The notes: generated by a model not told the origin, from the sequence alone. 64,000 bases of DNA from an uncultured Candidatus Saccharibacteria bacterium (GCA_965230915.1 OZ246395.1:536935-600934), one strand, 5' to 3'; counted from the stretch's first letter, positions 1 to 64,000 are shown. A program made the numbers and translations.

Positions 1-339
1 AAGCGGCGTGGATAGTTCGCCATAAATACCTTTCTGAAAATTCATTACGTCCCTTACGCCGATAGAAACTTTCAGATCATGTGGAAGTGCCTTTATTGCG
101 TCATCACGCATATGATCAGGATATGATTTTAGATCACAAATGTCGGATATCTCTGACTTTGCTGCATAATTCGTATGCGTCATAAGAAAAATCGGGTTAT
201 CCCCATTTTTCATGTAGCACCAAATTGTGCAAATATTGTCAGTGACATCGAAAGTTGCCATAACTGAAGTTCCGTCAGTTAGCTTAAACTGCGAACTTGG
301 CTTAAGCTTGCCAGTCATATCAACTGTTACTCTGGACAT
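1..339 (-). CDS. hypothetical protein, partial (C-terminus beyond window edge)
   Basis: Open minus-strand frame from the window edge to an ATG at 339..337, preceded by GGGAGG 5 nt upstream. Not in the ORF track because no stop lies within the window. No recognisable motif. Confidence 0.45.
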   Translation of the reverse strand, partial: MSRVTVDMTGKLKPSSQFKLTDGTSVMATFDVTDNICTIWCYMKNGDNPIFLMTHTNYAAKSEISDICDLKSYPDHMRDDAIKALPHDLKVSIGVRDVMNFQKGIYGELSTPL

Positions 340-431
340 ATTGCCTCCCAGTTGTGAAATGTACCAATCATACTTCGAGTTGAAATATTGTAGTTATTAT
401 AGAGTAAAAATTTGGAATTCAATAAGGATAA

Positions 432-701
432 TTATTTATAAAGCGCCCTTCTCCAAACCGAAAAAATCATAGTCTTGTCGGTTCCTTCATAGTTTCTTTT
501 AGCCATAACGCCAACTTCCTGTCGTTCACTAACCTTCATAGAATACATTTTCGAGCCGGGAATAAAACCTTCCTCTGATCTTTTGTAGTCTTTTAGAACT
601 TTTTTTGCCAAATCCATGCTTACTTTATGCTCGCGCATTTTTTTAAAAGCATTATCAGTAAAAATGTATTTATCTCCCCAGAATTTTTTAATTCCGAACA
701 T
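432..701 (-). CDS. hypothetical small basic protein (89 aa)
   Basis: Track ORF, co-directional with its neighbours, with no alternative frame. No recognisable family. Confidence 0.4.
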   Translation of the reverse strand: MFGIKKFWGDKYIFTDNAFKKMREHKVSMDLAKKVLKDYKRSEEGFIPGSKMYSMKVSERQEVGVMAKRNYEGTDKTMIFSVWRRALYK

Positions 702-716
702 GAGTGTATTTTAGCA

Positions 717-2027
717 CTAAGCTTTTTCTTGAAGATATCTTTCAGTCAGCATTTTTGAGTATTTAGAATGCATCGCATATAGGGTAATAGCCAAACCTAT
801 AATTCCTGTTAAGGTGAACACAATTGCCATTCCACGATTTGCACCAACTCCATACCAATCTCCTATTAGTTCAGCTCCTAGTCCTCCTTCGCTCATAAAT
901 GGAATAAATATAAATTGTGTAATTGGTCCAATTAAAAATGCTGTTAGTGGAGATGCCATTTGTTCAACACTTTGCGAAAATCCAAATACCCTACCCTGTC
1001 TATCAGACGGAACTACTTTTTGAATAATAGTTTGTTCAGCAGCTTCAATATAAGGTACAACCGCCATATAAATAAACATGCCGATACCTAAAAGCCAGAT
1101 CCATGGCTGAACTGTAAAGAAAATACTAATTACCCAAATAACAACATTTGCTAAAAACAAAGCCCGTAAGGGATCTTTCCCAAGTCCCCATTTTGAAATT
1201 ATGAAACCTCCTAACATGAATGATGTACTTAAAATCGCGAATAATAATCCCCATGTTTGAACCGAAACTAAAGATAAACCGTAGGCGTCCATAAGCGACA
1301 TAAAAACTCCGCCTAAAAAGTTGTTAATTGTCGCAAACAGAATCAGCGCAAATAAACCAGGTACCGCATTGATAATTTTAAAAGTTCCCTTTATATCAAG
1401 TTTACCCATATTTGCGGCTTCACCTTCGAGATGTACAATTTTATTTTCAGGAATATTTATAAAATACATATGAACAACAGAAATAAGGCTAGCTATAACG
1501 CCGATAATTAGAACGTGAAACATTCCTGAATGGGCCACTAAAAAAGAGCTAATTACAGAGACCCCCATAAAAGCTATTCCATTTACCATTCCTAGCATAC
1601 CGTTGGCTTTGTCTCTGGTATCTGCAGGGACTAAAATTGTAACTATTGTTGGAATCGCGATTCCGCGTAAATTGCCCGAAATAACTCCAAATAGAAGTAC
1701 GACAATAAAAATCCATAAAATTGGCTTGTTAATATCGGTAAATCCGTTTGCTCCTACTATTTGATAAATTATGAAACCAACTAAAAATAGTAAGCCTGAT
1801 ATTAAGCTCGAAGCCATCATTACGTCTTTTTTTCTATTGTGATCGACTATGCTACCAAACCAAAATCCTGATAAAGCAGTTGCTAAAAGGTAGATTCCAG
1901 AAGCAATAGAAGTAACCAAAACTGAGCCTGTCTGCAAATATCCAAAAAAGATAATCGCAAACCACACGGTCATATTCGTAATACCACCGATCACTGTATT
2001 CACTAAAAGGTTATAGAAAGTTTTCAT
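717..2027 (-). CDS. MFS-type membrane transporter
   Basis: 436 aa with about 12 hydrophobic spans in a two-halves layout typical of the major facilitator superfamily. Confidence 0.7.
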   Translation of the reverse strand: MKTFYNLLVNTVIGGITNMTVWFAIIFFGYLQTGSVLVTSIASGIYLLATALSGFWFGSIVDHNRKKDVMMASSLISGLLFLVGFIIYQIVGANGFTDINKPILWIFIVVLLFGVISGNLRGIAIPTIVTILVPADTRDKANGMLGMVNGIAFMGVSVISSFLVAHSGMFHVLIIGVIASLISVVHMYFINIPENKIVHLEGEAANMGKLDIKGTFKIINAVPGLFALILFATINNFLGGVFMSLMDAYGLSLVSVQTWGLLFAILSTSFMLGGFIISKWGLGKDPLRALFLANVVIWVISIFFTVQPWIWLLGIGMFIYMAVVPYIEAAEQTIIQKVVPSDRQGRVFGFSQSVEQMASPLTAFLIGPITQFIFIPFMSEGGLGAELIGDWYGVGANRGMAIVFTLTGIIGLAITLYAMHSKYSKMLTERYLQEKA

Positions 2028-2097
2028 ACTATTTACATTTGGGAAATTAAAAACGATGCTGTAATTTTACCAAAAATATTGGATTAAATTAATTGAA

Positions 2098-2517
2098 TTA
2101 TTCTGTAGCTTTATTATCAGCGCTATATTGAAGCGACCAGCGGAACCCATATTGATCTGTAAAAGCTCCAAACCAGCCAAAAAACATTTTCTCTAGAGGC
2201 ATAATAATATTCCCACCACTAGAAAGCTTTTCGAAACGCATTTTAAGTTCATCTTCACTCGTACAAACGAGTGTAATATCAAGACGATTTCCCATTATCG
2301 GGTTTTCATCCGCCATATCTGAACCCATCAACATTATATTTCCACTATTTAAAATCGAATGCATAATATTGTCTTTATTTTGCACCGGGACATTTGATTC
2401 CATAGGGGTTCCTCTAAAGGTCATGAAATTAACTTCTCCACCTAAGCAACTTTGATAAAAAGTCATTGCTTCACGACAATTTCCGGTAAATTTTAAATAA
2501 GGAATTAGGTCAGCCAT
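2098..2517 (-). CDS. VOC/glyoxalase-like (PhnB/YjdN-like) small protein
   Basis: 139 aa. The N-terminal segment (IPYLKF...AMTFYQ..LGGEV) and the C-terminal GWFG..DQYGFRW resemble the PhnB-like VOC fold. Assigned from memory of the family. Confidence 0.5.
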   Translation of the reverse strand: MADLIPYLKFTGNCREAMTFYQSCLGGEVNFMTFRGTPMESNVPVQNKDNIMHSILNSGNIMLMGSDMADENPIMGNRLDITLVCTSEDELKMRFEKLSSGGNIIMPLEKMFFGWFGAFTDQYGFRWSLQYSADNKATE

Positions 2518-2592
2518 ACTAGAATTATGTACTGCTGGTAATAAAAAGTAAACAAAAAAGGCCGGTCTTGCGATCGGCCTTTTGTAAGTTAA

Positions 2593-2847
2593 TTACGAAA
2601 GGTGTGCTGAAACAAGTTTTGTCATTTCAAACATTGAAACCTGATCTTTTCCACCAAAAATTGGCTTTAATTTGTCATCAGCATTTATATTTCTTTTATT
2701 TGCTGAATCCTGTAAGTCATTTTTCTTTATGTATTCCCACAATTTCTTAGTAACTTCGGTTCTAGGCATTGGGCCTTTTCCAACTACTTCTTCTAGCTCT
2801 GCGCTAAGATTCATTGGTTTTGCGAGTCCTTTTGGAGTTTCTGCCAT
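2593..2847 (-). CDS. SWIB/MDM2 domain protein
   Basis: 84 aa. LSAELEEVVGKGPMPRTEVTKKLWEYIKKNDLQD matches the bacterial SWIB domain signature. Confidence 0.7.
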   Translation of the reverse strand: MAETPKGLAKPMNLSAELEEVVGKGPMPRTEVTKKLWEYIKKNDLQDSANKRNINADDKLKPIFGGKDQVSMFEMTKLVSAHLS

Positions 2848-3012
2848 TAAATAATCACCACCTAGAATTTAATTTAAATAAATATCTATGTGAATAATTT
2901 ACTTTGCCTAGGGAATATAAGCAATAGGCTGGGTAAAGGATGCTTTCAGCTATTGAGATTTACAACCAGATGGTAGTTGTTATAAATACTTATAATTCTT
3001 ATAATATCTTCG

Positions 3013-4134
3013 ATGGATCAACTCACAGACCTTAATAAAGTTACAGAAGAAATTATCGGAGCCGAAGAGCTTCAATCGTTTTTAGACCGCAAAGAAACAC
3101 TTAACCACTACATAGGATTTGAAATTTCAGGACTTGTCCACTTAGGGACTGGTTTGGCTTCTGGGCTTGTTGTACGCGAACTTCAAAAACTCGGAGTTAA
3201 TACTTGTTACTTTTTAGCAGATTGGCACACATGGATAAATAACAAATTAGGCGGAGATCACGAATTTATTAAAAAGGTTGGAGAATTATACTTTGGCCCG
3301 GCATTAAAAATTTCGGCACAAATCGCAGGAGCACGACCAGATTTAATTGAAATAAAAAACGGTTCTGATTTATACCACAATAACGACCGATACTGGCAAG
3401 AAATTGTCGATATTGGAAAGAATTTAACACTTTCTAGAATGGTCAAATCAACAACTATAATGGGTCGTAGTGAATCAGAAAGCATGCCTTTTGCTTACTT
3501 AATTTACCCTGCAATGCAGGTTGCGGATATTTACGAAATGAATCGCAACGTTGCCCATGCCGGAACTGACCAGAGAAAAATCCATGTTATCGCTCGTGAA
3601 GTTGCTGATAAATTAAAAGTGAATCCATTAAAAGATTCGGCTGGAAATATAATTAAGCCAATAGCAATTCACCATCACCTACTTTTAGGATTACAAAAAC
3701 CTGCAACATGGCCATTACCTGAAGGTGAAGAAAAAACTGCAATGCGTGCCCAAATGAAGATGAGCAAATCTATAAAAGGTTCGGCAATTTTTATTCATGA
3801 CACTCCAGAAGAAATTAGCGAAAAAATTAAGGGAGCTTTTTGCCCAGAAAAAGAGACTGAATACAATCCTGTTTTAGACTGGTGCGAACATATGATTTTC
3901 CCAATTAAAGGTCGAATGGAAATTAAACGCGATGAAAAATTTGGCGGAAATATTTTGGCAAATTCTTACGAAGAACTAAAAGACCATTTTGCATCTGGCA
4001 ATTTGCACCCGGTAGATTTAAAAAATAATGTTGCTGAAATTTTGATCGAAATGCTAGAACCAGCTCGAAAGATGTTTGATTCTGATGACGCAAGAGATTT
4101 GATTAAAGAGATTAGAGAAAGACAATCTAGATAG
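3013..4134 (+). CDS. tyrS: tyrosyl-tRNA synthetase, archaeal/eukaryotic type (class Ic)
   Basis: Class I HIGH-like segment GFEISGLVHLGTG and a KMSKS motif. The block YPAMQVADIYEMNRNVAHAGTDQRKIHVIARE aligns with the M. jannaschii TyrRS segment [32 protein letters not shown]. TrpRS cannot be fully excluded. Confidence 0.75.
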   Translation: MDQLTDLNKVTEEIIGAEELQSFLDRKETLNHYIGFEISGLVHLGTGLASGLVVRELQKLGVNTCYFLADWHTWINNKLGGDHEFIKKVGELYFGPALKISAQIAGARPDLIEIKNGSDLYHNNDRYWQEIVDIGKNLTLSRMVKSTTIMGRSESESMPFAYLIYPAMQVADIYEMNRNVAHAGTDQRKIHVIAREVADKLKVNPLKDSAGNIIKPIAIHHHLLLGLQKPATWPLPEGEEKTAMRAQMKMSKSIKGSAIFIHDTPEEISEKIKGAFCPEKETEYNPVLDWCEHMIFPIKGRMEIKRDEKFGGNILANSYEELKDHFASGNLHPVDLKNNVAEILIEMLEPARKMFDSDDARDLIKEIRERQSR

Positions 4135-4609
4135 AATCAGCTTTATTTAATTCTTCTTCATATCTTAAAATTTCCTCCATTGTTGGAACATTATATCTGG
4201 CTCTCAACTCATCTGTAGTTTCGGGATCAACAGGATACAAATACCAACTATCACTATCCTTATCTTTTCTATATTGTGTCCCATATTTTTGGTACGGCTG
4301 ACTAGTATTAGTTAAGTATCTGTCTGTTGCAGCCGCATATAACCATAGCCCACGCTTTTCACCTAACTCAGCAGCCTTTTCAGCAAGATCCTTAGCCTTT
4401 AGAAAGTCGTCAGGGCTATTGCCATGCTGAAAAATCATTGCAGCGTGATAATAATCTTCTCCGGTCAATAATTGTTTCCGCGTAATTAGTTTTTCGACTT
4501 TAATTCTCCGATCCATATCTCTGTCAGAAGTACCCTTTTTAAAATCTTTACCATTGGGATTTCTATCATTTTGGTCTTCATCATAAATTGCTTTTAACTG
4601 CTTGTTCAT
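4127..4609 (-). CDS. hypothetical protein (160 aa)
   Basis: Track ORF, convergent with tyrS with an 8-nt overlap. Charged and hydrophilic, no recognised motif. Confidence 0.5.
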   Translation of the reverse strand: MNKQLKAIYDEDQNDRNPNGKDFKKGTSDRDMDRRIKVEKLITRKQLLTGEDYYHAAMIFQHGNSPDDFLKAKDLAEKAAELGEKRGLWLYAAATDRYLTNTSQPYQKYGTQYRKDKDSDSWYLYPVDPETTDELRARYNVPTMEEILRYEEELNKADSI

Positions 4610-4639
4610 AGAATGATTTTAGCATTGTAAGATCGGCTT

Positions 4640-5395
4640 ATGGTGAAACTCAAATTTGAAATCGACGATAATATCTTAATTCCATATATAATTGCCCGGG
4701 CTCATAAAGATGGAATAATCGGATATGCCAGAGAAAAATACACAAAAGATTTTGTTACCTTTCACAATAAAGCATATAAAAAATCAGAAAAACTCTATGA
4801 AACACTTAGAGGAAGAATCTTCAATGCTCTTTCCTATTCTGAAATTTCAGATTATAAAGAACTAGGTAAAAAATTAGATGCGTTCATCATAGATGTATCA
4901 CAATTGGATGAGTATAGAAAATTAAAAACCCAAACCATACAAAGTTCCGAACCGATTAAAAAAGAATGGGATAAAAATTATGAGAAAACCTATGAGTATC
5001 TCCTTAATATCGGAATAAAAATATCTGGAGAATTTACGATCATCTTAGTTCATCCTGCTCTTCCAGCTGGCCACTATTATGGCAATAATAGAATTTGCTG
5101 GTCTAATCAAACCTATTGGCCAAACTACAATACAGTTTATATTTGGCACGAAATTTTACATTCTTTTTTTGAAAGCGGAAAGCACACGCATGCTTTAGTC
5201 GAGTTAATAACCGATGATCATATGAGGTCAATTTTAAACGGAGATAAATACCCCCCATTTTTTGGTCACGATTTTTTGAAAGATTTTAAAGAGAATGCGT
5301 TGCCAATCTGGCAAAAATATCTATATTCAAAAGATAAAAATATAAAAAATCTTGTTAAAGAATTTAAAGTAGCTTACGCGAACTTTAGTCAATAA
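4640..5395 (+). CDS. hypothetical protein with HExxH motif (possible zinc hydrolase)
   Basis: 251 aa. A single HEILH (HExxH) within YIWHEILHSFFESGKHTH. No other family evidence. Confidence 0.45.
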   Translation: MVKLKFEIDDNILIPYIIARAHKDGIIGYAREKYTKDFVTFHNKAYKKSEKLYETLRGRIFNALSYSEISDYKELGKKLDAFIIDVSQLDEYRKLKTQTIQSSEPIKKEWDKNYEKTYEYLLNIGIKISGEFTIILVHPALPAGHYYGNNRICWSNQTYWPNYNTVYIWHEILHSFFESGKHTHALVELITDDHMRSILNGDKYPPFFGHDFLKDFKENALPIWQKYLYSKDKNIKNLVKEFKVAYANFSQ

Positions 5396-6608
5396 AGCTT
5401 AGCGCTACACCCTTTTTATTAGCTCTACCTGTTCTTCCAATTCTGTGTACGTAGTCTTCGTAGCTTTCTGGTAAATCATAGTTAATAACATGAGAAATAT
5501 CAGAAACATCGATTCCACGTGAAGCAACATCTGTTGCTAATAAAACCTTAACCTGGCTTCGTTTAAATAAGTCTAGAGCACGTTTTCTTTGTGATTGGCG
5601 TTTGTCACCATGAATGGCTGCAACTTTAAATCCACGATCTAATAGTTCGCCTTCAAGTTTTTCGACTCCGTTTTTTGTTTTTCCGAAAACTAAAACTTTT
5701 ATAAATTCTTCTTTAATTAAAAGGTCGTGTAATACTTCAACTTTTGATCGACCCGCAATACGAATAATATCTTGGTCGACATTTTTTGCGGTATCACCTG
5801 TTTTTACAGAAATTGTAACCGGGTCGACCATTAACGAGTTCATAACAGAAGTTACTTCAGGAGACATAGTTGCTGTAAAGAACAAAGATTGTCTTTGTTG
5901 AGCTAAATTAGAAATCAAATATTTGATATCTATAATAAATCCCATATCAAGCATTCTGTCGACTTCGTCTAAAACGATAGTTCCGAATTTATATAAATCT
6001 AAATTTTTTCTTTCGTGTAAATCCTTAAGACGACCAGGTGTTCCAATAACTAGGTTTGGCTGTCTTCTAAGTCTTTGAATTTGGCCGTAGATATTAGCTC
6101 CGCCGATACAAAGCGTTGAATAAATTCCCATACCAACTGAAAACTTTTTGAATTCAGTATCGATTTGTTCTGCTAATTCTCTTGTTGGAGCAATTATCAA
6201 AACTCTATGGTCTTTATTTAAGAAACATTTGTTAATTATCGGAATTAAAAATGCAGCAGTTTTTCCTGTACCAGTATTTGCGATACCAACAACATCGCGT
6301 CCCATTAAAGTATGTGGAATTGACTGATCTTGAATCGGAGTTGGCTTGTCGTACCCCATGTTACGAATATTTGCTTTTAATTTATCGTGAATTGCAAAAT
6401 CGCTAAATATATTAGCGTTTTCATATGGAGCTACTTCGACTATTTCAGCCTTTCTAACAAGTAAGTTTAAATCAAATCTAAAAGATGATTTGAACCGGTT
6501 TCCGCCTCTTCGACCCCCACGGCGAAATCCTCCACCATGACCATTAGATCTGCGACCACCACCATATCCACCTCTTCGATTATTTGAACTTTTGTTATTT
6601 TTGTACAT
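5385..6608 (-). CDS. DEAD-box ATP-dependent RNA helicase with N-terminal RGG/Gly-Arg-rich tail
   Basis: Q-motif (PTPIQ), Walker A TGTGKT, DEVD, SAT-like FTATM and HRIGRTGR. N-terminal tail is NRRGGYGGGRRSNGHGGGFRRGGRRGG. Confidence 0.9.
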   Translation of the reverse strand: MYKNNKSSNNRRGGYGGGRRSNGHGGGFRRGGRRGGNRFKSSFRFDLNLLVRKAEIVEVAPYENANIFSDFAIHDKLKANIRNMGYDKPTPIQDQSIPHTLMGRDVVGIANTGTGKTAAFLIPIINKCFLNKDHRVLIIAPTRELAEQIDTEFKKFSVGMGIYSTLCIGGANIYGQIQRLRRQPNLVIGTPGRLKDLHERKNLDLYKFGTIVLDEVDRMLDMGFIIDIKYLISNLAQQRQSLFFTATMSPEVTSVMNSLMVDPVTISVKTGDTAKNVDQDIIRIAGRSKVEVLHDLLIKEEFIKVLVFGKTKNGVEKLEGELLDRGFKVAAIHGDKRQSQRKRALDLFKRSQVKVLLATDVASRGIDVSDISHVINYDLPESYEDYVHRIGRTGRANKKGVALSFID

Positions 6609-6940
6609 TTATTTGAGCTTTAGCTATCAAAACAATAGAACTGCTTAGGAGGCACAACGTTAATGCCTCAGGACTATCCTTAATTAAAAAGAAATATATT
6701 AAATGAAGAAAAAGATACGTAAAAAAGTAAGCAGTGAAACTGCTGTCCCGTTAACCGGGAGTAATATTGATAGGAGTATCTCTATCTATGCGATTTAATG
6801 TCTTAAATAAGCAGATCTATTGCCTAGATCTACTAAAGCTTGTGTAATACTACAGGATAACTATAGACATGTCAAGGACGCTTTATACGTAAAAATTGTC
6901 ATATTGACTCTTTCAAAATACACCTACATACTTAATATAT

Positions 6941-7117
6941 ATGAAAAGTAACGACCGCATAAACCAGGTTACCCCTGTTTCACGTGTTTTAGCTGCAGTC
7001 ATATTCGTTATCCTCCCTTTCATAGGCTTCTGGATTGGTTTTACATACCAAAACGAATTAAATGATATGTACAAAGCTTGCACAGAAATGAGAATGGAAA
7101 CCACACAAGGTAATTAA
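6941..7117 (+). CDS. possible small membrane protein (58 aa)
   Basis: ATG..TAA frame in an otherwise ~570-bp non-coding gap, with one hydrophobic helix (VLAAVIFVILPFIGFWIGF). Below the 60-aa track cutoff and competes with a 63-aa antisense ORF. Speculative. Confidence 0.25.
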   Translation: MKSNDRINQVTPVSRVLAAVIFVILPFIGFWIGFTYQNELNDMYKACTEMRMETTQGN

Positions 7118-7175
7118 TTCCGACTATTGATAATTTTTATTAGCCAAAGCTAATATCTTTTAGTATAGTTGCTTA

Positions 7176-8246
7176 ATGAGATTTGGGATCCTAATTTCCA
7201 GCCTTATACTTGTACTAGTATTCATCTGCCTCTATTTATGGTGGAACTATAGAAATTCGTCGTCAAGTCTACCGTCTTCACAGGAAATTTCTGAGAATAT
7301 TCATGAATCATTAAATATTAATGAAAGTATGGCCGAACCAGCCGCACTTGATATCGAATATATGCGTAGTCAGAACTACCCAGGAAGCGATTTAGTCGTT
7401 GAAGAAACGCTATCTCCCGGTTCAAATTACACGAGGCAAGTTGTTTCTTACCAATCTGACGGATTAAAAATTTACGCTCTTTTGACCATTCCAAACGGCG
7501 AAAAACCGGAAACAGGTTGGCCGGTAATCGTTTTCAACCATGGGTATATTCCTCCAGCCCAATATAGAACAACAGAAAGATATATTGCTTACACAGATGC
7601 ATTCTCACGCAATGGTTATATTCTAATAAGACCTGATTACCGAGGACACGGAAGTTCTGAGGGTTCTCCTGAAGGCGCTTATTATTCTCCGGCATACACA
7701 CGTGATGTTTTAAATGCCTTAGCATCGGTTAAAAAGCATCCTGATGCCGATGTTAATAGAATTGGTATGTGGGGGCATTCAATGGGAGGAAGTATTACTT
7801 TGAGATCTATGGTTATTTCAAAAGACATTAAGGCTGGAGTAATTTGGGCTGGAGTTGTAGCCTCGTATGAAGACATGGCTAATAATTGGAATCGAACCCG
7901 ACCATTTACTCCTTCTCCTCTAGAACAACAAACAAGAAGACCCACGCGACAAGAGTTAATAGATAAATATGGAGACTTTTCTGCAAACCCTGAATTTTGG
8001 CAATCAATTTCGCCAATTTATCATGTTAAGGAAGTATCTGGTCCAATACAAATTCATCACGGAACCGCAGATGCAGAAGTTCCAGTGCTATTTAGCGAAA
8101 GGCTAGATGAAGCTATGAAAGCTGCAGGCAAAACCGATGAGCTATATGTATATGAAGGAGACGATCATAATTTATCGCGCAATTTGAGCACAGCACTAAA
8201 GAGATCTGTCGAATTTTTTGATAAATACGTAAAAAACTCCCAATAA
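7176..8246 (+). CDS. alpha/beta-hydrolase, S9 peptidase/dienelactone-hydrolase-like, membrane-anchored
   Basis: N-terminal TM helix, nucleophile elbow GHSMGG (GxSxG), and downstream D and H (HHGTADAEV) consistent with a Ser-Asp-His triad. Confidence 0.75.
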   Translation: MRFGILISSLILVLVFICLYLWWNYRNSSSSLPSSQEISENIHESLNINESMAEPAALDIEYMRSQNYPGSDLVVEETLSPGSNYTRQVVSYQSDGLKIYALLTIPNGEKPETGWPVIVFNHGYIPPAQYRTTERYIAYTDAFSRNGYILIRPDYRGHGSSEGSPEGAYYSPAYTRDVLNALASVKKHPDADVNRIGMWGHSMGGSITLRSMVISKDIKAGVIWAGVVASYEDMANNWNRTRPFTPSPLEQQTRRPTRQELIDKYGDFSANPEFWQSISPIYHVKEVSGPIQIHHGTADAEVPVLFSERLDEAMKAAGKTDELYVYEGDDHNLSRNLSTALKRSVEFFDKYVKNSQ

Positions 8247-8324
8247 TTTGACAGATTAATACAAAACCTATAATTTTACACCAGAGACCGTTTGTGAAGT
8301 TCATTCAATAATAAAGAGGATCAT

Positions 8325-8648
8325 ATGGAATGCTGCTGTTTATCAGTTGCACTCGTGGTATTAGCCCTATTTCCTAAGTTTCAAGGGCTACTAAGATGTC
8401 TGTTCCCCAGAATAAATGGTTGCGGAACCTGTCTTATACTCATGGCGTTTGTTCTGATAGGAATGGTAACCTTCACTTGGATTACAGGCGCTGGCTCTTA
8501 TGCAACGAGCGGAATTGCCAATCTGAGAAATTTCACAATTGGAGATTTCTCAGCTCCGGATGTTGCCCCTGGACTGTTTTTAGTGGGGATCTTTAAGTGG
8601 CTGGTTGATTTTTTGATGCAATTTATCAACGGGACACCGATGTCGTGA
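8325..8648 (+). CDS. hypothetical small hydrophobic protein
   Basis: Track ORF in a locally GC-richer patch, Cys-rich N-terminus and TM segments. Followed by a GAGCCGC palindromic element. Confidence 0.3.
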   Translation: MECCCLSVALVVLALFPKFQGLLRCLFPRINGCGTCLILMAFVLIGMVTFTWITGAGSYATSGIANLRNFTIGDFSAPDVAPGLFLVGIFKWLVDFLMQFINGTPMS

Positions 8649-8660
8649 ATATGGTCCTTT

Positions 8661-8697
8661 GAGCCGCCTTCAATTATAACTATATAAAAGGCGGCTC
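8661..8697. repeat. GAGCCGC-type palindromic element, copy 1 (10-bp stem, 17-nt loop)
   Basis: gagccgcctt (8661-8670) pairs with aaggcggctc (8688-8697). No U-run follows, so it is not a classical intrinsic terminator. Confidence 0.5.
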
Positions 8698-8789
8698 CTG
8701 ATCCCCCCCTGCAATATAGACCTATAGACATTTTTGTGATAACTTATAGGCAAGAAAAAGGCTGATAACTACAAAGAAAGGAACTAATC

Positions 8790-9050
8790 TTGAACACACT
8801 TCTCTTAAGTTGTGTAGTTACAATAGCTTTTTGCGCGGCATTCCTACTTATTTTAGTAGTGATCGTACGACTCAGCAGGTTCGAATTCGTTCGAGGATTC
8901 TTCTTCGGAGGACTTCTCGGGGTGTTTGGTAATATTTTCTTTTTCTGGCTGGCAAGTTTTATATGGCCGGAATGGCAAATTTACTATTTTATTAAAGGCA
9001 TTTGGTCAATCGCCTTAGCTTTTTTGTTCGGCGGTACCGGCCTTAACTGA
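8790..9050 (+). CDS. hypothetical small membrane protein (TTG start)
   Basis: 86 aa, about 3 TM helices, AAGGAA 8 nt upstream of the TTG. Followed by the second GAGCCGC palindromic element. Confidence 0.35.
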   Translation: MNTLLLSCVVTIAFCAAFLLILVVIVRLSRFEFVRGFFFGGLLGVFGNIFFFWLASFIWPEWQIYYFIKGIWSIALAFLFGGTGLN

Positions 9051-9094
9051 GAGCCGCTTTGCTTATAAGTAATTCATATAAAGCAAAGCGGCTC
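9051..9094. repeat. GAGCCGC-type palindromic element, copy 2 (12-bp stem, 20-nt loop)
   Basis: gagccgctttgc (9051-9062) pairs with gcaaagcggctc (9083-9094). The stem sequence is related to copy 1. Confidence 0.5.
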
Positions 9095-9117
9095 CAAATT
9101 TCTTATAATTAAACAGA

Positions 9118-10095
9118 ATGAAAACACAAAACTTTTACAAAAAATTCGTAGAGCTCTCGTCGAAAACCGGTATTCCAGTTAAAAATATAATCGATCTATT
9201 TTTAATAATCGGCGATAAAACAGAAATAGATAACCTAGATTTATCAACCCTAACAGGACTTTCAAAAACTTCGATTTCATTAATAGAAAAGGAATTTTAT
9301 TCTTTATTCAAACCAAAATCTAATAAGACCTCTTTGACAGAAAATGGATATAGGGTTTACATGTATTTAAGAGACTTAATATCGAAGGATAAGCTAGGCG
9401 ATCTAAACTTTGCAAATTCTATAATCGAAAATTCACTCCATGAAAAATATTCAAATGACAGGCCAGCTGTTGAACGCGATTTAGACCAAATTCTAGCAAC
9501 ATCAGAAACTGTCCAAAAACGCTCATATTTAATGGATTTACTCGCCGATATAAGAGATAAACGAGTTTTATTTTTAGGCGACGATGACTTCACCTCAATA
9601 GAAGTTGCATCGCTAGGTACGGCAGAAAAAATTACTGTAATTGATATTGATACAAGAATATTAAACACCATAAAAAAAGTTTCTGACACAGAAAAGCTAA
9701 ATATCGAAACGATAAAGTACGACGCCAAAGAATCTATCGGGAAAGAATTGTATAGCAAGTACGATGTAGTTTTTACAGATCCACCCTACACAGCTGCAGG
9801 CTTTGAGCTATTTTTATCAAGAGCAATTGATGTTTTAGACAAAAATAATAAGTCAGCTCGAATTTACATATGTTTTGGACATAGCGATTTATCAAAAGAG
9901 AGATTTATTCCAATTATTAAAACAATCGCGGATTGTGGCCTTTCTATAAGATATACATTTAGCAAACTTAATAAATATAAGGGTGCTGAATCTATTGGAA
10001 GCAACTCAGACTTATATATCTGTGAAGTTACTTCTAAAACTACTCCTACAATAAAAGGAAAATACAAAGAGAATATTTATACCAATGAATATTAA
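9118..10095 (+). CDS. DUF43/BpsA-like aminopropyltransferase (putative branched-chain polyamine synthase) with MTase-like fold
   Basis: 325 aa. LFLGDDDFTSIEVA matches the GDDD motif recalled for N4-bis(aminopropyl)spermidine synthase. VVFTDPPYT is a DPPY-type motif. A winged-helix-like N-terminus precedes a Rossmann-like C-terminus. Family assignment is from memory. Confidence 0.55.
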   Translation: MKTQNFYKKFVELSSKTGIPVKNIIDLFLIIGDKTEIDNLDLSTLTGLSKTSISLIEKEFYSLFKPKSNKTSLTENGYRVYMYLRDLISKDKLGDLNFANSIIENSLHEKYSNDRPAVERDLDQILATSETVQKRSYLMDLLADIRDKRVLFLGDDDFTSIEVASLGTAEKITVIDIDTRILNTIKKVSDTEKLNIETIKYDAKESIGKELYSKYDVVFTDPPYTAAGFELFLSRAIDVLDKNNKSARIYICFGHSDLSKERFIPIIKTIADCGLSIRYTFSKLNKYKGAESIGSNSDLYICEVTSKTTPTIKGKYKENIYTNEY

Positions 10096-10475
10096 TAATC
10101 TAGGACTTTAGTCTTAATTTCTGCTTTAGGATATGCTTCTTTCAATAATTTTATAAGGACTTCTAGGTCTGCTTCCGGAGAACAAGTTATAAGATCAAAA
10201 TGAACAAATTCATATTCCGGCCATGTATGGATAGCCAAATGCGATGCCGATAAAATATATACTATAGACAGTCCTCCTCCTGGAAATTCATGAAAACCAT
10301 CTTTAATGACTGTAACGTCAATTTTAGCCAATATATCTCTAAAAACCGCATCAATTGCTTCATATTTAAGTTCGTCTGCAGTAAGGTGATCGATTTCACC
10401 CACCAGATGTACATAAAATGGTCTATTCTCTGTATTCATGGGCATTATATTATGGGTTATACTGGGGAAAGTCAA
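10092..10475 (-). CDS. speH: S-adenosylmethionine decarboxylase proenzyme-like (SpeH/class 1b pyruvoyl decarboxylase)
   Basis: FHEFPGGGLSIVYILSASHLAIHTWPEYEFVHFDLITCS aligns with the SpeH core F.GP.GG.TGV.LLSESH..IHTWPE....D.FTC. The usual Glu before the processing Ser is Ala here (LSASH). The true start may be one of the internal Met (MPMN...). Confidence 0.8.
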   Translation of the reverse strand: MTFPSITHNIMPMNTENRPFYVHLVGEIDHLTADELKYEAIDAVFRDILAKIDVTVIKDGFHEFPGGGLSIVYILSASHLAIHTWPEYEFVHFDLITCSPEADLEVLIKLLKEAYPKAEIKTKVLDY

Positions 10476-10480
10476 ACGAA

Positions 10481-11863
10481 CTAGTTCGGCGTAATCCCTG
10501 AGTCGTCTTCATCAAATGAGTCGTAATATGGCTGACTTGTATCTGGTCCTCCAAATCCTGACGAATCTTCTTCCATCATGCCTTCGTATTGATACTGTTG
10601 CATCATGGCTTTTGTATATTCTTCAATAATAACTTCTATAGGAGTTGCATTTTCGGGTTCTGCAACCTGAAAATCTTCGTTAAATCTTGAAGCATTAATA
10701 ACCGACGCAACATCTACATATTCGTCTTGAGAACCAGCTGCTTGAGTATAGACATTAGGAAAGTATTGAATTGTGCTTGCTCCTAAAACCTGTGAAGGCA
10801 CGCTAATATCATCTGTACGCATTCTAAATGAAATCATAGATCGAACTGTATGCATTGTGTCTTTTGCTATGTAAGTATTAATTTTTAAGTTTTCAAATGT
10901 TTGGGAATATCCCGAAGTCATCGCTAAATCTTCGGTGTATGATTCTGGGTCAACCGCTTTGGCGATTTCGTTAACAAAGTCTTTGTATTCCTGGCTCGTT
11001 AGCTCAAGCGACATTTTATAAACAGGTGTTCCATCCAAATCTTCTTCGGTAACAACGATTTTATCAATTACATCTGAGTTCAAAAGAGCGGCTTTTACTT
11101 TTTCGTATGTGTCATCGTCACGGCCATCTTTGTCTTCTTCGAGTAAACTGCGCGCGTCTGATTCTAAACTCTTTAATTCATAAGAAATCCATTTATTCAT
11201 TAATATATCTAGAGACATTCCGGTTCCTGAAGCAAGACCCTTAATAACCGCTGGAATTTCATTTATCTTAAAAAATAATGTGTCATTAACAGCTACAAAA
11301 TTTGCGTCAAACTCTGGTGACATCTGAAAATGAATTTCTGCTTCTGGGTTATTTTCATCATGAAAATCTATTGGGCCTGTTATTTTTAAGTCAAAATTGT
11401 TACCAAGACCAGGAATTGCTTCCGGGCCGTTTCCATTAAAAGCAATTGAAGCATCAATGTAAGCACTCTTTAAATCTTTTTGAGCGTCCATTGATTTATA
11501 AATCAAAAACTCTGCTGTTTTTGGGGTATAAGGTAGTTCCTGAACGGCAAAGGAAATTTTTCTTTGCAATTCGTCATTATTAATATCTACCTTTCCGTAT
11601 GCAACTAAGGCTGCAAACGCAGTTGATCCGACTAGTAAAATTAAAATTATAAAAAGTGACAATAAAAGAATAAGTGGACCTTTTGATTTATGCGGAACAT
11701 TTATGTTTTCTACAACCTCTGAATTAGTTGGAGTCGTTGGTGGAACTTGTGAAAAAGATGGGATTGAACTTGGTGAACTGGTAGATGATTCAACTGGATT
11801 TATTTTATCCATAGGATCTACAGGAATATTTGCAGGTTGGTCAGGGTTTAATGATGTATCCAT
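10481..11863 (-). CDS. membrane-anchored hypothetical protein (Pro/Ser/Thr-rich N-term, one TM, large ectodomain, acidic C-term)
   Basis: 460 aa. TM helix LILLLSLFIILILLVGSTAFAALVA. C-terminal DEDDSGITPN tail. Confidence 0.6.
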   Translation of the reverse strand: MDTSLNPDQPANIPVDPMDKINPVESSTSSPSSIPSFSQVPPTTPTNSEVVENINVPHKSKGPLILLLSLFIILILLVGSTAFAALVAYGKVDINNDELQRKISFAVQELPYTPKTAEFLIYKSMDAQKDLKSAYIDASIAFNGNGPEAIPGLGNNFDLKITGPIDFHDENNPEAEIHFQMSPEFDANFVAVNDTLFFKINEIPAVIKGLASGTGMSLDILMNKWISYELKSLESDARSLLEEDKDGRDDDTYEKVKAALLNSDVIDKIVVTEEDLDGTPVYKMSLELTSQEYKDFVNEIAKAVDPESYTEDLAMTSGYSQTFENLKINTYIAKDTMHTVRSMISFRMRTDDISVPSQVLGASTIQYFPNVYTQAAGSQDEYVDVASVINASRFNEDFQVAEPENATPIEVIIEEYTKAMMQQYQYEGMMEEDSSGFGGPDTSQPYYDSFDEDDSGITPN

Positions 11864-11916
11864 TTAAATCGGAATCTAGCCTTTTATGTAAGACCTAAGA
11901 ATATTATAATATTAAA

Positions 11917-12342
11917 ATGATACAAACTTCAATAAACTCTTTAGAAGAGCTGAGTGAATTTGCTAAAAGGCTAATTAATGAAATAAAACCCGGTAGTGTT
12001 ACATTCTTAAATGGAGAAATGGGCGCAGGAAAAACCACATTCGTTCAAGCGTTTGCAAAGGAATTAGGCTTAAAATCAACTATTAAATCACCGACTTTTG
12101 TAATTCATAATGAATATGATGATGTTGTCCACCACATTGATTTGTATCGCTTAAATAATAAATCTGAAATCAAAGAATTAAAATTGTCATCGATAAAAGA
12201 TGATTCTTATGTCTTTATAGAATGGGCCAGCAAATTTAACGAAGAATTAATCGAAATGTTTAAAGAAAAGCATAAATATGAAATTGAAATCGAGGTTACA
12301 GGCGAAAATTCCCGCCAAGTTATTTTTAGAGAAATAGAATGA
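11917..12342 (+). CDS. tsaE: tRNA threonylcarbamoyladenosine biosynthesis protein TsaE
   Basis: 141 aa. P-loop GEMGAGKTTF and the YjeE/TsaE pattern SPTF.I...Y......HHIDLYRL. Confidence 0.85.
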   Translation: MIQTSINSLEELSEFAKRLINEIKPGSVTFLNGEMGAGKTTFVQAFAKELGLKSTIKSPTFVIHNEYDDVVHHIDLYRLNNKSEIKELKLSSIKDDSYVFIEWASKFNEELIEMFKEKHKYEIEIEVTGENSRQVIFREIE

Positions 12343-13436
12343 AAATACTGGCAATAGACACAAGCTGTGATGATACATCAGTTGCAATAAGTGAAGATAA
12401 GAAAATCCTAGCCAATGAATTTTGGTCAAAGTTAAAACTTCACAATGAATTTGGAGGAGTTGTTCCAATAGAAGCCAAGAGACAGCATGAAGAATTCTTG
12501 CCTTTGGTGATCGATAAAGCTATTAAAGAGGCTGGCATCACATTTGAAGAATTAGATGCGATAGCGGTTACTTATGGACCTGGGCTCGCTATTGCACTTG
12601 AACCTGGTATCGCGAAAGCAAAGGAGCTTTGTAAAAAATACCAATTACCACTTATTCCTGTTAATCATATGGTCGGCCATATATATGCCAATTTGGCTCA
12701 AGATATGGAAGAAAAGTCTTTATCTTTGCTTGATGAGTTTGAATTTCCGGCTCTAGCTCTAACAATTTCGGGCGGACATACTGATTTATATTTGATGGAG
12801 TCCCATTTAAAATTTGAACACATCGGTCAAACTTTAGATGATTCGATAGGGGAAGCATTTGACAAAGTCGGCAGAACTTTAGGGTTTGGATTTCCCGCAG
12901 GAAAATTAATAGAAGAACGCGCAGCTTTGGGCAATGAAAATGCTTTTGCCTTCCCTCGCCCACTTTCAAATAGCAACGATTTTAACTGGAGTTATTCCGG
13001 ATTAAAAACTGCTGTTTTATATCAGATTAAAAAACTAACTGGTGAATATCATTCAAAACCGGGTAAAGGAACTTATAAATTAGAAGATGAAGCTTCCAAA
13101 TTATCAGGAGATGTCATTAATGACTTAGCAGCTTCATTTCAAAAAGCCGCCGTTGATTCACTAATTATAAAAATAAAAAAGGCTGTAAAACAATTACAAC
13201 CAAAGATGTTAATTGTTGGCGGAGGAGTTATTGCAAATACAGTTATTCGCACTGAACTTGAGAAACTTGCCGTAGAAAATGAAATTCAAATAACTTATCC
13301 AAAACCAATGTGGCTCTGTACAGATAATGCAGCAATGATTGCTATGGCTGCTTTTTATATGGCTAAAACTTTAGAAGATAAAGCCTACCATAATGATTTG
13401 GAAACTTTGGATAGAGTTCCCAATTTGGAAATTTGA
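12339..13436 (+). CDS. tsaD: tRNA N6-adenosine threonylcarbamoyltransferase TsaD (Kae1/Gcp family)
   Basis: Starts MKILAIDTSCDDTSVAI. HMVGHIYAN metal-binding HxxxH-like motif and the ASKHA fold pattern. 4-nt overlap with tsaE. Confidence 0.85.
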   Translation: MKILAIDTSCDDTSVAISEDKKILANEFWSKLKLHNEFGGVVPIEAKRQHEEFLPLVIDKAIKEAGITFEELDAIAVTYGPGLAIALEPGIAKAKELCKKYQLPLIPVNHMVGHIYANLAQDMEEKSLSLLDEFEFPALALTISGGHTDLYLMESHLKFEHIGQTLDDSIGEAFDKVGRTLGFGFPAGKLIEERAALGNENAFAFPRPLSNSNDFNWSYSGLKTAVLYQIKKLTGEYHSKPGKGTYKLEDEASKLSGDVINDLAASFQKAAVDSLIIKIKKAVKQLQPKMLIVGGGVIANTVIRTELEKLAVENEIQITYPKPMWLCTDNAAMIAMAAFYMAKTLEDKAYHNDLETLDRVPNLEI

Positions 13437-13485
13437 AAAAAGGGTCGGAAACATATCTTTTGAGATATAGTTCCCGACCTTCTGC

Positions 13486-13770
13486 TTACCAACCATCTTC
13501 AGCCACATCACCAATTTTGTAATCAACCCATGAGTTGAATCTTTCAGTATCAGGCGGGCACGTGTTCATTGGTTTGGCTGGATGTCGCCTATAGGAATGA
13601 ATCGTGTGCGAGTCAGTATTTCGACAGTATATATTTGGAATGTAGGGCTCTACAATGTAGCCCACACCCAAATATATGGCAACAAATAGAATCGCTAATC
13701 CACAGCCTTTTGCTATGGCTATGAAATTCAACACAAACATTGCGTGTCGCTTCTTAAGCCTAACTTTCAC
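13486..13770 (-). CDS. hypothetical small membrane protein
   Basis: 94 aa, one TM helix, weak RBS. Real start uncertain. Confidence 0.35.
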   Translation of the reverse strand: MKVRLKKRHAMFVLNFIAIAKGCGLAILFVAIYLGVGYIVEPYIPNIYCRNTDSHTIHSYRRHPAKPMNTCPPDTERFNSWVDYKIGDVAEDGW

Positions 13771-13818
13771 ATTTATGCCTTTCTAAAGATAATTCGAAAG
13801 CTGAGAAGATTATACAGG

Positions 13819-15555
13819 CTACCAGCTACCGCCTCCACCGCCGCCTCCGCCACCACCAGAAAATCCACCACCGCCGCTAAATCCAGAAGAGTGACCGGTG
13901 CTGCTTGTAGTCGGGGTTGGTGTGTAATTAGTGGCTACAGTGCTTAAATTTCTGTCGAGCGAATCCATTAAACCCAAGGTAGTAAAGTTATTCATATTAG
14001 AAGACTGATACCAATCAGGCGTGTAATTATATAAGTCTTCGAATTTTTTGGCCCAAACTTTAGCAACTCCAAATGCGATTGCATACGGCAAAAGTTTTTC
14101 GAAAAGATAAAAGTTCTTTTCTTGAAATTCAAATTGGCGATCTTGCGAGACTAAAAATTGCTTTAACCCTAGCGCATGTCGTTTGACTTCAACTCCCAGC
14201 TTAGTTTTTCGGGGCATAACAAATGAAAATATTATTGTGACAATGCCTGGAATCACAAATCCTATAAAACATAATGCAATTCCAATTCCTAAAAATTTAG
14301 CTTTTGTATTTTGTGGATTTGCATCAAAATAACCTTGATTTGTCATTTTTTTGTACAAATCGCTTTGCATTTGCATAATTTTTCTGGCAACTGAATCTCT
14401 GTTTGATCTGTCAGATAAATTTACGGAGTCATTAATATTAAGTTCTAAAGCTTCTATCAAGTCTTTTTGGTGTGGTTTTAGAGAACTCAATGAAAGATCC
14501 TCGATTAATTTCGGACCTCTTGAAATTGTGACCTTCTTTTTTTCTTCGGTTATCACTAAATACTTGTGTGTAGCCAAGTGAACAATTTCTGCAGACATAT
14601 CTTTAGAATCTATACTTTCATCTACAATTAGCCCCATTTCGATCGGTGTCATTTCTTTTTGGTCAGTATCTTTTGGAGCATCGTACATTCGAACAATAGC
14701 TCGATCGTCTTTCGGATCACGACCCTTAAAGAACCACCAGGCAACCATACCTAAGGCTAAAATTGGATTTAAGAGAAAAATTATAGAAGTTATAAGCGTA
14801 ACCCAAAAAGTTTCAGTTTCCGATGGACCAGTATATGCGTTATAAGGAACTGGCTCGTTTACTGCTAGCGTTCCTTTCGGAAGTGAAACTGCAAAAGTTA
14901 ATCCTTCTGATGGAGCAAGCGCCCGACTTGAATTAATGGTTATAATATTATTTTTCCCGATAGCAACAGTGCAGTTCTTAGTTTTCGATCCTTCAATGCC
15001 GGCGAAGCAAATAAAATCACTGTTTTTGAAGGTAATGTCTTTGAACTCTGAAAGATCAAGAGTAGTCGAAGCTTTTAAAATTGGAACTTCCCAACCCGTT
15101 CCGATTGAGTCCCAATATAATTCATCGTGATCTGAATAATAGGTTGCAGCACCTTTTACTGTATAAGCAATTTGATATCCTACTTTTCCGGTAACAGTTT
15201 TATTAGGATCCCCTATTTTTATTACTAAATCTCCACCTTGAGTAGATTCACTATATGGAACATAAATATTGCTACCGGTTTTCACACTATCAACGCTGAC
15301 ATCCATTGCATAATTCTTGCCGTCTTTATTTGTGGTTAGAAATGGAATTTTACGAAAAATCCCATGGCGTGGCGTTGCACCAAAGTCATAAACAATCGTT
15401 TCAACGATTCGAAGATCAGAACTGGGGCTTAATTTTATGTAAGTTTTATAATCGGTAATCTGCTCAGCTAGAGCTTTTTGAGGAGTAACCAGAGCTAAAA
15501 GGCCTAATATTGCAAAACTTAGCCCAAGAATAGTTATTTTTAGCCTTTTAAGCAT
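13819..15555 (-). CDS. DUF2207-like membrane protein with Gly-rich C-terminal tail
   Basis: 578 aa. Signal peptide, large N-terminal ectodomain, central TM helices and a GGGGFSGGGGGGGGGGSW tail fit the DUF2207 architecture. Confidence 0.6.
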   Translation of the reverse strand: MLKRLKITILGLSFAILGLLALVTPQKALAEQITDYKTYIKLSPSSDLRIVETIVYDFGATPRHGIFRKIPFLTTNKDGKNYAMDVSVDSVKTGSNIYVPYSESTQGGDLVIKIGDPNKTVTGKVGYQIAYTVKGAATYYSDHDELYWDSIGTGWEVPILKASTTLDLSEFKDITFKNSDFICFAGIEGSKTKNCTVAIGKNNIITINSSRALAPSEGLTFAVSLPKGTLAVNEPVPYNAYTGPSETETFWVTLITSIIFLLNPILALGMVAWWFFKGRDPKDDRAIVRMYDAPKDTDQKEMTPIEMGLIVDESIDSKDMSAEIVHLATHKYLVITEEKKKVTISRGPKLIEDLSLSSLKPHQKDLIEALELNINDSVNLSDRSNRDSVARKIMQMQSDLYKKMTNQGYFDANPQNTKAKFLGIGIALCFIGFVIPGIVTIIFSFVMPRKTKLGVEVKRHALGLKQFLVSQDRQFEFQEKNFYLFEKLLPYAIAFGVAKVWAKKFEDLYNYTPDWYQSSNMNNFTTLGLMDSLDRNLSTVATNYTPTPTTSSTGHSSGFSGGGGFSGGGGGGGGGGSW

Positions 15556-15655
15556 ACTTAAACGATTATACTATTAATTTATCTATAAGTGCTTTTAGGC
15601 TATAATTAGCACAGTTCTTTTTGACAACCGGCCTCTTTTGGCCGTTTTTACCTCA

Positions 15656-15730
15656 TGGTGGACTTAGCTCAATTGGTTAGAGCATCGCTCTGTGGAAGCG
15701 AAGGTTGTGGGTTCAATTCCCATAGTCCAC
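15656..15730 (+). tRNA. tRNA-His (GTG) with genome-encoded G-1
   Basis: Cloverleaf: G-1 pairs with C73. Anticodon loop cTGTGga gives GTG. T-loop GGTTCAATTCC. No encoded CCA. Confidence 0.9.
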
Positions 15731-15787
15731 CCCATAAAAAACCCTTATTTCACATCCAATTCTAAATATGAAAGCTAATTGGCAATA

Positions 15788-16495
15788 CTACCCCTTACTC
15801 ATTGAAAAGGATATATATATTTTCTCGATTTCCTGAGTATCTTTTATAGAAATCTCTTTTAGATCGGCAATTCCATTTATGCGATAAGGATCATCTTCAT
15901 TTAATAAATCGTAGATTTCTTTATCGCCTAACGGACTATTTTTATATAGAGCATTTAATGCGTCTTGTTCCGACGGATTTGACCTATCTAAAGCTTCGCC
16001 AACAATACAGCGGGAATCCATTGATACGGCTGAATATGTACTTGTATCTATATAGCAATATGTTTCACCGTTATAAATATATACACTGGCGTAATCAACA
16101 TTAGATCCATTATCCTTCGCAGACTGAGTCACTCGATCCTTTAAAGTTTCTATATTAAGTTTAGATGCTTTAATACTACCTTCTAACTGATTTGCTGTTT
16201 GACTGAGTCTATTTGATTCTTCTATGCTAAAAGCTGAATTTCGACTTTTATAAACAGTATCTAATTGCTTATTAAGCTCATAATACTTAATAATTTCAGA
16301 TTTCAAATCATCGATATGCTCAGATGACTCCATTGATTCTTTTGCTGTGAAATATTTTCTATATTGACGGTTGCTATTGTATTCCCAAAGAAAAAACATT
16401 AAACCTGCCACAATAGCAAATACACATAAAAACATTACCCAAAATTTCGCGCCTAAATCTATAGAAATAGGCTCATTAAAGTTTGTTTTTTCCAT
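15788..16495 (-). CDS. hypothetical membrane-anchored protein with coiled-coil region
   Basis: 235 aa. N-terminal TM helix, then a heptad-like Ser/Asn/Gln-rich segment. Confidence 0.5.
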   Translation of the reverse strand: MEKTNFNEPISIDLGAKFWVMFLCVFAIVAGLMFFLWEYNSNRQYRKYFTAKESMESSEHIDDLKSEIIKYYELNKQLDTVYKSRNSAFSIEESNRLSQTANQLEGSIKASKLNIETLKDRVTQSAKDNGSNVDYASVYIYNGETYCYIDTSTYSAVSMDSRCIVGEALDRSNPSEQDALNALYKNSPLGDKEIYDLLNEDDPYRINGIADLKEISIKDTQEIEKIYISFSMSKG

Positions 16496-16497
16496 TT

Positions 16498-16761
16498 TTA
16501 GTTTTTATTTCGGGCGATTTCTTCAGTTGAAGAAGCAATTCTGCTTAGATTGACCATAACATTGAGTAGAAATGCACCGGCAACTATACTCGCACACATT
16601 ACAGAAAATACAGCCAAAAATTGCTGAATTTCTACTGGGAATATGTCCCAATTGAACATCGTATCGGCTACTGTGAATGTAGTTACGAATATAAGAACAA
16701 CTATAGTGACTAAGGCAGAGGAAATTGTGAAGGATTCCACCCTTTTCATAGTTAATTTCAT
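16498..16761 (-). CDS. small membrane protein (87 aa)
   Basis: Two TM helices. Sits 3 nt upstream of the following ORF on the same strand. Confidence 0.45.
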   Translation of the reverse strand: MKLTMKRVESFTISSALVTIVVLIFVTTFTVADTMFNWDIFPVEIQQFLAVFSVMCASIVAGAFLLNVMVNLSRIASSTEEIARNKN

Positions 16762-17049
16762 GATGATGATTATAGGTATGGTCTATTACAAGTCAAATTT
16801 CTGTATTTTTTAATTTCACAGAATTCACATAAAGTCAAGCGAACTTAGACAAAAAGGCAAAGGTTTGAATAGGAAGCACCCCTTATTTGCATCAGAAATA
16901 TTAATTCTAAAACTAAGCCACCAGCACGAGTTGCATCGCATGATCTTACGGAAATACTATGAAAAAGTTTAGTTGCCTAAATGTTAAAAGAAAAGCCATA
17001 ACGCATGGCATAAAAATATAATAAATTAACGCGCTTTTTTGAATTAGAA

Positions 17050-17310
17050 ATTACTGGGCAAGTATTTGCGTTTTTTAGCATAACTTGCCCAGTTTGTAGT
17101 GGATAGCACAATCGACTAAATAATTCGGCTGCGCGTCCAATTATTGCCCACACCCAAGGGGCAGGCGTTGCAGACCCTTTGTGGGTCAGGGCACGTATAC
17201 CCCGCATTCGAAAAACACCTATCATTGGGTTTCAGATAAGTGGGTTGCCAAAAACCCGTAAGGAAGCTCGTAATAACTCCCCAGAGCCTTTTCATATTTC
17301 CCTCTTTCTT
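17050..17310. ncRNA. candidate structured RNA / leader element (unclassified), GC-rich
   Basis: About 260 nt with no credible ORF and a GC content far above the flanks. Local stems include CTGGGCAAGT/ACTTGCCCAG (17055-17092), GACCC-tttgt-GGGTC and GGGTT-gccaaaa-AACCC, plus a GNRA tetraloop CC-GTAA-GG. Family and strand are undetermined. Confidence 0.25.
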
Positions 17311-17464
17311 TATCAGCGCCATTGCTGAAATAGAACTCGCGCCATTGCGAATTCGGTTACGATTATATGCTGTTAATTGCGAATATCAAGCCCTATGTTC
17401 TGATCTTGTACTTTTCGCTCACGAGAAAAATTCCCGCATGCATATTCGGAAATAATGTTTTATA

Positions 17465-18910
17465 TTGAGTATTAGATTTTATATGATATTCAGCTCACCT
17501 GTATTTTTATTTGTATTCTTACCTTTTGTATTAACGATTTATTTTTTTGTTCCACGATTTCTTAAAAATTCTTTTTTGCTTTTATCAAGTCTCGTTTTTT
17601 ATTTTTGGGATGAGCGTAAGTATGGTTTTGTAATGCTAGGTTCGATTTTAGCTAACTATTTTTTTGTTTATCTAATTAATCGGTTTAGAACAAATGAAAA
17701 ATATAAAAAGATAACTTTAGTCAGTGCATTAATTTTTAATATTGCATTACTAGTGTTTTTTAAATACTTGGGGTTTCTAGTTTCAAATTTAAGTTATGTT
17801 TTAAATATTCAGCCTGAGATTGTTCAGAAATCAACATCGATTCATTTAGTTGCCGGCATTTCTTTTTTTACTTTTCATGCAATTTCATATGTCGTCGATG
17901 TTTACCACAAAGAAAAACCACTAAAAAATATAGTTGATGTAAGTTTATATTTTGCATTCTTTCCACAGTTAATTGCCGGACCTATTATTAGATACCACAC
18001 CATTGTTGACCAACTAATCGAAAGAAAAGTTAATACAAGCATGTTTTATGACGGCGTAAATCGCTTTATACTTGGCCTTTCAAAAAAAGTAATAATTGCT
18101 GACACACTTGAAACTCTTGCCAGCGATATATTTTCTATCAACCCAATGTATTTAGACTCTAAAACCGCATGGATCGGAATAATTTGTTATACACTACAAC
18201 TTTATTTCGATTTTTCAGGATATTCAGATATCGCAATCGGTCTTGCAAAAATGTTTGGATTCACATTTATGGAAAACTTTAATTATCCATACATCTCGCA
18301 ATCTATTACTGAGTTTTGGAGACGTTGGCATATATCACTTTCATCATGGTTCCGCGACTATGTTTATATACCTTTGGGTGGAAACCGCAAAGGACAACTA
18401 AGAACAATAATAAATTTGTTTGCGATATTTTTATTATGTGGATTTTGGCATGGTGCGAGTTGGAACTTTATTGTATGGGGAATCTGGCACGGATATTTTT
18501 TAATGATTGAACGACTTTGGGTTGGCGACTTCTTAGAAAAATTATGGCGTCCTATTCGACATATATATGCACTTATAATAGTAATGATCGGATGGGTGTT
18601 TTTTAGAGCAGAAAACTTATCGCACGCAATGGATTATCTTGAAGCAATGTTTGGGTTAACAAATCTCGGCAACCTTGTACAATCATTTTATATAAGCAAA
18701 CTAGTTATCATAGCTTTTATAGCAGGGATAATATTTTCGTTTCCAATTCCACAAATTTTCACAAATCTCAAAACTAAATATATTAGGAACGAATATATTA
18801 ATTTAGCTGGAACTTTTCTATATTCTTCTGCTCTCTTATTGCTCTTAGTAATTGCAACTATGTTTTTAACAACAAGCACTTATCATCCATTTATTTATTT
18901 TAGATTTTGA
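17465..18910 (+). CDS. MBOAT-family membrane O-acyltransferase (DltB/AlgI-like)
   Basis: 481 aa, multi-TM. FWRRWHISLSSWFRDYVYIPLGGNR and the conserved-His segment GFWHGASWNFIVWGIWHG are typical of MBOAT. Confidence 0.85.
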   Translation: MSIRFYMIFSSPVFLFVFLPFVLTIYFFVPRFLKNSFLLLSSLVFYFWDERKYGFVMLGSILANYFFVYLINRFRTNEKYKKITLVSALIFNIALLVFFKYLGFLVSNLSYVLNIQPEIVQKSTSIHLVAGISFFTFHAISYVVDVYHKEKPLKNIVDVSLYFAFFPQLIAGPIIRYHTIVDQLIERKVNTSMFYDGVNRFILGLSKKVIIADTLETLASDIFSINPMYLDSKTAWIGIICYTLQLYFDFSGYSDIAIGLAKMFGFTFMENFNYPYISQSITEFWRRWHISLSSWFRDYVYIPLGGNRKGQLRTIINLFAIFLLCGFWHGASWNFIVWGIWHGYFLMIERLWVGDFLEKLWRPIRHIYALIIVMIGWVFFRAENLSHAMDYLEAMFGLTNLGNLVQSFYISKLVIIAFIAGIIFSFPIPQIFTNLKTKYIRNEYINLAGTFLYSSALLLLLVIATMFLTTSTYHPFIYFRF

Positions 18911-19980
18911 TGAAAGCCGAAACAAAGTTACTTTTAGAAAAAATATTTAAGCTAACCTTTGGTATTTTCTTTATAATTTATCTTTGGATTCCGATTGTTA
19001 AAATGGACTTCAAATTTGCTGAAGTCAAAGCTGGGTCAGACAAGGAAAAGTTAAGTGGCATTCCTATTTTTAATCCCAGGTATCCGACTGAATCTATTTT
19101 ATCTTTTGAAAATTATTTTGGAGAAAACTTCGGGCTACGTAACCAGTTAATTACACTAAATAATAATTTAATTATTTTCACAACAGGTTATTCAAAACAA
19201 GCAAAAGTTGTGCTTGGACATGATGGCTGGTTATATTTTGAAGAAGGTTTAGTCGATAACTGGCGAAGACCTCCCTATACATATAAACAATTGGTAGATA
19301 TAAAAAATGATACAGTGACCGTAAAGGACAAATTAGCTGCTAATGGCATTCGCTATGTTATGGTAATAGCCCCTGATAAACATAATATATACCCTCAATA
19401 TTTGCCTAATGATTTTAAGAAGATTGCAACAAACCAACGAGCTTCACAACGCATAAATTATTTAAAGGAAAATACCGATATAGCAATTGTGGACTTAAGG
19501 CAGCCACTTTTATCAGCGAGAGAAAAATATCAAACATACTACAAAGCAGATACACATTGGAATAGTTATGGGAGTTTTATTGGCTATCAGGAAGTAATGA
19601 AAGAATTAAAGTCACAATTTCCAAACCTAGAACCATTAGAACTCGATGACTTTAACATTACTGTGTCTAGTAAGCAAAATACTGGTGATATGGCTAAAAA
19701 CCTTGCAATATATGATAAATTTAACGATAAAGAAATTACTTTAACCTTAAAAGAAGGAGTAAAAGAAGAAAAATTAACAAAAGATAAGAAGCTCAAAAAA
19801 GCAGTGGTCTATTTAGATTCGTTCTTTTCCCCTGGATATTCCTGGACCACCCTACAATACTTAAGACATCACTTCGATGTTGTGCTAGATTTCCCGAATC
19901 ACGAAGCATACGATTACGAAATGTTAATGAACCAAAAACCAGACGTTGTTATCTATGAAATCGTAGAACGTCATTTATAA
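18907..19980 (+). CDS. DHHW/AlgJ-AlgX-like acyltransfer partner protein (extracytoplasmic, SGNH-like)
   Basis: 4-nt overlap with the MBOAT gene. N-terminal TM helix. YKADTHWNSYGSF matches the DxHW motif of AlgJ/DHHW proteins that pair with MBOATs. Confidence 0.55.
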   Translation: MMKAETKLLLEKIFKLTFGIFFIIYLWIPIVKMDFKFAEVKAGSDKEKLSGIPIFNPRYPTESILSFENYFGENFGLRNQLITLNNNLIIFTTGYSKQAKVVLGHDGWLYFEEGLVDNWRRPPYTYKQLVDIKNDTVTVKDKLAANGIRYVMVIAPDKHNIYPQYLPNDFKKIATNQRASQRINYLKENTDIAIVDLRQPLLSAREKYQTYYKADTHWNSYGSFIGYQEVMKELKSQFPNLEPLELDDFNITVSSKQNTGDMAKNLAIYDKFNDKEITLTLKEGVKEEKLTKDKKLKKAVVYLDSFFSPGYSWTTLQYLRHHFDVVLDFPNHEAYDYEMLMNQKPDVVIYEIVERHL

Positions 19981-19984
19981 TTTA

Positions 19985-21508
19985 TTATTTCTTTCTATAA
20001 ATTCTAACCAAAGGCGTATCATCCACTTTTACGGAATGGATCTCATTATAATTTTCCAGAATTTTTAGCTCAGGACTATTATAGTAGTGGTGATATTCTG
20101 ATATTAAAATTAAATCTGGTGGGTTTAGCGGATCATATTTATCATAAAACTTTAATCGCTCATCGTATAACGGTGCGGTATGCTGTGGGTACAACAATTG
20201 TATAACCGACAAATTTTTATCAGCAAAAGTTGAATTAACATAATCCACTGCTTCGTGTATTCCTTCACCCCACCAGGCATAATCGAATAAATGGCTCTTA
20301 TAAACATTACGCGTTCCTCCATAAAAAATATTATAGTAGTCAAGATAATATGGAGTGAAAACACTTAAACTCCACATTACGGAACAGATCGCAATCACCG
20401 CAATAATTGGCCGTATTTTTTGATTTAGGCTATGTATAAATGTAGCAAACCCATATCCGGCAATTATCGCCAGCGCCGGAAAATATGAAAATACATAGCG
20501 AATTCCATCTTGTTTTAATCCTACAAAGGAAATTAAAAATGGAGTTAGAAACCATGCAAAAGTTAAGACTAAATATTGCTTGTGGTTTTGTGGAACTTTT
20601 CCTAGGACAAAATATAAAATAGTGATCAAAAAGGATAATAATACTAGTGGCTGGGTTGTCGCTGTAAAATATGTAAAATAATAGTACCAACCAGGTTGGC
20701 CAAGTGATCCTAAGAAGTATTCTCCCGAGTGTGCATTTCTAAAATATCCGAAACTTTTTAGTAAATTAAGCGGGTTTGGCCAAATCCAAGGCCACAGCAT
20801 GTAGATTAGAAATGCGACAAAAAATATTCCACTAACATTTATTAATAATAAATTGCGGCTGAAAGTTTTCTTTTTGAATAAGTAATAGCCATAAGTAAAT
20901 ATATAGAAGAATACAAAAAAGAGCCCGCTGAATTTTGTCAAAAAAAGTAGCGCAAAAAAAAGAAATGATAAGTATATTTTTTTGAAGTCAGGTTTCGAAG
21001 ATCTAAATAATCCTTCAATATAAAAATAAACTAATAATAAAGAAAATAAGGCTTGTGGCGTTTCTAGTCCAGCAACTGCATTATGGCCAATAAAGTGCGG
21101 CATTAGTGCCAAAAATAATGCTGAAAAAAAGGCTTTACGCTCGTCGAACCACTTCGTCGTAATGTAATATACAAAGAAAATTGTTAGTACCCCTATAAAC
21201 GCGCTTACAAGCTTTGCCAAGAAATAGCCTTTATCTTTATGAAAACCTTTATCTACTAAATCATGAATCGCAGGGACTCTATGTTCTATAAAACCAGGAA
21301 TTCCAAAAATATATTTGGCCATAGGTGGATGCTCATAGTTTACGATCCAAATATTATGGCTAAAATCTAAATTCTTAATACCACCAATGTAGATTTCCCC
21401 ACTGCGAACAACCGAAACTTCATCATACATTTCATCATTGCGAACAATTACTAAAAATCTTAAAACAAAGGCGATTAATAGGATCGATATAATAAGTGGT
21501 TTATTCAT
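19985..21508 (-). CDS. GT-C fold glycosyltransferase (family 39 PMT/ArnT-like)
   Basis: 507 aa, about 11 TM helices, and an extracytoplasmic loop after the first TM (VRNDEMYDEVSVVRSG...) as in ArnT/PMT-type glycosyltransferases. Confidence 0.5.
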   Translation of the reverse strand: MNKPLIISILLIAFVLRFLVIVRNDEMYDEVSVVRSGEIYIGGIKNLDFSHNIWIVNYEHPPMAKYIFGIPGFIEHRVPAIHDLVDKGFHKDKGYFLAKLVSAFIGVLTIFFVYYITTKWFDERKAFFSALFLALMPHFIGHNAVAGLETPQALFSLLLVYFYIEGLFRSSKPDFKKIYLSFLFFALLFLTKFSGLFFVFFYIFTYGYYLFKKKTFSRNLLLINVSGIFFVAFLIYMLWPWIWPNPLNLLKSFGYFRNAHSGEYFLGSLGQPGWYYYFTYFTATTQPLVLLSFLITILYFVLGKVPQNHKQYLVLTFAWFLTPFLISFVGLKQDGIRYVFSYFPALAIIAGYGFATFIHSLNQKIRPIIAVIAICSVMWSLSVFTPYYLDYYNIFYGGTRNVYKSHLFDYAWWGEGIHEAVDYVNSTFADKNLSVIQLLYPQHTAPLYDERLKFYDKYDPLNPPDLILISEYHHYYNSPELKILENYNEIHSVKVDDTPLVRIYRKK

Positions 21509-22965
21509 TAGTCTATGCGATATAAATTTCTACCATTTACTGTAAAAATCTTCGTTGCTTTTGTAGAGCCTTTGATTCTATATAACTCTTTCATAAGTGT
21601 CTCATCAACTGGTTGACTCGTATCTAAATAGTAAACCAATTTTGAGTCAGAAGATTTAGCCCACTTTATCCACGAAAAATATCTATCTTTTAATTCTGAT
21701 TCAGGCTCGTAATACCATAACATATATAAAAATGGCTGCGAATCCTCACCCAATATATCAAAGTCCGCACCAGCGGAATCACGCCTTATATTTTCATATA
21801 TTAATTTTTGTGTATAAAACTTATCCTCTTCTGAAGTGTAATTAAAATAATTATATAAATTCTGTGTAACTATTATTAAAAACAGAATTAGAATTGGAAA
21901 ATATGTTTCTTTCCTTTTTATTTTCGCTAAAAGGGCTGCTATAAAAATAACCATCCATGGAATCAAAACAGATTGAAACCAGGCTTCGTGTAGCCCAACG
22001 TCGGTAAATTTCATTACAAATCCAAAAACTATTGAATATAATGCAATTATAAATGCCAGAATATTTATAAAATCCCTTTTTTGATAAGTCTGAATGGCAA
22101 AATAAAAAACTGCCAAAATCAGAAGGATACTCAAGAAAACATAAAATGGCGCACTTGAATAAAACAGCGTCGTAGAAGTATTTAGGCTATAGATTTTGAA
22201 AAAATTATTCATATAATCTATAAAACTTATAGCCTCTGTTTTAGGAGTGTTTAGATATTCTTGAATTTTTATAATATCCCAACCATTAAACTTCTTTTCC
22301 TGATATGCATATGGCAAAGCTGCCGCTACAAAGAGAATTAATCCTGAGTACGCTAATTCTTTAACTGAAAATTTAGGTCTTAAAATTGCGGCTAAAACAA
22401 CTAGAACTGGAATTACGAAAAACCCACTTGGATGAAAACTTACTAACATTGCTAGCGAGAATGAAATTAAAATACTTCCAATCCAATTTGCTTTTTTTAT
22501 TTTTAGAAAAACACCATAAATAAAAATTAGTGCGAACATTGGCATAAAACAGGGATTCAATCCGAACGCTCCTTCTTTTATTACTAAAAATGAAACTGAA
22601 TAAATTATTGTTGCAAAAATTGAGGTAGTCCTTCCAAAAATTTCTTTTGACGTCCAAAAAATTAAAATTAGAGCAATAATATTTAATACCGAAGAAGTAA
22701 TAGCTGGTGCTAATGGGTGGAATCCCATTACAAAATAGAATGGCGCAATAAGATAATAATAGATCGGACTTAGGTGCGCCCATACTAATGAAAAAACTGG
22801 TCCACGATATTGCCATTCATGATACTTAAACATCTTGTAAGTTAAAATCACATCGCGGGAATTGTCATGGCCAAAAGTCCCAAATTGTTCAATATTATAA
22901 AAACGCAAAAAAACACCCAGTAGAATTAAAACAATCGTAGTTGCATAATAATAATTTATCTTCAT
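21508..22965 (-). CDS. polytopic membrane protein, GT-C-like glycosyltransferase (second copy)
   Basis: 485 aa. Topology resembles the neighbouring GT-C protein, with a 1-nt stop/start overlap. Confidence 0.45.
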   Translation of the reverse strand: MKINYYYATTIVLILLGVFLRFYNIEQFGTFGHDNSRDVILTYKMFKYHEWQYRGPVFSLVWAHLSPIYYYLIAPFYFVMGFHPLAPAITSSVLNIIALILIFWTSKEIFGRTTSIFATIIYSVSFLVIKEGAFGLNPCFMPMFALIFIYGVFLKIKKANWIGSILISFSLAMLVSFHPSGFFVIPVLVVLAAILRPKFSVKELAYSGLILFVAAALPYAYQEKKFNGWDIIKIQEYLNTPKTEAISFIDYMNNFFKIYSLNTSTTLFYSSAPFYVFLSILLILAVFYFAIQTYQKRDFINILAFIIALYSIVFGFVMKFTDVGLHEAWFQSVLIPWMVIFIAALLAKIKRKETYFPILILFLIIVTQNLYNYFNYTSEEDKFYTQKLIYENIRRDSAGADFDILGEDSQPFLYMLWYYEPESELKDRYFSWIKWAKSSDSKLVYYLDTSQPVDETLMKELYRIKGSTKATKIFTVNGRNLYRID

Positions 22966-23030
22966 TGATTCTGGCAGAAATTATTGGCTATATATTACGG
23001 AGTATAACAAATTGCTATATAATTGCTTTG

Positions 23031-23750
23031 ATGAATCACCTTTTTACTGACAAAATTCAATCTAACAATTCCGAATTTATACAGCTAACTCAGGATGTTT
23101 TACAATCAAATTTACTTGTAGTAGGTGAAGTACATGGAGTAAAAGAAAATGCATTTTTATACTATTCCCTATTCCATTTGTTCGAGCTAGACACCATCGT
23201 GCTCGCATATCCTCAATCATTAAAAGAACCTTTCATGAATTTTTTAACAACTGGGGTTTTTCCAATTCATTATTTAACTGGAAGTATTTCTGATGGAAGT
23301 GTGAATAAAACTTATATGCTTCTTTTTAAAACTTTATATAACGAAGGGATTTTAAAGAAAATTGTATTTATCGAACCTGATCGTAAGGATTTCCCACACT
23401 GGAACGACAAAGAAAAAAACACTTTTGAAAATTTGAGAAACGAAGATTTATCCCAAAATAAGACGCTAGTTATTCTTGGCAATATGCATACCGAGACTGA
23501 ACCTTTTACGATAAATACAAATGTGCAGTCAGAATCAGGATCGCTAATTCCAATCGCTTATCATATGCGTCAGCATTATGGAATGTTCCCGATCTGCAAA
23601 CTTTTTTATCATTCCGGGAAATATTATAATTTTGAAGTAAAAGAATTTCCTAAGACACACACTCCAGAGCATATGCTTAGAAAGCGTCAGACTAAATCAA
23701 TGGAGTATGAACTTCATTTAGAAAACGTAACGCCAGTAGATAACTTTTAA
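23031..23750 (+). CDS. ChaN/EreA/TraB/Tiki-superfamily protein (GxxH motif)
   Basis: LLVVGEVHGVKENAF resembles the GE.H..E metal-binding motif of the ChaN/erythromycin-esterase/Tiki superfamily. Start moved to the internal Met (MNHLF...) to avoid overlap with the divergent upstream gene. The track ORF begins at 22941. Confidence 0.45.
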   Translation: MNHLFTDKIQSNNSEFIQLTQDVLQSNLLVVGEVHGVKENAFLYYSLFHLFELDTIVLAYPQSLKEPFMNFLTTGVFPIHYLTGSISDGSVNKTYMLLFKTLYNEGILKKIVFIEPDRKDFPHWNDKEKNTFENLRNEDLSQNKTLVILGNMHTETEPFTINTNVQSESGSLIPIAYHMRQHYGMFPICKLFYHSGKYYNFEVKEFPKTHTPEHMLRKRQTKSMEYELHLENVTPVDNF

Positions 23751-25234
23751 GTTAAAAGGGATATTGCATATACTAGTAATACCAATGCAGAAATTAATGG
23801 AGAAATTTCCGCAATTTTTTCGAATCTGCCGTAAGCTCCCTTTTTTAAGTGAGTCATTAAAAACACCACAAATGCTAAGGCAATAAATATACCTAGACCA
23901 AAACATAAAATAGCAGGTACTAGAACCCATATTTTATTGGTTGATAAAATCAACATAAATATCGTCCAGCCAAAAACACATGGCGCAAGCCCCGCCAAAA
24001 AACCTAATGCCAATTGTTCCTTAAAGGTAACTTCTGTATTAGCATCAATGTGAACATGCCCTGGAATTTCTAAATTGGTATTTTTTGAAATCATCTTTTT
24101 CAGGAAATATTGAACGTTCCTAAAGAGTAGAAACACAGACATGAATAGAAGTGCATATGCTGCAAATTTTTCGATCATAGAAAAATGAGAAAGTATATCG
24201 AAGTAGTTATCAACCGCCAATAAGATAAGTCCAACTATTATAATGTCGCCTAAATGTGTAATGGTAAAAATTGTTGCATACGCAATGCCTTTTTTAAAAC
24301 TCATTCGATTATGAATCATGCTTGATGCCAAAATAGTTTTACTATGTCCTGCTTCTACAGTATGTAAAAAGCCTAAAGCTAAAACTAATATTAAAAGCAT
24401 GGGAACCGATTGATCCTTAGCGATTGCAGTTTTTAAATATAAAGTATCGCTTAAAGTTGTAAGCCAACTTCTTTGCTTTGGGCCAGGGCCAACCGGAGAT
24501 GTGCTTGGCTTTTCAGCAGGACTACCAACCGTACCATTTGTACCTGTGTTTGTATTAATTTTCGTATTTGCCTCAACTTTAAATTCATCTGGAAGATTTT
24601 CAGTAACCTGTTCAGCCGGTAAATTTGCTGAATTTATAACAGTTTTATCTCCTTGCGGGTTATTTTTTAAATCGGAGGCATTAAATTCGTAAATTTGATT
24701 GTTATTCCCTAAAGTTGTTGCTATTAATAAATTTTCGCCATTGTTTATCCATATATGATTACTTTCGTATGGGAAATTAGTCAAAAACAATTTATTTTCG
24801 ATTTTAACGTTTTCTATTTTTGATGCGCAAATATATGACCCAATCACACGTGTCCCAAGCGAAAGCGAAATTTGATCCTCCGTAACTGGTGATTCATCTA
24901 TCTTTATAGTGCAATCCTGACCATTATTTGTAATCTTTATGTTGTTTTTAACATACTCGTTATAAATATCCTGGTATTTCAACAGCTCCATAATGTCAGT
25001 TTCTTTTTTGCCTGTTGATGCGTCGACTAAAATCGCCGCCTGAAGCCAATTTAAATATGAATACATGTTTATCTGATTTTCATTCATCGTGCTGTTATCA
25101 ACTTCTTTTTCGTAATAGAAGTAAGAATCAGTGATATCGACAGGATCAGCGAAAACTTTCGATGGTTTTATAAAAAGTGGAAGTATACCTAAAGAGATTA
25201 ATAGGACTATCAGTAATTTTTTGTACACGATCAT
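23747..25234 (-). CDS. membrane protein: signal peptide + extracytoplasmic domain + Pro/Thr linker + C-terminal polytopic (NicO/HupE-like?) domain
   Basis: 495 aa. Linker NTNTGTNGTVGSPAEKPSTSPVGPGP, then about 6 TM helices containing His and Cys residues (LHTVEAGH, ITHLGD, GLAPC). Confidence 0.55.
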   Translation of the reverse strand: MIVYKKLLIVLLISLGILPLFIKPSKVFADPVDITDSYFYYEKEVDNSTMNENQINMYSYLNWLQAAILVDASTGKKETDIMELLKYQDIYNEYVKNNIKITNNGQDCTIKIDESPVTEDQISLSLGTRVIGSYICASKIENVKIENKLFLTNFPYESNHIWINNGENLLIATTLGNNNQIYEFNASDLKNNPQGDKTVINSANLPAEQVTENLPDEFKVEANTKINTNTGTNGTVGSPAEKPSTSPVGPGPKQRSWLTTLSDTLYLKTAIAKDQSVPMLLILVLALGFLHTVEAGHSKTILASSMIHNRMSFKKGIAYATIFTITHLGDIIIVGLILLAVDNYFDILSHFSMIEKFAAYALLFMSVFLLFRNVQYFLKKMISKNTNLEIPGHVHIDANTEVTFKEQLALGFLAGLAPCVFGWTIFMLILSTNKIWVLVPAILCFGLGIFIALAFVVFLMTHLKKGAYGRFEKIAEISPLISALVLLVYAISLLT

Positions 25235-25237
25235 AGA

Positions 25238-25600
25238 TTAGTCTAAATAGTCATAAAAGACAAATTTTGGAGTACTGGTATATGGATTTACCAGTACCAT
25301 TAAAACTTTAATTTTGAGTTCACAATCATTAAATCGCCGATTATCAGCTAAAAATTTATATATACCCCTTCTAATTTTATGCACTTTGAATGCGTTAACC
25401 GATTTATAGTGCTCCTTTAGGTCAAATTCGATACGTGTTTTAACTTCGATAAAATATAGCACGCTGTCTTTTTGAGCAATGATGTCGATTTCCGAATATT
25501 TGCCATATCGATAGTTTCTAGCGATTATTCTATATCTTTGGCGAATAAGGTAATTTCTGGCATATGATTCACCCAATTTACCCAACAAAATGTTGTTCAT
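25238..25600 (-). CDS. yraN: YraN-family (UPF0102) endonuclease-like protein
   Basis: GKLGESYARNYL....YRIIARNYR...EIDIIA....FIEVKTR matches the UPF0102 signature. Confidence 0.8.
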   Translation of the reverse strand: MNNILLGKLGESYARNYLIRQRYRIIARNYRYGKYSEIDIIAQKDSVLYFIEVKTRIEFDLKEHYKSVNAFKVHKIRRGIYKFLADNRRFNDCELKIKVLMVLVNPYTSTPKFVFYDYLD

Positions 25601-25656
25601 GTCTAAAATTTATCTTAGTTTTGTGAAAAATTTCTTAATAGAAAGTTAAAAGAGGA

Positions 25657-26115
25657 TTATCTTTCTTTAATTTTTGAAGCAGCTTTTCCTGTTCTTTCTC
25701 TTAGGTAGTAAAGTTTTGCGCGTCTAACTTTTCCTGAAGCTCTAACAGCTACAGATTCAATATTTGGAGATGACATTGGGAAAATTCTTTCTACGCCAAT
25801 ATTCGCAGCACCCATTCTTCTAACGGTGAATGTCTTTGAAACGCCGGAACCTTTGATACCTATAACAATACCTTCGTATGGCTGAACTCTAGATTTTGAA
25901 CCTTCAATAATCTTATAGTTAACAACGACCTTATCACCTACTCTAAATTTTAGTTTTGGAGTATCAATAGCTTCAGTTTCAGCTGTTTCTACTGCTTCTG
26001 CAGTATTTGCTTCATTTGTATCAGCAACTTCAACAGTTTCGGCTGTTTCAGCTACTTCTGGAGTCTGATCTGTGACTTTGGTTGAATTGTCTTGTGTATC
26101 AGGTTGGTCGGCCAT
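25657..26115 (-). CDS. rplS: 50S ribosomal protein L19 with ~55-aa acidic N-terminal extension
   Basis: C-terminal 100 aa align with the L19 core ([29 protein letters not shown]...TFTVRRM...GVERIFP..SP.I.....[22 protein letters not shown]). The extension is [32 protein letters not shown]. Confidence 0.9.
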
Positions 26116-26325
26116 TACGCAGGAAATTTTAACCTATTTCTATAATTTCCGCAATATATAAGCCTATTTAGGGAAAAACGGATAGCCAGCAGGTCGGAAT
26201 TAATTATAGTGCACTAAAGTGCTAAAGATCGCCATTGATCTTACTATAAGAAATCCCTTCCTGCTGGCTGAACTGATGACTTACCTCTCGCGGGGGGTCC
26301 TATTTAAGGCAGTAAATAGGCCTCG

Positions 26326-29265
26326 TTATTCTATGCCGTGCAGATATGGAAAGAATGTGAACGACTTCTCGGGTTCATTTGGCTCGCAATTCAGGTCAGC
26401 GAGACGAGGATATTGATGAACCCAATATTTATCGCCCTCCAAAACTACCGTATCGCCAGCGCTATCCGCAATAACAAGAACAACCCCACCAGGAACCGCC
26501 GACCCAACGATGGTATAGTCGATACCCTCGACAGTTGGCGTCAATACAATGGCGAATGGATCTTCGCAAGTCGGATCAGCAAACAGCGGTGGTGCAGTCT
26601 CTACAACTGTGGGCTGAACGCCACAAACCGTGTGGTCGCCCAAATCGATAACCTGAGGCGAGTAGTCACTCGGCAAAGTATAAGTCGGAGCGTTAGCTAC
26701 GGCCAATACAACGGCGATGTTTGCTGTCGGATTTTCCGGGTACACCGAATAACTGATCTGATCAGTATCGTCGGGGACCTCAACCAAACCGACTTCGTTA
26801 CATGCCCCTGGCTCGATTACATCGAACAATGCCAATTTGGGCACCACAACAGTAGGCTTGAAAGTGCAATCAGGCGCCGCCGGGTAAGTATGACTCCATT
26901 GCGTATCACCTGTAAGAGTGAAAGCATTCGGATCAACCGATTCGCGCAACTCTGCACTAACAGTGACCGACTTGCTAGGTTCAACTTCACCGACATACGA
27001 ATAGCGAATGAAATCGCTATTATCGAAATTGATAGAGGCATCAACCTCGCAAGTCGGATCAACAAACTCAGGCGCAACCGTTTCGACTTCAATCGGTGGC
27101 ACAGAACAATCCGGGGCAACACTGAAATCATGAATCCACGTTGACGATCCAACAATCTCAAAGAAAGTCGGGTCGACAGAATTGCGCAATTCAGCGGTCA
27201 CAGTGACGCGCTCGCCTGCAGCAACCGAACCATCTGTGTCGTACTTGATAAAATCGTCTTCCGGAGTGATTACATCGGCGACAACAGAACAAGTTTCTTC
27301 AACAAACGTCGGTGCAGTTGCTGTTAACTGAGTCGGTTCGACAGTGCAATCGGGCGCTTCATCGAATGTGTGAGACCAAAGCTTAGGTTCCATAAGCGTA
27401 TAGCTTTCAGAATCCACCGATTGTCGCAATTGTGCTCCAACTTCGACGAACTGGCCTGCTGAAACCGTACCGGTAACTACATAAGACACAAAATCAGTGT
27501 CAGATGTAACAACCTGGGCCGGCGTTTCGCATGTCTGTTCTTCGAAAACTGGCGCTTCTGCCATCAGTTCGATCGGATCTACGCATTCAACAAAATCACC
27601 CAAATACACGGCAAACTGCCAATCTGGGTTGGTTGAAACAAAACCATCTTCGACTTCGTGTGTTACAACAACAAACCCTTCGATCGGATCGACAGGATCC
27701 ACCAAATAGGTAATGTGTTCTGTCGTGGCCGGAGTTACCGAGCCTTCAACACCACACACACCTTCAGGAATTATCGTAACTTGCGGATTCTCTGGCATCA
27801 CACTCACAGGACAATTGAGAGATTCAACCGTCACAAAAGTGTGGGACCAACTGATCTCTCCAACAGCCATCTTATTCTTGATGCTGGCTTTGAGACTCGC
27901 ATTCACTTCAACGGTACTACCTGGCGTTGTTTCTCCCATAACTTCGTAAACGAAGTCGTTGTCGGGGAAAGAAACCGACGCACTCTGCATGGAACATGTC
28001 GGTTCATTGAATGTCGGGTCGTCAGGTTCGACCGAGTCGGGTGCGAATGTGTATTTTACACACCCAATGGTCAAGTCCTGTATGATTCCGCCACCAAAAA
28101 CGCCACTTCCCAAAGCAAAGCCGACGGCCAAAGCATGAGCATCTGGATATGCATCCAAGATCTTATACATCTCGCCTTGGACTGGGTAACCCTGAGATGG
28201 GTAACCAATATTCGGCAACCCCGGGAAAGTAGTAGTGTTAATGGAATTACTCCACCAAACATCACCATAATAGCCGGGTTCATACGCCATATAGCCATCG
28301 AAAGTGCCATTGTTGTCGAGATCAACCTTAAGCTGAAGTCCTGCAGGGGGAGTAACCGAATAACCGCTGATAGCAGCATAAGTAAGTGACAAAGTTCCGG
28401 TAGTCCCGATTTCCTTCAAATGGAAGTTAATCGGGTAATAACCCTTTACCTTGTCCTGACCTGTAGTGCCATTTGTATGGATCAACAAACCTTGCGGCGA
28501 TGCCCCATTTTGCGCGACAAACTCGTAATAGCCCGACGTGCCGGTCTCTGTGTCGAGATCCCAACCCTGTCGGTTGCTAAAAGTTATCGGCTCAGCGTTA
28601 GTCACCTCGTCGCAGGCCAGAGGCTCAGAGACGAAATAGGTTGTCTTGCAGTCGAATGTGATCGACTTAAGCACTGAAGTGCCAGGCTGATATGATCCGT
28701 AAGAAACTCCATATGCCACAACCATGAGATTAGGATTGGCAGTAAGAATTTCATCAAGATCAACCTGATGCCGTGTCTCGTAAGGCTCGGCAGTTTGATT
28801 TGCGGCATTCGGAACGCCCAGATCTGTGCCTGTTCGCCACCAATAGCCGTCAAACACGCCCTTATTGTCGGGATCATTGTAAACCTGCTCCCAAACAAGA
28901 GTTGCACCAGGATCACCATCAGACCACCCAGTTACCGCAAGTTGATATGTCGCGGTACCGGTACGATCAAAATCGAGCGAGTCAATTTCAGAAAGAGGTA
29001 CATTGACCTCTTTCATCAAAAACACTTTCGACAGATTCTGCGGGTTCACCATCTCCAAGCCGTTAGGCGTGAACATGTACGAACCTTCAAATGTTCCGTT
29101 GTAATTGTTACTTACAACCCAGCCATCCAAAGCATAGGGTGTAACAATTACCTCAGAGTCTTCGCAGATTGCATCTCCCGGAAAGACCGCCTGCGCACTC
29201 CCATAGGACAAAACATTCATGAAAAGCGCGCATACCAAAATCCCCAATACCATCCTAAAACGCAT
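26326..29265 (-). CDS. large secreted Cys-containing tandem-repeat protein (adhesin-like), GC-rich
   Basis: Start placed at MRFRMVLGILVCALFMNVLSYGSAQA (signal peptide, AAAGGA RBS 8 nt upstream). The track ORF extends to 29328. At least four ~85-aa repeats share the pattern ...(T/Q)C(E/S)...DF..Y...G.......V.V.A.L..S.D......(W)SHT(F/Y)..APDC(T/S). Markedly GC-rich relative to the flanks. Confidence 0.75.
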   Translation of the reverse strand: MRFRMVLGILVCALFMNVLSYGSAQAVFPGDAICEDSEVIVTPYALDGWVVSNNYNGTFEGSYMFTPNGLEMVNPQNLSKVFLMKEVNVPLSEIDSLDFDRTGTATYQLAVTGWSDGDPGATLVWEQVYNDPDNKGVFDGYWWRTGTDLGVPNAANQTAEPYETRHQVDLDEILTANPNLMVVAYGVSYGSYQPGTSVLKSITFDCKTTYFVSEPLACDEVTNAEPITFSNRQGWDLDTETGTSGYYEFVAQNGASPQGLLIHTNGTTGQDKVKGYYPINFHLKEIGTTGTLSLTYAAISGYSVTPPAGLQLKVDLDNNGTFDGYMAYEPGYYGDVWWSNSINTTTFPGLPNIGYPSQGYPVQGEMYKILDAYPDAHALAVGFALGSGVFGGGIIQDLTIGCVKYTFAPDSVEPDDPTFNEPTCSMQSASVSFPDNDFVYEVMGETTPGSTVEVNASLKASIKNKMAVGEISWSHTFVTVESLNCPVSVMPENPQVTIIPEGVCGVEGSVTPATTEHITYLVDPVDPIEGFVVVTHEVEDGFVSTNPDWQFAVYLGDFVECVDPIELMAEAPVFEEQTCETPAQVVTSDTDFVSYVVTGTVSAGQFVEVGAQLRQSVDSESYTLMEPKLWSHTFDEAPDCTVEPTQLTATAPTFVEETCSVVADVITPEDDFIKYDTDGSVAAGERVTVTAELRNSVDPTFFEIVGSSTWIHDFSVAPDCSVPPIEVETVAPEFVDPTCEVDASINFDNSDFIRYSYVGEVEPSKSVTVSAELRESVDPNAFTLTGDTQWSHTYPAAPDCTFKPTVVVPKLALFDVIEPGACNEVGLVEVPDDTDQISYSVYPENPTANIAVVLAVANAPTYTLPSDYSPQVIDLGDHTVCGVQPTVVETAPPLFADPTCEDPFAIVLTPTVEGIDYTIVGSAVPGGVVLVIADSAGDTVVLEGDKYWVHQYPRLADLNCEPNEPEKSFTFFPYLHGIE

Positions 29266-29421
29266 AGCAAGATCCTTTCTGATCTTCAGTGAAAACGTAG
29301 TTTCGGCAACATCCGTCACTATCCCCATTCAGGAATTGATATCCGTCTTGTGTGAATACCAACTAGTAAGTCTTCGTCGACTTGCTAATAGTCTGCCTTA
29401 AAATCTCGCGTTTTTGCGAAA

Positions 29422-29471
29422 TTTAGACGGATATAAAAATGGCAGATAAGCCACTTATAAATCCGTCTAAA
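29422..29471. promoter_or_regulatory. 17-bp inverted repeat (TTTAGACGGATATATAA / TTATAAATCCGTCTAAA), part of a cluster of four ATCCGTC/GACGGAT boxes upstream of the giant GC-rich gene
   Basis: Arms at 29422-29438 and 29455-29471, matching 16 of 17. Two further ATCCGTC copies lie at 29311-29317 and 29341-29347. Confidence 0.4.
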
Positions 29472-29617
29472 AAAAGGCAAACTATAAAATAGCGTCGCAA
29501 TGCTCCTCGCATGTGCTTCGCAAAAGTAATCATCAGTTTTTAAAAGTGCTAAAACACCTGAAAATTTTAGCATCGATGGCAAGCTTGTCCAACCTATAAC
29601 CTTTGTCTACAGAAATT

Positions 29618-29650
29618 AAAAAAGGGAGCCGCTAAGCTCCCTTTTATTTT
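29618..29650 (-). terminator. intrinsic terminator (bidirectional-looking) downstream of the Clp ATPase gene
   Basis: GGGAGC-cgctaa-GCTCCC hairpin (29624-29641). Plus strand has aaaaaa before and ttttatttt after, so the minus strand reads hairpin then a U-run. Confidence 0.65.
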
Positions 29651-29665
29651 GATTCAACCAAGCCC

Positions 29666-31774
29666 TTAAGCCACAACCGATACCTTGCTGCTCTCTTTTA
29701 CTTCAATAACCAAACCATTCTTATCTGCGTCAATACTTATTGTGTCACCCTTCTTGGCACCATTATCAATTATTAATCCTGATACCTGGTTTTCAATCTC
29801 TTTTTGAATTAACCGCTTTATAGGTCTTGCACCCATTTCAACGTTATATCCACTTTCGGCCAAGTATTTCTTAGCTTTCTCGCTGAATTTAACGTTTATA
29901 CCCGTCTCAGTTAATAAGTTTGTGAGTTGTGATAATTCAATATCAACTATTTCTTCTATGTCTTTAATTCTTAATGGCCTGAAGATGACTATATCGTCAA
30001 TACGATTCAAGAATTCTGGTCTAAACTGAGCTTTTAATGAATCCTCTAATCTTGTTTTTATAGATTTATAAGCTTCATCGGCTACTTCATCTTCTTTCAT
30101 TTCAACTTCGGTAAAGCCTATTCTTTCCTTTTTTAGGTATTCTGACCCTACATTAGAAGTCATAATAATAATCGTATTCTTAAAATCTACGGTCATACCG
30201 TGACCATCTGTCATACGTCCGTCATCCATAACCTGCAAAAGAATATTAAAGACATCGGTATGAGCTTTTTCGATTTCATCGAATAATACGATACTGAATG
30301 GTTTTCTTTTTACTTTGTCGGTTAATTGACCGCCTTCTTCGAAACCAACGTAGCCTGGTGGCGAGCCGATTAGGCGAGCCACATTATGACGCTCGTTAAA
30401 TTCACTCATATCGACTCTTATTAAGTAATCTTCTGATCCATATAGTGTTTCTGCTAATGCTTTTGCTAGCTGGGTTTTTCCAACTCCAGTTGGTCCTAAG
30501 AACATAAATACGCCAATCGGTCTATTTAAATGGCGAACACCTGCTCTTGCACGACGAATAGCTTGAGCTACAATTTCGACCGGTTCATCTTGTCCAACAA
30601 CCTTTTTCTTTAATTCTTTTTCTAGATTTTGTAGTCTTAGTCTTTCATCTTGGGTTAATTCACTTAGTGGAATTCCAGTCGCAATCGAGACAACCGCTGC
30701 TACGTGTTTTTCATCCAAAACTGGAGTTTTTTCGAGTTTTGTTTGAACCCAAAGCTCTGTTAATTCTTTTTTGACTTGTGAAAGTCTTTCGATTTCTGCT
30801 TCTATTTTCTTTTGTTTTTCGATATCTTCTTCAGCCATTATTTCTCGATCGAGCTGCTCGAGTTGTGCTGTAACCTCTTTAAGGTTTTCTGGTTCTTGTG
30901 AAGCCAATTCTAGTCTTAAAGCTGCTCCAGCCTCGTCGATTAAATCTATAGCCTTATCAGGCAAAAATTTGTCTGAAATATATCTGGAAGAAAGCCTTAC
31001 TGCTGACTCAATAGCGTCGTTAGTGATTTTGATCTGGTGATGATCTTCGTAACTCTTTCTTAAGCCCTGTAAAATTCGCTTTGTGTGTTCGAATGATGGT
31101 TCATCGACCATTATCTGCTGAAATCTACGCTCTAAAGCAGCGTCTTTTTCAATAATTCTATATTCTTTTATAGTTGTTGCTCCGATTAGCTGAAGTTCAC
31201 CGCGAGCCAAATATGGTTTTAGAATATTGGCTGCATCCATTGAACCCTGAGCACTTCCTGCACCAATTAAGGTATGAAGCTCATCAATAAACAAGATTAC
31301 CTGACCTTTTGTCTTTATAACTTCTTCGATTATCTCTTTTAATCGTTTTTCAAAAGATCCTCGGTGAGCTGTTCCGGCAATCATGGCGGCTAAATCTAGC
31401 GCAACCAAGCGTTTATTTCGTAATGGCTCGGGAACACTTCCGTCATATAACTTTTGAGCCAAACCTTCAACTATTGCTGTTTTACCAACACCAGGTTCTC
31501 CGATTAAAACCGGATTATTCTTTTTTCTTCTTGAAAGTATATGAATCACACGATCAATCTCTTTTTCGCGACCAATAACAGGGTCTAATTTACCCTCACG
31601 AGCATAGTCGGTTAAGTCTTTGCTAAATTGATTAAGTGATTCTGTGACTTGAGATTCTTTTCTTAAATCTTCAAAACATTGTTCGCAAAGGGACATGTAA
31701 ACTAAGCGTCCATTTATATTCATTGCGGTTTGATGCTTTGCTTCTCGTTTTCTACAATTGCTACAAACTACCAT
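29666..31774 (-). CDS. Clp/Hsp100 AAA+ ATPase with N-terminal zinc-ribbon (ClpE/ClpC-like), two nucleotide-binding domains
   Basis: N-terminal CSNC....CEQC. Walker A motifs GEPGVGKT and GPTGVGKT. Short middle coiled coil (ClpC/E-like, not the long ClpB M-domain). Confidence 0.85.
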   Translation of the reverse strand: MVVCSNCRKREAKHQTAMNINGRLVYMSLCEQCFEDLRKESQVTESLNQFSKDLTDYAREGKLDPVIGREKEIDRVIHILSRRKKNNPVLIGEPGVGKTAIVEGLAQKLYDGSVPEPLRNKRLVALDLAAMIAGTAHRGSFEKRLKEIIEEVIKTKGQVILFIDELHTLIGAGSAQGSMDAANILKPYLARGELQLIGATTIKEYRIIEKDAALERRFQQIMVDEPSFEHTKRILQGLRKSYEDHHQIKITNDAIESAVRLSSRYISDKFLPDKAIDLIDEAGAALRLELASQEPENLKEVTAQLEQLDREIMAEEDIEKQKKIEAEIERLSQVKKELTELWVQTKLEKTPVLDEKHVAAVVSIATGIPLSELTQDERLRLQNLEKELKKKVVGQDEPVEIVAQAIRRARAGVRHLNRPIGVFMFLGPTGVGKTQLAKALAETLYGSEDYLIRVDMSEFNERHNVARLIGSPPGYVGFEEGGQLTDKVKRKPFSIVLFDEIEKAHTDVFNILLQVMDDGRMTDGHGMTVDFKNTIIIMTSNVGSEYLKKERIGFTEVEMKEDEVADEAYKSIKTRLEDSLKAQFRPEFLNRIDDIVIFRPLRIKDIEEIVDIELSQLTNLLTETGINVKFSEKAKKYLAESGYNVEMGARPIKRLIQKEIENQVSGLIIDNGAKKGDTISIDADKNGLVIEVKESSKVSVVA

Positions 31775-31928
31775 TTATATATGTTTTTTGCGGGGAAGTA
31801 GCTAAGCGACATGTTTTGCTACCTCATCGCTTAAATAATTAAATGCTTACTAAACTGAGTAAGCAAAACCGATATTATCACTCTCAAGGTTAAATTGCTA
31901 GTACCAAAATTGACGTATGTATTTTATC

Positions 31929-34900
31929 TTAATATGACTTGACCATTTTTTCTACCAATGAAAGTTTCGCAATAATATTATCTAAAACGTCCTGACTAAC
32001 TTTTCGGGTTACCTTAAATTTCCGTTCCTTACCTTCATTTTTTAGACAAACAATAACTTCAACATCACCAGGGTTCTCTAATAAAATATCCCGAAGCTGA
32101 GCAAGGTCATTTTGATTTGCAGACTCATGAATTATTAAAGTCACTTCTTTTTTAGCGGTCGCAAAATCTGAGACTTTCACTTCGCTAGTCGGATCAGATT
32201 CGTTTTCTTCCTCTGCACGGTCTAAATTTTTGATCATGTTAATCATTATGCTGATTTCGCCGTTTCGTTTGTTGCATCTTCCTGAGATTAAAACTACTTC
32301 ACCTTCTGCAATTTTGCCTTTGTATTTAACAAAATCTTTTGGAAATAAAACCGAATCCCAACTTTTATTCATGTCTTCTAGAGTTAAAAAGGCCATTGGA
32401 TCACCATTTTTTGTTGTGATATTTTTTATCCTGGAAATTAATCCGGCACCTGTGATTGATTTACCATCATCGGGCATTGTTTCGCTAATTTGTAAAATTC
32501 TTTCGTTCTTAAACATATCCATATAACGGGTAAGAGGATGTGAGCTGAAATAAATTCCCAAAAGTTCCCGTTCCCAACCCAGTCTTTGAGATACTGGAAT
32601 ATCAGGAGCATCTGGAATTGGAGTCGCCGCTATCATCGCGTCTTCCTTTTTTTCGCCTCCGCCAAAAATATCTAGCTGATCGACTTTTTTAGCTTTAGCT
32701 TCTTTGCTTCTCTTTGAGAGTAAATCCGGATAAAGTTTTAAAAGCCCACTTTGTCGACCAAGCGCGTTCATAGCTCCAACTTTTATTAAAGCATCCACCG
32801 TTCGCGAATTCGAAGATGGAACTCGGGCAATAAAGTCGTCTAAGCTTTTAAATTCTCCTTTTTCAATTCTAGATGCTACAAGTTCTTCGACAATATTGTG
32901 ACCAACATTTTTTATTCCATCTAAACCAAATCTCAAAGCTTTTTCTCCGCCTTCAGGAGTAAACTCAGAAAAACTCTTATTTATATCAGGCGCTAAAATT
33001 TCCAGATTCATATGTTTGGCTTCTTCTAAAGCCACAGTTAATTTATCTGGAAAATTCATGACCGATGTCATACGTGCTGCCATAAATTCTAATGGATAAT
33101 GTGCTTTAAGATATGCGGTCCAATATCCTAAAACAGCATAAGTTGCAGAGTGAGCTTTATTAAAACCATAGTTTGCAAATTCAACAAGATAATCAAAAAG
33201 TTTTGTAGCGATTTCTTCTGAAAATCCATTTTTAATACATCCAGCTTTAAATGTTTCTCCTTCTTTCTGCATTATTGCCATGACTTTTTTACCCATAGCA
33301 CGACGCAAAACATCTGCTTGTCCCATTGAGTAACCTGCAATATCAACTGCTATTCTTAAAACTTGTTCTTGATAAATGATATATCCAAATGTGTTTCCTA
33401 ATATTGGTTCTAGTTCTGGAGTAATGTATTCAGGTTGCTTTTTGCCGTGCTTACAGTCAATATAACCTTGAATAAATTGCATTGGACCTGGTCGATACGC
33501 AGCAGCCATAAAACATAAATCTTCTAAAGTCTCGGGATGCAATTCTTTTAAGAATCTTTTCATTCCAGCAGATTCAAATTGAAAAACCCCCGTTGTATTG
33601 CCATCTTGAAATAATTTGTAGGTTTTTTGGTCGTCGTATGGAACATTATAAATATCGATATCAATATTGTGACGGGCTTTAACGAGTTTTATTGTGTAGT
33701 CGATAATTGAAAGATTTTGTAATCCAAGAAAATCAAACTTCATTAAATCTAAATATTCGAGAGGACCCATTTCTAGCTGTGTAATGACTTTATCTTCGCT
33801 TCCACTTTCAAATTGGACTGGAACATAATCGGTAATCGGGTTGGGAGTGATTAAATATCCGCTCGCGTGTGTTGATGCATGTCGACACATTCCTTCAATT
33901 CGTGAAACAATATTCGCCATTTGAGTTAACTTGGCATCTGAGTCAACCATATTCTTAAACTCGCTGCTATGTTCCATCATCCATGAAATTGGTTTAGGCT
34001 TTCCAAAATTCACTTCAACCATTTTCGAAAGAGTGTCAGCAATATTTAGGTCAATGTTTAATACTCTCGATACATCGCGAATTGCGATACGAGTTGCAAG
34101 TTTTCCAAATGTAATAATTCCGCAAAAACTATCTTTGCCATATTTTTCTTCGACGTATTTTAATACTTCGTCGCGACGTGAATCCTGAATATCCATATCA
34201 ATATCTGGAGGACTCGGACGTTCAGGATTTAAGAAACGTTCAAAATATAATTCCCAACCTATAGGTTCGATGTTAATAATTCCTAAACAATAGGCAACGG
34301 CGCTTCCACCGACGGATCCTCGAGCTCCGACAATTATTTTCTGTTCTCGTGCCCAATTCAAAATATCGCGAACAACTAAAAAATAGTCATCGTAACCCTT
34401 ATCGTGAATAACACCGAGTTCCATTTCTAAACGTTCTTTAATTTCCGGTGTTACATCTTTATATAACTTTTCAGCACCTTCAAAAGTTAATTGCTTAAGA
34501 AGTTCTTCTGAAGTAATACCTTCTGGCATATCAGGATACCTTGGCTGAACACGGTCATATCCGACTTTATAAAATTCGACTTTATCGGCGATTTTTTGTG
34601 TATTTTCTAAAACCTCCGGAATATCCGACCAAATTCTGGCCATCTCATCTGCAGGTTTTATATAAGTATGTTTATATGCACGCCGGCGTTCAGGATCGTC
34701 AATTTTTCTTCCATCTTTAATTGCAAATAAAACTTCCTGTGTTTGTTCGTCGTCTGCGGTCAAATAATGTGCATCAGTTGTTGCGACAAGCGGAATATTA
34801 TACTTTTTAGCCCATTCGCGTATCTGCAAATTAATTTTGACTTGCTCCTTCATGAAGTTAAACTGCTCTTCTTCAAAATCTTTCGGATTTAAATCAGAAA

Positions 34901-35468
34901 CATCATCTTTGCCTTCAAAACCATGTCGTTGGAGTTCCAAATAAAAATCATCTTTATATATACCGTGTAAGATTTTTAGCCACTCTTCAGCTTTGGCAGG
35001 TTCGTCGCGCAAAATGTGACGACCTAGAGGTCCCGCTGGACAAGCTGACGTACAAATAATTCCTTCTGAATATTCTTTTAGGAGTTCTACATCTGCACGC
35101 GGTTTATAATAGTAACCTTCAATTTGTGCGCGTGAGACCAATTTTATTAAGTTATGATAACCGGTTAAATTTTTTGCGAGTAAAAGCAAATGATAATATT
35201 TGATTCCGTCAACTTCTTCGCGTAATTGACGACCAGTTGGAGAAACATAAATTTCACATCCAATAATTGGTTTTATTTCAGCCTCTTTGCAATTTTTCCA
35301 GAATTCGTACATGCCATACATTACACCGTGGTCGGTCAATGCAATCGCATTCATTCCCAACTCTTTTGCATACGTGACCATTTTAGGAATTCTATTGAGG
35401 CCATCGAGCATTGAATACTCGGTATGGACGTGCAAATGCACGAATGGCAGATTTGACGTTTCGTTCAT
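31929..35468 (-). CDS. dnaE: DNA polymerase III alpha subunit DnaE
   Basis: 1179 aa. PHP domain start FVHLHVHTEYSMLDG, polymerase core, and a C-terminal OB-fold region. Confidence 0.95.
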   Translation of the reverse strand: MNETSNLPFVHLHVHTEYSMLDGLNRIPKMVTYAKELGMNAIALTDHGVMYGMYEFWKNCKEAEIKPIIGCEIYVSPTGRQLREEVDGIKYYHLLLLAKNLTGYHNLIKLVSRAQIEGYYYKPRADVELLKEYSEGIICTSACPAGPLGRHILRDEPAKAEEWLKILHGIYKDDFYLELQRHGFEGKDDVSDLNPKDFEEEQFNFMKEQVKINLQIREWAKKYNIPLVATTDAHYLTADDEQTQEVLFAIKDGRKIDDPERRRAYKHTYIKPADEMARIWSDIPEVLENTQKIADKVEFYKVGYDRVQPRYPDMPEGITSEELLKQLTFEGAEKLYKDVTPEIKERLEMELGVIHDKGYDDYFLVVRDILNWAREQKIIVGARGSVGGSAVAYCLGIINIEPIGWELYFERFLNPERPSPPDIDMDIQDSRRDEVLKYVEEKYGKDSFCGIITFGKLATRIAIRDVSRVLNIDLNIADTLSKMVEVNFGKPKPISWMMEHSSEFKNMVDSDAKLTQMANIVSRIEGMCRHASTHASGYLITPNPITDYVPVQFESGSEDKVITQLEMGPLEYLDLMKFDFLGLQNLSIIDYTIKLVKARHNIDIDIYNVPYDDQKTYKLFQDGNTTGVFQFESAGMKRFLKELHPETLEDLCFMAAAYRPGPMQFIQGYIDCKHGKKQPEYITPELEPILGNTFGYIIYQEQVLRIAVDIAGYSMGQADVLRRAMGKKVMAIMQKEGETFKAGCIKNGFSEEIATKLFDYLVEFANYGFNKAHSATYAVLGYWTAYLKAHYPLEFMAARMTSVMNFPDKLTVALEEAKHMNLEILAPDINKSFSEFTPEGGEKALRFGLDGIKNVGHNIVEELVASRIEKGEFKSLDDFIARVPSSNSRTVDALIKVGAMNALGRQSGLLKLYPDLLSKRSKEAKAKKVDQLDIFGGGEKKEDAMIAATPIPDAPDIPVSQRLGWERELLGIYFSSHPLTRYMDMFKNERILQISETMPDDGKSITGAGLISRIKNITTKNGDPMAFLTLEDMNKSWDSVLFPKDFVKYKGKIAEGEVVLISGRCNKRNGEISIMINMIKNLDRAEEENESDPTSEVKVSDFATAKKEVTLIIHESANQNDLAQLRDILLENPGDVEVIVCLKNEGKERKFKVTRKVSQDVLDNIIAKLSLVEKMVKSY

Positions 35469-35528
35469 ATGGATGTTCTTATACTAACGCACCCGAAGAA
35501 GACGCACAACAGGATTATAAAGCTTAAT

Positions 35529-36173
35529 TTACTGACTAATTTGTGGTAATAAATATTCTTCGATAGGCTCCTTATATAAGAGCCAATTATGATGATGGTT
35601 TGGAACGGACACTAAAGCTGTTTTTTGGAATAATTCTTTGTACTTTTCATATTTAGTAATTGGACAAATTAAATCTTTTTCACTCCAGACAAAAGTTGCA
35701 TCTAATTCTAGTTTTTTATCAAAATTAATTTTCTTATTATAGTTTTGCTGTAAATAAGCAATATCAATTAATGGAAATAGCATTTTATGCGCCGTCTTAA
35801 TTGCATCAAAAAGCTGATTCTGTTTATACATGTCTAAAACTCTGTAGTAAGAAGATGTAAAAGAATTTCCGACATTTTCGATCAAAGGATTAACAAAGAT
35901 TATTTTTGCAGGCTTAAAATCGTGGTTTTTGAAATAATCATATAGAAAAGATCCTCCCATCGAATAGGCAATCAAAATAGTATCTTTAAAGTCATCCTCT
36001 TTTAATTCATCGAGAATTTTAGCGAAAACTTCATCGTTTAAAGTATTACCAAATCCCCTATATTTTTTATAATCGAGAACCTTACAGTCTATATTATGCG
36101 AGGAAAATATTTCAGAAAGAAGTGAAAATTTTTCGGCTGAATCCCAAAAACCAGGTGTAAATATTACTTTCAT
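35529..36173 (-). CDS. alpha/beta-hydrolase-fold protein (GxSxG: YSMGG)
   Basis: 214 aa. Nucleophile elbow IAYSMGGSF and a late His (NHHHNW) consistent with a small esterase or thioesterase. Confidence 0.5.
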   Translation of the reverse strand: MKVIFTPGFWDSAEKFSLLSEIFSSHNIDCKVLDYKKYRGFGNTLNDEVFAKILDELKEDDFKDTILIAYSMGGSFLYDYFKNHDFKPAKIIFVNPLIENVGNSFTSSYYRVLDMYKQNQLFDAIKTAHKMLFPLIDIAYLQQNYNKKINFDKKLELDATFVWSEKDLICPITKYEKYKELFQKTALVSVPNHHHNWLLYKEPIEEYLLPQISQ

Positions 36174-36174
36174 A

Positions 36175-37476
36175 TTAATTATTCATTTGCTCTATTAGAA
36201 GTTTTCTGGCGACAGCAGCATCGGCCTTTCCGCGCGATTCTTTCATAACCTGTCCGATTAAGAATTGTAATGAATTTTCGTTTCCATTATTATAGTCACT
36301 TACCGCTTTTTCGTTTGCAGCAATTACTTTATCGATTATTTCCATTAATGCGCCTTCGTCTGTGACTTTATCGGCTGATTTTGATTTTTCTAGCTCGATT
36401 ATTTCTGCGGCCGTTTTATCTTTATATTCTGCAATATTTATTACCAAATTTGCGGCTTTTGCATCGGTAATTCCACCTAAAACCAATTCGTTATATTTTG
36501 TGAATAAATTTGTATCGTTAATTAAAACTTCGATATTTTGTTTACCTAAACCTTTTGATAATAGTTGTTCACGTTTTTCATGTGGAAGCTCAGGCATTGA
36601 ATTTTTAATCTCGCTCATCCATACGTCATCAATTTCAATCGGGGGAATATCCGGATCGGGAAAATATCTGTAATCGTTCGCTTCTTCTTTGCTTCTTTGT
36701 GTAAAAGTCTGGCCGGTAGTTTCGTTGTAACCGCGAGTTTCCTGATCAAGTTTTTCTCCTTTTTCTAAAGCTTCAGACTGGCGCTTCATTTCATAATCGA
36801 GTGCTTTTTTCATAAAGCCAAAAGAATTTATATTTTTTAACTCAACTCGATAATTTGGAAGCTCAGTCTCTCCAACTTTTCGCATGGAAATATTTGCTTC
36901 TAAACGCATATGGCCTTTTTCCATATCCGCTTCGCTGATTCCTAAAGTTCGTGCTAGTAATTGAATTTCTTTGCAGTAAGTTACGGCATCTTCGATAGAA
37001 TGAAAATCCGGTTCAGTTACTATCTCAAGTAGCGGAACTCCGGCTTTGTTGTAATCTAGATAAGTTTTGTTGCCTTTATGCTGAGATTTTCCGGTATCTT
37101 CTTCTAAATGGACTTCACGTAATCGAATTTTTAGCCCATCTTTAAAATAAGAAAGTTCGATTGATCCGCCAACTCCAACAGCATAATGCGGACAAGTAAT
37201 TTGATACCCCTTTGGCAAATCTGGATAAAAATAGTTTTTACGCTCGAAAATAATTTTATTATTTAAGGTGGAGTTCATAGCGAGCGCAAACTTTTGGGCA
37301 GACATAAGCGCCAACTTATTTGGAACTGGCATAGCTCCAGGTAGCCCCAAACAAACTGGTGTTACATTATGATTTGCTTCACTAAAAAATGGATCGTTTT
37401 TTGCACGACTAAACATTTTATAATCACTCTTTAATTGCATGTGGATTTCGAGTCCAAGTACTAGTTCGTAGTTCAT
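36175..37476 (-). CDS. gatB: Asp/Glu-tRNA(Asn/Gln) amidotransferase subunit B
   Basis: Start placed at MNYELVLGLEIHMQL (GatB N-terminus). The track ORF has a 40-aa hydrophobic extension upstream. C-terminal YqeY-like tail present. Confidence 0.9.
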   Translation of the reverse strand: MNYELVLGLEIHMQLKSDYKMFSRAKNDPFFSEANHNVTPVCLGLPGAMPVPNKLALMSAQKFALAMNSTLNNKIIFERKNYFYPDLPKGYQITCPHYAVGVGGSIELSYFKDGLKIRLREVHLEEDTGKSQHKGNKTYLDYNKAGVPLLEIVTEPDFHSIEDAVTYCKEIQLLARTLGISEADMEKGHMRLEANISMRKVGETELPNYRVELKNINSFGFMKKALDYEMKRQSEALEKGEKLDQETRGYNETTGQTFTQRSKEEANDYRYFPDPDIPPIEIDDVWMSEIKNSMPELPHEKREQLLSKGLGKQNIEVLINDTNLFTKYNELVLGGITDAKAANLVINIAEYKDKTAAEIIELEKSKSADKVTDEGALMEIIDKVIAANEKAVSDYNNGNENSLQFLIGQVMKESRGKADAAVARKLLIEQMNN

Positions 37477-37820
37477 TTTTTGGATTTTAAATATATGAAT
37501 AACAAAAAATGTAAAATAATATAAGTAGAATAGAATATTATTATCCCGGTAATAACTGGCATAAATATATCCCAAGTTAATACACCAAAAACGCACCTTT
37601 CGTAATAATTAGCATCTCTACAATAATAATTATCAATTATTGATGTCCCATAAGAGAAAATACTAGTTATTAATAAAAGCAGAATAGAAAAAATACTAAA
37701 GCGTATTAATCCAATTTCTTTTTTTAAATTTAAAAAAGATATCAATGGAACTGAAATAATTGATAGGAATAATATTATGAGAAACACACCCTGAACAACA
37801 TCCATAGATATTCCCATCAT
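37473..37820 (-). CDS. small polytopic membrane protein (115 aa) inserted between gatA and gatB
   Basis: Its ATG overlaps the gatA stop (ATGA) and its TGA overlaps the gatB ATG (ATGA). GGAGG sits 9 nt upstream of the ATG, inside the gatA 3' end. About 3 TM helices. Confidence 0.5.
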   Translation of the reverse strand: MMGISMDVVQGVFLIILFLSIISVPLISFLNLKKEIGLIRFSIFSILLLLITSIFSYGTSIIDNYYCRDANYYERCVFGVLTWDIFMPVITGIIIFYSTYIILHFLLFIYLKSKK

Positions 37821-39229
37821 TTAGCCCTCCTCTCACCAAACTTAATCTCCTGCTCATAGGCATAACCAACCTTAAACAATAATCCTTCTGTAAAATGATC
37901 TCCAATAAGTTGAATTCCGATTGGCAAATTTTCTTTGCTAAAACCAGCTGGAACCGATAACGCTGGTAATCCTGCTAAATTAACAGGAACAGTCAAAATA
38001 TCCATCAAATACATTTTAATTGGGTCTTCAGTATTCTCTCCAATTTTTGGCGGAAGTACTGGCGAAACCGGTCCTAAAATTACATCAACTTCTTTAAATG
38101 CTTTTTTGAAATCTTCAATAATTAGTGTTCGAACTTTTTGTGCTTTTAAATAATATGCATCGTAAAACCCTGCTGATAATGTATAAGTCCCAAGCATTAT
38201 TCTGCGTTTTGCTTCATCGCCGAATTTATCGCGACCGTGACCGAATCGGATTCCATCAAAACGCCCTAAGTTTGAAGAAACTTCACTCGGCGTGACTATA
38301 TAATAGACAGCCAACGCATATTCACTTGTTGGCAGAGAAATCTCTTTTATTTCTGCCCCAAGTTCTTTAAATTTTCCGATAGCATCTTTAGTTGCTTGTA
38401 AAACTTCAGTATCAACTGCATCGGATAAATATTCTTTTGGAATTCCAATTTTTAAACCTTTGACTCCATCTTTTATATTCGCTAAGTAATCTGGAATATT
38501 TTCTTTTGAAGAAGTTGCATCATTCGGATCAAACCCTGCAGTAATTTGCAAAACTCGAGCTGAATCCTCAACTGTTTTTGTAATATGCCCAACCGAATCT
38601 AAAGATGATGCCATTGCAATTACTCCATACCTCGAAACTCTTCCATATGTTGGTTTTATAGCAACGGTATTTGTAAATGAAGCTGGATTTCGTAAAGATC
38701 CACCGGTGTCAGTTCCGGTTGAAACAACTGTGAAATCTGAAGCAACCGAAGCGCCAGTTCCACTTGAAGATCCACCGGCAACTCGTGATAAATCATATGG
38801 ATTTTTAGTAGCTCCAAAATCGCTATTTTCACCACTAGCACCGTGCGCGAATGCATCGCAATTTAATTTTCCTAAAACGATTGCGCCTGCAGCTGCAATT
38901 TTGCGAACAACAGTTGCATCGTAAGGCGGAATATATCCTTTTAAAATGTTTGATGCAGCAGTTGTTTCAATGCCTTTTGTAGAAATAATATCTTTATGCC
39001 CGAATGGAATTCCAAGTAACGGTTTTTCTACAAACAATTTTTCTAAATCTGAAGACGATGCAATGAGCTCATCAACATTTTTAGCTTCTGCTCTCGCTGA
39101 ATCAAAAGTTTTAGTTATAAATGAATTAATTTCACCATCTTTGGCTTCAATATTTGAAATGTATTTTTCGATTAATTCTGAGGCAGTAATTTCTTTTGAC
39201 TTTAGTTTCTCTATTAAGTCTGAAATCAT
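37817..39229 (-). CDS. gatA: Glu-tRNA(Gln)/Asp-tRNA(Asn) amidotransferase subunit A (amidase signature family)
   Basis: 470 aa. Amidase signature GGSSSGTGASVAS. 4-nt overlap with gatC. Confidence 0.95.
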   Translation of the reverse strand: MISDLIEKLKSKEITASELIEKYISNIEAKDGEINSFITKTFDSARAEAKNVDELIASSSDLEKLFVEKPLLGIPFGHKDIISTKGIETTAASNILKGYIPPYDATVVRKIAAAGAIVLGKLNCDAFAHGASGENSDFGATKNPYDLSRVAGGSSSGTGASVASDFTVVSTGTDTGGSLRNPASFTNTVAIKPTYGRVSRYGVIAMASSLDSVGHITKTVEDSARVLQITAGFDPNDATSSKENIPDYLANIKDGVKGLKIGIPKEYLSDAVDTEVLQATKDAIGKFKELGAEIKEISLPTSEYALAVYYIVTPSEVSSNLGRFDGIRFGHGRDKFGDEAKRRIMLGTYTLSAGFYDAYYLKAQKVRTLIIEDFKKAFKEVDVILGPVSPVLPPKIGENTEDPIKMYLMDILTVPVNLAGLPALSVPAGFSKENLPIGIQLIGDHFTEGLLFKVGYAYEQEIKFGERRAK

Positions 39230-39510
39230 AAAACTGCTCCCGTTAAAATGTACTTACCATCTTTTTCTTTCGCATTTTTGGTGACATCGTTAACATCTAA
39301 TGCATTATCCATTCCGTCTTCTTGAAATCTGTTTTTTAAATCGCCTATTGGATGAAAGGTCGGTTCAACGTTCGAAGTATCGACTTCTTTAAGTTTATCT
39401 ACATAATCGAGGATCGGAGATAACTGCACCCGATACTTTTCGATTTGTTCATCTGTTAAATTTAGCCGGGCAAGTTTGGCGATGTGTAAGGTCTCTTCTT
39501 TGGTCAACAT
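39226..39510 (-). CDS. gatC: amidotransferase subunit C
   Basis: 94 aa. LTKEETLHIAKLARLNLTDEQIEKYRVQLSPILDYVDKL is the GatC pattern. First gene of a gatC-gatA-(orf115)-gatB operon. Confidence 0.85.
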   Translation of the reverse strand: MLTKEETLHIAKLARLNLTDEQIEKYRVQLSPILDYVDKLKEVDTSNVEPTFHPIGDLKNRFQEDGMDNALDVNDVTKNAKEKDGKYILTGAVL

Positions 39511-39519
39511 AAGTTTGTC

Positions 39520-40413
39520 TCACATAGATTTTAAACGCTTAATGCGTTCTTGAACAGGAGGATGTGTATTAAAAAGGTTGGCAAACCAATCCGAATTAAC
39601 TCCTTTTTGTAATGGGTTTTCGAAATATAGGTGGGCTGTAGCTTCGTTCGCTACTTCTAATGGCTCGCGGTCTGCAGCAATCTTCTCCAATGCAGAAGCT
39701 AAAGCTTCAGGGTCACGTGTTAATAAGGCTCCAGACGCATCAGCCAAAAACTCTCGGCTTCTTGATACGGCTGCTTTTATTAGCTGGGCAATTATCGGAC
39801 TAAAAATAGCTGCGAGTAAGGCAATAACAGCGAAAATTGCCCCACCAGATCTTCGATTTCCGCCCAAATTTGTTCTCAAAAAGATATTACCGATTAAAGT
39901 TATAGAACCAACTAAAACTGCAACAATAGTCATTAATCGAATATCATAATTTTGAATATGAGAAAGCTCATGAGATAAAACTCCTTCTATCTCGCGTCTA
40001 TCTAATTTATCTAAAAGCCCAGTTGTAACGGCAACAACTGCGTGTTCTGGATCTCGACCTGTTGCAAAAGCATTAGGAGCCGAGTCATTTATTATATATA
40101 GATCAGGAATCTTCTTTAAACCAGCTCCAATACAAAGATTCTCTAAAACCCCATAAATTTGTGGCGACTGCTCGCGGCCGACTTTTTGTGCACCGGCTAT
40201 GCTTAAAACCGCTTTATCTGAAAAATAAAAACTCCAAAGAGAAGTTAGAGTTGACCCAATAACAGCTATCACCATAAAAGATAGACCGGCACCAGAGCCT
40301 GCGTAAACTTCGCCAAAGATATATCCCAAAAATGAGATAACAGCAATAAATAGTGCCATTATCATAAAAGTCTTACGTTTATTTGAAGCAATTTGTTCGT
40401 AAATAGTCATCAT
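39520..40413 (-). CDS. htpX: zinc metalloprotease HtpX (M48)
   Basis: HELSHIQNYD (HExxH) with flanking TM helices and an M48 layout. Confidence 0.9.
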   Translation of the reverse strand: MMTIYEQIASNKRKTFMIMALFIAVISFLGYIFGEVYAGSGAGLSFMVIAVIGSTLTSLWSFYFSDKAVLSIAGAQKVGREQSPQIYGVLENLCIGAGLKKIPDLYIINDSAPNAFATGRDPEHAVVAVTTGLLDKLDRREIEGVLSHELSHIQNYDIRLMTIVAVLVGSITLIGNIFLRTNLGGNRRSGGAIFAVIALLAAIFSPIIAQLIKAAVSRSREFLADASGALLTRDPEALASALEKIAADREPLEVANEATAHLYFENPLQKGVNSDWFANLFNTHPPVQERIKRLKSM

Positions 40414-40449
40414 AATGCTCTAAATAGGATTCTATGGAGCAATGAAGTT

Positions 40450-41028
40450 TTATTGTTTCTTATCGAAGTTGATTTTAATATCTTGTTTTTCTTCTTCAGT
40501 TGCAGCAAAAAATTCCTCTTGTTTAAAACCTAGCATTCCGGCGATTACTACTGCTGGAAATAGATTTATTTGTGTATTATAGGCCAAAACATTAGAATTA
40601 TAAAATCTTCTTGAATAGGAAATCTTTTCTTCTATATCGGTAACTTTATCCATTAAACTTGCTAGTTCTCCGTGAGATTTAATATCTGGATAAGCTTCAA
40701 CCTGAACTTTAATATCGCGAACAGCACTAGAAATCTGATTTTCTAATTTAGCACGTTCTTCTGGATGAACACCTTTTGCGGCGTCTTCCATAGCACGACT
40801 TCTAAGTTCGGTAACTTTTGTAAGAATATCTTCATCAACGGCGACTGCTTTTTCAGCTGTGGCGATAAGGTCAGGCAAAAGATCGTATCTTTTCTTTAAT
40901 TGCACATCGATGTCTGCCCAAGCTTCTTTTACTCTCATTCTAAGAGTTACAAGCGAGTTGTATGTCATCCACACGAAAACTAAAATTATTAAAGGAATTA
41001 CAATTATTAAGATTAAACCTGTGTCCAT
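40450..41028 (-). CDS. lemA: LemA family protein
   Basis: N-terminal TM helix then the LemA-like segment NSLVTLRMRVKEAWADIDVQLKKRYDLLPDLIATAEKA. Directly upstream of htpX, a common LemA-HtpX pairing. Confidence 0.85.
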   Translation of the reverse strand: MDTGLILIIVIPLIILVFVWMTYNSLVTLRMRVKEAWADIDVQLKKRYDLLPDLIATAEKAVAVDEDILTKVTELRSRAMEDAAKGVHPEERAKLENQISSAVRDIKVQVEAYPDIKSHGELASLMDKVTDIEEKISYSRRFYNSNVLAYNTQINLFPAVVIAGMLGFKQEEFFAATEEEKQDIKINFDKKQ

Positions 41029-41092
41029 CTTTTTATAGTAAATAAAATAACTAGATTGATTTTACCACATACAACAAAGAAAATTTTAGATT

Positions 41093-42661
41093 TTAGGCAA
41101 TTTTTAATTTACTAAAATCTAATGGATTATCCTGTCGAAATTCCAAATGTAACTTTACCGCTGTTTCTGCACGTTCGAATTGACGCCCCATATAAAAGGC
41201 ATTTCCTAAAGTTGAAACTGCTAAATCAGTATCAATCATAAAACTTAATTTGCGTGCTGCATTTTGTTCTTTACCGTCAATTTCCCACGATTTTAATTCA
41301 ACATTTCCGTCAGGAGAAATTAATTTCACTTTAATCATATCTTCTACAGTTTCGACAATTAAATTCCCACGTGGATCCCATTCGCAATATCCGCCATAGT
41401 TACTTAAAAGTTTTTCCATATCTGCGAAGTTATGTTCATATACATGTGCCATATTCGAAATTGTTATCATTGACCCCATTTCAACCATTAATTCATCTGC
41501 AATATTTTTTTGCAATTTACGAAGGGCAAATGCATTTAGCGGCCAAGCATTATACATATCATTGCTTCTAAAATAACAAGTCATCGTGAGTTTGCCTTGA
41601 TATATTTGGCATTGAATTAAAAATAAACATGGAATTTTTTTCGAAGGTCGTTGTGGGAAAATGTCCGTAAAAGTATTCCCTAAAAATGCCATCGCACCTT
41701 TGTCGTATGGAAAATTTTTTAATTTGCGAACGATCGCAACGGAAACCTGGTCAATACCTCCACCTTTATTAAAATATTTTTGAAAGCGATCAATTTTTAG
41801 CCACGGATAAATTTCTTTTAATTCTTTAATTTCTTTGTGAGCATAATTAAAAAGTCTTTCGCCGTAAGTGTAGTCTTCAGTATGTGGATCAGGATCAAAA
41901 AATCCTTTTATATAGTTATCCAGATCATCTTTATTAAATGGCATATATTCCGGGATATTCCACTTATCAGGGTTTTCTTCAGTTATAACTGCAGTCAAAT
42001 TTAAAATCTCTTTTAATTTATTTGAGGTGTCAGAAACATAATTTATAACAGGTTCGGATTCTAGTCCAAACATAGACACATGTTTTAAAATTGAAAGATA
42101 AGCTTCAGCTATTGTAGTTCGGCGAATTTTTATTAAGTCAATTTCAGATGGGTAAGTAGAAACTTGAGGCTTTGGAGGATCAGGGAATGTTTCGGAATCA
42201 GACCAAAGTTTTTCAAATTTGATTAATTCGATAGTAGTTTTTAGTTGAACCAATTTATCCGGACCACGCAAATCAATTAATTTAACATTTTCACGAAATT
42301 TATTTATGGCTTCTAGCGGAATTTCTTTTTCGATTTCGGCAGTATCATCACCGACAACTTTGTAATCTTCGGTGATTCCATCTCGCATTAATTTTACAAA
42401 TGCTTCACCTGATTCCATCAAATCATTTCCGCATAAATATATTGTATTTATAAATGGATTCGCCAAAACATTTCTTATTAAATAGTTGATTCCTTTTTTT
42501 GTGTAGAGTTGGCCGAGAATAGAATAATTTTCTTTTTCAACTAATCGTTCGATTGCTTCTTTTGGAGTCCATAAACATGCGATAGCGACTGATGATTCCA
42601 AGTTAGAAATTGTTAAGCGGTCTTTAAAATAAATTGGCCAAACTTCTGGTGCGTCACTCAT
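41093..42661 (-). CDS. thymidylate-synthase-family enzyme (ThyA-like core) with ~180-aa N-terminal extension of unknown function
   Basis: C-terminal ~340 aa carry TS motifs: IDQVSVAIVRKLKNFPYDKG, the catalytic-Cys region IPCLFLIQCQIYQGKLT..YFRSNDMYNAWPLNAFALRKL, and ISNMAHVYEHN. The N-terminal 180 aa lack DHFR motifs. Confidence 0.7.
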   Translation of the reverse strand: MSDAPEVWPIYFKDRLTISNLESSVAIACLWTPKEAIERLVEKENYSILGQLYTKKGINYLIRNVLANPFINTIYLCGNDLMESGEAFVKLMRDGITEDYKVVGDDTAEIEKEIPLEAINKFRENVKLIDLRGPDKLVQLKTTIELIKFEKLWSDSETFPDPPKPQVSTYPSEIDLIKIRRTTIAEAYLSILKHVSMFGLESEPVINYVSDTSNKLKEILNLTAVITEENPDKWNIPEYMPFNKDDLDNYIKGFFDPDPHTEDYTYGERLFNYAHKEIKELKEIYPWLKIDRFQKYFNKGGGIDQVSVAIVRKLKNFPYDKGAMAFLGNTFTDIFPQRPSKKIPCLFLIQCQIYQGKLTMTCYFRSNDMYNAWPLNAFALRKLQKNIADELMVEMGSMITISNMAHVYEHNFADMEKLLSNYGGYCEWDPRGNLIVETVEDMIKVKLISPDGNVELKSWEIDGKEQNAARKLSFMIDTDLAVSTLGNAFYMGRQFERAETAVKLHLEFRQDNPLDFSKLKIA

Positions 42662-42743
42662 CTATGGCAGTGTATATGAAAATTTTTCCTGTGTTAAGAA
42701 GTGATCATGAGATCGTCTCCTTAACACAGGAAGGTATTTGGAG

Positions 42744-43112
42744 CTATGCGGCAGCTCTTAGGGGTTCTTGCTCAAGAACTCTACATGCCATTGGAGAATG
42801 GTCGTCCTCAGGGTCGCCATTTTCCTCAAAGAGAGTCCCGCCATTTTCATTGGCGAAATTTTGAATTGCCTCAAGGGCATTGTGCCTTGCAGCATGTGTT
42901 AACCCCTCTCGCTCGAAGATTGCTACAGCCTGCAACATAGCTGGATTTGTACCTGGCGAATCATTCTCATTTTTCCTCGTCAGCAAAAAAATAAGGGCGG
43001 CACGCACAAGTTGCTTTGCAGGATCCCTTGGCTGCGTTTGCTGCATGATTTCACCTAGCGTTATTTCAGGGGTATCCTTTTTTGGAGCTTTACTCTTCTT
43101 GGAACTGCCCAT
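42744..43112 (-). CDS. hypothetical protein (122 aa), locally GC-rich
   Basis: AGGAG 9 nt upstream of the ATG. Composition is atypical for the window (Ala/Pro/Glu-rich, GC-rich codons). Confidence 0.45.
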   Translation of the reverse strand: MGSSKKSKAPKKDTPEITLGEIMQQTQPRDPAKQLVRAALIFLLTRKNENDSPGTNPAMLQAVAIFEREGLTHAARHNALEAIQNFANENGGTLFEENGDPEDDHSPMACRVLEQEPLRAAA

Positions 43113-43166
43113 TGGGGTATTCTCCTATCTAAAAATGTTTAACAGCGATTGTTAAAACTGCCAAAA

Positions 43167-43886
43167 TTATATCGTGGTTTTTTGCAAAATGAAGTAGTCA
43201 TTTAAGTTGTTATTTTTGCCATCGGCTGAAAATCGCGAGACCAATTCTAATCCGGTTGATTCTATAATCTTAGTCATTTCATCTTCACTATATATATGCA
43301 CATACCGATAGGCATCAGATTTATTCCATCCAATAATATAGTCGTTTTCTTCAAGCTCTAGATTCAAAAACTTCTCATTTTGAGGATCAAACCGTTCATC
43401 GCGGTTGTAATTCCATGTCGTAAAAACAAATATGCCATTAGGATTTAATAAATTTGCGACGTCACAGAACCATTTGCGGCGAAAGTCATAAGAGGGGATA
43501 TGATGAACAAGGCCAAAGGCAAAAACCAGGTCAAACTTCTTATTAATTTTTTCTAAATCAGTCAAAATATCCAACTGCTCAAAGTTGCCAGATCCGACGT
43601 CGTAATGTTTAGCAGGGGAGTTTAATAAAAATTTATCTGAGTCATAACCATAATATTCGTAATCTTCTAGGTTATGGTCCAATAAAAACTTCAAAAAACG
43701 GCCATTTCCGCAGCCTAAATCAGCAATTTCTTCAAATCCATCGAATCGACTCATTTCGACTAAAGTTTCCCAGACTTTTTCCCAACCTGGCCAGGCCGAT
43801 TGTCTGGTTTTGTCGAATTCTCCACCAATTTTTTGGTAAAAATCTTTATTTAACTGGATAATTTCATTAAATGCTCTAAAATTCAC
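43167..43886 (-). CDS. class I SAM-dependent methyltransferase
   Basis: Motif I DLGCGNGRFL and motif II-like LVFAFGLVHH. Confidence 0.8.
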   Translation of the reverse strand: MNFRAFNEIIQLNKDFYQKIGGEFDKTRQSAWPGWEKVWETLVEMSRFDGFEEIADLGCGNGRFLKFLLDHNLEDYEYYGYDSDKFLLNSPAKHYDVGSGNFEQLDILTDLEKINKKFDLVFAFGLVHHIPSYDFRRKWFCDVANLLNPNGIFVFTTWNYNRDERFDPQNEKFLNLELEENDYIIGWNKSDAYRYVHIYSEDEMTKIIESTGLELVSRFSADGKNNNLNDYFILQKTTI

Positions 43887-43890
43887 CGTA

Positions 43891-45663
43891 ATGGCTAAAA
43901 CCTACTATATAGACGTAAAATCGCATAAAGACTCACTGATTTCAATTATAGAAGAATTGGGCGAATTAGAAAGCACAACCGACCGTGATATAAGAAAAGT
44001 CTTTAGAAAGTATCCCAAAAACGACAATGGATTATTCAAAAAAAGCGATATCGCCTATGCATTTGAACAATTCGAAGAAGACGGTGAATTAGATTTAAGT
44101 ACTGAAAAATCTGACAAAGTTAAACAGATTCTAAAAATGAAAGCCACTCGAACAATTTCAGGAGTGACCCCGGTGACTGTTTTAACAAAACCATTCCCCT
44201 GCCCCGGCAAATGTATTTTTTGCCCGAATGACGTACGCATGCCAAAAAGCTATCTTTCAGATGAACCAGGCGCACAACGTGCAACTAGGAACCGTTTTGA
44301 TCCATATGCACAAACATACAACCGTTTGCTAGCTTACAAAGCAATGGGACATCCGACTGACAAAATTGAATTAATAATTCTTGGTGGAACATGGACTTCA
44401 TACCCCGAAACTTATCAAATTTGGTTTGTGAAAAGGTGTTTTGATGCAATGAATGATTTTTCACAAATAACAGCCGATGACATTTATGATTCCGAGCCCG
44501 ATACACCATTTGATGAAAATTCGCTCGAAGAAATACATGGCGAGAAAATTGATAAAAGTTATAACCTAGTTGTTTCTACAGCACTAATACCAAAACGTGA
44601 ACAAGCTAAAACTGAAACAGCAACGTGGGAAGAATTATTCGAATCACAAAATAAAAATGTTGATGGCGAAAATAGATGTGTCGGATTAGTTATCGAAACG
44701 CGCCCTGATGAAATAAACGAAACCGAAGTAATTCGAATTAGAAAACTTGGAGCAACTAAAACACAAATAGGATTCCAAAGCTTAAGCGACAAAGTTTTAA
44801 CTTTAAATAAACGAGGACACGATGTGCAAACAACTCGCGATGCCGTAAATCTTTTACGAAAAGCAGGATTTAAGATTCACGCGCACTGGATGCCAAATTT
44901 ATTTGGATCAACTCCCAAGCTCGATATCGAAGATTTCGAAAAAATGTTTACAGACGGCGACTTCATGCCTGATGAATTAAAAGTTTATCCATGTTCATTA
45001 ATAGAAAGTGCTGAACTTATGGTCTATTACAAAAATGGACTATGGCGAGCATACACCGAAGAAGAACTTTTAGAAGTTTTAAAAAACGTTTATAAAAATA
45101 CAGCTGAATATTGCCGTATAACTAGAATGATTCGAGATATCGGATCTCAAGACATTGTTACCGGAAACAAAAAAACAAATTTGCGCGAACTAGTCGAACG
45201 TGAACTTGCAAAAGAGAATGCAAAAATAAAAGAAATTCGTTACCGCGAAATTAAAAATAAAAAAGTTAAAAAAGATGATTTGGAAATAAAAGTGGTTGAA
45301 TACGAAACTTCGGTTTCTAAAGAATATTTTTTGCAATACATTACAAAAGAAAATTTAATTGCAGGATTCTTACGTTTATCACTTCCAAAAAATCATAGCG
45401 AACACTTTATAAGCGAATTAAAAGATTCAGCAATAATTCGCGAAGTTCACATTTACGGAGAAAGCGTTGAAATCGGAAACACACAAGAAGGTAAACCACA
45501 ACATTTAGGTTTGGGCAAAACATTAATTGCAAAAGCAGAAGAGCTCGCAATAAAAAATAATTTCAAAAAAATATCAGTAATTTCTTCGATCGGAACTCGT
45601 AATTATTATAAAAAGTTGGGATACGAATTAGAAGATTTATATCAAACTAAACTTCTCAGTTAA
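43891..45663 (+). CDS. Elp3-like radical-SAM + GNAT protein (tRNA wobble-uridine modification family)
   Basis: CPGKCIFCPN Cys cluster. The following block (RATRNRFDPYAQTYNRLLAYKAMGHPTDKIELIILGGTWTSYPETY) aligns with eukaryotic/archaeal Elp3 ([36 protein letters not shown]). C-terminal GNAT fold (ISVISSIGTRNYYKKLGYE). Confidence 0.8.
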   Translation: MAKTYYIDVKSHKDSLISIIEELGELESTTDRDIRKVFRKYPKNDNGLFKKSDIAYAFEQFEEDGELDLSTEKSDKVKQILKMKATRTISGVTPVTVLTKPFPCPGKCIFCPNDVRMPKSYLSDEPGAQRATRNRFDPYAQTYNRLLAYKAMGHPTDKIELIILGGTWTSYPETYQIWFVKRCFDAMNDFSQITADDIYDSEPDTPFDENSLEEIHGEKIDKSYNLVVSTALIPKREQAKTETATWEELFESQNKNVDGENRCVGLVIETRPDEINETEVIRIRKLGATKTQIGFQSLSDKVLTLNKRGHDVQTTRDAVNLLRKAGFKIHAHWMPNLFGSTPKLDIEDFEKMFTDGDFMPDELKVYPCSLIESAELMVYYKNGLWRAYTEEELLEVLKNVYKNTAEYCRITRMIRDIGSQDIVTGNKKTNLRELVERELAKENAKIKEIRYREIKNKKVKKDDLEIKVVEYETSVSKEYFLQYITKENLIAGFLRLSLPKNHSEHFISELKDSAIIREVHIYGESVEIGNTQEGKPQHLGLGKTLIAKAEELAIKNNFKKISVISSIGTRNYYKKLGYELEDLYQTKLLS

Positions 45664-46158
45664 TATACCTGCCCGCTTAATCAAATCGATTCCGCTAGTG
45701 TCTGTATGCTCTGCTTGATAATAAATTTCTTTTACTCCAGCTTGAATCAACGATTTTGCACATGTATAGCAAGGAGAATTTGTAATAAAAAAGATCATTC
45801 CATCAATTTTTAGTCCAAGCTTAGCGCATTTCGCAATCATATTCATTTCAGCATGAATCGAACACACTTTTTGAAATTCACGACCTTTTAAATTTTCGAT
45901 TTCACGAATACATAAACGTTTTCCATTTTCATCAAAATTTTGGCAATACATTTCACCTTTAACTGTTTCATTAAAAGATTTAATGTAAGTAAATTCGCCA
46001 TCAGATTTAATAAATTCATCATTAATATCCTTGTGAGATACATCAAACTGAATAACTCCTACGCATCCAACTTTATATCCGCATGATGATTTATTAGATA
46101 TACGTGAGGCTTTCGCCATAAATTCACTTTTTTGTTTTTCGTTAAGGGAAATTTCCAC
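45637..46158 (-). CDS. dCMP/CMP deaminase (zinc-dependent, ComEB-like)
   Basis: CSIHAEMNMI and PCYTCAKSL (the H(A)E ... PCxxC zinc motif). Confidence 0.8.
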   Translation of the reverse strand: MEISLNEKQKSEFMAKASRISNKSSCGYKVGCVGVIQFDVSHKDINDEFIKSDGEFTYIKSFNETVKGEMYCQNFDENGKRLCIREIENLKGREFQKVCSIHAEMNMIAKCAKLGLKIDGMIFFITNSPCYTCAKSLIQAGVKEIYYQAEHTDTSGIDLIKRAGILTEKFSLI

Positions 46159-46239
46159 ACACCGATTCTAATTTGTTTTACAAATTTTTAAAAGGTGGAC
46201 CAATACTGGTCCACCTCTTGTTATGGCTATGGGCATGTT

Positions 46240-46776
46240 TTATTTAACATCAAGTACGGACACATCTGCTGCATCATTTCGATTAAACAGATTTTCTACT
46301 TCTTCACGGTCATCGTCATCAGAATTTACTCCGACTAAAATTGATCCGTTTTTAATAGCATCCTCATATCTTTTTGCTTTAACTTCATCAAGACCGAGTT
46401 CTTTTAATCCAGCTACTAAACCACCTGCCAAAGCTCCGGTTAGAGCTCCAGAAGCGGTTGTTCCTGCAATTCCGGTTATACCTAAAGCTGCAGCAACTGG
46501 ACCTGCTATAAATATTGCACCGATTCCTGGAATGGTAAGTGCTCCAAGTCCTACTAAAAGGCCTAGAACTCCTCCAACTACTGCACCAGTTTTAGCACCT
46601 TGTGCTATACCATGTGATGCGTCATTGTCTATTTTCACATCTCCATTAACAACATCTTCACGACTTATAACTGTGACTTCGCTCGGGGAATATCCCATCG
46701 CGGTTAAATCATCGATTGCTTCGCTTGCTCGTGAAACAGAATCGAAGATTCCCATGATCATTTTATCTTTGGCCAT
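46240..46776 (-). CDS. general-stress-like protein with Gly-zipper membrane segment (YflT/GSP17M-like)
   Basis: Hydrophilic N- and C-terminal domains flank the G/A-rich zipper GAVVGGVLGLLVGLGALTIPGIGAIFIAGPVAAALGITGIAG. The 202-aa plus-strand track ORF here is its antisense shadow. Confidence 0.55.
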   Translation of the reverse strand: MAKDKMIMGIFDSVSRASEAIDDLTAMGYSPSEVTVISREDVVNGDVKIDNDASHGIAQGAKTGAVVGGVLGLLVGLGALTIPGIGAIFIAGPVAAALGITGIAGTTASGALTGALAGGLVAGLKELGLDEVKAKRYEDAIKNGSILVGVNSDDDDREEVENLFNRNDAADVSVLDVK

Positions 46777-46879
46777 TTATGATTCACCTCCAAAGGTTTC
46801 CAATTATTTAACTGAACTCAATATAATTTAAGAAAATAATAATGAAGTTAGAAATTTGTGAAAAAGTTGTAAGAAAAGG

Positions 46880-47335
46880 TCAGAGGTTCTTACGCAATTC
46901 TTGCGCTAATTCTAAAGGAGGCATGGTGATATCCTGATAATTCCAAGTGTTAAGGCCTTCTTTATGTGGAAGCAAAAACATATGAGCGTGAGGAACACTT
47001 TTACTTGCCTTCATGCCTTTTGGAGCCCGCTGCAAAATCCAAACATTTTCTATATTTAAAACATCTCTTAATAATTTGATCCCAATTTTTGCTAATCGCT
47101 GCATGTCGGTCCATTCCTCTTCAGTAATTTCTTCGAACGATTCGACATGTCTTTTGGGAATAACCATTAAATGCCCGTCTATATATGGAAATAAATTCAC
47201 AGTTAAAACAGCATTGTCGTTGGTGGTTATAATATATTTTTCACGCAAATCGCAAAAAACACATTTACCGGTATTGGTCCAAATATCACCGTATGTTCCT
47301 TTTTTACGTGCATTATAATCGCTATAATCTTCCAT
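46880..47335 (-). CDS. HIT-superfamily nucleotide hydrolase/transferase
   Basis: CVFCDL, HLMVIPKRH and the histidine-triad-like VPHAHMFLLP. Confidence 0.7.
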   Translation of the reverse strand: MEDYSDYNARKKGTYGDIWTNTGKCVFCDLREKYIITTNDNAVLTVNLFPYIDGHLMVIPKRHVESFEEITEEEWTDMQRLAKIGIKLLRDVLNIENVWILQRAPKGMKASKSVPHAHMFLLPHKEGLNTWNYQDITMPPLELAQELRKNL

Positions 47336-47344
47336 TAGGCAGTT

Positions 47345-48562
47345 TTAGTCTTTCAGCGCAGTAAATTTCTCAGCTTCGCTCAAGACTTCTTTAAATAATT
47401 GACGAACACGAATTCCTGCAGCTTTTCTAATTAATTTGCTAGAAGATAAATTTGGCGACTGAGGAGGAACCATCACGATCTTGCCTCCCCAACTTTTCAC
47501 TTCATTCAATTCGGAATTCTCATCTATTTTATTCCACCCTTCGTCGACCGTAAAGAAAATATCCGGTTTTAGTTCTTTTAATATCGGAGTAACGGATTCG
47601 TCGTCAAAAATTACTATATAGTCGACGAATCCAAAAAATCCCATTAATTCTGCACGAGACCTCTCGTTAATAATCGGACGTCCCCTTCCCTTTTGCTTTC
47701 GAATAATTTTGTCAGAAGGTATAGCTAAAACTAAAGTGTCCCCTAATGAACGAGCGCGATTGTAAAAGCGAGCATGGCCTGCATGTAATAAATCACATGC
47801 CCCTGATGATAAAACGATTTTCTTTCCATTCCTTCTAAGCTTCTCGCCGAGAGATTTCACATCTGAACGTTTGATTAACTCTGCATAATATTTTCTAGAA
47901 AAAAGATTTAGATCGCTAGAATGTTCACCAAAATATAAACTTTCTTCACGAACACTTGTTTTTATTCCTGAAAACTTATTTTTTGACCAATTTCCTTTTG
48001 ATAAATCGATTGTAACTTTTCCAAAAAAATATTCGATTATTTCTTTTATTTTCAAATCGGCAACTCCATTTACAATACCTGCAGCCGATACAAACGGCCG
48101 GGCCTTAGGCTCTTTTATAATTCTTCCACCATATTTCTTAATCAATTTTTCTTCTGAAGGTTTCCTTAAATGACTTTTCCAATCCTGGCCGAGTGTATAA
48201 ACTACATCTGGCTTTAAAGCGCGTAAAATAGGCAAAATATCTTTTTTGTTCATATAAACCGTGTGATCGACAAAGTCGAAATACTCTAAAAGTTCAGCTC
48301 TGTTTTTTTGGTCGATTAGTGGAAAACCTTTACCACGCATTTCGCGATTTGATTTATTTGTAGCAACCCCGACAACCAATATATCTCCGGCTTGTTTTGC
48401 TTTTAGCAAATATAGGGCATGGCCACTGTGAATTAAGTCAAATGTTCCATATGTAAATACAATCTTTTTATTTTCTTTTTGTGAAAGTTTTTTAAGTGGA
48501 GATAAATCCCTAATATCTAAATGCTTTTTTAAGATGTCTTTCTCGTGGTCCACATCTGACAT
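47345..48562 (-). CDS. tandem cytidylyl/adenylyl-transferase-like protein (two HldE-C/TagD-like nucleotidyltransferase domains)
   Basis: Two copies of the (T/H)xGH nucleotidyltransferase motif, YGTFDLIHSGH and SGACDLLHAGH. Each is followed by a ...KG.GRP(L/I)I...RAEL..F.FVD... block as in the HldE C-terminal domain. Confidence 0.65.
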   Translation of the reverse strand: MSDVDHEKDILKKHLDIRDLSPLKKLSQKENKKIVFTYGTFDLIHSGHALYLLKAKQAGDILVVGVATNKSNREMRGKGFPLIDQKNRAELLEYFDFVDHTVYMNKKDILPILRALKPDVVYTLGQDWKSHLRKPSEEKLIKKYGGRIIKEPKARPFVSAAGIVNGVADLKIKEIIEYFFGKVTIDLSKGNWSKNKFSGIKTSVREESLYFGEHSSDLNLFSRKYYAELIKRSDVKSLGEKLRRNGKKIVLSSGACDLLHAGHARFYNRARSLGDTLVLAIPSDKIIRKQKGRGRPIINERSRAELMGFFGFVDYIVIFDDESVTPILKELKPDIFFTVDEGWNKIDENSELNEVKSWGGKIVMVPPQSPNLSSSKLIRKAAGIRVRQLFKEVLSEAEKFTALKD

Positions 48563-48573
48563 TATATTAAATT

Positions 48574-49485
48574 TTAAGTCGGAATATTTAGGACTTGCCC
48601 AGGAATTATTAAAGGATTTCCATTTGCAAGATAAGAAACGTTATTTGCATCGGCAATTTTGTGCCAATCGGCACCATTACCATAAACAGCTTCAGCAATT
48701 TCCCAAAGCGTGTCACCCCTTACGACGGTGTGCGATCCCGCTTTAATGTCGCCATGTTTGTAATCATTGGCGCGCCAAGAGCCATTATTCACAGTCATAA
48801 CATTGTTAGTCTGTGTTTGGATATTTTGCGAATCAGTGTTGGCATCATTCGCTTGAGCTATGCCAGAGCCTGTATTTGAGTTTGAACTAGTTGAACTCGC
48901 ACTTGTAGAACTTGATCCTGACACAGTATCTGGTTTGGTCATAACTATTCCATCTGAATCACCTGCATTTTCCCATTCATCCGCTCTGGATGTAGAAACG
49001 CCACCAGCGATTCGACCGTTTAAGTCAGTAACCATACCTTCATAATCATCAACATTCGGTTCATTTGTAATTTGAACGCTGGCTGTCGGGGCACCATTGC
49101 CTGTGTTAGAACTATCTCCTCCACTAAAATACCTATAAGAAACATAACCCGCTGCGATAACCAAAAATCCTGCAATTATTGCAGCAATAGCAATCGCACT
49201 AGGCCTAATTTTCCCATCTTCTTCAGTAACGCCATCCTTCACAAAATCGTCTCCGCCATCTTTAAATTCTGGTTCTGTTTGCGTATCAACCGGCTCAACT
49301 TCTTCTTTAGGGTTTGTTGTTACTACTTCCGTTTGTGGATTTTCTGTTTGTTGCAATTGAGTTTCAGGCTGAACTACAAGTTCACTTTTAACATTAGTGC
49401 TTGGTATATTTTCCAGATTTTCATCTGACTGATTAGGGTTATTTAAATCAATTGTGCCTGATTCAGGCAAAATATTTTCTGGCAT
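48574..49485 (-). CDS. LysM-domain membrane-anchored protein
   Basis: TM helix AIAIAAIIAGFLVIAAGYVSY, Ser/Thr-rich linker and a C-terminal LysM (HTVVRGDTLWEIAEAVYGNGADWHKIADANN...PGQVLNIP). Confidence 0.75.
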   Translation of the reverse strand: MPENILPESGTIDLNNPNQSDENLENIPSTNVKSELVVQPETQLQQTENPQTEVVTTNPKEEVEPVDTQTEPEFKDGGDDFVKDGVTEEDGKIRPSAIAIAAIIAGFLVIAAGYVSYRYFSGGDSSNTGNGAPTASVQITNEPNVDDYEGMVTDLNGRIAGGVSTSRADEWENAGDSDGIVMTKPDTVSGSSSTSASSTSSNSNTGSGIAQANDANTDSQNIQTQTNNVMTVNNGSWRANDYKHGDIKAGSHTVVRGDTLWEIAEAVYGNGADWHKIADANNVSYLANGNPLIIPGQVLNIPT

Positions 49486-49767
49486 AAAAACTTTGAGGCA
49501 GGAGGATTAACTTTTGTTAAGTCCAATGTATATCAGTTACAAAAAAATGTCTAGTAATTTGTGTAAGAATTTTATTTACTCCTCGAGGAAACTCATTATG
49601 AGTAAATTTATTTTTCTAAAATATTTTTTGAGTATTAAACTTTTTCTAAATAGAGAAAATTATTTAGACCAAAAGGTTATTCGGATTTATATTTTTCTCG
49701 AAAAAGGTATTTTCGTACAAATCTGCCATAGTCAGTAATATATCAAATATAGGAAGAAAATCTTTCG

Positions 49768-49844
49768 TGGCGGGAATGACGGGGCTCGAACCCGCAACCT
49801 TCTCCGTGACAGGGAGACACTCTAACCAATTGAGCTACATCCCC
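49768..49844 (-). tRNA. tRNA-Asp (GTC), CCA encoded
   Basis: RC reads GGGGATGTAGCTCAATTGGTTAGAGTGTCTCCCTGTCACGGAGAAGGTTGCGGGTTCGAGCCCCGTCATTCCCGCCA. Anticodon loop CTGTCAC, G73 discriminator. Confidence 0.9.
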
Positions 49845-49951
49845 AAAAAAGCTTAAAAATGACTGCTTTTTGGATTGAAATACGATTAGTGGGTTTGTTT
49901 AGGTTTGTCAGGCCTCTCCATAATCAAATCGCATGGATATTATACAAAAGA

Positions 49952-50665
49952 TCAGTCACTATGTGTAGTTATCAAATAAGAAGTCGGAATTTGCGCTAAT
50001 AACCTAGCCGGACAGCTTTTTCGCTCTATTTCACCTTTTGCAAGCTTACTATATAGATCAGCCTTCGATTCCCCCATAACCAGCAAAATCGCAACTTGCG
50101 TTCTAAGCATTAATTTTCGCGAAGCACTCATTCTTTCAGGTGGAGGTTTAGGCGAATCGGTCATAAACATAAAATATTCTGATTCATCGTCATAAGAATG
50201 GTGGTTCGGATAAATTGCCCCGATATGACCGTCTTCTCCACCGCTTAAGATTACCAAATCAAATTTGCCCCCATTAGCAGCCAACTCATCTGAATATTTT
50301 TGAACGCCAAAATCAGAAGATGCGCTATCAAGCACAAATGGATGGCAATTCTCGCCACGGATCAAACCTTTTTCCCGTAACACACTTAAAAGAACTTCGT
50401 CGGCAATACGGTAATTGCTCTCGGCATCGTCTAGCGGAACTAACCTTTCATCGACCATATAAAAGTGAACTTTGTTCCATGGAATATTAGTTCTGTGGCT
50501 AAGAAGTTCGAAAATCGCCCCGACGCTTCGGCCTCCGCATAATGCGAAATTTACTTTATCTTGTTTTTGGGCAAGCTCAGTTAGGGTGTTTTCTATAAGT
50601 TGAGCGGTATAAGTATTCAGATGTTCTATATCTGGATTGTATTCGACTGCCGTAAATCCCTTCAT
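49952..50665 (-). CDS. pgl: 6-phosphogluconolactonase / glucosamine-6-P deaminase family
   Basis: ALCGGRSVGAIFELL and ILSGGEDGHIGAIYPNHH match the Pgl/DevB pattern (..GG.... and G.G.DGH.AS.FP). Confidence 0.75.
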   Translation of the reverse strand: MKGFTAVEYNPDIEHLNTYTAQLIENTLTELAQKQDKVNFALCGGRSVGAIFELLSHRTNIPWNKVHFYMVDERLVPLDDAESNYRIADEVLLSVLREKGLIRGENCHPFVLDSASSDFGVQKYSDELAANGGKFDLVILSGGEDGHIGAIYPNHHSYDDESEYFMFMTDSPKPPPERMSASRKLMLRTQVAILLVMGESKADLYSKLAKGEIERKSCPARLLAQIPTSYLITTHSD

Positions 50666-50780
50666 ATTTTTGATTCTAACATTAAATTCTTTGTACTATA
50701 ATGTGGAAGAGTTATATATCGCGCGGTTGGACGCTTCACTTCGTTCAGCTAACAACCGCAGTAGAAGACACAATATATTT

Positions 50781-50856
50781 GCGGTTGTGGCGAAGTTGGT
50801 ATCGCGTTTCCTTCCCAAGGAAAAGATCACGGGTTCGAATCCCGTCAGCCGCTCCA
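50781..50856 (+). tRNA. tRNA-Gly (CCC), CCA encoded
   Basis: GCGGTTG acceptor stem, D-arm GCGA/TCGC, anticodon stem TTTCC/GGAAA with loop TTCCCAA, T-loop TTCGAAT, U73. Confidence 0.85.
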
Positions 50857-50858
50857 GA

Positions 50859-51566
50859 TTATTCAAAAATAACGGTATCCCCTTTAGCCGTAATCCTTAC
50901 ACTTTTAACAATATCGGCCATTTTATTCTGTATCTCAATAGATTGTTCTCCAGTAAATTCCTTTATAGTCCCAGGTTCATAATTCGCATACTGACTTTGT
51001 GCGATCCGCGTCTGAAACTCGTAACAGTTGCTTCCCGTAAAAAGCCTTAAAACTTCTCCGGTAGAAGAACTTCCGGCAGCCGCATCATTAATGCCGCCAA
51101 AATAGCTTATCCAATAGCCGTCTCCCCTTGCTTCGTTGGACATTATATCTTTATAGCCATCTGGACGTGTTACCAAACACAAATCCTTAGCATCTAAATC
51201 CTTACGTTCATAAATTCGAACACCTGCACTCTGAAAATTTGTGCCATCATAAGCAATTCCCTTATAAAATAGACAATCATTAAAATTTTCATCACATGGT
51301 GGAATCACACTATTATTCGGCATCTGACTTTTATCAGTGGCCAGGCCAAAATCATCAGGTTGAACAAATGTAATTTCGTTTAAAGTAATAACTTTGCCTT
51401 CTATAATATTGGGCCCTGCTGGCTCTGAGGATATATCTTCGGGCATTTCTACACTTTGCATCTGACTTTGATTGGTGCGGTTTGTATACAATTTCCAGGT
51501 AAAAAACCCGCCGACACTTAACAATAAAATCGAAATAATGGTAAATATATGTGGTTTTGAAACCAT
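50859..51566 (-). CDS. hypothetical secreted/membrane-anchored protein
   Basis: 235 aa with an N-terminal TM or signal peptide (IFTIISILLLSVGGFFTW). Confidence 0.5.
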   Translation of the reverse strand: MVSKPHIFTIISILLLSVGGFFTWKLYTNRTNQSQMQSVEMPEDISSEPAGPNIIEGKVITLNEITFVQPDDFGLATDKSQMPNNSVIPPCDENFNDCLFYKGIAYDGTNFQSAGVRIYERKDLDAKDLCLVTRPDGYKDIMSNEARGDGYWISYFGGINDAAAGSSSTGEVLRLFTGSNCYEFQTRIAQSQYANYEPGTIKEFTGEQSIEIQNKMADIVKSVRITAKGDTVIFE

Positions 51567-51605
51567 AAGCGCAGTATAACCCTCACATCGATTAATGCAA
51601 ACTAT

Positions 51606-51614
51606 GGTGATAGA
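51606..51614 (+). promoter_or_regulatory. putative extended -10 element (TGaTAGAAT) ahead of tRNA-Thr
   Basis: TGATAGAAT lies about 28 nt upstream of the tRNA 5' end. The -35 is weak (TCGATT at 17-nt spacing). Confidence 0.3.
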
Positions 51615-51642
51615 ATATAGAAGACCCGCCTGTAGCTTTCCG

Positions 51643-51717
51643 GCCGCTCTAGCTCAACGGCAGAGCAATGGTATCGTAAACCATAGGTTATCGGTTCAAA
51701 TCCGATGGGCGGCTCCA
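51643..51717 (+). tRNA. tRNA-Thr (CGT), CCA encoded
   Basis: Acceptor stem GCCGCTC/GGGCGGC (one G-U pair), anticodon stem ATGGT/ACCAT with loop ATCGTAA, T-loop TTCAAAT. Confidence 0.85.
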
Positions 51718-51723
51718 CTTACT

Positions 51724-52509
51724 ATGATGAAAATCTTTAAGAATACTAATATTAAGAATTTCCAGAAAAATGTGAACGCGGTGGTAACTCCATCAATGCC
51801 TACAAAAAAATCTTCAAGAAAAGCCTACCTTATAAGACGAATTATTTTCACAAATCTTTTAAGTATCGCAGTTATCATCTGTACATATCTTTGGATGGTC
51901 TTTTTCTTATCAAGTGTTAGCTCTTTCTGGGATTTATTTAGAGGAAAGGAAGTTTCTGTAAACCAAGACACAATTCCCCCAACAGCACCATTTTTAAGCA
52001 ACGTGCCTGAAGCAACTCAAAGCTCTACATTAAATGTACAAGGCCAGGCCGAACCGGGAGTAAAGGTCGAATTATATGTTGATGGAAGCAAAATATCAGA
52101 CAGCATAAGTGATTCAAATGGAATTTTCTTATTCGACAATATTCCAGTTGGAGTCTTTAAACAGGAAATGTATGTAAAAGCAGTTGATGAAGCAGGTAAC
52201 ATAAGCAATGAGTCAAATCACTATTCAACAGTTCAAGATACAACGGCTCCTGAGGTTGAAATTACCTCGCCCGATAAAAAGGAACTTTCATACAGAGCAA
52301 CTGAACATGCATATAGAATTGCAGGAAAATCAGAACCAGGTGTCACTGTAACGGTTAACGAACAACTAGCTGTAATTAATCCAAATGGAGAATTCTTCGC
52401 AAACCTAAGACTAGAAGAAGGTGGAAATAACATCAAAATCATCGTTAAAGACAAAGCTTTAAATGAAACTGTAAATGAAGTTTATATAAACTTCAGCAAA
52501 ATCGACTAA
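51724..52509 (+). CDS. membrane-anchored protein with bacterial Ig-like (Big) domains
   Basis: Start placed at the tandem ATGs just 3' of tRNA-Thr. The track ORF starts at 51595 and would overlap the tRNA. TM helix LLSIAVIICTYLWMVFFL, then beta-rich repeats (GVKVELYVDG...AVDEAGN ; PGVTVTVNEQ...). Confidence 0.5.
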   Translation: MMKIFKNTNIKNFQKNVNAVVTPSMPTKKSSRKAYLIRRIIFTNLLSIAVIICTYLWMVFFLSSVSSFWDLFRGKEVSVNQDTIPPTAPFLSNVPEATQSSTLNVQGQAEPGVKVELYVDGSKISDSISDSNGIFLFDNIPVGVFKQEMYVKAVDEAGNISNESNHYSTVQDTTAPEVEITSPDKKELSYRATEHAYRIAGKSEPGVTVTVNEQLAVINPNGEFFANLRLEEGGNNIKIIVKDKALNETVNEVYINFSKID

Positions 52510-53759
52510 TTCTTATCTCTTAACAAAAACATTGCAGTCACAATTGCTAAATTCACGCTTAATGCGGGAAAAAATAGCGAATTTATAAACTGAGAATTTA
52601 CCAGCAAAGCCACCTGAAATCCGGTAAACAGAAGTGCAAAATTATCAGTACTAGAAAGTTTAAGTGACTGAAAAAACAGCTTTATATGTGCGACCGCAAA
52701 AATTGTTAAACCGATAAACCCGGTTGTAACCCAAATAAATAATATACTTGAATCTGAACCAGAATCTGAACGGTCGCCTTCACCTTCGTCGTATTTTATA
52801 AGACCCATTTCTTTTCGAATAAATCGATAGGTGTTAAATCCATAGCCAATAAAAGGATTTTCTTTCGCTACCTCGTAAGTCTCTGACCAGGAAATATATC
52901 TAAAGTAAAATGAATCTGTCGGGTCGGTAACTCCATTTAATCTGGTTTGAACGCGTGGAACCGCATAATAGACCAAAAACATTACTAAAAGTGATAAGGG
53001 AATTATCCATTTATATTTAATTAGGCCGATTACAAAAACTAAAACAGCTAATGCTAGCCATGCGCTTCGCGAAAAAGTTAAAACAATTGCAAGCAAAATT
53101 ACGGCAAATGCCACGAAATATAAGGGCAATTTTTTACATTTAGCTTTAGCCTCAATAATATTTAAAATATCCGAAACCAAAACTGATAATGTTAAAACAA
53201 GAATTATTCCGGCAAAATTTGGGTCAAAATAAAGGCCAGTTAAGCGATTCTGATGCGGGTCCCACATTAAAGTTTTATCTAAAACAGTAAAGTCGGGCAA
53301 AAATATTAACTGTATAAATCCGATGACTGAAATCATCAAACCTTCTACAATAAGCGTATTTTTGACGATTTTGTAATCTAGCTCACTCGCTTTTAAATCG
53401 AGGTAAACGCAAATACCCGCCAATATATAAATCGTCCAACGTACTAAATATAAAGAAGAAACTATTAGGTCTGAAAATGAATTCAAATATCTATATGAAT
53501 TCAGAGTTACGATTACCGCATACAATATAAATACCAAAATTATCTTGTAAACCGTAGGTAATTTTAATTCTTTAAGCCTCAACTCAATAAAATATTGATA
53601 CGCAAAGAGGCCTAAATATGCTGTCAACAAAATATCCCAATAGTATAGGCCAATAAAAATATCACCGACACTAACTCGGGCAAAATACCCAAAAGGGAGT
53701 ACTAAAATTGTTAAAAGTATGAGAAATTTTTTGATTTTTTGTAATTTTTTAACCGACAT
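52506..53759 (-). CDS. O-antigen ligase/polymerase-like (Wzy_C) membrane protein
   Basis: 417 aa, about 10 TM helices. LTFSRSAWLALAVLVFVIGL resembles the Wzy_C/WaaL conserved segment. Confidence 0.55.
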   Translation of the reverse strand: MSVKKLQKIKKFLILLTILVLPFGYFARVSVGDIFIGLYYWDILLTAYLGLFAYQYFIELRLKELKLPTVYKIILVFILYAVIVTLNSYRYLNSFSDLIVSSLYLVRWTIYILAGICVYLDLKASELDYKIVKNTLIVEGLMISVIGFIQLIFLPDFTVLDKTLMWDPHQNRLTGLYFDPNFAGIILVLTLSVLVSDILNIIEAKAKCKKLPLYFVAFAVILLAIVLTFSRSAWLALAVLVFVIGLIKYKWIIPLSLLVMFLVYYAVPRVQTRLNGVTDPTDSFYFRYISWSETYEVAKENPFIGYGFNTYRFIRKEMGLIKYDEGEGDRSDSGSDSSILFIWVTTGFIGLTIFAVAHIKLFFQSLKLSSTDNFALLFTGFQVALLVNSQFINSLFFPALSVNLAIVTAMFLLRDKN

Positions 53760-53911
53760 TTTTTAGTGAAAATTTTAGCACTTAAATATTTACAACTGCT
53801 AAAGTCGTAATATCCTCATCAGATTACGACTTTTTTAAATTTTTTATGCTGTAAAATCAATTAAATTTTCAAATTTGGCAGAATATTTTAGTAAAAGCCC
53901 CTAGCCCACTG

Positions 53912-55216
53912 TCATTTTTTGACATATTTTTTAAGGGCAAAAATTTCAGAAATTTTAACTTGCCTGAAATACCTAGTGAATTTTAATCCAACTAACATAG
54001 TGAGCGCTGCAAAAACCAAACATTCAGTTATCACAGTTAAGGCTGCGGCCGCATAGTAATCGTAAGCGGGTATAAAAATCCAGTTCATAATTCCATTAAA
54101 TACAAACGCCACGCCATAAATCCACATTAAAATGGTTTTCTTCCCTTCTATTAATGCTATCCAACTAAGTGGAGCTGACAAAAAGAAAAATACTAACCCA
54201 CCAGCTAAAATGTTAAATGGCACAATAGATTCAGACATTTCTCCCCCCCAGATAAGTGGAACTAAAAACCCGGAAGTTAAAATGGCTAAAATTGCTAATA
54301 TTATTGCGGCGATAAAAAGATAAGTAAAAACTTTTGCCGCAAATAAACGATATTTTTCTTCTGACTCATCTTTCAGCTTTATTAAAATCGGATAAGTCGC
54401 ATTCATAAAAAAAGTCGGCAACACCAGAACTACATCAAAAATTTTATAAGAAAGACTATAAATACCAACCGAAAATGGTGTCGATAAAACTGAAAGCAAT
54501 AACCGATCTACATGAATCATTAAAACATTCAAAGAAAGTGCCATACCCATCGGAAAAGCATCGATTACAACGTGTTTCCAATAATTTAAGTCTACCCAAC
54601 TAGTTTTTGTAGAAATGTATTCGCGAATAAAGTAAAGCGAAATTAGTGGGGCGATTGCCGATCCTATTAAATTAGCAGTAATTAAGCCAATTAAAGAACC
54701 TTGGAAAAAATAAATAGAAGCACTGGTCAAAATTAAAATTAATGAACTTCCCCATACAGAAGCTTTAGCTTGAAAATCGTATCGCAAAAATGACTGAAAA
54801 ATTAATGACGCAGCACTTGATAGCGAACTAAAAACAATAAGTGGAAGGCTAATTATTATCGCCCATTTAACCAAATCGCTATATGGCATAAAGTAAAGCG
54901 ATACAAGCGCGATAAGCATCAGTGCCATGCCAAATGCAAAGCGTAAAGTTAAAACTTTTGCGAAATTGGCTTTGGCAGATTCAACATTTTTAGCAAAATC
55001 CTGAACTACTATTGCGTTTACGCCAAAATCAGAAAGCAAAAAGAATGTGATTATATAAGTAGTAACTATCGAATACTCTCCGTATGTTTCTGCGCCTAAA
55101 AGACGTGTAATTAAGGCCGAAACCAAGAGTGTACTTGTCGCAGTTACAAATTTATTAATGATTTGAAAAATAGTATTTGAAGCAATTGCTTTTCTATAAG
55201 ACATGAGTCTAATCAA
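53912..55216 (-). CDS. polysaccharide/oligosaccharide flippase (Wzx, MOP superfamily)
   Basis: 434 aa, about 12 TM helices, with the N-terminal pattern typical of Wzx-like 'polysaccharide biosynthesis protein' transporters. Confidence 0.6.
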   Translation of the reverse strand: MIRLMSYRKAIASNTIFQIINKFVTATSTLLVSALITRLLGAETYGEYSIVTTYIITFFLLSDFGVNAIVVQDFAKNVESAKANFAKVLTLRFAFGMALMLIALVSLYFMPYSDLVKWAIIISLPLIVFSSLSSAASLIFQSFLRYDFQAKASVWGSSLILILTSASIYFFQGSLIGLITANLIGSAIAPLISLYFIREYISTKTSWVDLNYWKHVVIDAFPMGMALSLNVLMIHVDRLLLSVLSTPFSVGIYSLSYKIFDVVLVLPTFFMNATYPILIKLKDESEEKYRLFAAKVFTYLFIAAIILAILAILTSGFLVPLIWGGEMSESIVPFNILAGGLVFFFLSAPLSWIALIEGKKTILMWIYGVAFVFNGIMNWIFIPAYDYYAAAALTVITECLVFAALTMLVGLKFTRYFRQVKISEIFALKKYVKK

Positions 55217-55326
55217 TTTTACCCTATTTAGGCTTAGTTAAAAGCGCTTGGCCGAAGTATATTTTAGCCAGTTTTGAGCATATTCCCTTTCTAGACTATT
55301 TCAATCAGGCGAGTACAATATTTAGA

Positions 55327-55923
55327 GTGAGCTCACTTCTTAAGCAATTAGAGAATTTCATAATAGACGTTTTAGAAACTGTCGTTATTGCATTATCAAT
55401 CTTTGCAGTAATTTACCTATTTGCATTTCAACCACACGAAGTAAACGGCGAATCAATGGACGGAATCGGTAAATTCCACAACGGCCAATATATTTTGACC
55501 GATAAACTCACCTATAAATTTAGAGAGCCAGTACGTGGTGAGGTTGTGGTTTTTAAATATCCCTTAGACGAAAGATATGACTACATTAAAAGAATCGTCG
55601 GGCTGCCAGGCGAAGAAATCATGCTAAGAGACAATAAAATTACTATTTATAACGCAGCACACCCTGATGGGTTCACTCTTAACGAAGATGAATATTTAGC
55701 CGACACCGTTGTAACGAGCGGCAGAGCATTTTTAGAAGAAGGTGTCATAACAAAAATTCCAAGCGGAAACTACTTTGTAATGGGAGATAACCGGCCACAG
55801 AGCGCCGATTCACGAACTTGGGGGTTTGTTCCAAAAGATGAAATAATCGGACGGAGCCTATTTAGATACTGGCCACCTCAAGAAATGGGTCTAATTCACA
55901 ACCCTGAAAATATAGAAAAATAA
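55327..55923 (+). CDS. lepB: signal peptidase I
   Basis: Catalytic Ser in GESMDGIG, KRIVGLPGEEI (box with catalytic Lys) and YFVMGDNRPQSADSRTWGFV (box E). Confidence 0.9.
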   Translation: MSSLLKQLENFIIDVLETVVIALSIFAVIYLFAFQPHEVNGESMDGIGKFHNGQYILTDKLTYKFREPVRGEVVVFKYPLDERYDYIKRIVGLPGEEIMLRDNKITIYNAAHPDGFTLNEDEYLADTVVTSGRAFLEEGVITKIPSGNYFVMGDNRPQSADSRTWGFVPKDEIIGRSLFRYWPPQEMGLIHNPENIEK

Positions 55924-55950
55924 AATTTGAAAAATTAGCCGAAATAAAAA

Positions 55951-56220
55951 TTATTCAGCGCTTTCTAGAGGTAATACATTAACAGCCTTTTTATCGCGTC
56001 TTACATGGCTGAATTCGACTTTTCCGTCGATTTTTGAGAATAGTGTGAAATCACGGCCCATTCCAACATTTTCACCGGCAACAAATTGGCTTCCGACCTG
56101 TTTTACCAAGATTGACCCTGGTTTTACTACTTCTCCACCGAAGTGTTTTACACCCAAGTGTTTGCCTATTCTGTTTCCTTTTTGTGATGCTGTTGCTGCT
56201 GCTGCTTTCTTATGTGCCAT
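55951..56220 (-). CDS. rpmA: 50S ribosomal protein L27
   Basis: MAHKKAAAATASQKGNRIGKHLGVKHFGGEVVKPGSILVKQVGSQF..GENVGMGRDFTLFS..DGKVEF matches L27. Confidence 0.9.
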   Translation of the reverse strand: MAHKKAAAATASQKGNRIGKHLGVKHFGGEVVKPGSILVKQVGSQFVAGENVGMGRDFTLFSKIDGKVEFSHVRRDKKAVNVLPLESAE

Positions 56221-56226
56221 TGTCTA

Positions 56227-56655
56227 TTATTTGGAAGCTTTTTTTGCTGGTTTAGCTGGCTTTTCGGCTTTAACTTCTGGTTTAGCCTCTTCTTTTACCT
56301 CAGCTTTCTTAGCTTTTGGAGCTTCTTCCCAAACTAATTCATTTTTAACATTTTTACCGAAATCTACAACCTTTAATGTAGTAATTGGCTGTCTGTGGCC
56401 TTTGTTTTTGCGGTATCTTGATTTAGATTTGTATCTTCTAACAACCAATTTATCGCCTTTTCTGTCAGAAATAACCTGTAATTTGACCCCAAAGTCGGAT
56501 AAAACAGGCTCTCCTAAGGTGATATTATCGCCATTTCCGACCATCATTACCTCAACAACCGAGTCTTTTGAGATACGGTCTACAGTAAGACGTTCGTCTT
56601 TCGCGATTAAATGTTGTTTTGAATTGATTTTTACGACTGCAAAATCGGTTGCCAT
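56227..56655 (-). CDS. rplU: 50S ribosomal protein L21 with Lys/Ala/Glu-rich C-terminal tail
   Basis: Start placed at MATDFAVVKINSKQHLIAKDERL (L21 N-terminus). The track ORF is 8 codons longer. Tail is APKAKKAEVKEEAKPEVKAEKPAKPAKKASK. L21-L27 operon order. Confidence 0.85.
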   Translation of the reverse strand: MATDFAVVKINSKQHLIAKDERLTVDRISKDSVVEVMMVGNGDNITLGEPVLSDFGVKLQVISDRKGDKLVVRRYKSKSRYRKNKGHRQPITTLKVVDFGKNVKNELVWEEAPKAKKAEVKEEAKPEVKAEKPAKPAKKASK

Positions 56656-56907
56656 AACTGGGAAATGATAGCAAATCAAGCGGTTTTTAGCAATTAGAAG
56701 TTAATTGGGGCTGGCCGAGCCTCAGTTTTCATCAAAATTTAATGGCTTTTTAACAGTTTTGTAAGAATTCCTTAATCTGCCTACCCTATTCTTAATTTAT
56801 TAAAGATCCTTCCGTTGCGGAGGGCTCCTTATAAAAGTGGCTCTTTATAGGGCCACATAGAACATTTACAATTCAACTAATTCAAAAAAGTATTTAGTTA
56901 AATATCC

Positions 56908-57471
56908 ATGAAAGATAAAAAGATTATTTTGATAACAACTTTATTGCTAGTAGTTTTAGCATTAATAATTTGGGCAGCTAATTTATCAAAAACAAATGCA
57001 AGCCTAACCAACATCGTTAAAGAAAAGGATAAGCAGATAAGCCAACTACGAGCACAAGAAAATACACCTTTCGTCCATGTTAACTTTCAAGAAGCCGAAA
57101 AACGAATAATTGAAGCTATAAAGAATTCAGAGCAGTATAAATCAGAGGAAAACGACGTAGAACCGTATGCATATCTAAAATTTACAAACTCAGGGTTTAT
57201 AACTGATGGGAAATGGTTTTACGGATCAATGAGATATGCAAATGTGTATAAAGAGACCGATGATTTTAATTACATCGAGGGGAAGCCTCTTGCTTCAATA
57301 TTAGATGGGTATAACTATATAGTGAAATTCAATTACAAAGGAGAAATAGAAAAACTGGAGGTAATGTACTTATCACCAAACGAAAAGTGGAATCAGATAG
57401 TAAATGAACTTCCTGAAAATGTAATGCCCCAGCACCAAAAAAGTTATATGCAACTCCCTTCCGAAAACTAG
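56908..57471 (+). CDS. hypothetical secreted protein (187 aa)
   Basis: N-terminal TM or signal peptide (IILITTLLLVVLALIIWAA). No recognised domain. Confidence 0.5.
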   Translation: MKDKKIILITTLLLVVLALIIWAANLSKTNASLTNIVKEKDKQISQLRAQENTPFVHVNFQEAEKRIIEAIKNSEQYKSEENDVEPYAYLKFTNSGFITDGKWFYGSMRYANVYKETDDFNYIEGKPLASILDGYNYIVKFNYKGEIEKLEVMYLSPNEKWNQIVNELPENVMPQHQKSYMQLPSEN

Positions 57472-57495
57472 AAGATAACTTGAAAGGATTAGGTC

Positions 57496-60030
57496 ATGTT
57501 TGCTAAAGCATTAAAGATTTGCTTTGTAGCTGTTGTAATTTCAATACTATCCTTCACACAAATTATCTTTGCGCAAGAGCCCAAAGTACAAGTTTTTTTG
57601 CCTGTAATATCAGGTGGAATTGCGCAAGAGTCAGAAGAAGATTTATTCGATGCTGAATATGAACAAATAAAGGTTCTACTTGAAAAAGAGCTTCGTAACA
57701 CTATTCCAAATATCCAATATAACAACCATAGTTACAATTGGATTAGACAAGACGATGACTGGATTTACGGGTATGTACTTGCAAGTATTAATCAATCTGC
57801 TCAACCAGACGGATATATTTTCTTAGTAAACAAACTGGAAAATAATATTTCAGTTGCATATATGTATACTCAGAAATTTGATGAATGGGTCGATCTTCTG
57901 CCGGATAATATTATACCGGCTGAGCGTCAAAAATATTTCTATTCATCAGCAAAATCCGCACACATTGCAGGTGATCTAGCTAGCGACTCATCTAGTGACC
58001 CCCAACTTTCGTTTCCATGGAGAGAGGGTTATTCTTGGAGATTCAATGGCGGCCCACACAATAATGCTGGCTCCGGAGTTACTAAGGAACCTTGGTCGGG
58101 TTTAGACTTTGGAATTCCTTACCAATCTGCAACTTCTGATCCAACCGACACTACGGTTGTAACATCCAGAGATGGATATGTATTAATTATTGAACCAAAT
58201 TGCGCCGTAACAATAGGATATGAAGATGGGTGGTCATTAAGATACCTTCACGTTAGTGAAATTACAGTATTCGAAGGACAATTTATTGAAAGAGGGACAA
58301 AGATAGCAAAAGTTGATACCGACAACCCATGTTATTTAGGCCCAGAGGATGGACCACATTTACACCTCGGCCTAAAATACAATGGAGATTTTACAGATTT
58401 TGATGGTAAATATATCGGCGGATGGTTGGTTAATAAGAGCACTTCTATATATCAAGGAACCTTAACCCTTGGTTCTATTGCCACCCTACCGGCATCGAGC
58501 ACAAAAGTTGGAAGAGGCTCTAGTTATGTAGAAAATAGGGGTTTCATTGGGAGCCAATGGTTTATTGGACCTGTCGTTTATAAAAAGCCAACTGTCGGAG
58601 TAGGCGTCTGTATAGAACCGAATTCATGCTACCAACTAAATACTGGTTCTGTATTACAAACTTCTTCAACCAACCAAATCAGCTATATAATGCCAGCTAA
58701 AGGCTATATGGTTGAATTCCGCAAGGATATGACACTAAATATTTCAACAGCTAATACTGATGCAACAAACGTGAATTTTAGCTGTCTTGATTTTGATGTA
58801 ACCGATTTTCAAAATTATAACTTTCCTAACACTAACCTTAAACTAAAGGACTACTCTACCGACATACAAATCCAACAAGGAACATGTAACCCAAATGACC
58901 GGCCAACAAAAACAGGATCAACAACATCACCTACAAATCCGACACCGACAGAACCATCGACAAATTATGGATGTAACAACCAAACAACAGGAGTCAAATT
59001 CCTAAATAACTCAGGTAGCTGCTTCTATATGACCGCCGGCAAAGCTAGCCTTCCATTTAGCCCAACCAAAATTGAAGTACTAGATACGGTTCGGAAATAC
59101 GATATATCGATATGCAATGCAAAGGGAGAATGCGACGAATTCAACAATAGCGCAAGCATCGACCACTCATCTGTATCACGCCCTTTTACAAGAGTTGAAG
59201 TAACTCCTCAAGGATTAGTAAGCAGTGATGCGGTGGGTTCATGCAAAACGAGTACAGGGCGTAAAGTCCAGTTTTCAACAATGCAAAATGGCGTAAAGTA
59301 TTACACCGATCGAAGCTATACAGTTAAGAATGTGGATAAACTTGAATTGATTGGCATGAAGTTTCTGATGACGCCAAATGATGATAAATATAATGGTGAT
59401 CCAGAATACATTACGTGCGACATCAAAAAGACCACACAAATTGTAATAGCAATAGATGGCCGTGTTAGAACTTTATCGAGCTGGATGAGAAGCATGCCAT
59501 ACGAGCGAATGAATCGTGAAATCGGAGTCACTGACAACGATATGCAACACTTCGACCTGTATGCATGTACACAAAAAGCTGGCTACAAATTAAGACTTGG
59601 GGGACCTCAATCCGATGGATCAAGCAACATAAAAAGCAACTACATCATTATATTCCGAGATGCAGCCCAAGAAAAAGCTACTGACTGTTCGGCAAAGTTT
59701 AATGTTCCCCCAGACCAACCAGTGCTCAAAAGTGTTGAAGTCACAACGACTTTAACATCTGCGCCACTTCTCGAATGGAGCATGTCGGATAGAAACTTCA
59801 CAGACGACTATCTCGAAGCTTATGTAAAAGTATGGAAGGATGACCAGCTTATAAGTACACCTGATTGGCTACCAATTGGTGTAACACAATGGATTCCTTT
59901 GTGGAATGACCCGGGTTCATATAGAGCCCAGGTAGTTGTGCGCGACAGCAAAGGAATCGAAGTACTTTCGAATGAGATACAATACCAACTTTCAGCACCA
60001 ATTGAAGCTTGTGTTGTTTATACAAACTAG
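57496..60030 (+). CDS. secreted M23 (LytM-type) peptidase with large C-terminal Cys-containing region
   Basis: Signal peptide. M23 motifs HxxxD-like (HNNAGSGVTKEPWSGLDF) and GPHLHLG. Thr/Pro linker TKTGSTTSPTNPTPTEPST, then about 350 aa with spaced Cys. Confidence 0.7.
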   Translation: MFAKALKICFVAVVISILSFTQIIFAQEPKVQVFLPVISGGIAQESEEDLFDAEYEQIKVLLEKELRNTIPNIQYNNHSYNWIRQDDDWIYGYVLASINQSAQPDGYIFLVNKLENNISVAYMYTQKFDEWVDLLPDNIIPAERQKYFYSSAKSAHIAGDLASDSSSDPQLSFPWREGYSWRFNGGPHNNAGSGVTKEPWSGLDFGIPYQSATSDPTDTTVVTSRDGYVLIIEPNCAVTIGYEDGWSLRYLHVSEITVFEGQFIERGTKIAKVDTDNPCYLGPEDGPHLHLGLKYNGDFTDFDGKYIGGWLVNKSTSIYQGTLTLGSIATLPASSTKVGRGSSYVENRGFIGSQWFIGPVVYKKPTVGVGVCIEPNSCYQLNTGSVLQTSSTNQISYIMPAKGYMVEFRKDMTLNISTANTDATNVNFSCLDFDVTDFQNYNFPNTNLKLKDYSTDIQIQQGTCNPNDRPTKTGSTTSPTNPTPTEPSTNYGCNNQTTGVKFLNNSGSCFYMTAGKASLPFSPTKIEVLDTVRKYDISICNAKGECDEFNNSASIDHSSVSRPFTRVEVTPQGLVSSDAVGSCKTSTGRKVQFSTMQNGVKYYTDRSYTVKNVDKLELIGMKFLMTPNDDKYNGDPEYITCDIKKTTQIVIAIDGRVRTLSSWMRSMPYERMNREIGVTDNDMQHFDLYACTQKAGYKLRLGGPQSDGSSNIKSNYIIIFRDAAQEKATDCSAKFNVPPDQPVLKSVEVTTTLTSAPLLEWSMSDRNFTDDYLEAYVKVWKDDQLISTPDWLPIGVTQWIPLWNDPGSYRAQVVVRDSKGIEVLSNEIQYQLSAPIEACVVYTN

Positions 60031-60120
60031 TTTGAATTAGTTGAAAATGCCAGAAGTGGAGAAAACTTAATCTATCCTAATCGGATAAATTAAATCTCTG
60101 CTTCTGGTTCTTTTTTACAT

Positions 60121-60690
60121 TTACTTAAGAGTAAATTGCAAAACCGAAGCTCCCAAAGCTGAAGCTTGATCAGCAGATGCGACCTTAAAATAAGCCGTTT
60201 TAGCTGAATATAAATTCTTATCTTCGCTATCTGGGTACCAAAGATACTTAGCGATCATTACTGCAGCATCTGATGTTCCAGGAATTGGAGTTTCAACAAC
60301 AATTTCACATCCTTCCCCACCGGTTTCTCCTTTAGATGTACCAACTGTAATCTCATCATTTGATGTTTGTCTGAATCCCTCACTAAAAGCTTCACAAGCT
60401 TTATAGTTTGTTTGGCCAAAACCAGGTCCAGCTTGCACTGATACCCAAATTCTTTCTGCCTGAACGGCTTTGGTATTGGGGTTTTCGTATACAGAAATTT
60501 CTCCGTTTTCCGGGGTTATTGAAGTATAAGTTGATGGATAATAAAAAGCGTAATTATCTCCCGATTCTATTTTAAATAGAGGCTGGTTGGCTTCTTGGAC
60601 ATCTCTTTTCATGCCCCGCATAATAAAAAGTACAAAACCTCCTATGACTACAGCAATAATCAATAGGGTTATTATAATTTTTTTATTCAT
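60121..60690 (-). CDS. hypothetical membrane-anchored protein
   Basis: Start trimmed to MNKKIIITLLIIAVVIGGFVLFIM. The longer track ORF would run through the upstream intrinsic terminator. Confidence 0.45.
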   Translation of the reverse strand: MNKKIIITLLIIAVVIGGFVLFIMRGMKRDVQEANQPLFKIESGDNYAFYYPSTYTSITPENGEISVYENPNTKAVQAERIWVSVQAGPGFGQTNYKACEAFSEGFRQTSNDEITVGTSKGETGGEGCEIVVETPIPGTSDAAVMIAKYLWYPDSEDKNLYSAKTAYFKVASADQASALGASVLQFTLK

Positions 60691-60730
60691 ATAAAAAGTA
60701 TCAGGGATTTTAAAGCTAATTACAACGAGT

Positions 60731-60780
60731 AGAAATAAAAAAACCGCCGCAAGGTGTAGATAAAAACACCTCACGGCGGT
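60731..60780 (-). terminator. intrinsic terminator closing the GC-rich islet operon
   Basis: Nested hairpin ACCGCCG..GGTGT-agataaaa-ACACC..CGGCGGT (60743-60780). The plus strand has an A-run immediately 5', so the minus strand reads hairpin then UUUUUUUAUUU. Confidence 0.7.
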
Positions 60781-60792
60781 CAGACTCTATGA

Positions 60793-61143
60793 TCAGTAAT
60801 ACCGATTTGGGTAATCCCTCGGCGGTTGCGTCACATAAAGCAGATTCTCGGCCAAGTTCTGTTCAAATCGCCCATTGAGCAGAATGAAAACCTCTCCGAG
60901 TGGTCTCTCGAGCGTAACGATGTTATGCTCGTCAGGTGTTACATGCAGCCAAAGTATTCCGCCGCTAGTAAACCATTCAGCACCGGGTGTGTGACCCGAC
61001 GTCGAATATTGAGTCTCGAGATACCCCCACATAAAAGGGTTTTTCTTATATTCTTCTCGAAACTTGATTAACGCAGCCTCGACCTTTTTGGCCCATTCGT
61101 TCCGCAGCTCTGTGGCCTTTGCCTTCGATTCTTTGGTAATCAT
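60793..61143 (-). CDS. hypothetical protein (116 aa), islet gene 2
   Basis: 4-nt overlap with the upstream paralog-A gene. GC-rich codon usage. No recognised motif. Confidence 0.5.
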   Translation of the reverse strand: MITKESKAKATELRNEWAKKVEAALIKFREEYKKNPFMWGYLETQYSTSGHTPGAEWFTSGGILWLHVTPDEHNIVTLERPLGEVFILLNGRFEQNLAENLLYVTQPPRDYPNRYY

Positions 61144-61577
61144 TCCCCCTCCATATTGAAGTTTTTTACCACAGCATCCAGAATCGGACGATGGGCGGAC
61201 TGCAGGTCAGACGCAATCTTGATATGCGCGGAATCGCTCTTTTCCTGCAAACCAAACAACACCAAAATTTCATTAATGGCAGGCCCAGTTGCGGGATATT
61301 TGCCATATTGATCACCGCGAACGATGATCTTATATTCTCCGTCCTTATCGGCCTCGTAGCAGAACATTACTAAACCTGCGCCGTTCAACCGATACCCACC
61401 GGGGTCAATAACGATGCTGATAGCGATCTCGTGGATGCTCTTCTTCAACAATTCCTTCACCAACTTATCACACGGTGGAATGGTACCTTTCTCCGCTTCC
61501 GGATGCATCATGGTGGTGAAAATAAGAATCGCCTTCAAAGCCTCAACAAGTTTACCCAACCTCTTTAGAGTCAACAT
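61140..61577 (-). CDS. hypothetical protein, paralog A (145 aa) of a two-member family
   Basis: Shares blocks with the 125-aa protein: PxC..L...., YRLNGAGL vs FRLNGSGL, YPATGPAINEIL vs YPKTGPALNAVL. Confidence 0.55.
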   Translation of the reverse strand: MLTLKRLGKLVEALKAILIFTTMMHPEAEKGTIPPCDKLVKELLKKSIHEIAISIVIDPGGYRLNGAGLVMFCYEADKDGEYKIIVRGDQYGKYPATGPAINEILVLFGLQEKSDSAHIKIASDLQSAHRPILDAVVKNFNMEGE

Positions 61578-61630
61578 CTTCGGTTCCTTTTCTATTGGGA
61601 TGGCTTTATTCGCACACGAAAACTGGGTGC

Positions 61631-61659
61631 ATTATATATTTATTAACGAAAGTAGTCAA
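61631..61659 (-). promoter_or_regulatory. near-consensus sigma70 promoter for paralog A (TTGACT-17-TATAAT)
   Basis: Minus strand reads TTGACTACTTTCGTTAATAAATATATAAT. The -35 is at 61659-61654 and the -10 at 61636-61631. Confidence 0.6.
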
Positions 61660-61877
61660 TACTATGGGACTAGTGGCGGACCTTAAAGAACTTAATTGGA
61701 ATCGGATTTTTGAGTTTATATTGAAATTTGTGTAGTTTTCGACTTGATCTTCCCAAGTCTCATCAGTCACTAAGTGAGAACTACTCCAACGTTATCTCTT
61801 TATTTTTTAAAAATTCCGATATTCCGGAAAAAGAGAAGCCACGTTGGCGGCAAGCTTTTCAGCTTTTGAGAAACTAT

Positions 61878-62255
61878 CTACGCCGAATTTTTCACCAGCA
61901 ATTCTTTGAGCCGAGATTCTGGCTTGGGTTGCAAGTGATACTGCTGAAGAACAGCGTTCAACGCTGGACCGGTTTTCGGATAATGGCTGTACTGATCGTA
62001 ATCAAGTACACGAAGCGTTTCTTCGCTCTCGTTATATCCCAGGCGGAGACCCGATCCGTTCAATCGGAAGTCGCGTTGCTGCAAAATTTGCAATGCTGTT
62101 GCTTCAAGGCCAATGCGGGTCGCAGTGTTGATCAAAGCCGAACATGCTGGACCGAAAGTGATCTCTTCCTGGGAACAACGTTGCCCAAGAGCAATCATTT
62201 CTGGTAATGCATTGACCAAATTCTGAAGTGTTACTTCATTCACTGGACGGGACAT
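61878..62255 (-). CDS. hypothetical protein, paralog B (125 aa)
   Basis: See paralog A. GC-rich. Confidence 0.55.
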   Translation of the reverse strand: MSRPVNEVTLQNLVNALPEMIALGQRCSQEEITFGPACSALINTATRIGLEATALQILQQRDFRLNGSGLRLGYNESEETLRVLDYDQYSHYPKTGPALNAVLQQYHLQPKPESRLKELLVKNSA

Positions 62256-62321
62256 GTAGATATTCCTTTGTTAAATGTTCTAAGCACAATATTCATGCAA
62301 GCATAGCAAGAATTAGTTGAT

Positions 62322-62350
62322 ATTATACGTTTTTTTGCGAAAATTGTCAA
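62322..62350 (-). promoter_or_regulatory. consensus sigma70 promoter for paralog B (TTGACA-17-TATAAT)
   Basis: Minus strand reads TTGACAATTTTCGCAAAAAAACGTATAAT. The -35 is at 62350-62345 and the -10 at 62327-62322. It lies immediately 3' of tRNA-Ala. Confidence 0.65.
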
Positions 62351-62364
62351 TACTATAGGACTAA

Positions 62365-62441
62365 TGGTGGACCGAATGGGACTTGAACCCATGACCCCTT
62401 CCATGCCATGGAAGTGCTCTGGCCAACTGAGCTACCGGCCC
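62365..62441 (-). tRNA. tRNA-Ala (GGC), CCA encoded
   Basis: RC reads GGGCCGGTAGCTCAGTTGGCCAGAGCACTTCCATGGCATGGAAGGGGTCATGGGTTCAAGTCCCATTCGGTCCACCA. G3:U70 Ala identity pair, anticodon loop ATGGCAT. Confidence 0.9.
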
Positions 62442-62737
62442 GCGTTTACGCGATTTCTAACAAGTCCCAATTATACGCGAATTTATAATTCTCTGCTAAT
62501 TATGGTGTTGTCTGCGATTCGCTCGTTGGGAATGGCCGACCTTCTGGCTGGTCGAATTGCTCAAACATAGTGCTGCTCATTCTTATGCTCGATAAGATTA
62601 TTAAAATTATGACGATTATAGGAAGTAGGATTATGTACCACCAGCTGTCTTTGTTCATATTCATATAATAGATATGTACCAGTGTGAATTCAAGTAACTA
62701 TCTAGCTCAACTTCACAAATTATATATAATAGATTTA

Positions 62738-64000
62738 ATGCCACTTAATCCTGAAGGAAATTCCGAAGTAGAATCAATAATTCCAGCTAACGAACCAACC
62801 CCACAAATAAGGCCAAATCAATTCACATTACAAAACGATGTAATTCCAGATCAATTTGTTGCCTTACCGCTTACGGCAGATGTAGACCCAGCAACAGAGA
62901 CAAATCCAAGTGATTTTAGAATGATGAACCAATCTAGTCCAATTCCGAACCAATACGAGCTGGTAGCACGACCAAAAGTAACAAGCATTTCGCCTACTAC
63001 TGCCGAGAGAGCCTACGAATCTAGAGCTGCTGCTCCGCAAGTAGCACCTAATAGGCCAAAGAAATTCGATCTTATAAACGAATCTCGTCCAATCGATAAA
63101 AGGTTTCAGCTACAAGAAGCACCTAAACCAGAGAGTAAACCAACAGCCATAGAGCAAATGAACCCGGAATATTGGGGCGGAATATATGGTCGAATAAACC
63201 ACAAGCAAATAGTCGCAGAATACCTGGAAAACAGAAAAAAGCCTGTAACAGACGAAGATAGAATGCCAGAGTGGAGCGCACTCGTAAAACTTAAAGGGCT
63301 GATCGATTATTCAATAATAACAAAGGACTTAAGTAACCCTAAACTCCGAAGGAAGCCTGCAATATTTACTAATTATGCGTCTATTGCTGCAGACAGAGGA
63401 AGATATGACCCAAAAGAATTAGAAAAAAGAGGGATTTTATTACCTAATAATAACCAATTCAACATACTAGATGAGAGAGAAACAGATCCGCAAGCGAGAG
63501 AAAGATTTATTAGAGACTTCAAAAGAGAAGTGGATGAACTATGCGAGCTACAAGATACCTATAAAAAGGTTAAGCGTAGAATCTTAGATGATTTCGACGA
63601 CGAAGATTGGTCAGATACATTAGATTATTTAAATAACATGTTATTTGGAGCCGCTGCTAAAGAAAATCTGGATTTTAATATGATATCCGCTCTTAGAATG
63701 GTTCTTCCTAGCATAAGAGAGGATTTAATAAAGCATGGTCAACTGCCTGATATGGCCGCCGAGCAAGCAGAAACCCGGCGAAGACACCAAGAAGCAAAAT
63801 CATTCGATTATAAGTCGGTACCATATGAAATAACTATGCAGGCTGATGCAACTATGATACCTATAGCTAATGAACCTATGGTACGCGATGTCCTAGCAAA
63901 AACTATTCCTGGATACTTTCACGGATTTCTAGACAAAATTGAATTTAATAGAAATGGCCGAAGCAGAGTCATAAACGGTGAAGAATATGTTACACGTGGA
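62738..64000 (+). CDS. hypothetical protein, partial (runs off window end); Pro/Gln-rich N-terminus
   Basis: 421 uninterrupted sense codons from ATG 62738 to the window edge, with TATATATAAT just upstream. Absent from the track because no stop lies within the window. Confidence 0.6.
   Translation, partial: MPLNPEGNSEVESIIPANEPTPQIRPNQFTLQNDVIPDQFVALPLTADVDPATETNPSDFRMMNQSSPIPNQYELVARPKVTSISPTTAERAYESRAAAPQVAPNRPKKFDLINESRPIDKRFQLQEAPKPESKPTAIEQMNPEYWGGIYGRINHKQIVAEYLENRKKPVTDEDRMPEWSALVKLKGLIDYSIITKDLSNPKLRRKPAIFTNYASIAADRGRYDPKELEKRGILLPNNNQFNILDERETDPQARERFIRDFKREVDELCELQDTYKKVKRRILDDFDDEDWSDTLDYLNNMLFGAAAKENLDFNMISALRMVLPSIREDLIKHGQLPDMAAEQAETRRRHQEAKSFDYKSVPYEITMQADATMIPIANEPMVRDVLAKTIPGYFHGFLDKIEFNRNGRSRVINGEEYVTRG

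Follow-up and report, generated by a model that had tools for sequence, protein, structure and literature searches.

The 64,000-nucleotide stretch of DNA analyzed here (the window), from an uncultured Candidatus Saccharibacteria bacterium, carried an islet of approximately 1.6 kb that began at the base next to the 3' end of a tRNA-Ala(GGC) gene. The islet contained two paralogous genes, A and B, of a previously unnamed protein family and a third gene, C. A and B each lay behind a consensus promoter, and each promoter lay inside one copy of a 52-nt repeat. The best reading overall, which we hold with moderate confidence, is that the islet was horizontally acquired and is phage-derived, and that it consists of moron-like cassettes placed at the tRNA 3' end, probably by att-type recombination. 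In the first cassette, gene B would have the promoter P_B and weak terminators; in the second, genes A and C would share the promoter P_A and a strong terminator. Most probably, related small elements derived from phage were inserted twice in succession, or once beside an element already present. Whatever else the element or elements carried, including the recombinase, would then have been lost, or may never have been resident. The islet is of a familiar general kind and, on present evidence, not a new kind of system.

Layout and composition of the islet

The features of the locus were as follows.

62470..62499, minus strand: candidate tRNA promoter, TTAGCA-18-TATAAT, 10/12 (consensus scan)
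62365-62441, minus strand: tRNA-Ala(GGC), with encoded CCA and G3:U70 (ARAGORN; Rfam tRNA, 60.4 bits)
62322..62373, minus strand: repeat copy 1, the last 9 nt of the tRNA (GGTCCACCA) and 43 nt with P_B
62350..62322, minus strand: promoter P_B, TTGACA-17-TATAAT, 12/12 (consensus scan), inside repeat copy 1
61878..62255, minus strand: gene B, 125 aa, AAGGA ribosome-binding site, GC 48%, GC3 0.48
61814..61851, minus strand: two weak terminator-like hairpins 3' of gene B, in a 185-nt AT-rich spacer
61631..61682, minus strand: repeat copy 2, a tRNA 3' fragment (GGTCCGCCA) and 43 nt with P_A
61659..61631, minus strand: promoter P_A, TTGACT-17-TATAAT, 11/12 (consensus scan), inside repeat copy 2
61140..61577, minus strand: gene A, 145 aa, AAGGA ribosome-binding site, GC3 0.57
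60793..61143, minus strand: gene C, a 116-aa ORFan, GGAGG ribosome-binding site, GC3 0.53
60732..60781, minus strand: strong intrinsic terminator including the T-run, stem 60742-60781 of 16 bp with 9 GC pairs

Along the minus strand, the tRNA was followed by repeat copy 1, gene B, the spacer, repeat copy 2, gene A, gene C and the terminator. The preliminary description had placed tRNA-Ala(GGC) next to a GC-rich stretch, and ARAGORN and Rfam agreed, with the 3' end of the intact tRNA at 62365 abutting the islet. CCA was encoded in 5/5 tRNAs of the window, so tRNA-Ala(GGC) matched the host style. An imported tRNA-Ala was rejected on this ground and because both GCC and GCT codons were used by host genes. 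The flanks of the islet were ordinary chromosomal genes, encoding a membrane protein, an M23 peptidase, ribosomal protein L21, a signal peptidase, Wzy and a flippase. The proteins neighboring the islet were singletons at 90% clustering.

Genes A and C overlapped by ATGA, with the start of C overlapping the stop of A, and gene C is predicted from this arrangement to be translationally coupled to gene A. The earlier claim that this operon, paralog A and the 116-aa ORF, is closed by a strong terminator held. The 16-bp stem lay 12 nt past the gene C stop codon and folded at -30.9 kcal/mol (z -7.5). The hairpins after gene B folded no better than shuffles (z -1.6). Since no terminator separated the tRNA from gene B, transcriptional read-through into B is possible. 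Both units would be strongly and constitutively transcribed by the housekeeping sigma factor, and gene B may additionally be transcribed by read-through from the tRNA. Two further candidates in this region were rejected. A sub-threshold Rfam match to HPnc0260 (62267-62403, plus strand) was spurious and came from the 3' half of the tRNA read in antisense, and an antisense ORF (61728-62207, plus strand) simply followed from GC-rich coding on the opposite strand.

The composition of the three genes was foreign to the host. The host genome, represented by a 945-kb contig, is small, AT-rich and nearly Shine-Dalgarno-free. GC3 was 0.57 in A, 0.48 in B and 0.53 in C, compared to 0.279±0.044 for the 50 other ORFs of the window (maximum 0.42). 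The whole stretch from 60.79 to 62.30 kb had been called GC-rich in a genome of about 33% GC. This was true of the three coding sequences (46.8-48.1%) but not of the promoter blocks, the spacer of 185 nt that follows B or the 5' UTRs, which were AT-rich and host-like, and the window itself was measured at 36.5%. The partial ORF at 62738, which had been considered a possible part of the same acquired region, had host-like GC3 (0.29) and lacked a Shine-Dalgarno site; it was therefore set apart from the islet.

Translation signals followed the same division. Among ORFs of at least 110 aa in the window, 7/51 had a Shine-Dalgarno motif ahead of any plausible start, and four of these seven were GC-rich: A, C, a 1000-aa ORF and a 122-aa ORF. 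Gene B, which was skipped by the ORF picker, also had a Shine-Dalgarno site by eye. Among ORFs of ordinary composition (at least 110 aa), such sites were present in 2/47. By hand arithmetic, the comparison of 5/5 GC-rich ORFs with 2/47 ordinary ORFs gave a Fisher p of ~8e-6. The 1000-aa and 122-aa ORFs belonged to two more insertions of ~48% GC, at 26.3-29.3 kb and 42.7-43.1 kb respectively. Neither was beside a tRNA, which indicated that foreign DNA enters this genome without tRNA targeting. The GC3 of 0.48-0.57, the Shine-Dalgarno sites and the presence of the family in phage-like and bacterial contigs all supported the initial proposal that the islet is horizontally acquired cargo.

The protein family and its relatives

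Genes A and B were aligned with 34% identity over 83 aa (E 2e-13), and the 145- and 125-aa ORFs are thus paralogs, as first noticed. The blocks that define the family were EV.FGHPCS.LI, E[FY]RLNGAGLKL and VGGDQ..YP.TGP. Gene B is a member of this unnamed FGHPCS / RLNGAGLKL / GGDQ..YP.TGP family, and gene A is a divergent member in which FGHPCS has decayed to TIPPCD. An exhaustive HMM search with a profile of A and B recovered 21 convincing relatives of 111-144 aa and one dubious 269-aa repeat protein. Pattern scans placed members at 26 metagenome loci, at one Gammaproteobacteria MAG locus and on one IMG/VR contig.

The paralogs had been reported as belonging to no nameable family, and the database searches bore this out. 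Scans of A, B and C with Pfam, NCBIfam, PADLOC and PHROGs gave only sub-threshold noise (FKBP-like_N, RcpB, PsbP), and the other family members had no match in Pfam or PHROGs. PADLOC-DB 2.0, which models known and candidate anti-phage defense proteins, returned 0 families at E <= 1 when queried with A, B, C and a neighboring 189-aa membrane protein, and the family profile gave 0 matches to PDB sequences at E <= 10. A word-indexed search of 5.8 billion proteins with A, B and C returned self-matches only. At >=90% clustering, there were no homologs besides the genome's own copies, and no housekeeping family was matched.

The preliminary description had suggested structure prediction for the paralogs and for the 116-aa protein. 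The AlphaFold2 model of B, built from a 23-sequence alignment, was confident (pLDDT 93.5, pTM 0.83), with a predicted fold of four helices, a three-stranded sheet and two helices. Foldseek searches with this fold against PDB and BFVD found no significant relative. The prediction for gene C was also performed, but it was uninformative, since the single-sequence AlphaFold2 model was poor (pLDDT 44). Gene C was unrelated to the profile of the A/B family, and no homolog of it was found in the viral contigs, in any family locus retrieved or in the word-indexed protein search.

The relatives of A and B were found partly in a phage context. The IMG/VR contig (L004) encoded a tail sheath protein (PHROG E 2e-73) and a virion protein. 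Contig L015 encoded a ClpP-like, head-maturation-protease-like gene and a phage phosphoesterase, and in L024 a Lar-like zinc-ribbon gene, scoring below threshold, lay 1.2 kb downstream of the family gene. In L015, L024, L026 and several short contigs, small genes of one orientation formed syntenic runs. Two other contigs looked bacterial: in one (L022), the family gene stood alongside fmt and def, both recognized by eye, and an ELP3-like gene, and in the other (L003) alongside a DEAH helicase. The family gene was single-copy elsewhere, except in L030, where two paralogs were 1 kb apart. A tblastn search with B, A, the environmental member P0004 and the L004 member gave no match in 50,697 cultured phage genomes and 72,556 plasmids. 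Because of this absence and the single contig in IMG/VR, the term phage-derived rests on a handful of contigs.

The 52-nt repeat and the history of the two genes

Each paralog had been described as preceded by a consensus promoter, and the scan found these at 62350..62322 (12/12) and 61659..61631 (11/12). The number of such promoters was not special, since sigma-70 sites with >=11/12 consensus matches numbered 4 in 64 kb, compared to 4.3±2.3 in shuffles. Their placement was non-random: two of the four lay at homologous positions, ahead of two paralogous genes and inside the repeat. P_A and P_B were on the same strand and in the same register, 54 and 67 nt ahead of the two start codons. These promoters were specific to the locus, as family genes at 28 other loci showed only 6-9/12 upstream matches.

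The best local alignment of the repeat paired 62322-62373 with 61631-61682 over 52 nt, of which 41/52 (79%) were identical. The score was 54, compared to 21.4±2.2 for 300 shuffles, and the reported duplication of the promoter-bearing segment at about 80% was thereby reproduced. The repeat started at GGTCC in the tRNA acceptor 3' strand and ended at the final base of the -10 hexamer. Its first nine bases, GGTCC(A/G)CCA, correspond to the tRNA's final five acceptor-stem bases, its discriminator and its CCA. A copy of the last ~9 tRNA nt had been noted in the second segment, and GGTCCRCCA indeed occurred at only two sites in the 64-kb window, both at the repeat copies. Copy 2 matched 8/9 of the last 9 tRNA nt, in register and gap-free, for which the probability by chance was ~1e-4 by hand arithmetic. 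Conservation of the block extended beyond the two hexamers and spanned the non-functional tRNA fragment and spacer positions.

Tyrosine-integrase elements target the 3' end of tRNA genes, and the 52-nt block is probably a trace of att-type recombination at such a site. The proposal of an att-like scar stood in that the repeat holds the tRNA 3' end, but the repeat copies flanked gene B only and not the whole islet. No third repeat copy or tRNA fragment was found at the distal end (~60.79 kb, beyond gene C and the terminator). In addition, no integrase or recombinase domain was found in A, B, C, the 189-aa neighbor or ten flanking ORFs, in a window that ends 1.5 kb beyond the tRNA. The tRNA 3' 25-mer was absent from the viral contigs. 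The reading of the repeat as an att-like scar is plausible but unproven.

An unlikely but serious alternative is that the 52-nt block is no more than a shared module providing a strong promoter or operator, perhaps of the phage early-promoter type, and that the islet arrived by illegitimate or homologous recombination and is at the tRNA only incidentally. In favor of this alternative, the alignment stopped exactly at the last -10 base, and the two other foreign islets of the window were away from tRNAs. A phage contig (L031; small and large terminase, portal, 44-50% GC) also contained a 24/25 match to TAGTCCTATAGTATTGACA.TTTTC. However, a database as large as IMG/VR is estimated to contain a few chance matches to an 18-mer, the motif in L031 was followed by a terminator-like hairpin and had no good -10, and no second copy of it was present in the 13.9 kb of that contig that were searched. 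The module would also leave to chance (~1e-4) the 8/9 tRNA-end bases retained in copy 2, a 9-mer found nowhere else in 64 kb.

The relationship between A and B was examined against the rest of the family. The A-B bit score was 49.7, compared to 67 for A with P0004 and 73.6 for B with P0004, and each gene was closer to P0004 and several other environmental members than to the other. A and B were sisters in the NJ point estimate, with sisterhood recovered in 17/100 bootstraps. Their third codon positions were 33% identical, which is saturated. By these comparisons, A and B are anciently diverged family members. The pair is not a recent duplication in place, because the two genes were as distant from each other as from other members and their synonymous sites were saturated. 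The divergence of the genes would predate their arrival, since long residence at the host GC3 of 0.28 should have eroded values of 0.48-0.57. The 52-nt block would be younger or constrained, because it was 79% identical including the functionless tRNA fragment.

These data bear on a decidedly unlikely alternative, in which one acquired unit of tRNA 3' end, promoter and family gene was duplicated in tandem in place by slippage or unequal crossing-over, after which the genes diverged locally and selection held the promoter blocks alike. The 691-bp start-to-start spacing with repeat and gene head-to-tail, the sister placement in the NJ point estimate and the two paralogs 1 kb apart in L030 are all in its favor. 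However, A was no nearer to B than to members from unrelated samples, with 17% bootstrap for the pair. Over the time needed to saturate synonymous sites, the composition should have ameliorated, yet the GC3 of 0.48-0.57 was kept. Selection on promoters would also have to account for conservation of a non-functional tRNA fragment and spacer. The earlier suggestion of a tandem gene duplication begun inside the tRNA was accordingly not supported: relatives were closer than the paralog, third positions were 33% identical, and the GC3 of both genes was foreign.

A more doubtful possibility still is that the 52-nt block serves a miniature cassette system as its site of recombination. Small cassettes (~0.7-1 kb), each consisting of a promoter and a phage-family gene and lacking an integrase, would be inserted serially at the tRNA-Ala 3' end by a recombinase acting in trans, which might come from an infecting phage. 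This would produce a tRNA-anchored array of constitutive phage-derived genes, which the ultra-small bacterium might use against its own phages. A hint of variation in cassette B within the population came from the contigs of two independent sequencing runs, which both ended at the gene B stop codon.

Comparison with known systems and possible function

Under the preferred reading, a phage-derived islet acquired at the tRNA 3' end, two known kinds of element are the closest comparisons. Like tRNA-linked islets and degenerate integrative elements, this islet lay directly 3' of an intact tRNA, had foreign composition and codon use, contained a direct repeat holding the tRNA 3' end and carried accessory cargo of phage affinity. 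Unlike them, it had no integrase that we could find, its repeat bracketed 1/3 genes with no distal copy, the repeat consisted of 9 nt of tRNA and 43 nt of promoter, and the ~1.6 kb total was far smaller than typical islands.

Phage morons are independent promoter-gene-terminator units of deviant GC in prophages, for example those of lambdoid phages. The predicted signals of the islet resembled this arrangement, with a sigma-70-type promoter for each unit, a strong terminator after A-C and weak ones after B. In addition, the GC differed from that of the surroundings, and the family was found in phage-like contigs. However, no prophage surrounded the islet; the units stood in chromosomal DNA beside a tRNA, with flanks free of phage genes. 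In the phage-like contigs, the family gene lay within co-oriented runs and lacked its own promoter.

The products are predicted to be soluble cytoplasmic proteins. We would guess, with low confidence, that their role lies in phage-host conflict, perhaps in superinfection exclusion or in binding and neutralizing a phage or host factor. The conserved residues, a confident fold without a clear solved relative and the presence in uncultured phages make the family a reasonable candidate for such a role. A DNA-mimic or anti-restriction role was rejected, because the family was not acidic (median pI 7.1).

We give little credence to toxin-immunity or toxin-antitoxin content, in which A and C would form an addiction or immunity pair and B an orphan immunity paralog, comparable to acquired immunity-gene islands. 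The ATGA overlap of A and C fits a type II toxin-antitoxin pair; no Pfam, NCBIfam or PADLOC match accompanied it. The Imm52 immunity proteins known from polymorphic-toxin and T6SS systems (structure PDB 9oz0 chain A, PA3908) differed from the family in being about twice as long and in having no sequence relation to it, with 0/23 family members matching Pfam Imm52 at E <= 0.1. A structural match to 9oz0 was not recovered by Foldseek. No toxin domain, of the kind a cognate toxin beside an Imm52-like gene would carry, was found in A, B, C or their neighbors.

It is very improbable that these are native genes of unusual composition, such as highly expressed housekeeping genes: consensus promoters and strong ribosome-binding sites do suggest high expression, but this fails to explain the GC3 bias because ribosomal protein genes of the window have low GC3 (L19 0.18, L21 0.31), no homolog at >=90% clustering lay beyond the genome itself, no housekeeping family was matched, and the relatives were scattered in phage-like contigs.

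If the preferred reading of a phage-derived acquisition is true, the locus would be a clean, minimal case of a tiny, AT-rich, Shine-Dalgarno-free genome capturing and expressing phage-derived genes. The foreign genes would bring their own ribosome-binding sites and stand behind consensus promoters beside a tRNA. The analysis also flagged a family of ~110-145 aa with conserved His, Cys, Asn, Asp and Tyr positions. The locus serves mainly as a lead, for annotating the family and for the biology of mobile elements in small-genome bacteria, and it overturns nothing alone.

Shine-Dalgarno motifs and GC-rich ORFs

The Shine-Dalgarno motif was surveyed across the whole window. Among the ORFs of at least 110 aa, 7 of 51 carried the motif near any candidate start. 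The motif was present in all five GC-rich ORFs of the window (a count that includes gene B, scored by eye), whereas only 2 of 47 ORFs of ordinary composition had it. Host genes were nearly devoid of such motifs throughout the window. The survey pointed to the following places.

26326-29328, minus strand: second foreign-looking islet, one 1000-aa ORF, 48% GC, GC3 0.47
37817-39229: place pointed to by the survey
42744-43112, minus strand: third GC-rich ORF, small (122 aa), 48% GC, GC3 0.42
57496-60030: place pointed to by the survey

The edges of the 1000-aa ORF were sharp, with rplS (L19) on one side and a Clp ATPase gene on the other. AAGGA preceded Met-22, which was followed by a signal peptide, and internal repeats were present. 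Searches of Pfam and Rfam gave no match for this ORF. The 122-aa ORF had a TAGGAGA ribosome-binding site and was flanked by host genes on both sides. It showed no relation to the A/B family in hhalign.

Gene B at contig ends and the neighbouring gene

Two contigs from independent sequencing runs, L001 (window 59267-61882) and L002 (window 59532-61864), were 100% identical to the window. Both ended within 18 nt of the stop codon of gene B. The exact B protein had no record in the assemblies that gave these contigs, and none of the repeated k-mers in the window accounted for the break at B. Possible explanations are variability of gene B in the population and low coverage.

No recognisable promoter was observed at 60690-60741, the interval from the islet's strong terminator to the beginning of the gene for a 189-aa membrane protein. 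This gene may once have been dependent on signals from which the islet now separates it.

Phage-like contigs and family loci

The upstream half of the islet promoter block, TAGTCCTATAGTATTGACA.TTTTC, was matched at 24 of 25 positions in L031 (IMGVR_UViG_3300020008_000002, 2188-2212), a phage contig with terminase and portal genes and 44-50% GC. The match was intergenic, had a terminator-like hairpin after it and could be due to chance.

Two phage-like contigs bearing the family gene encoded tRNAs (L026, 9628-9699; L024, 4969-5045), and one tRNA of L026 had a CTA anticodon (amber suppressor-type). These tRNAs hint at a recoded phage. At two other loci, L011 (8178-8537) and L025 (2168-2590), the gene immediately after the family gene had a prepilin-type N-terminal methylation motif. 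The metagenome contig L030 carried two divergent family paralogs (2734-3087 and 4145-4498) on the same strand, about 1 kb apart. This pair resembled the A/B arrangement in the window.
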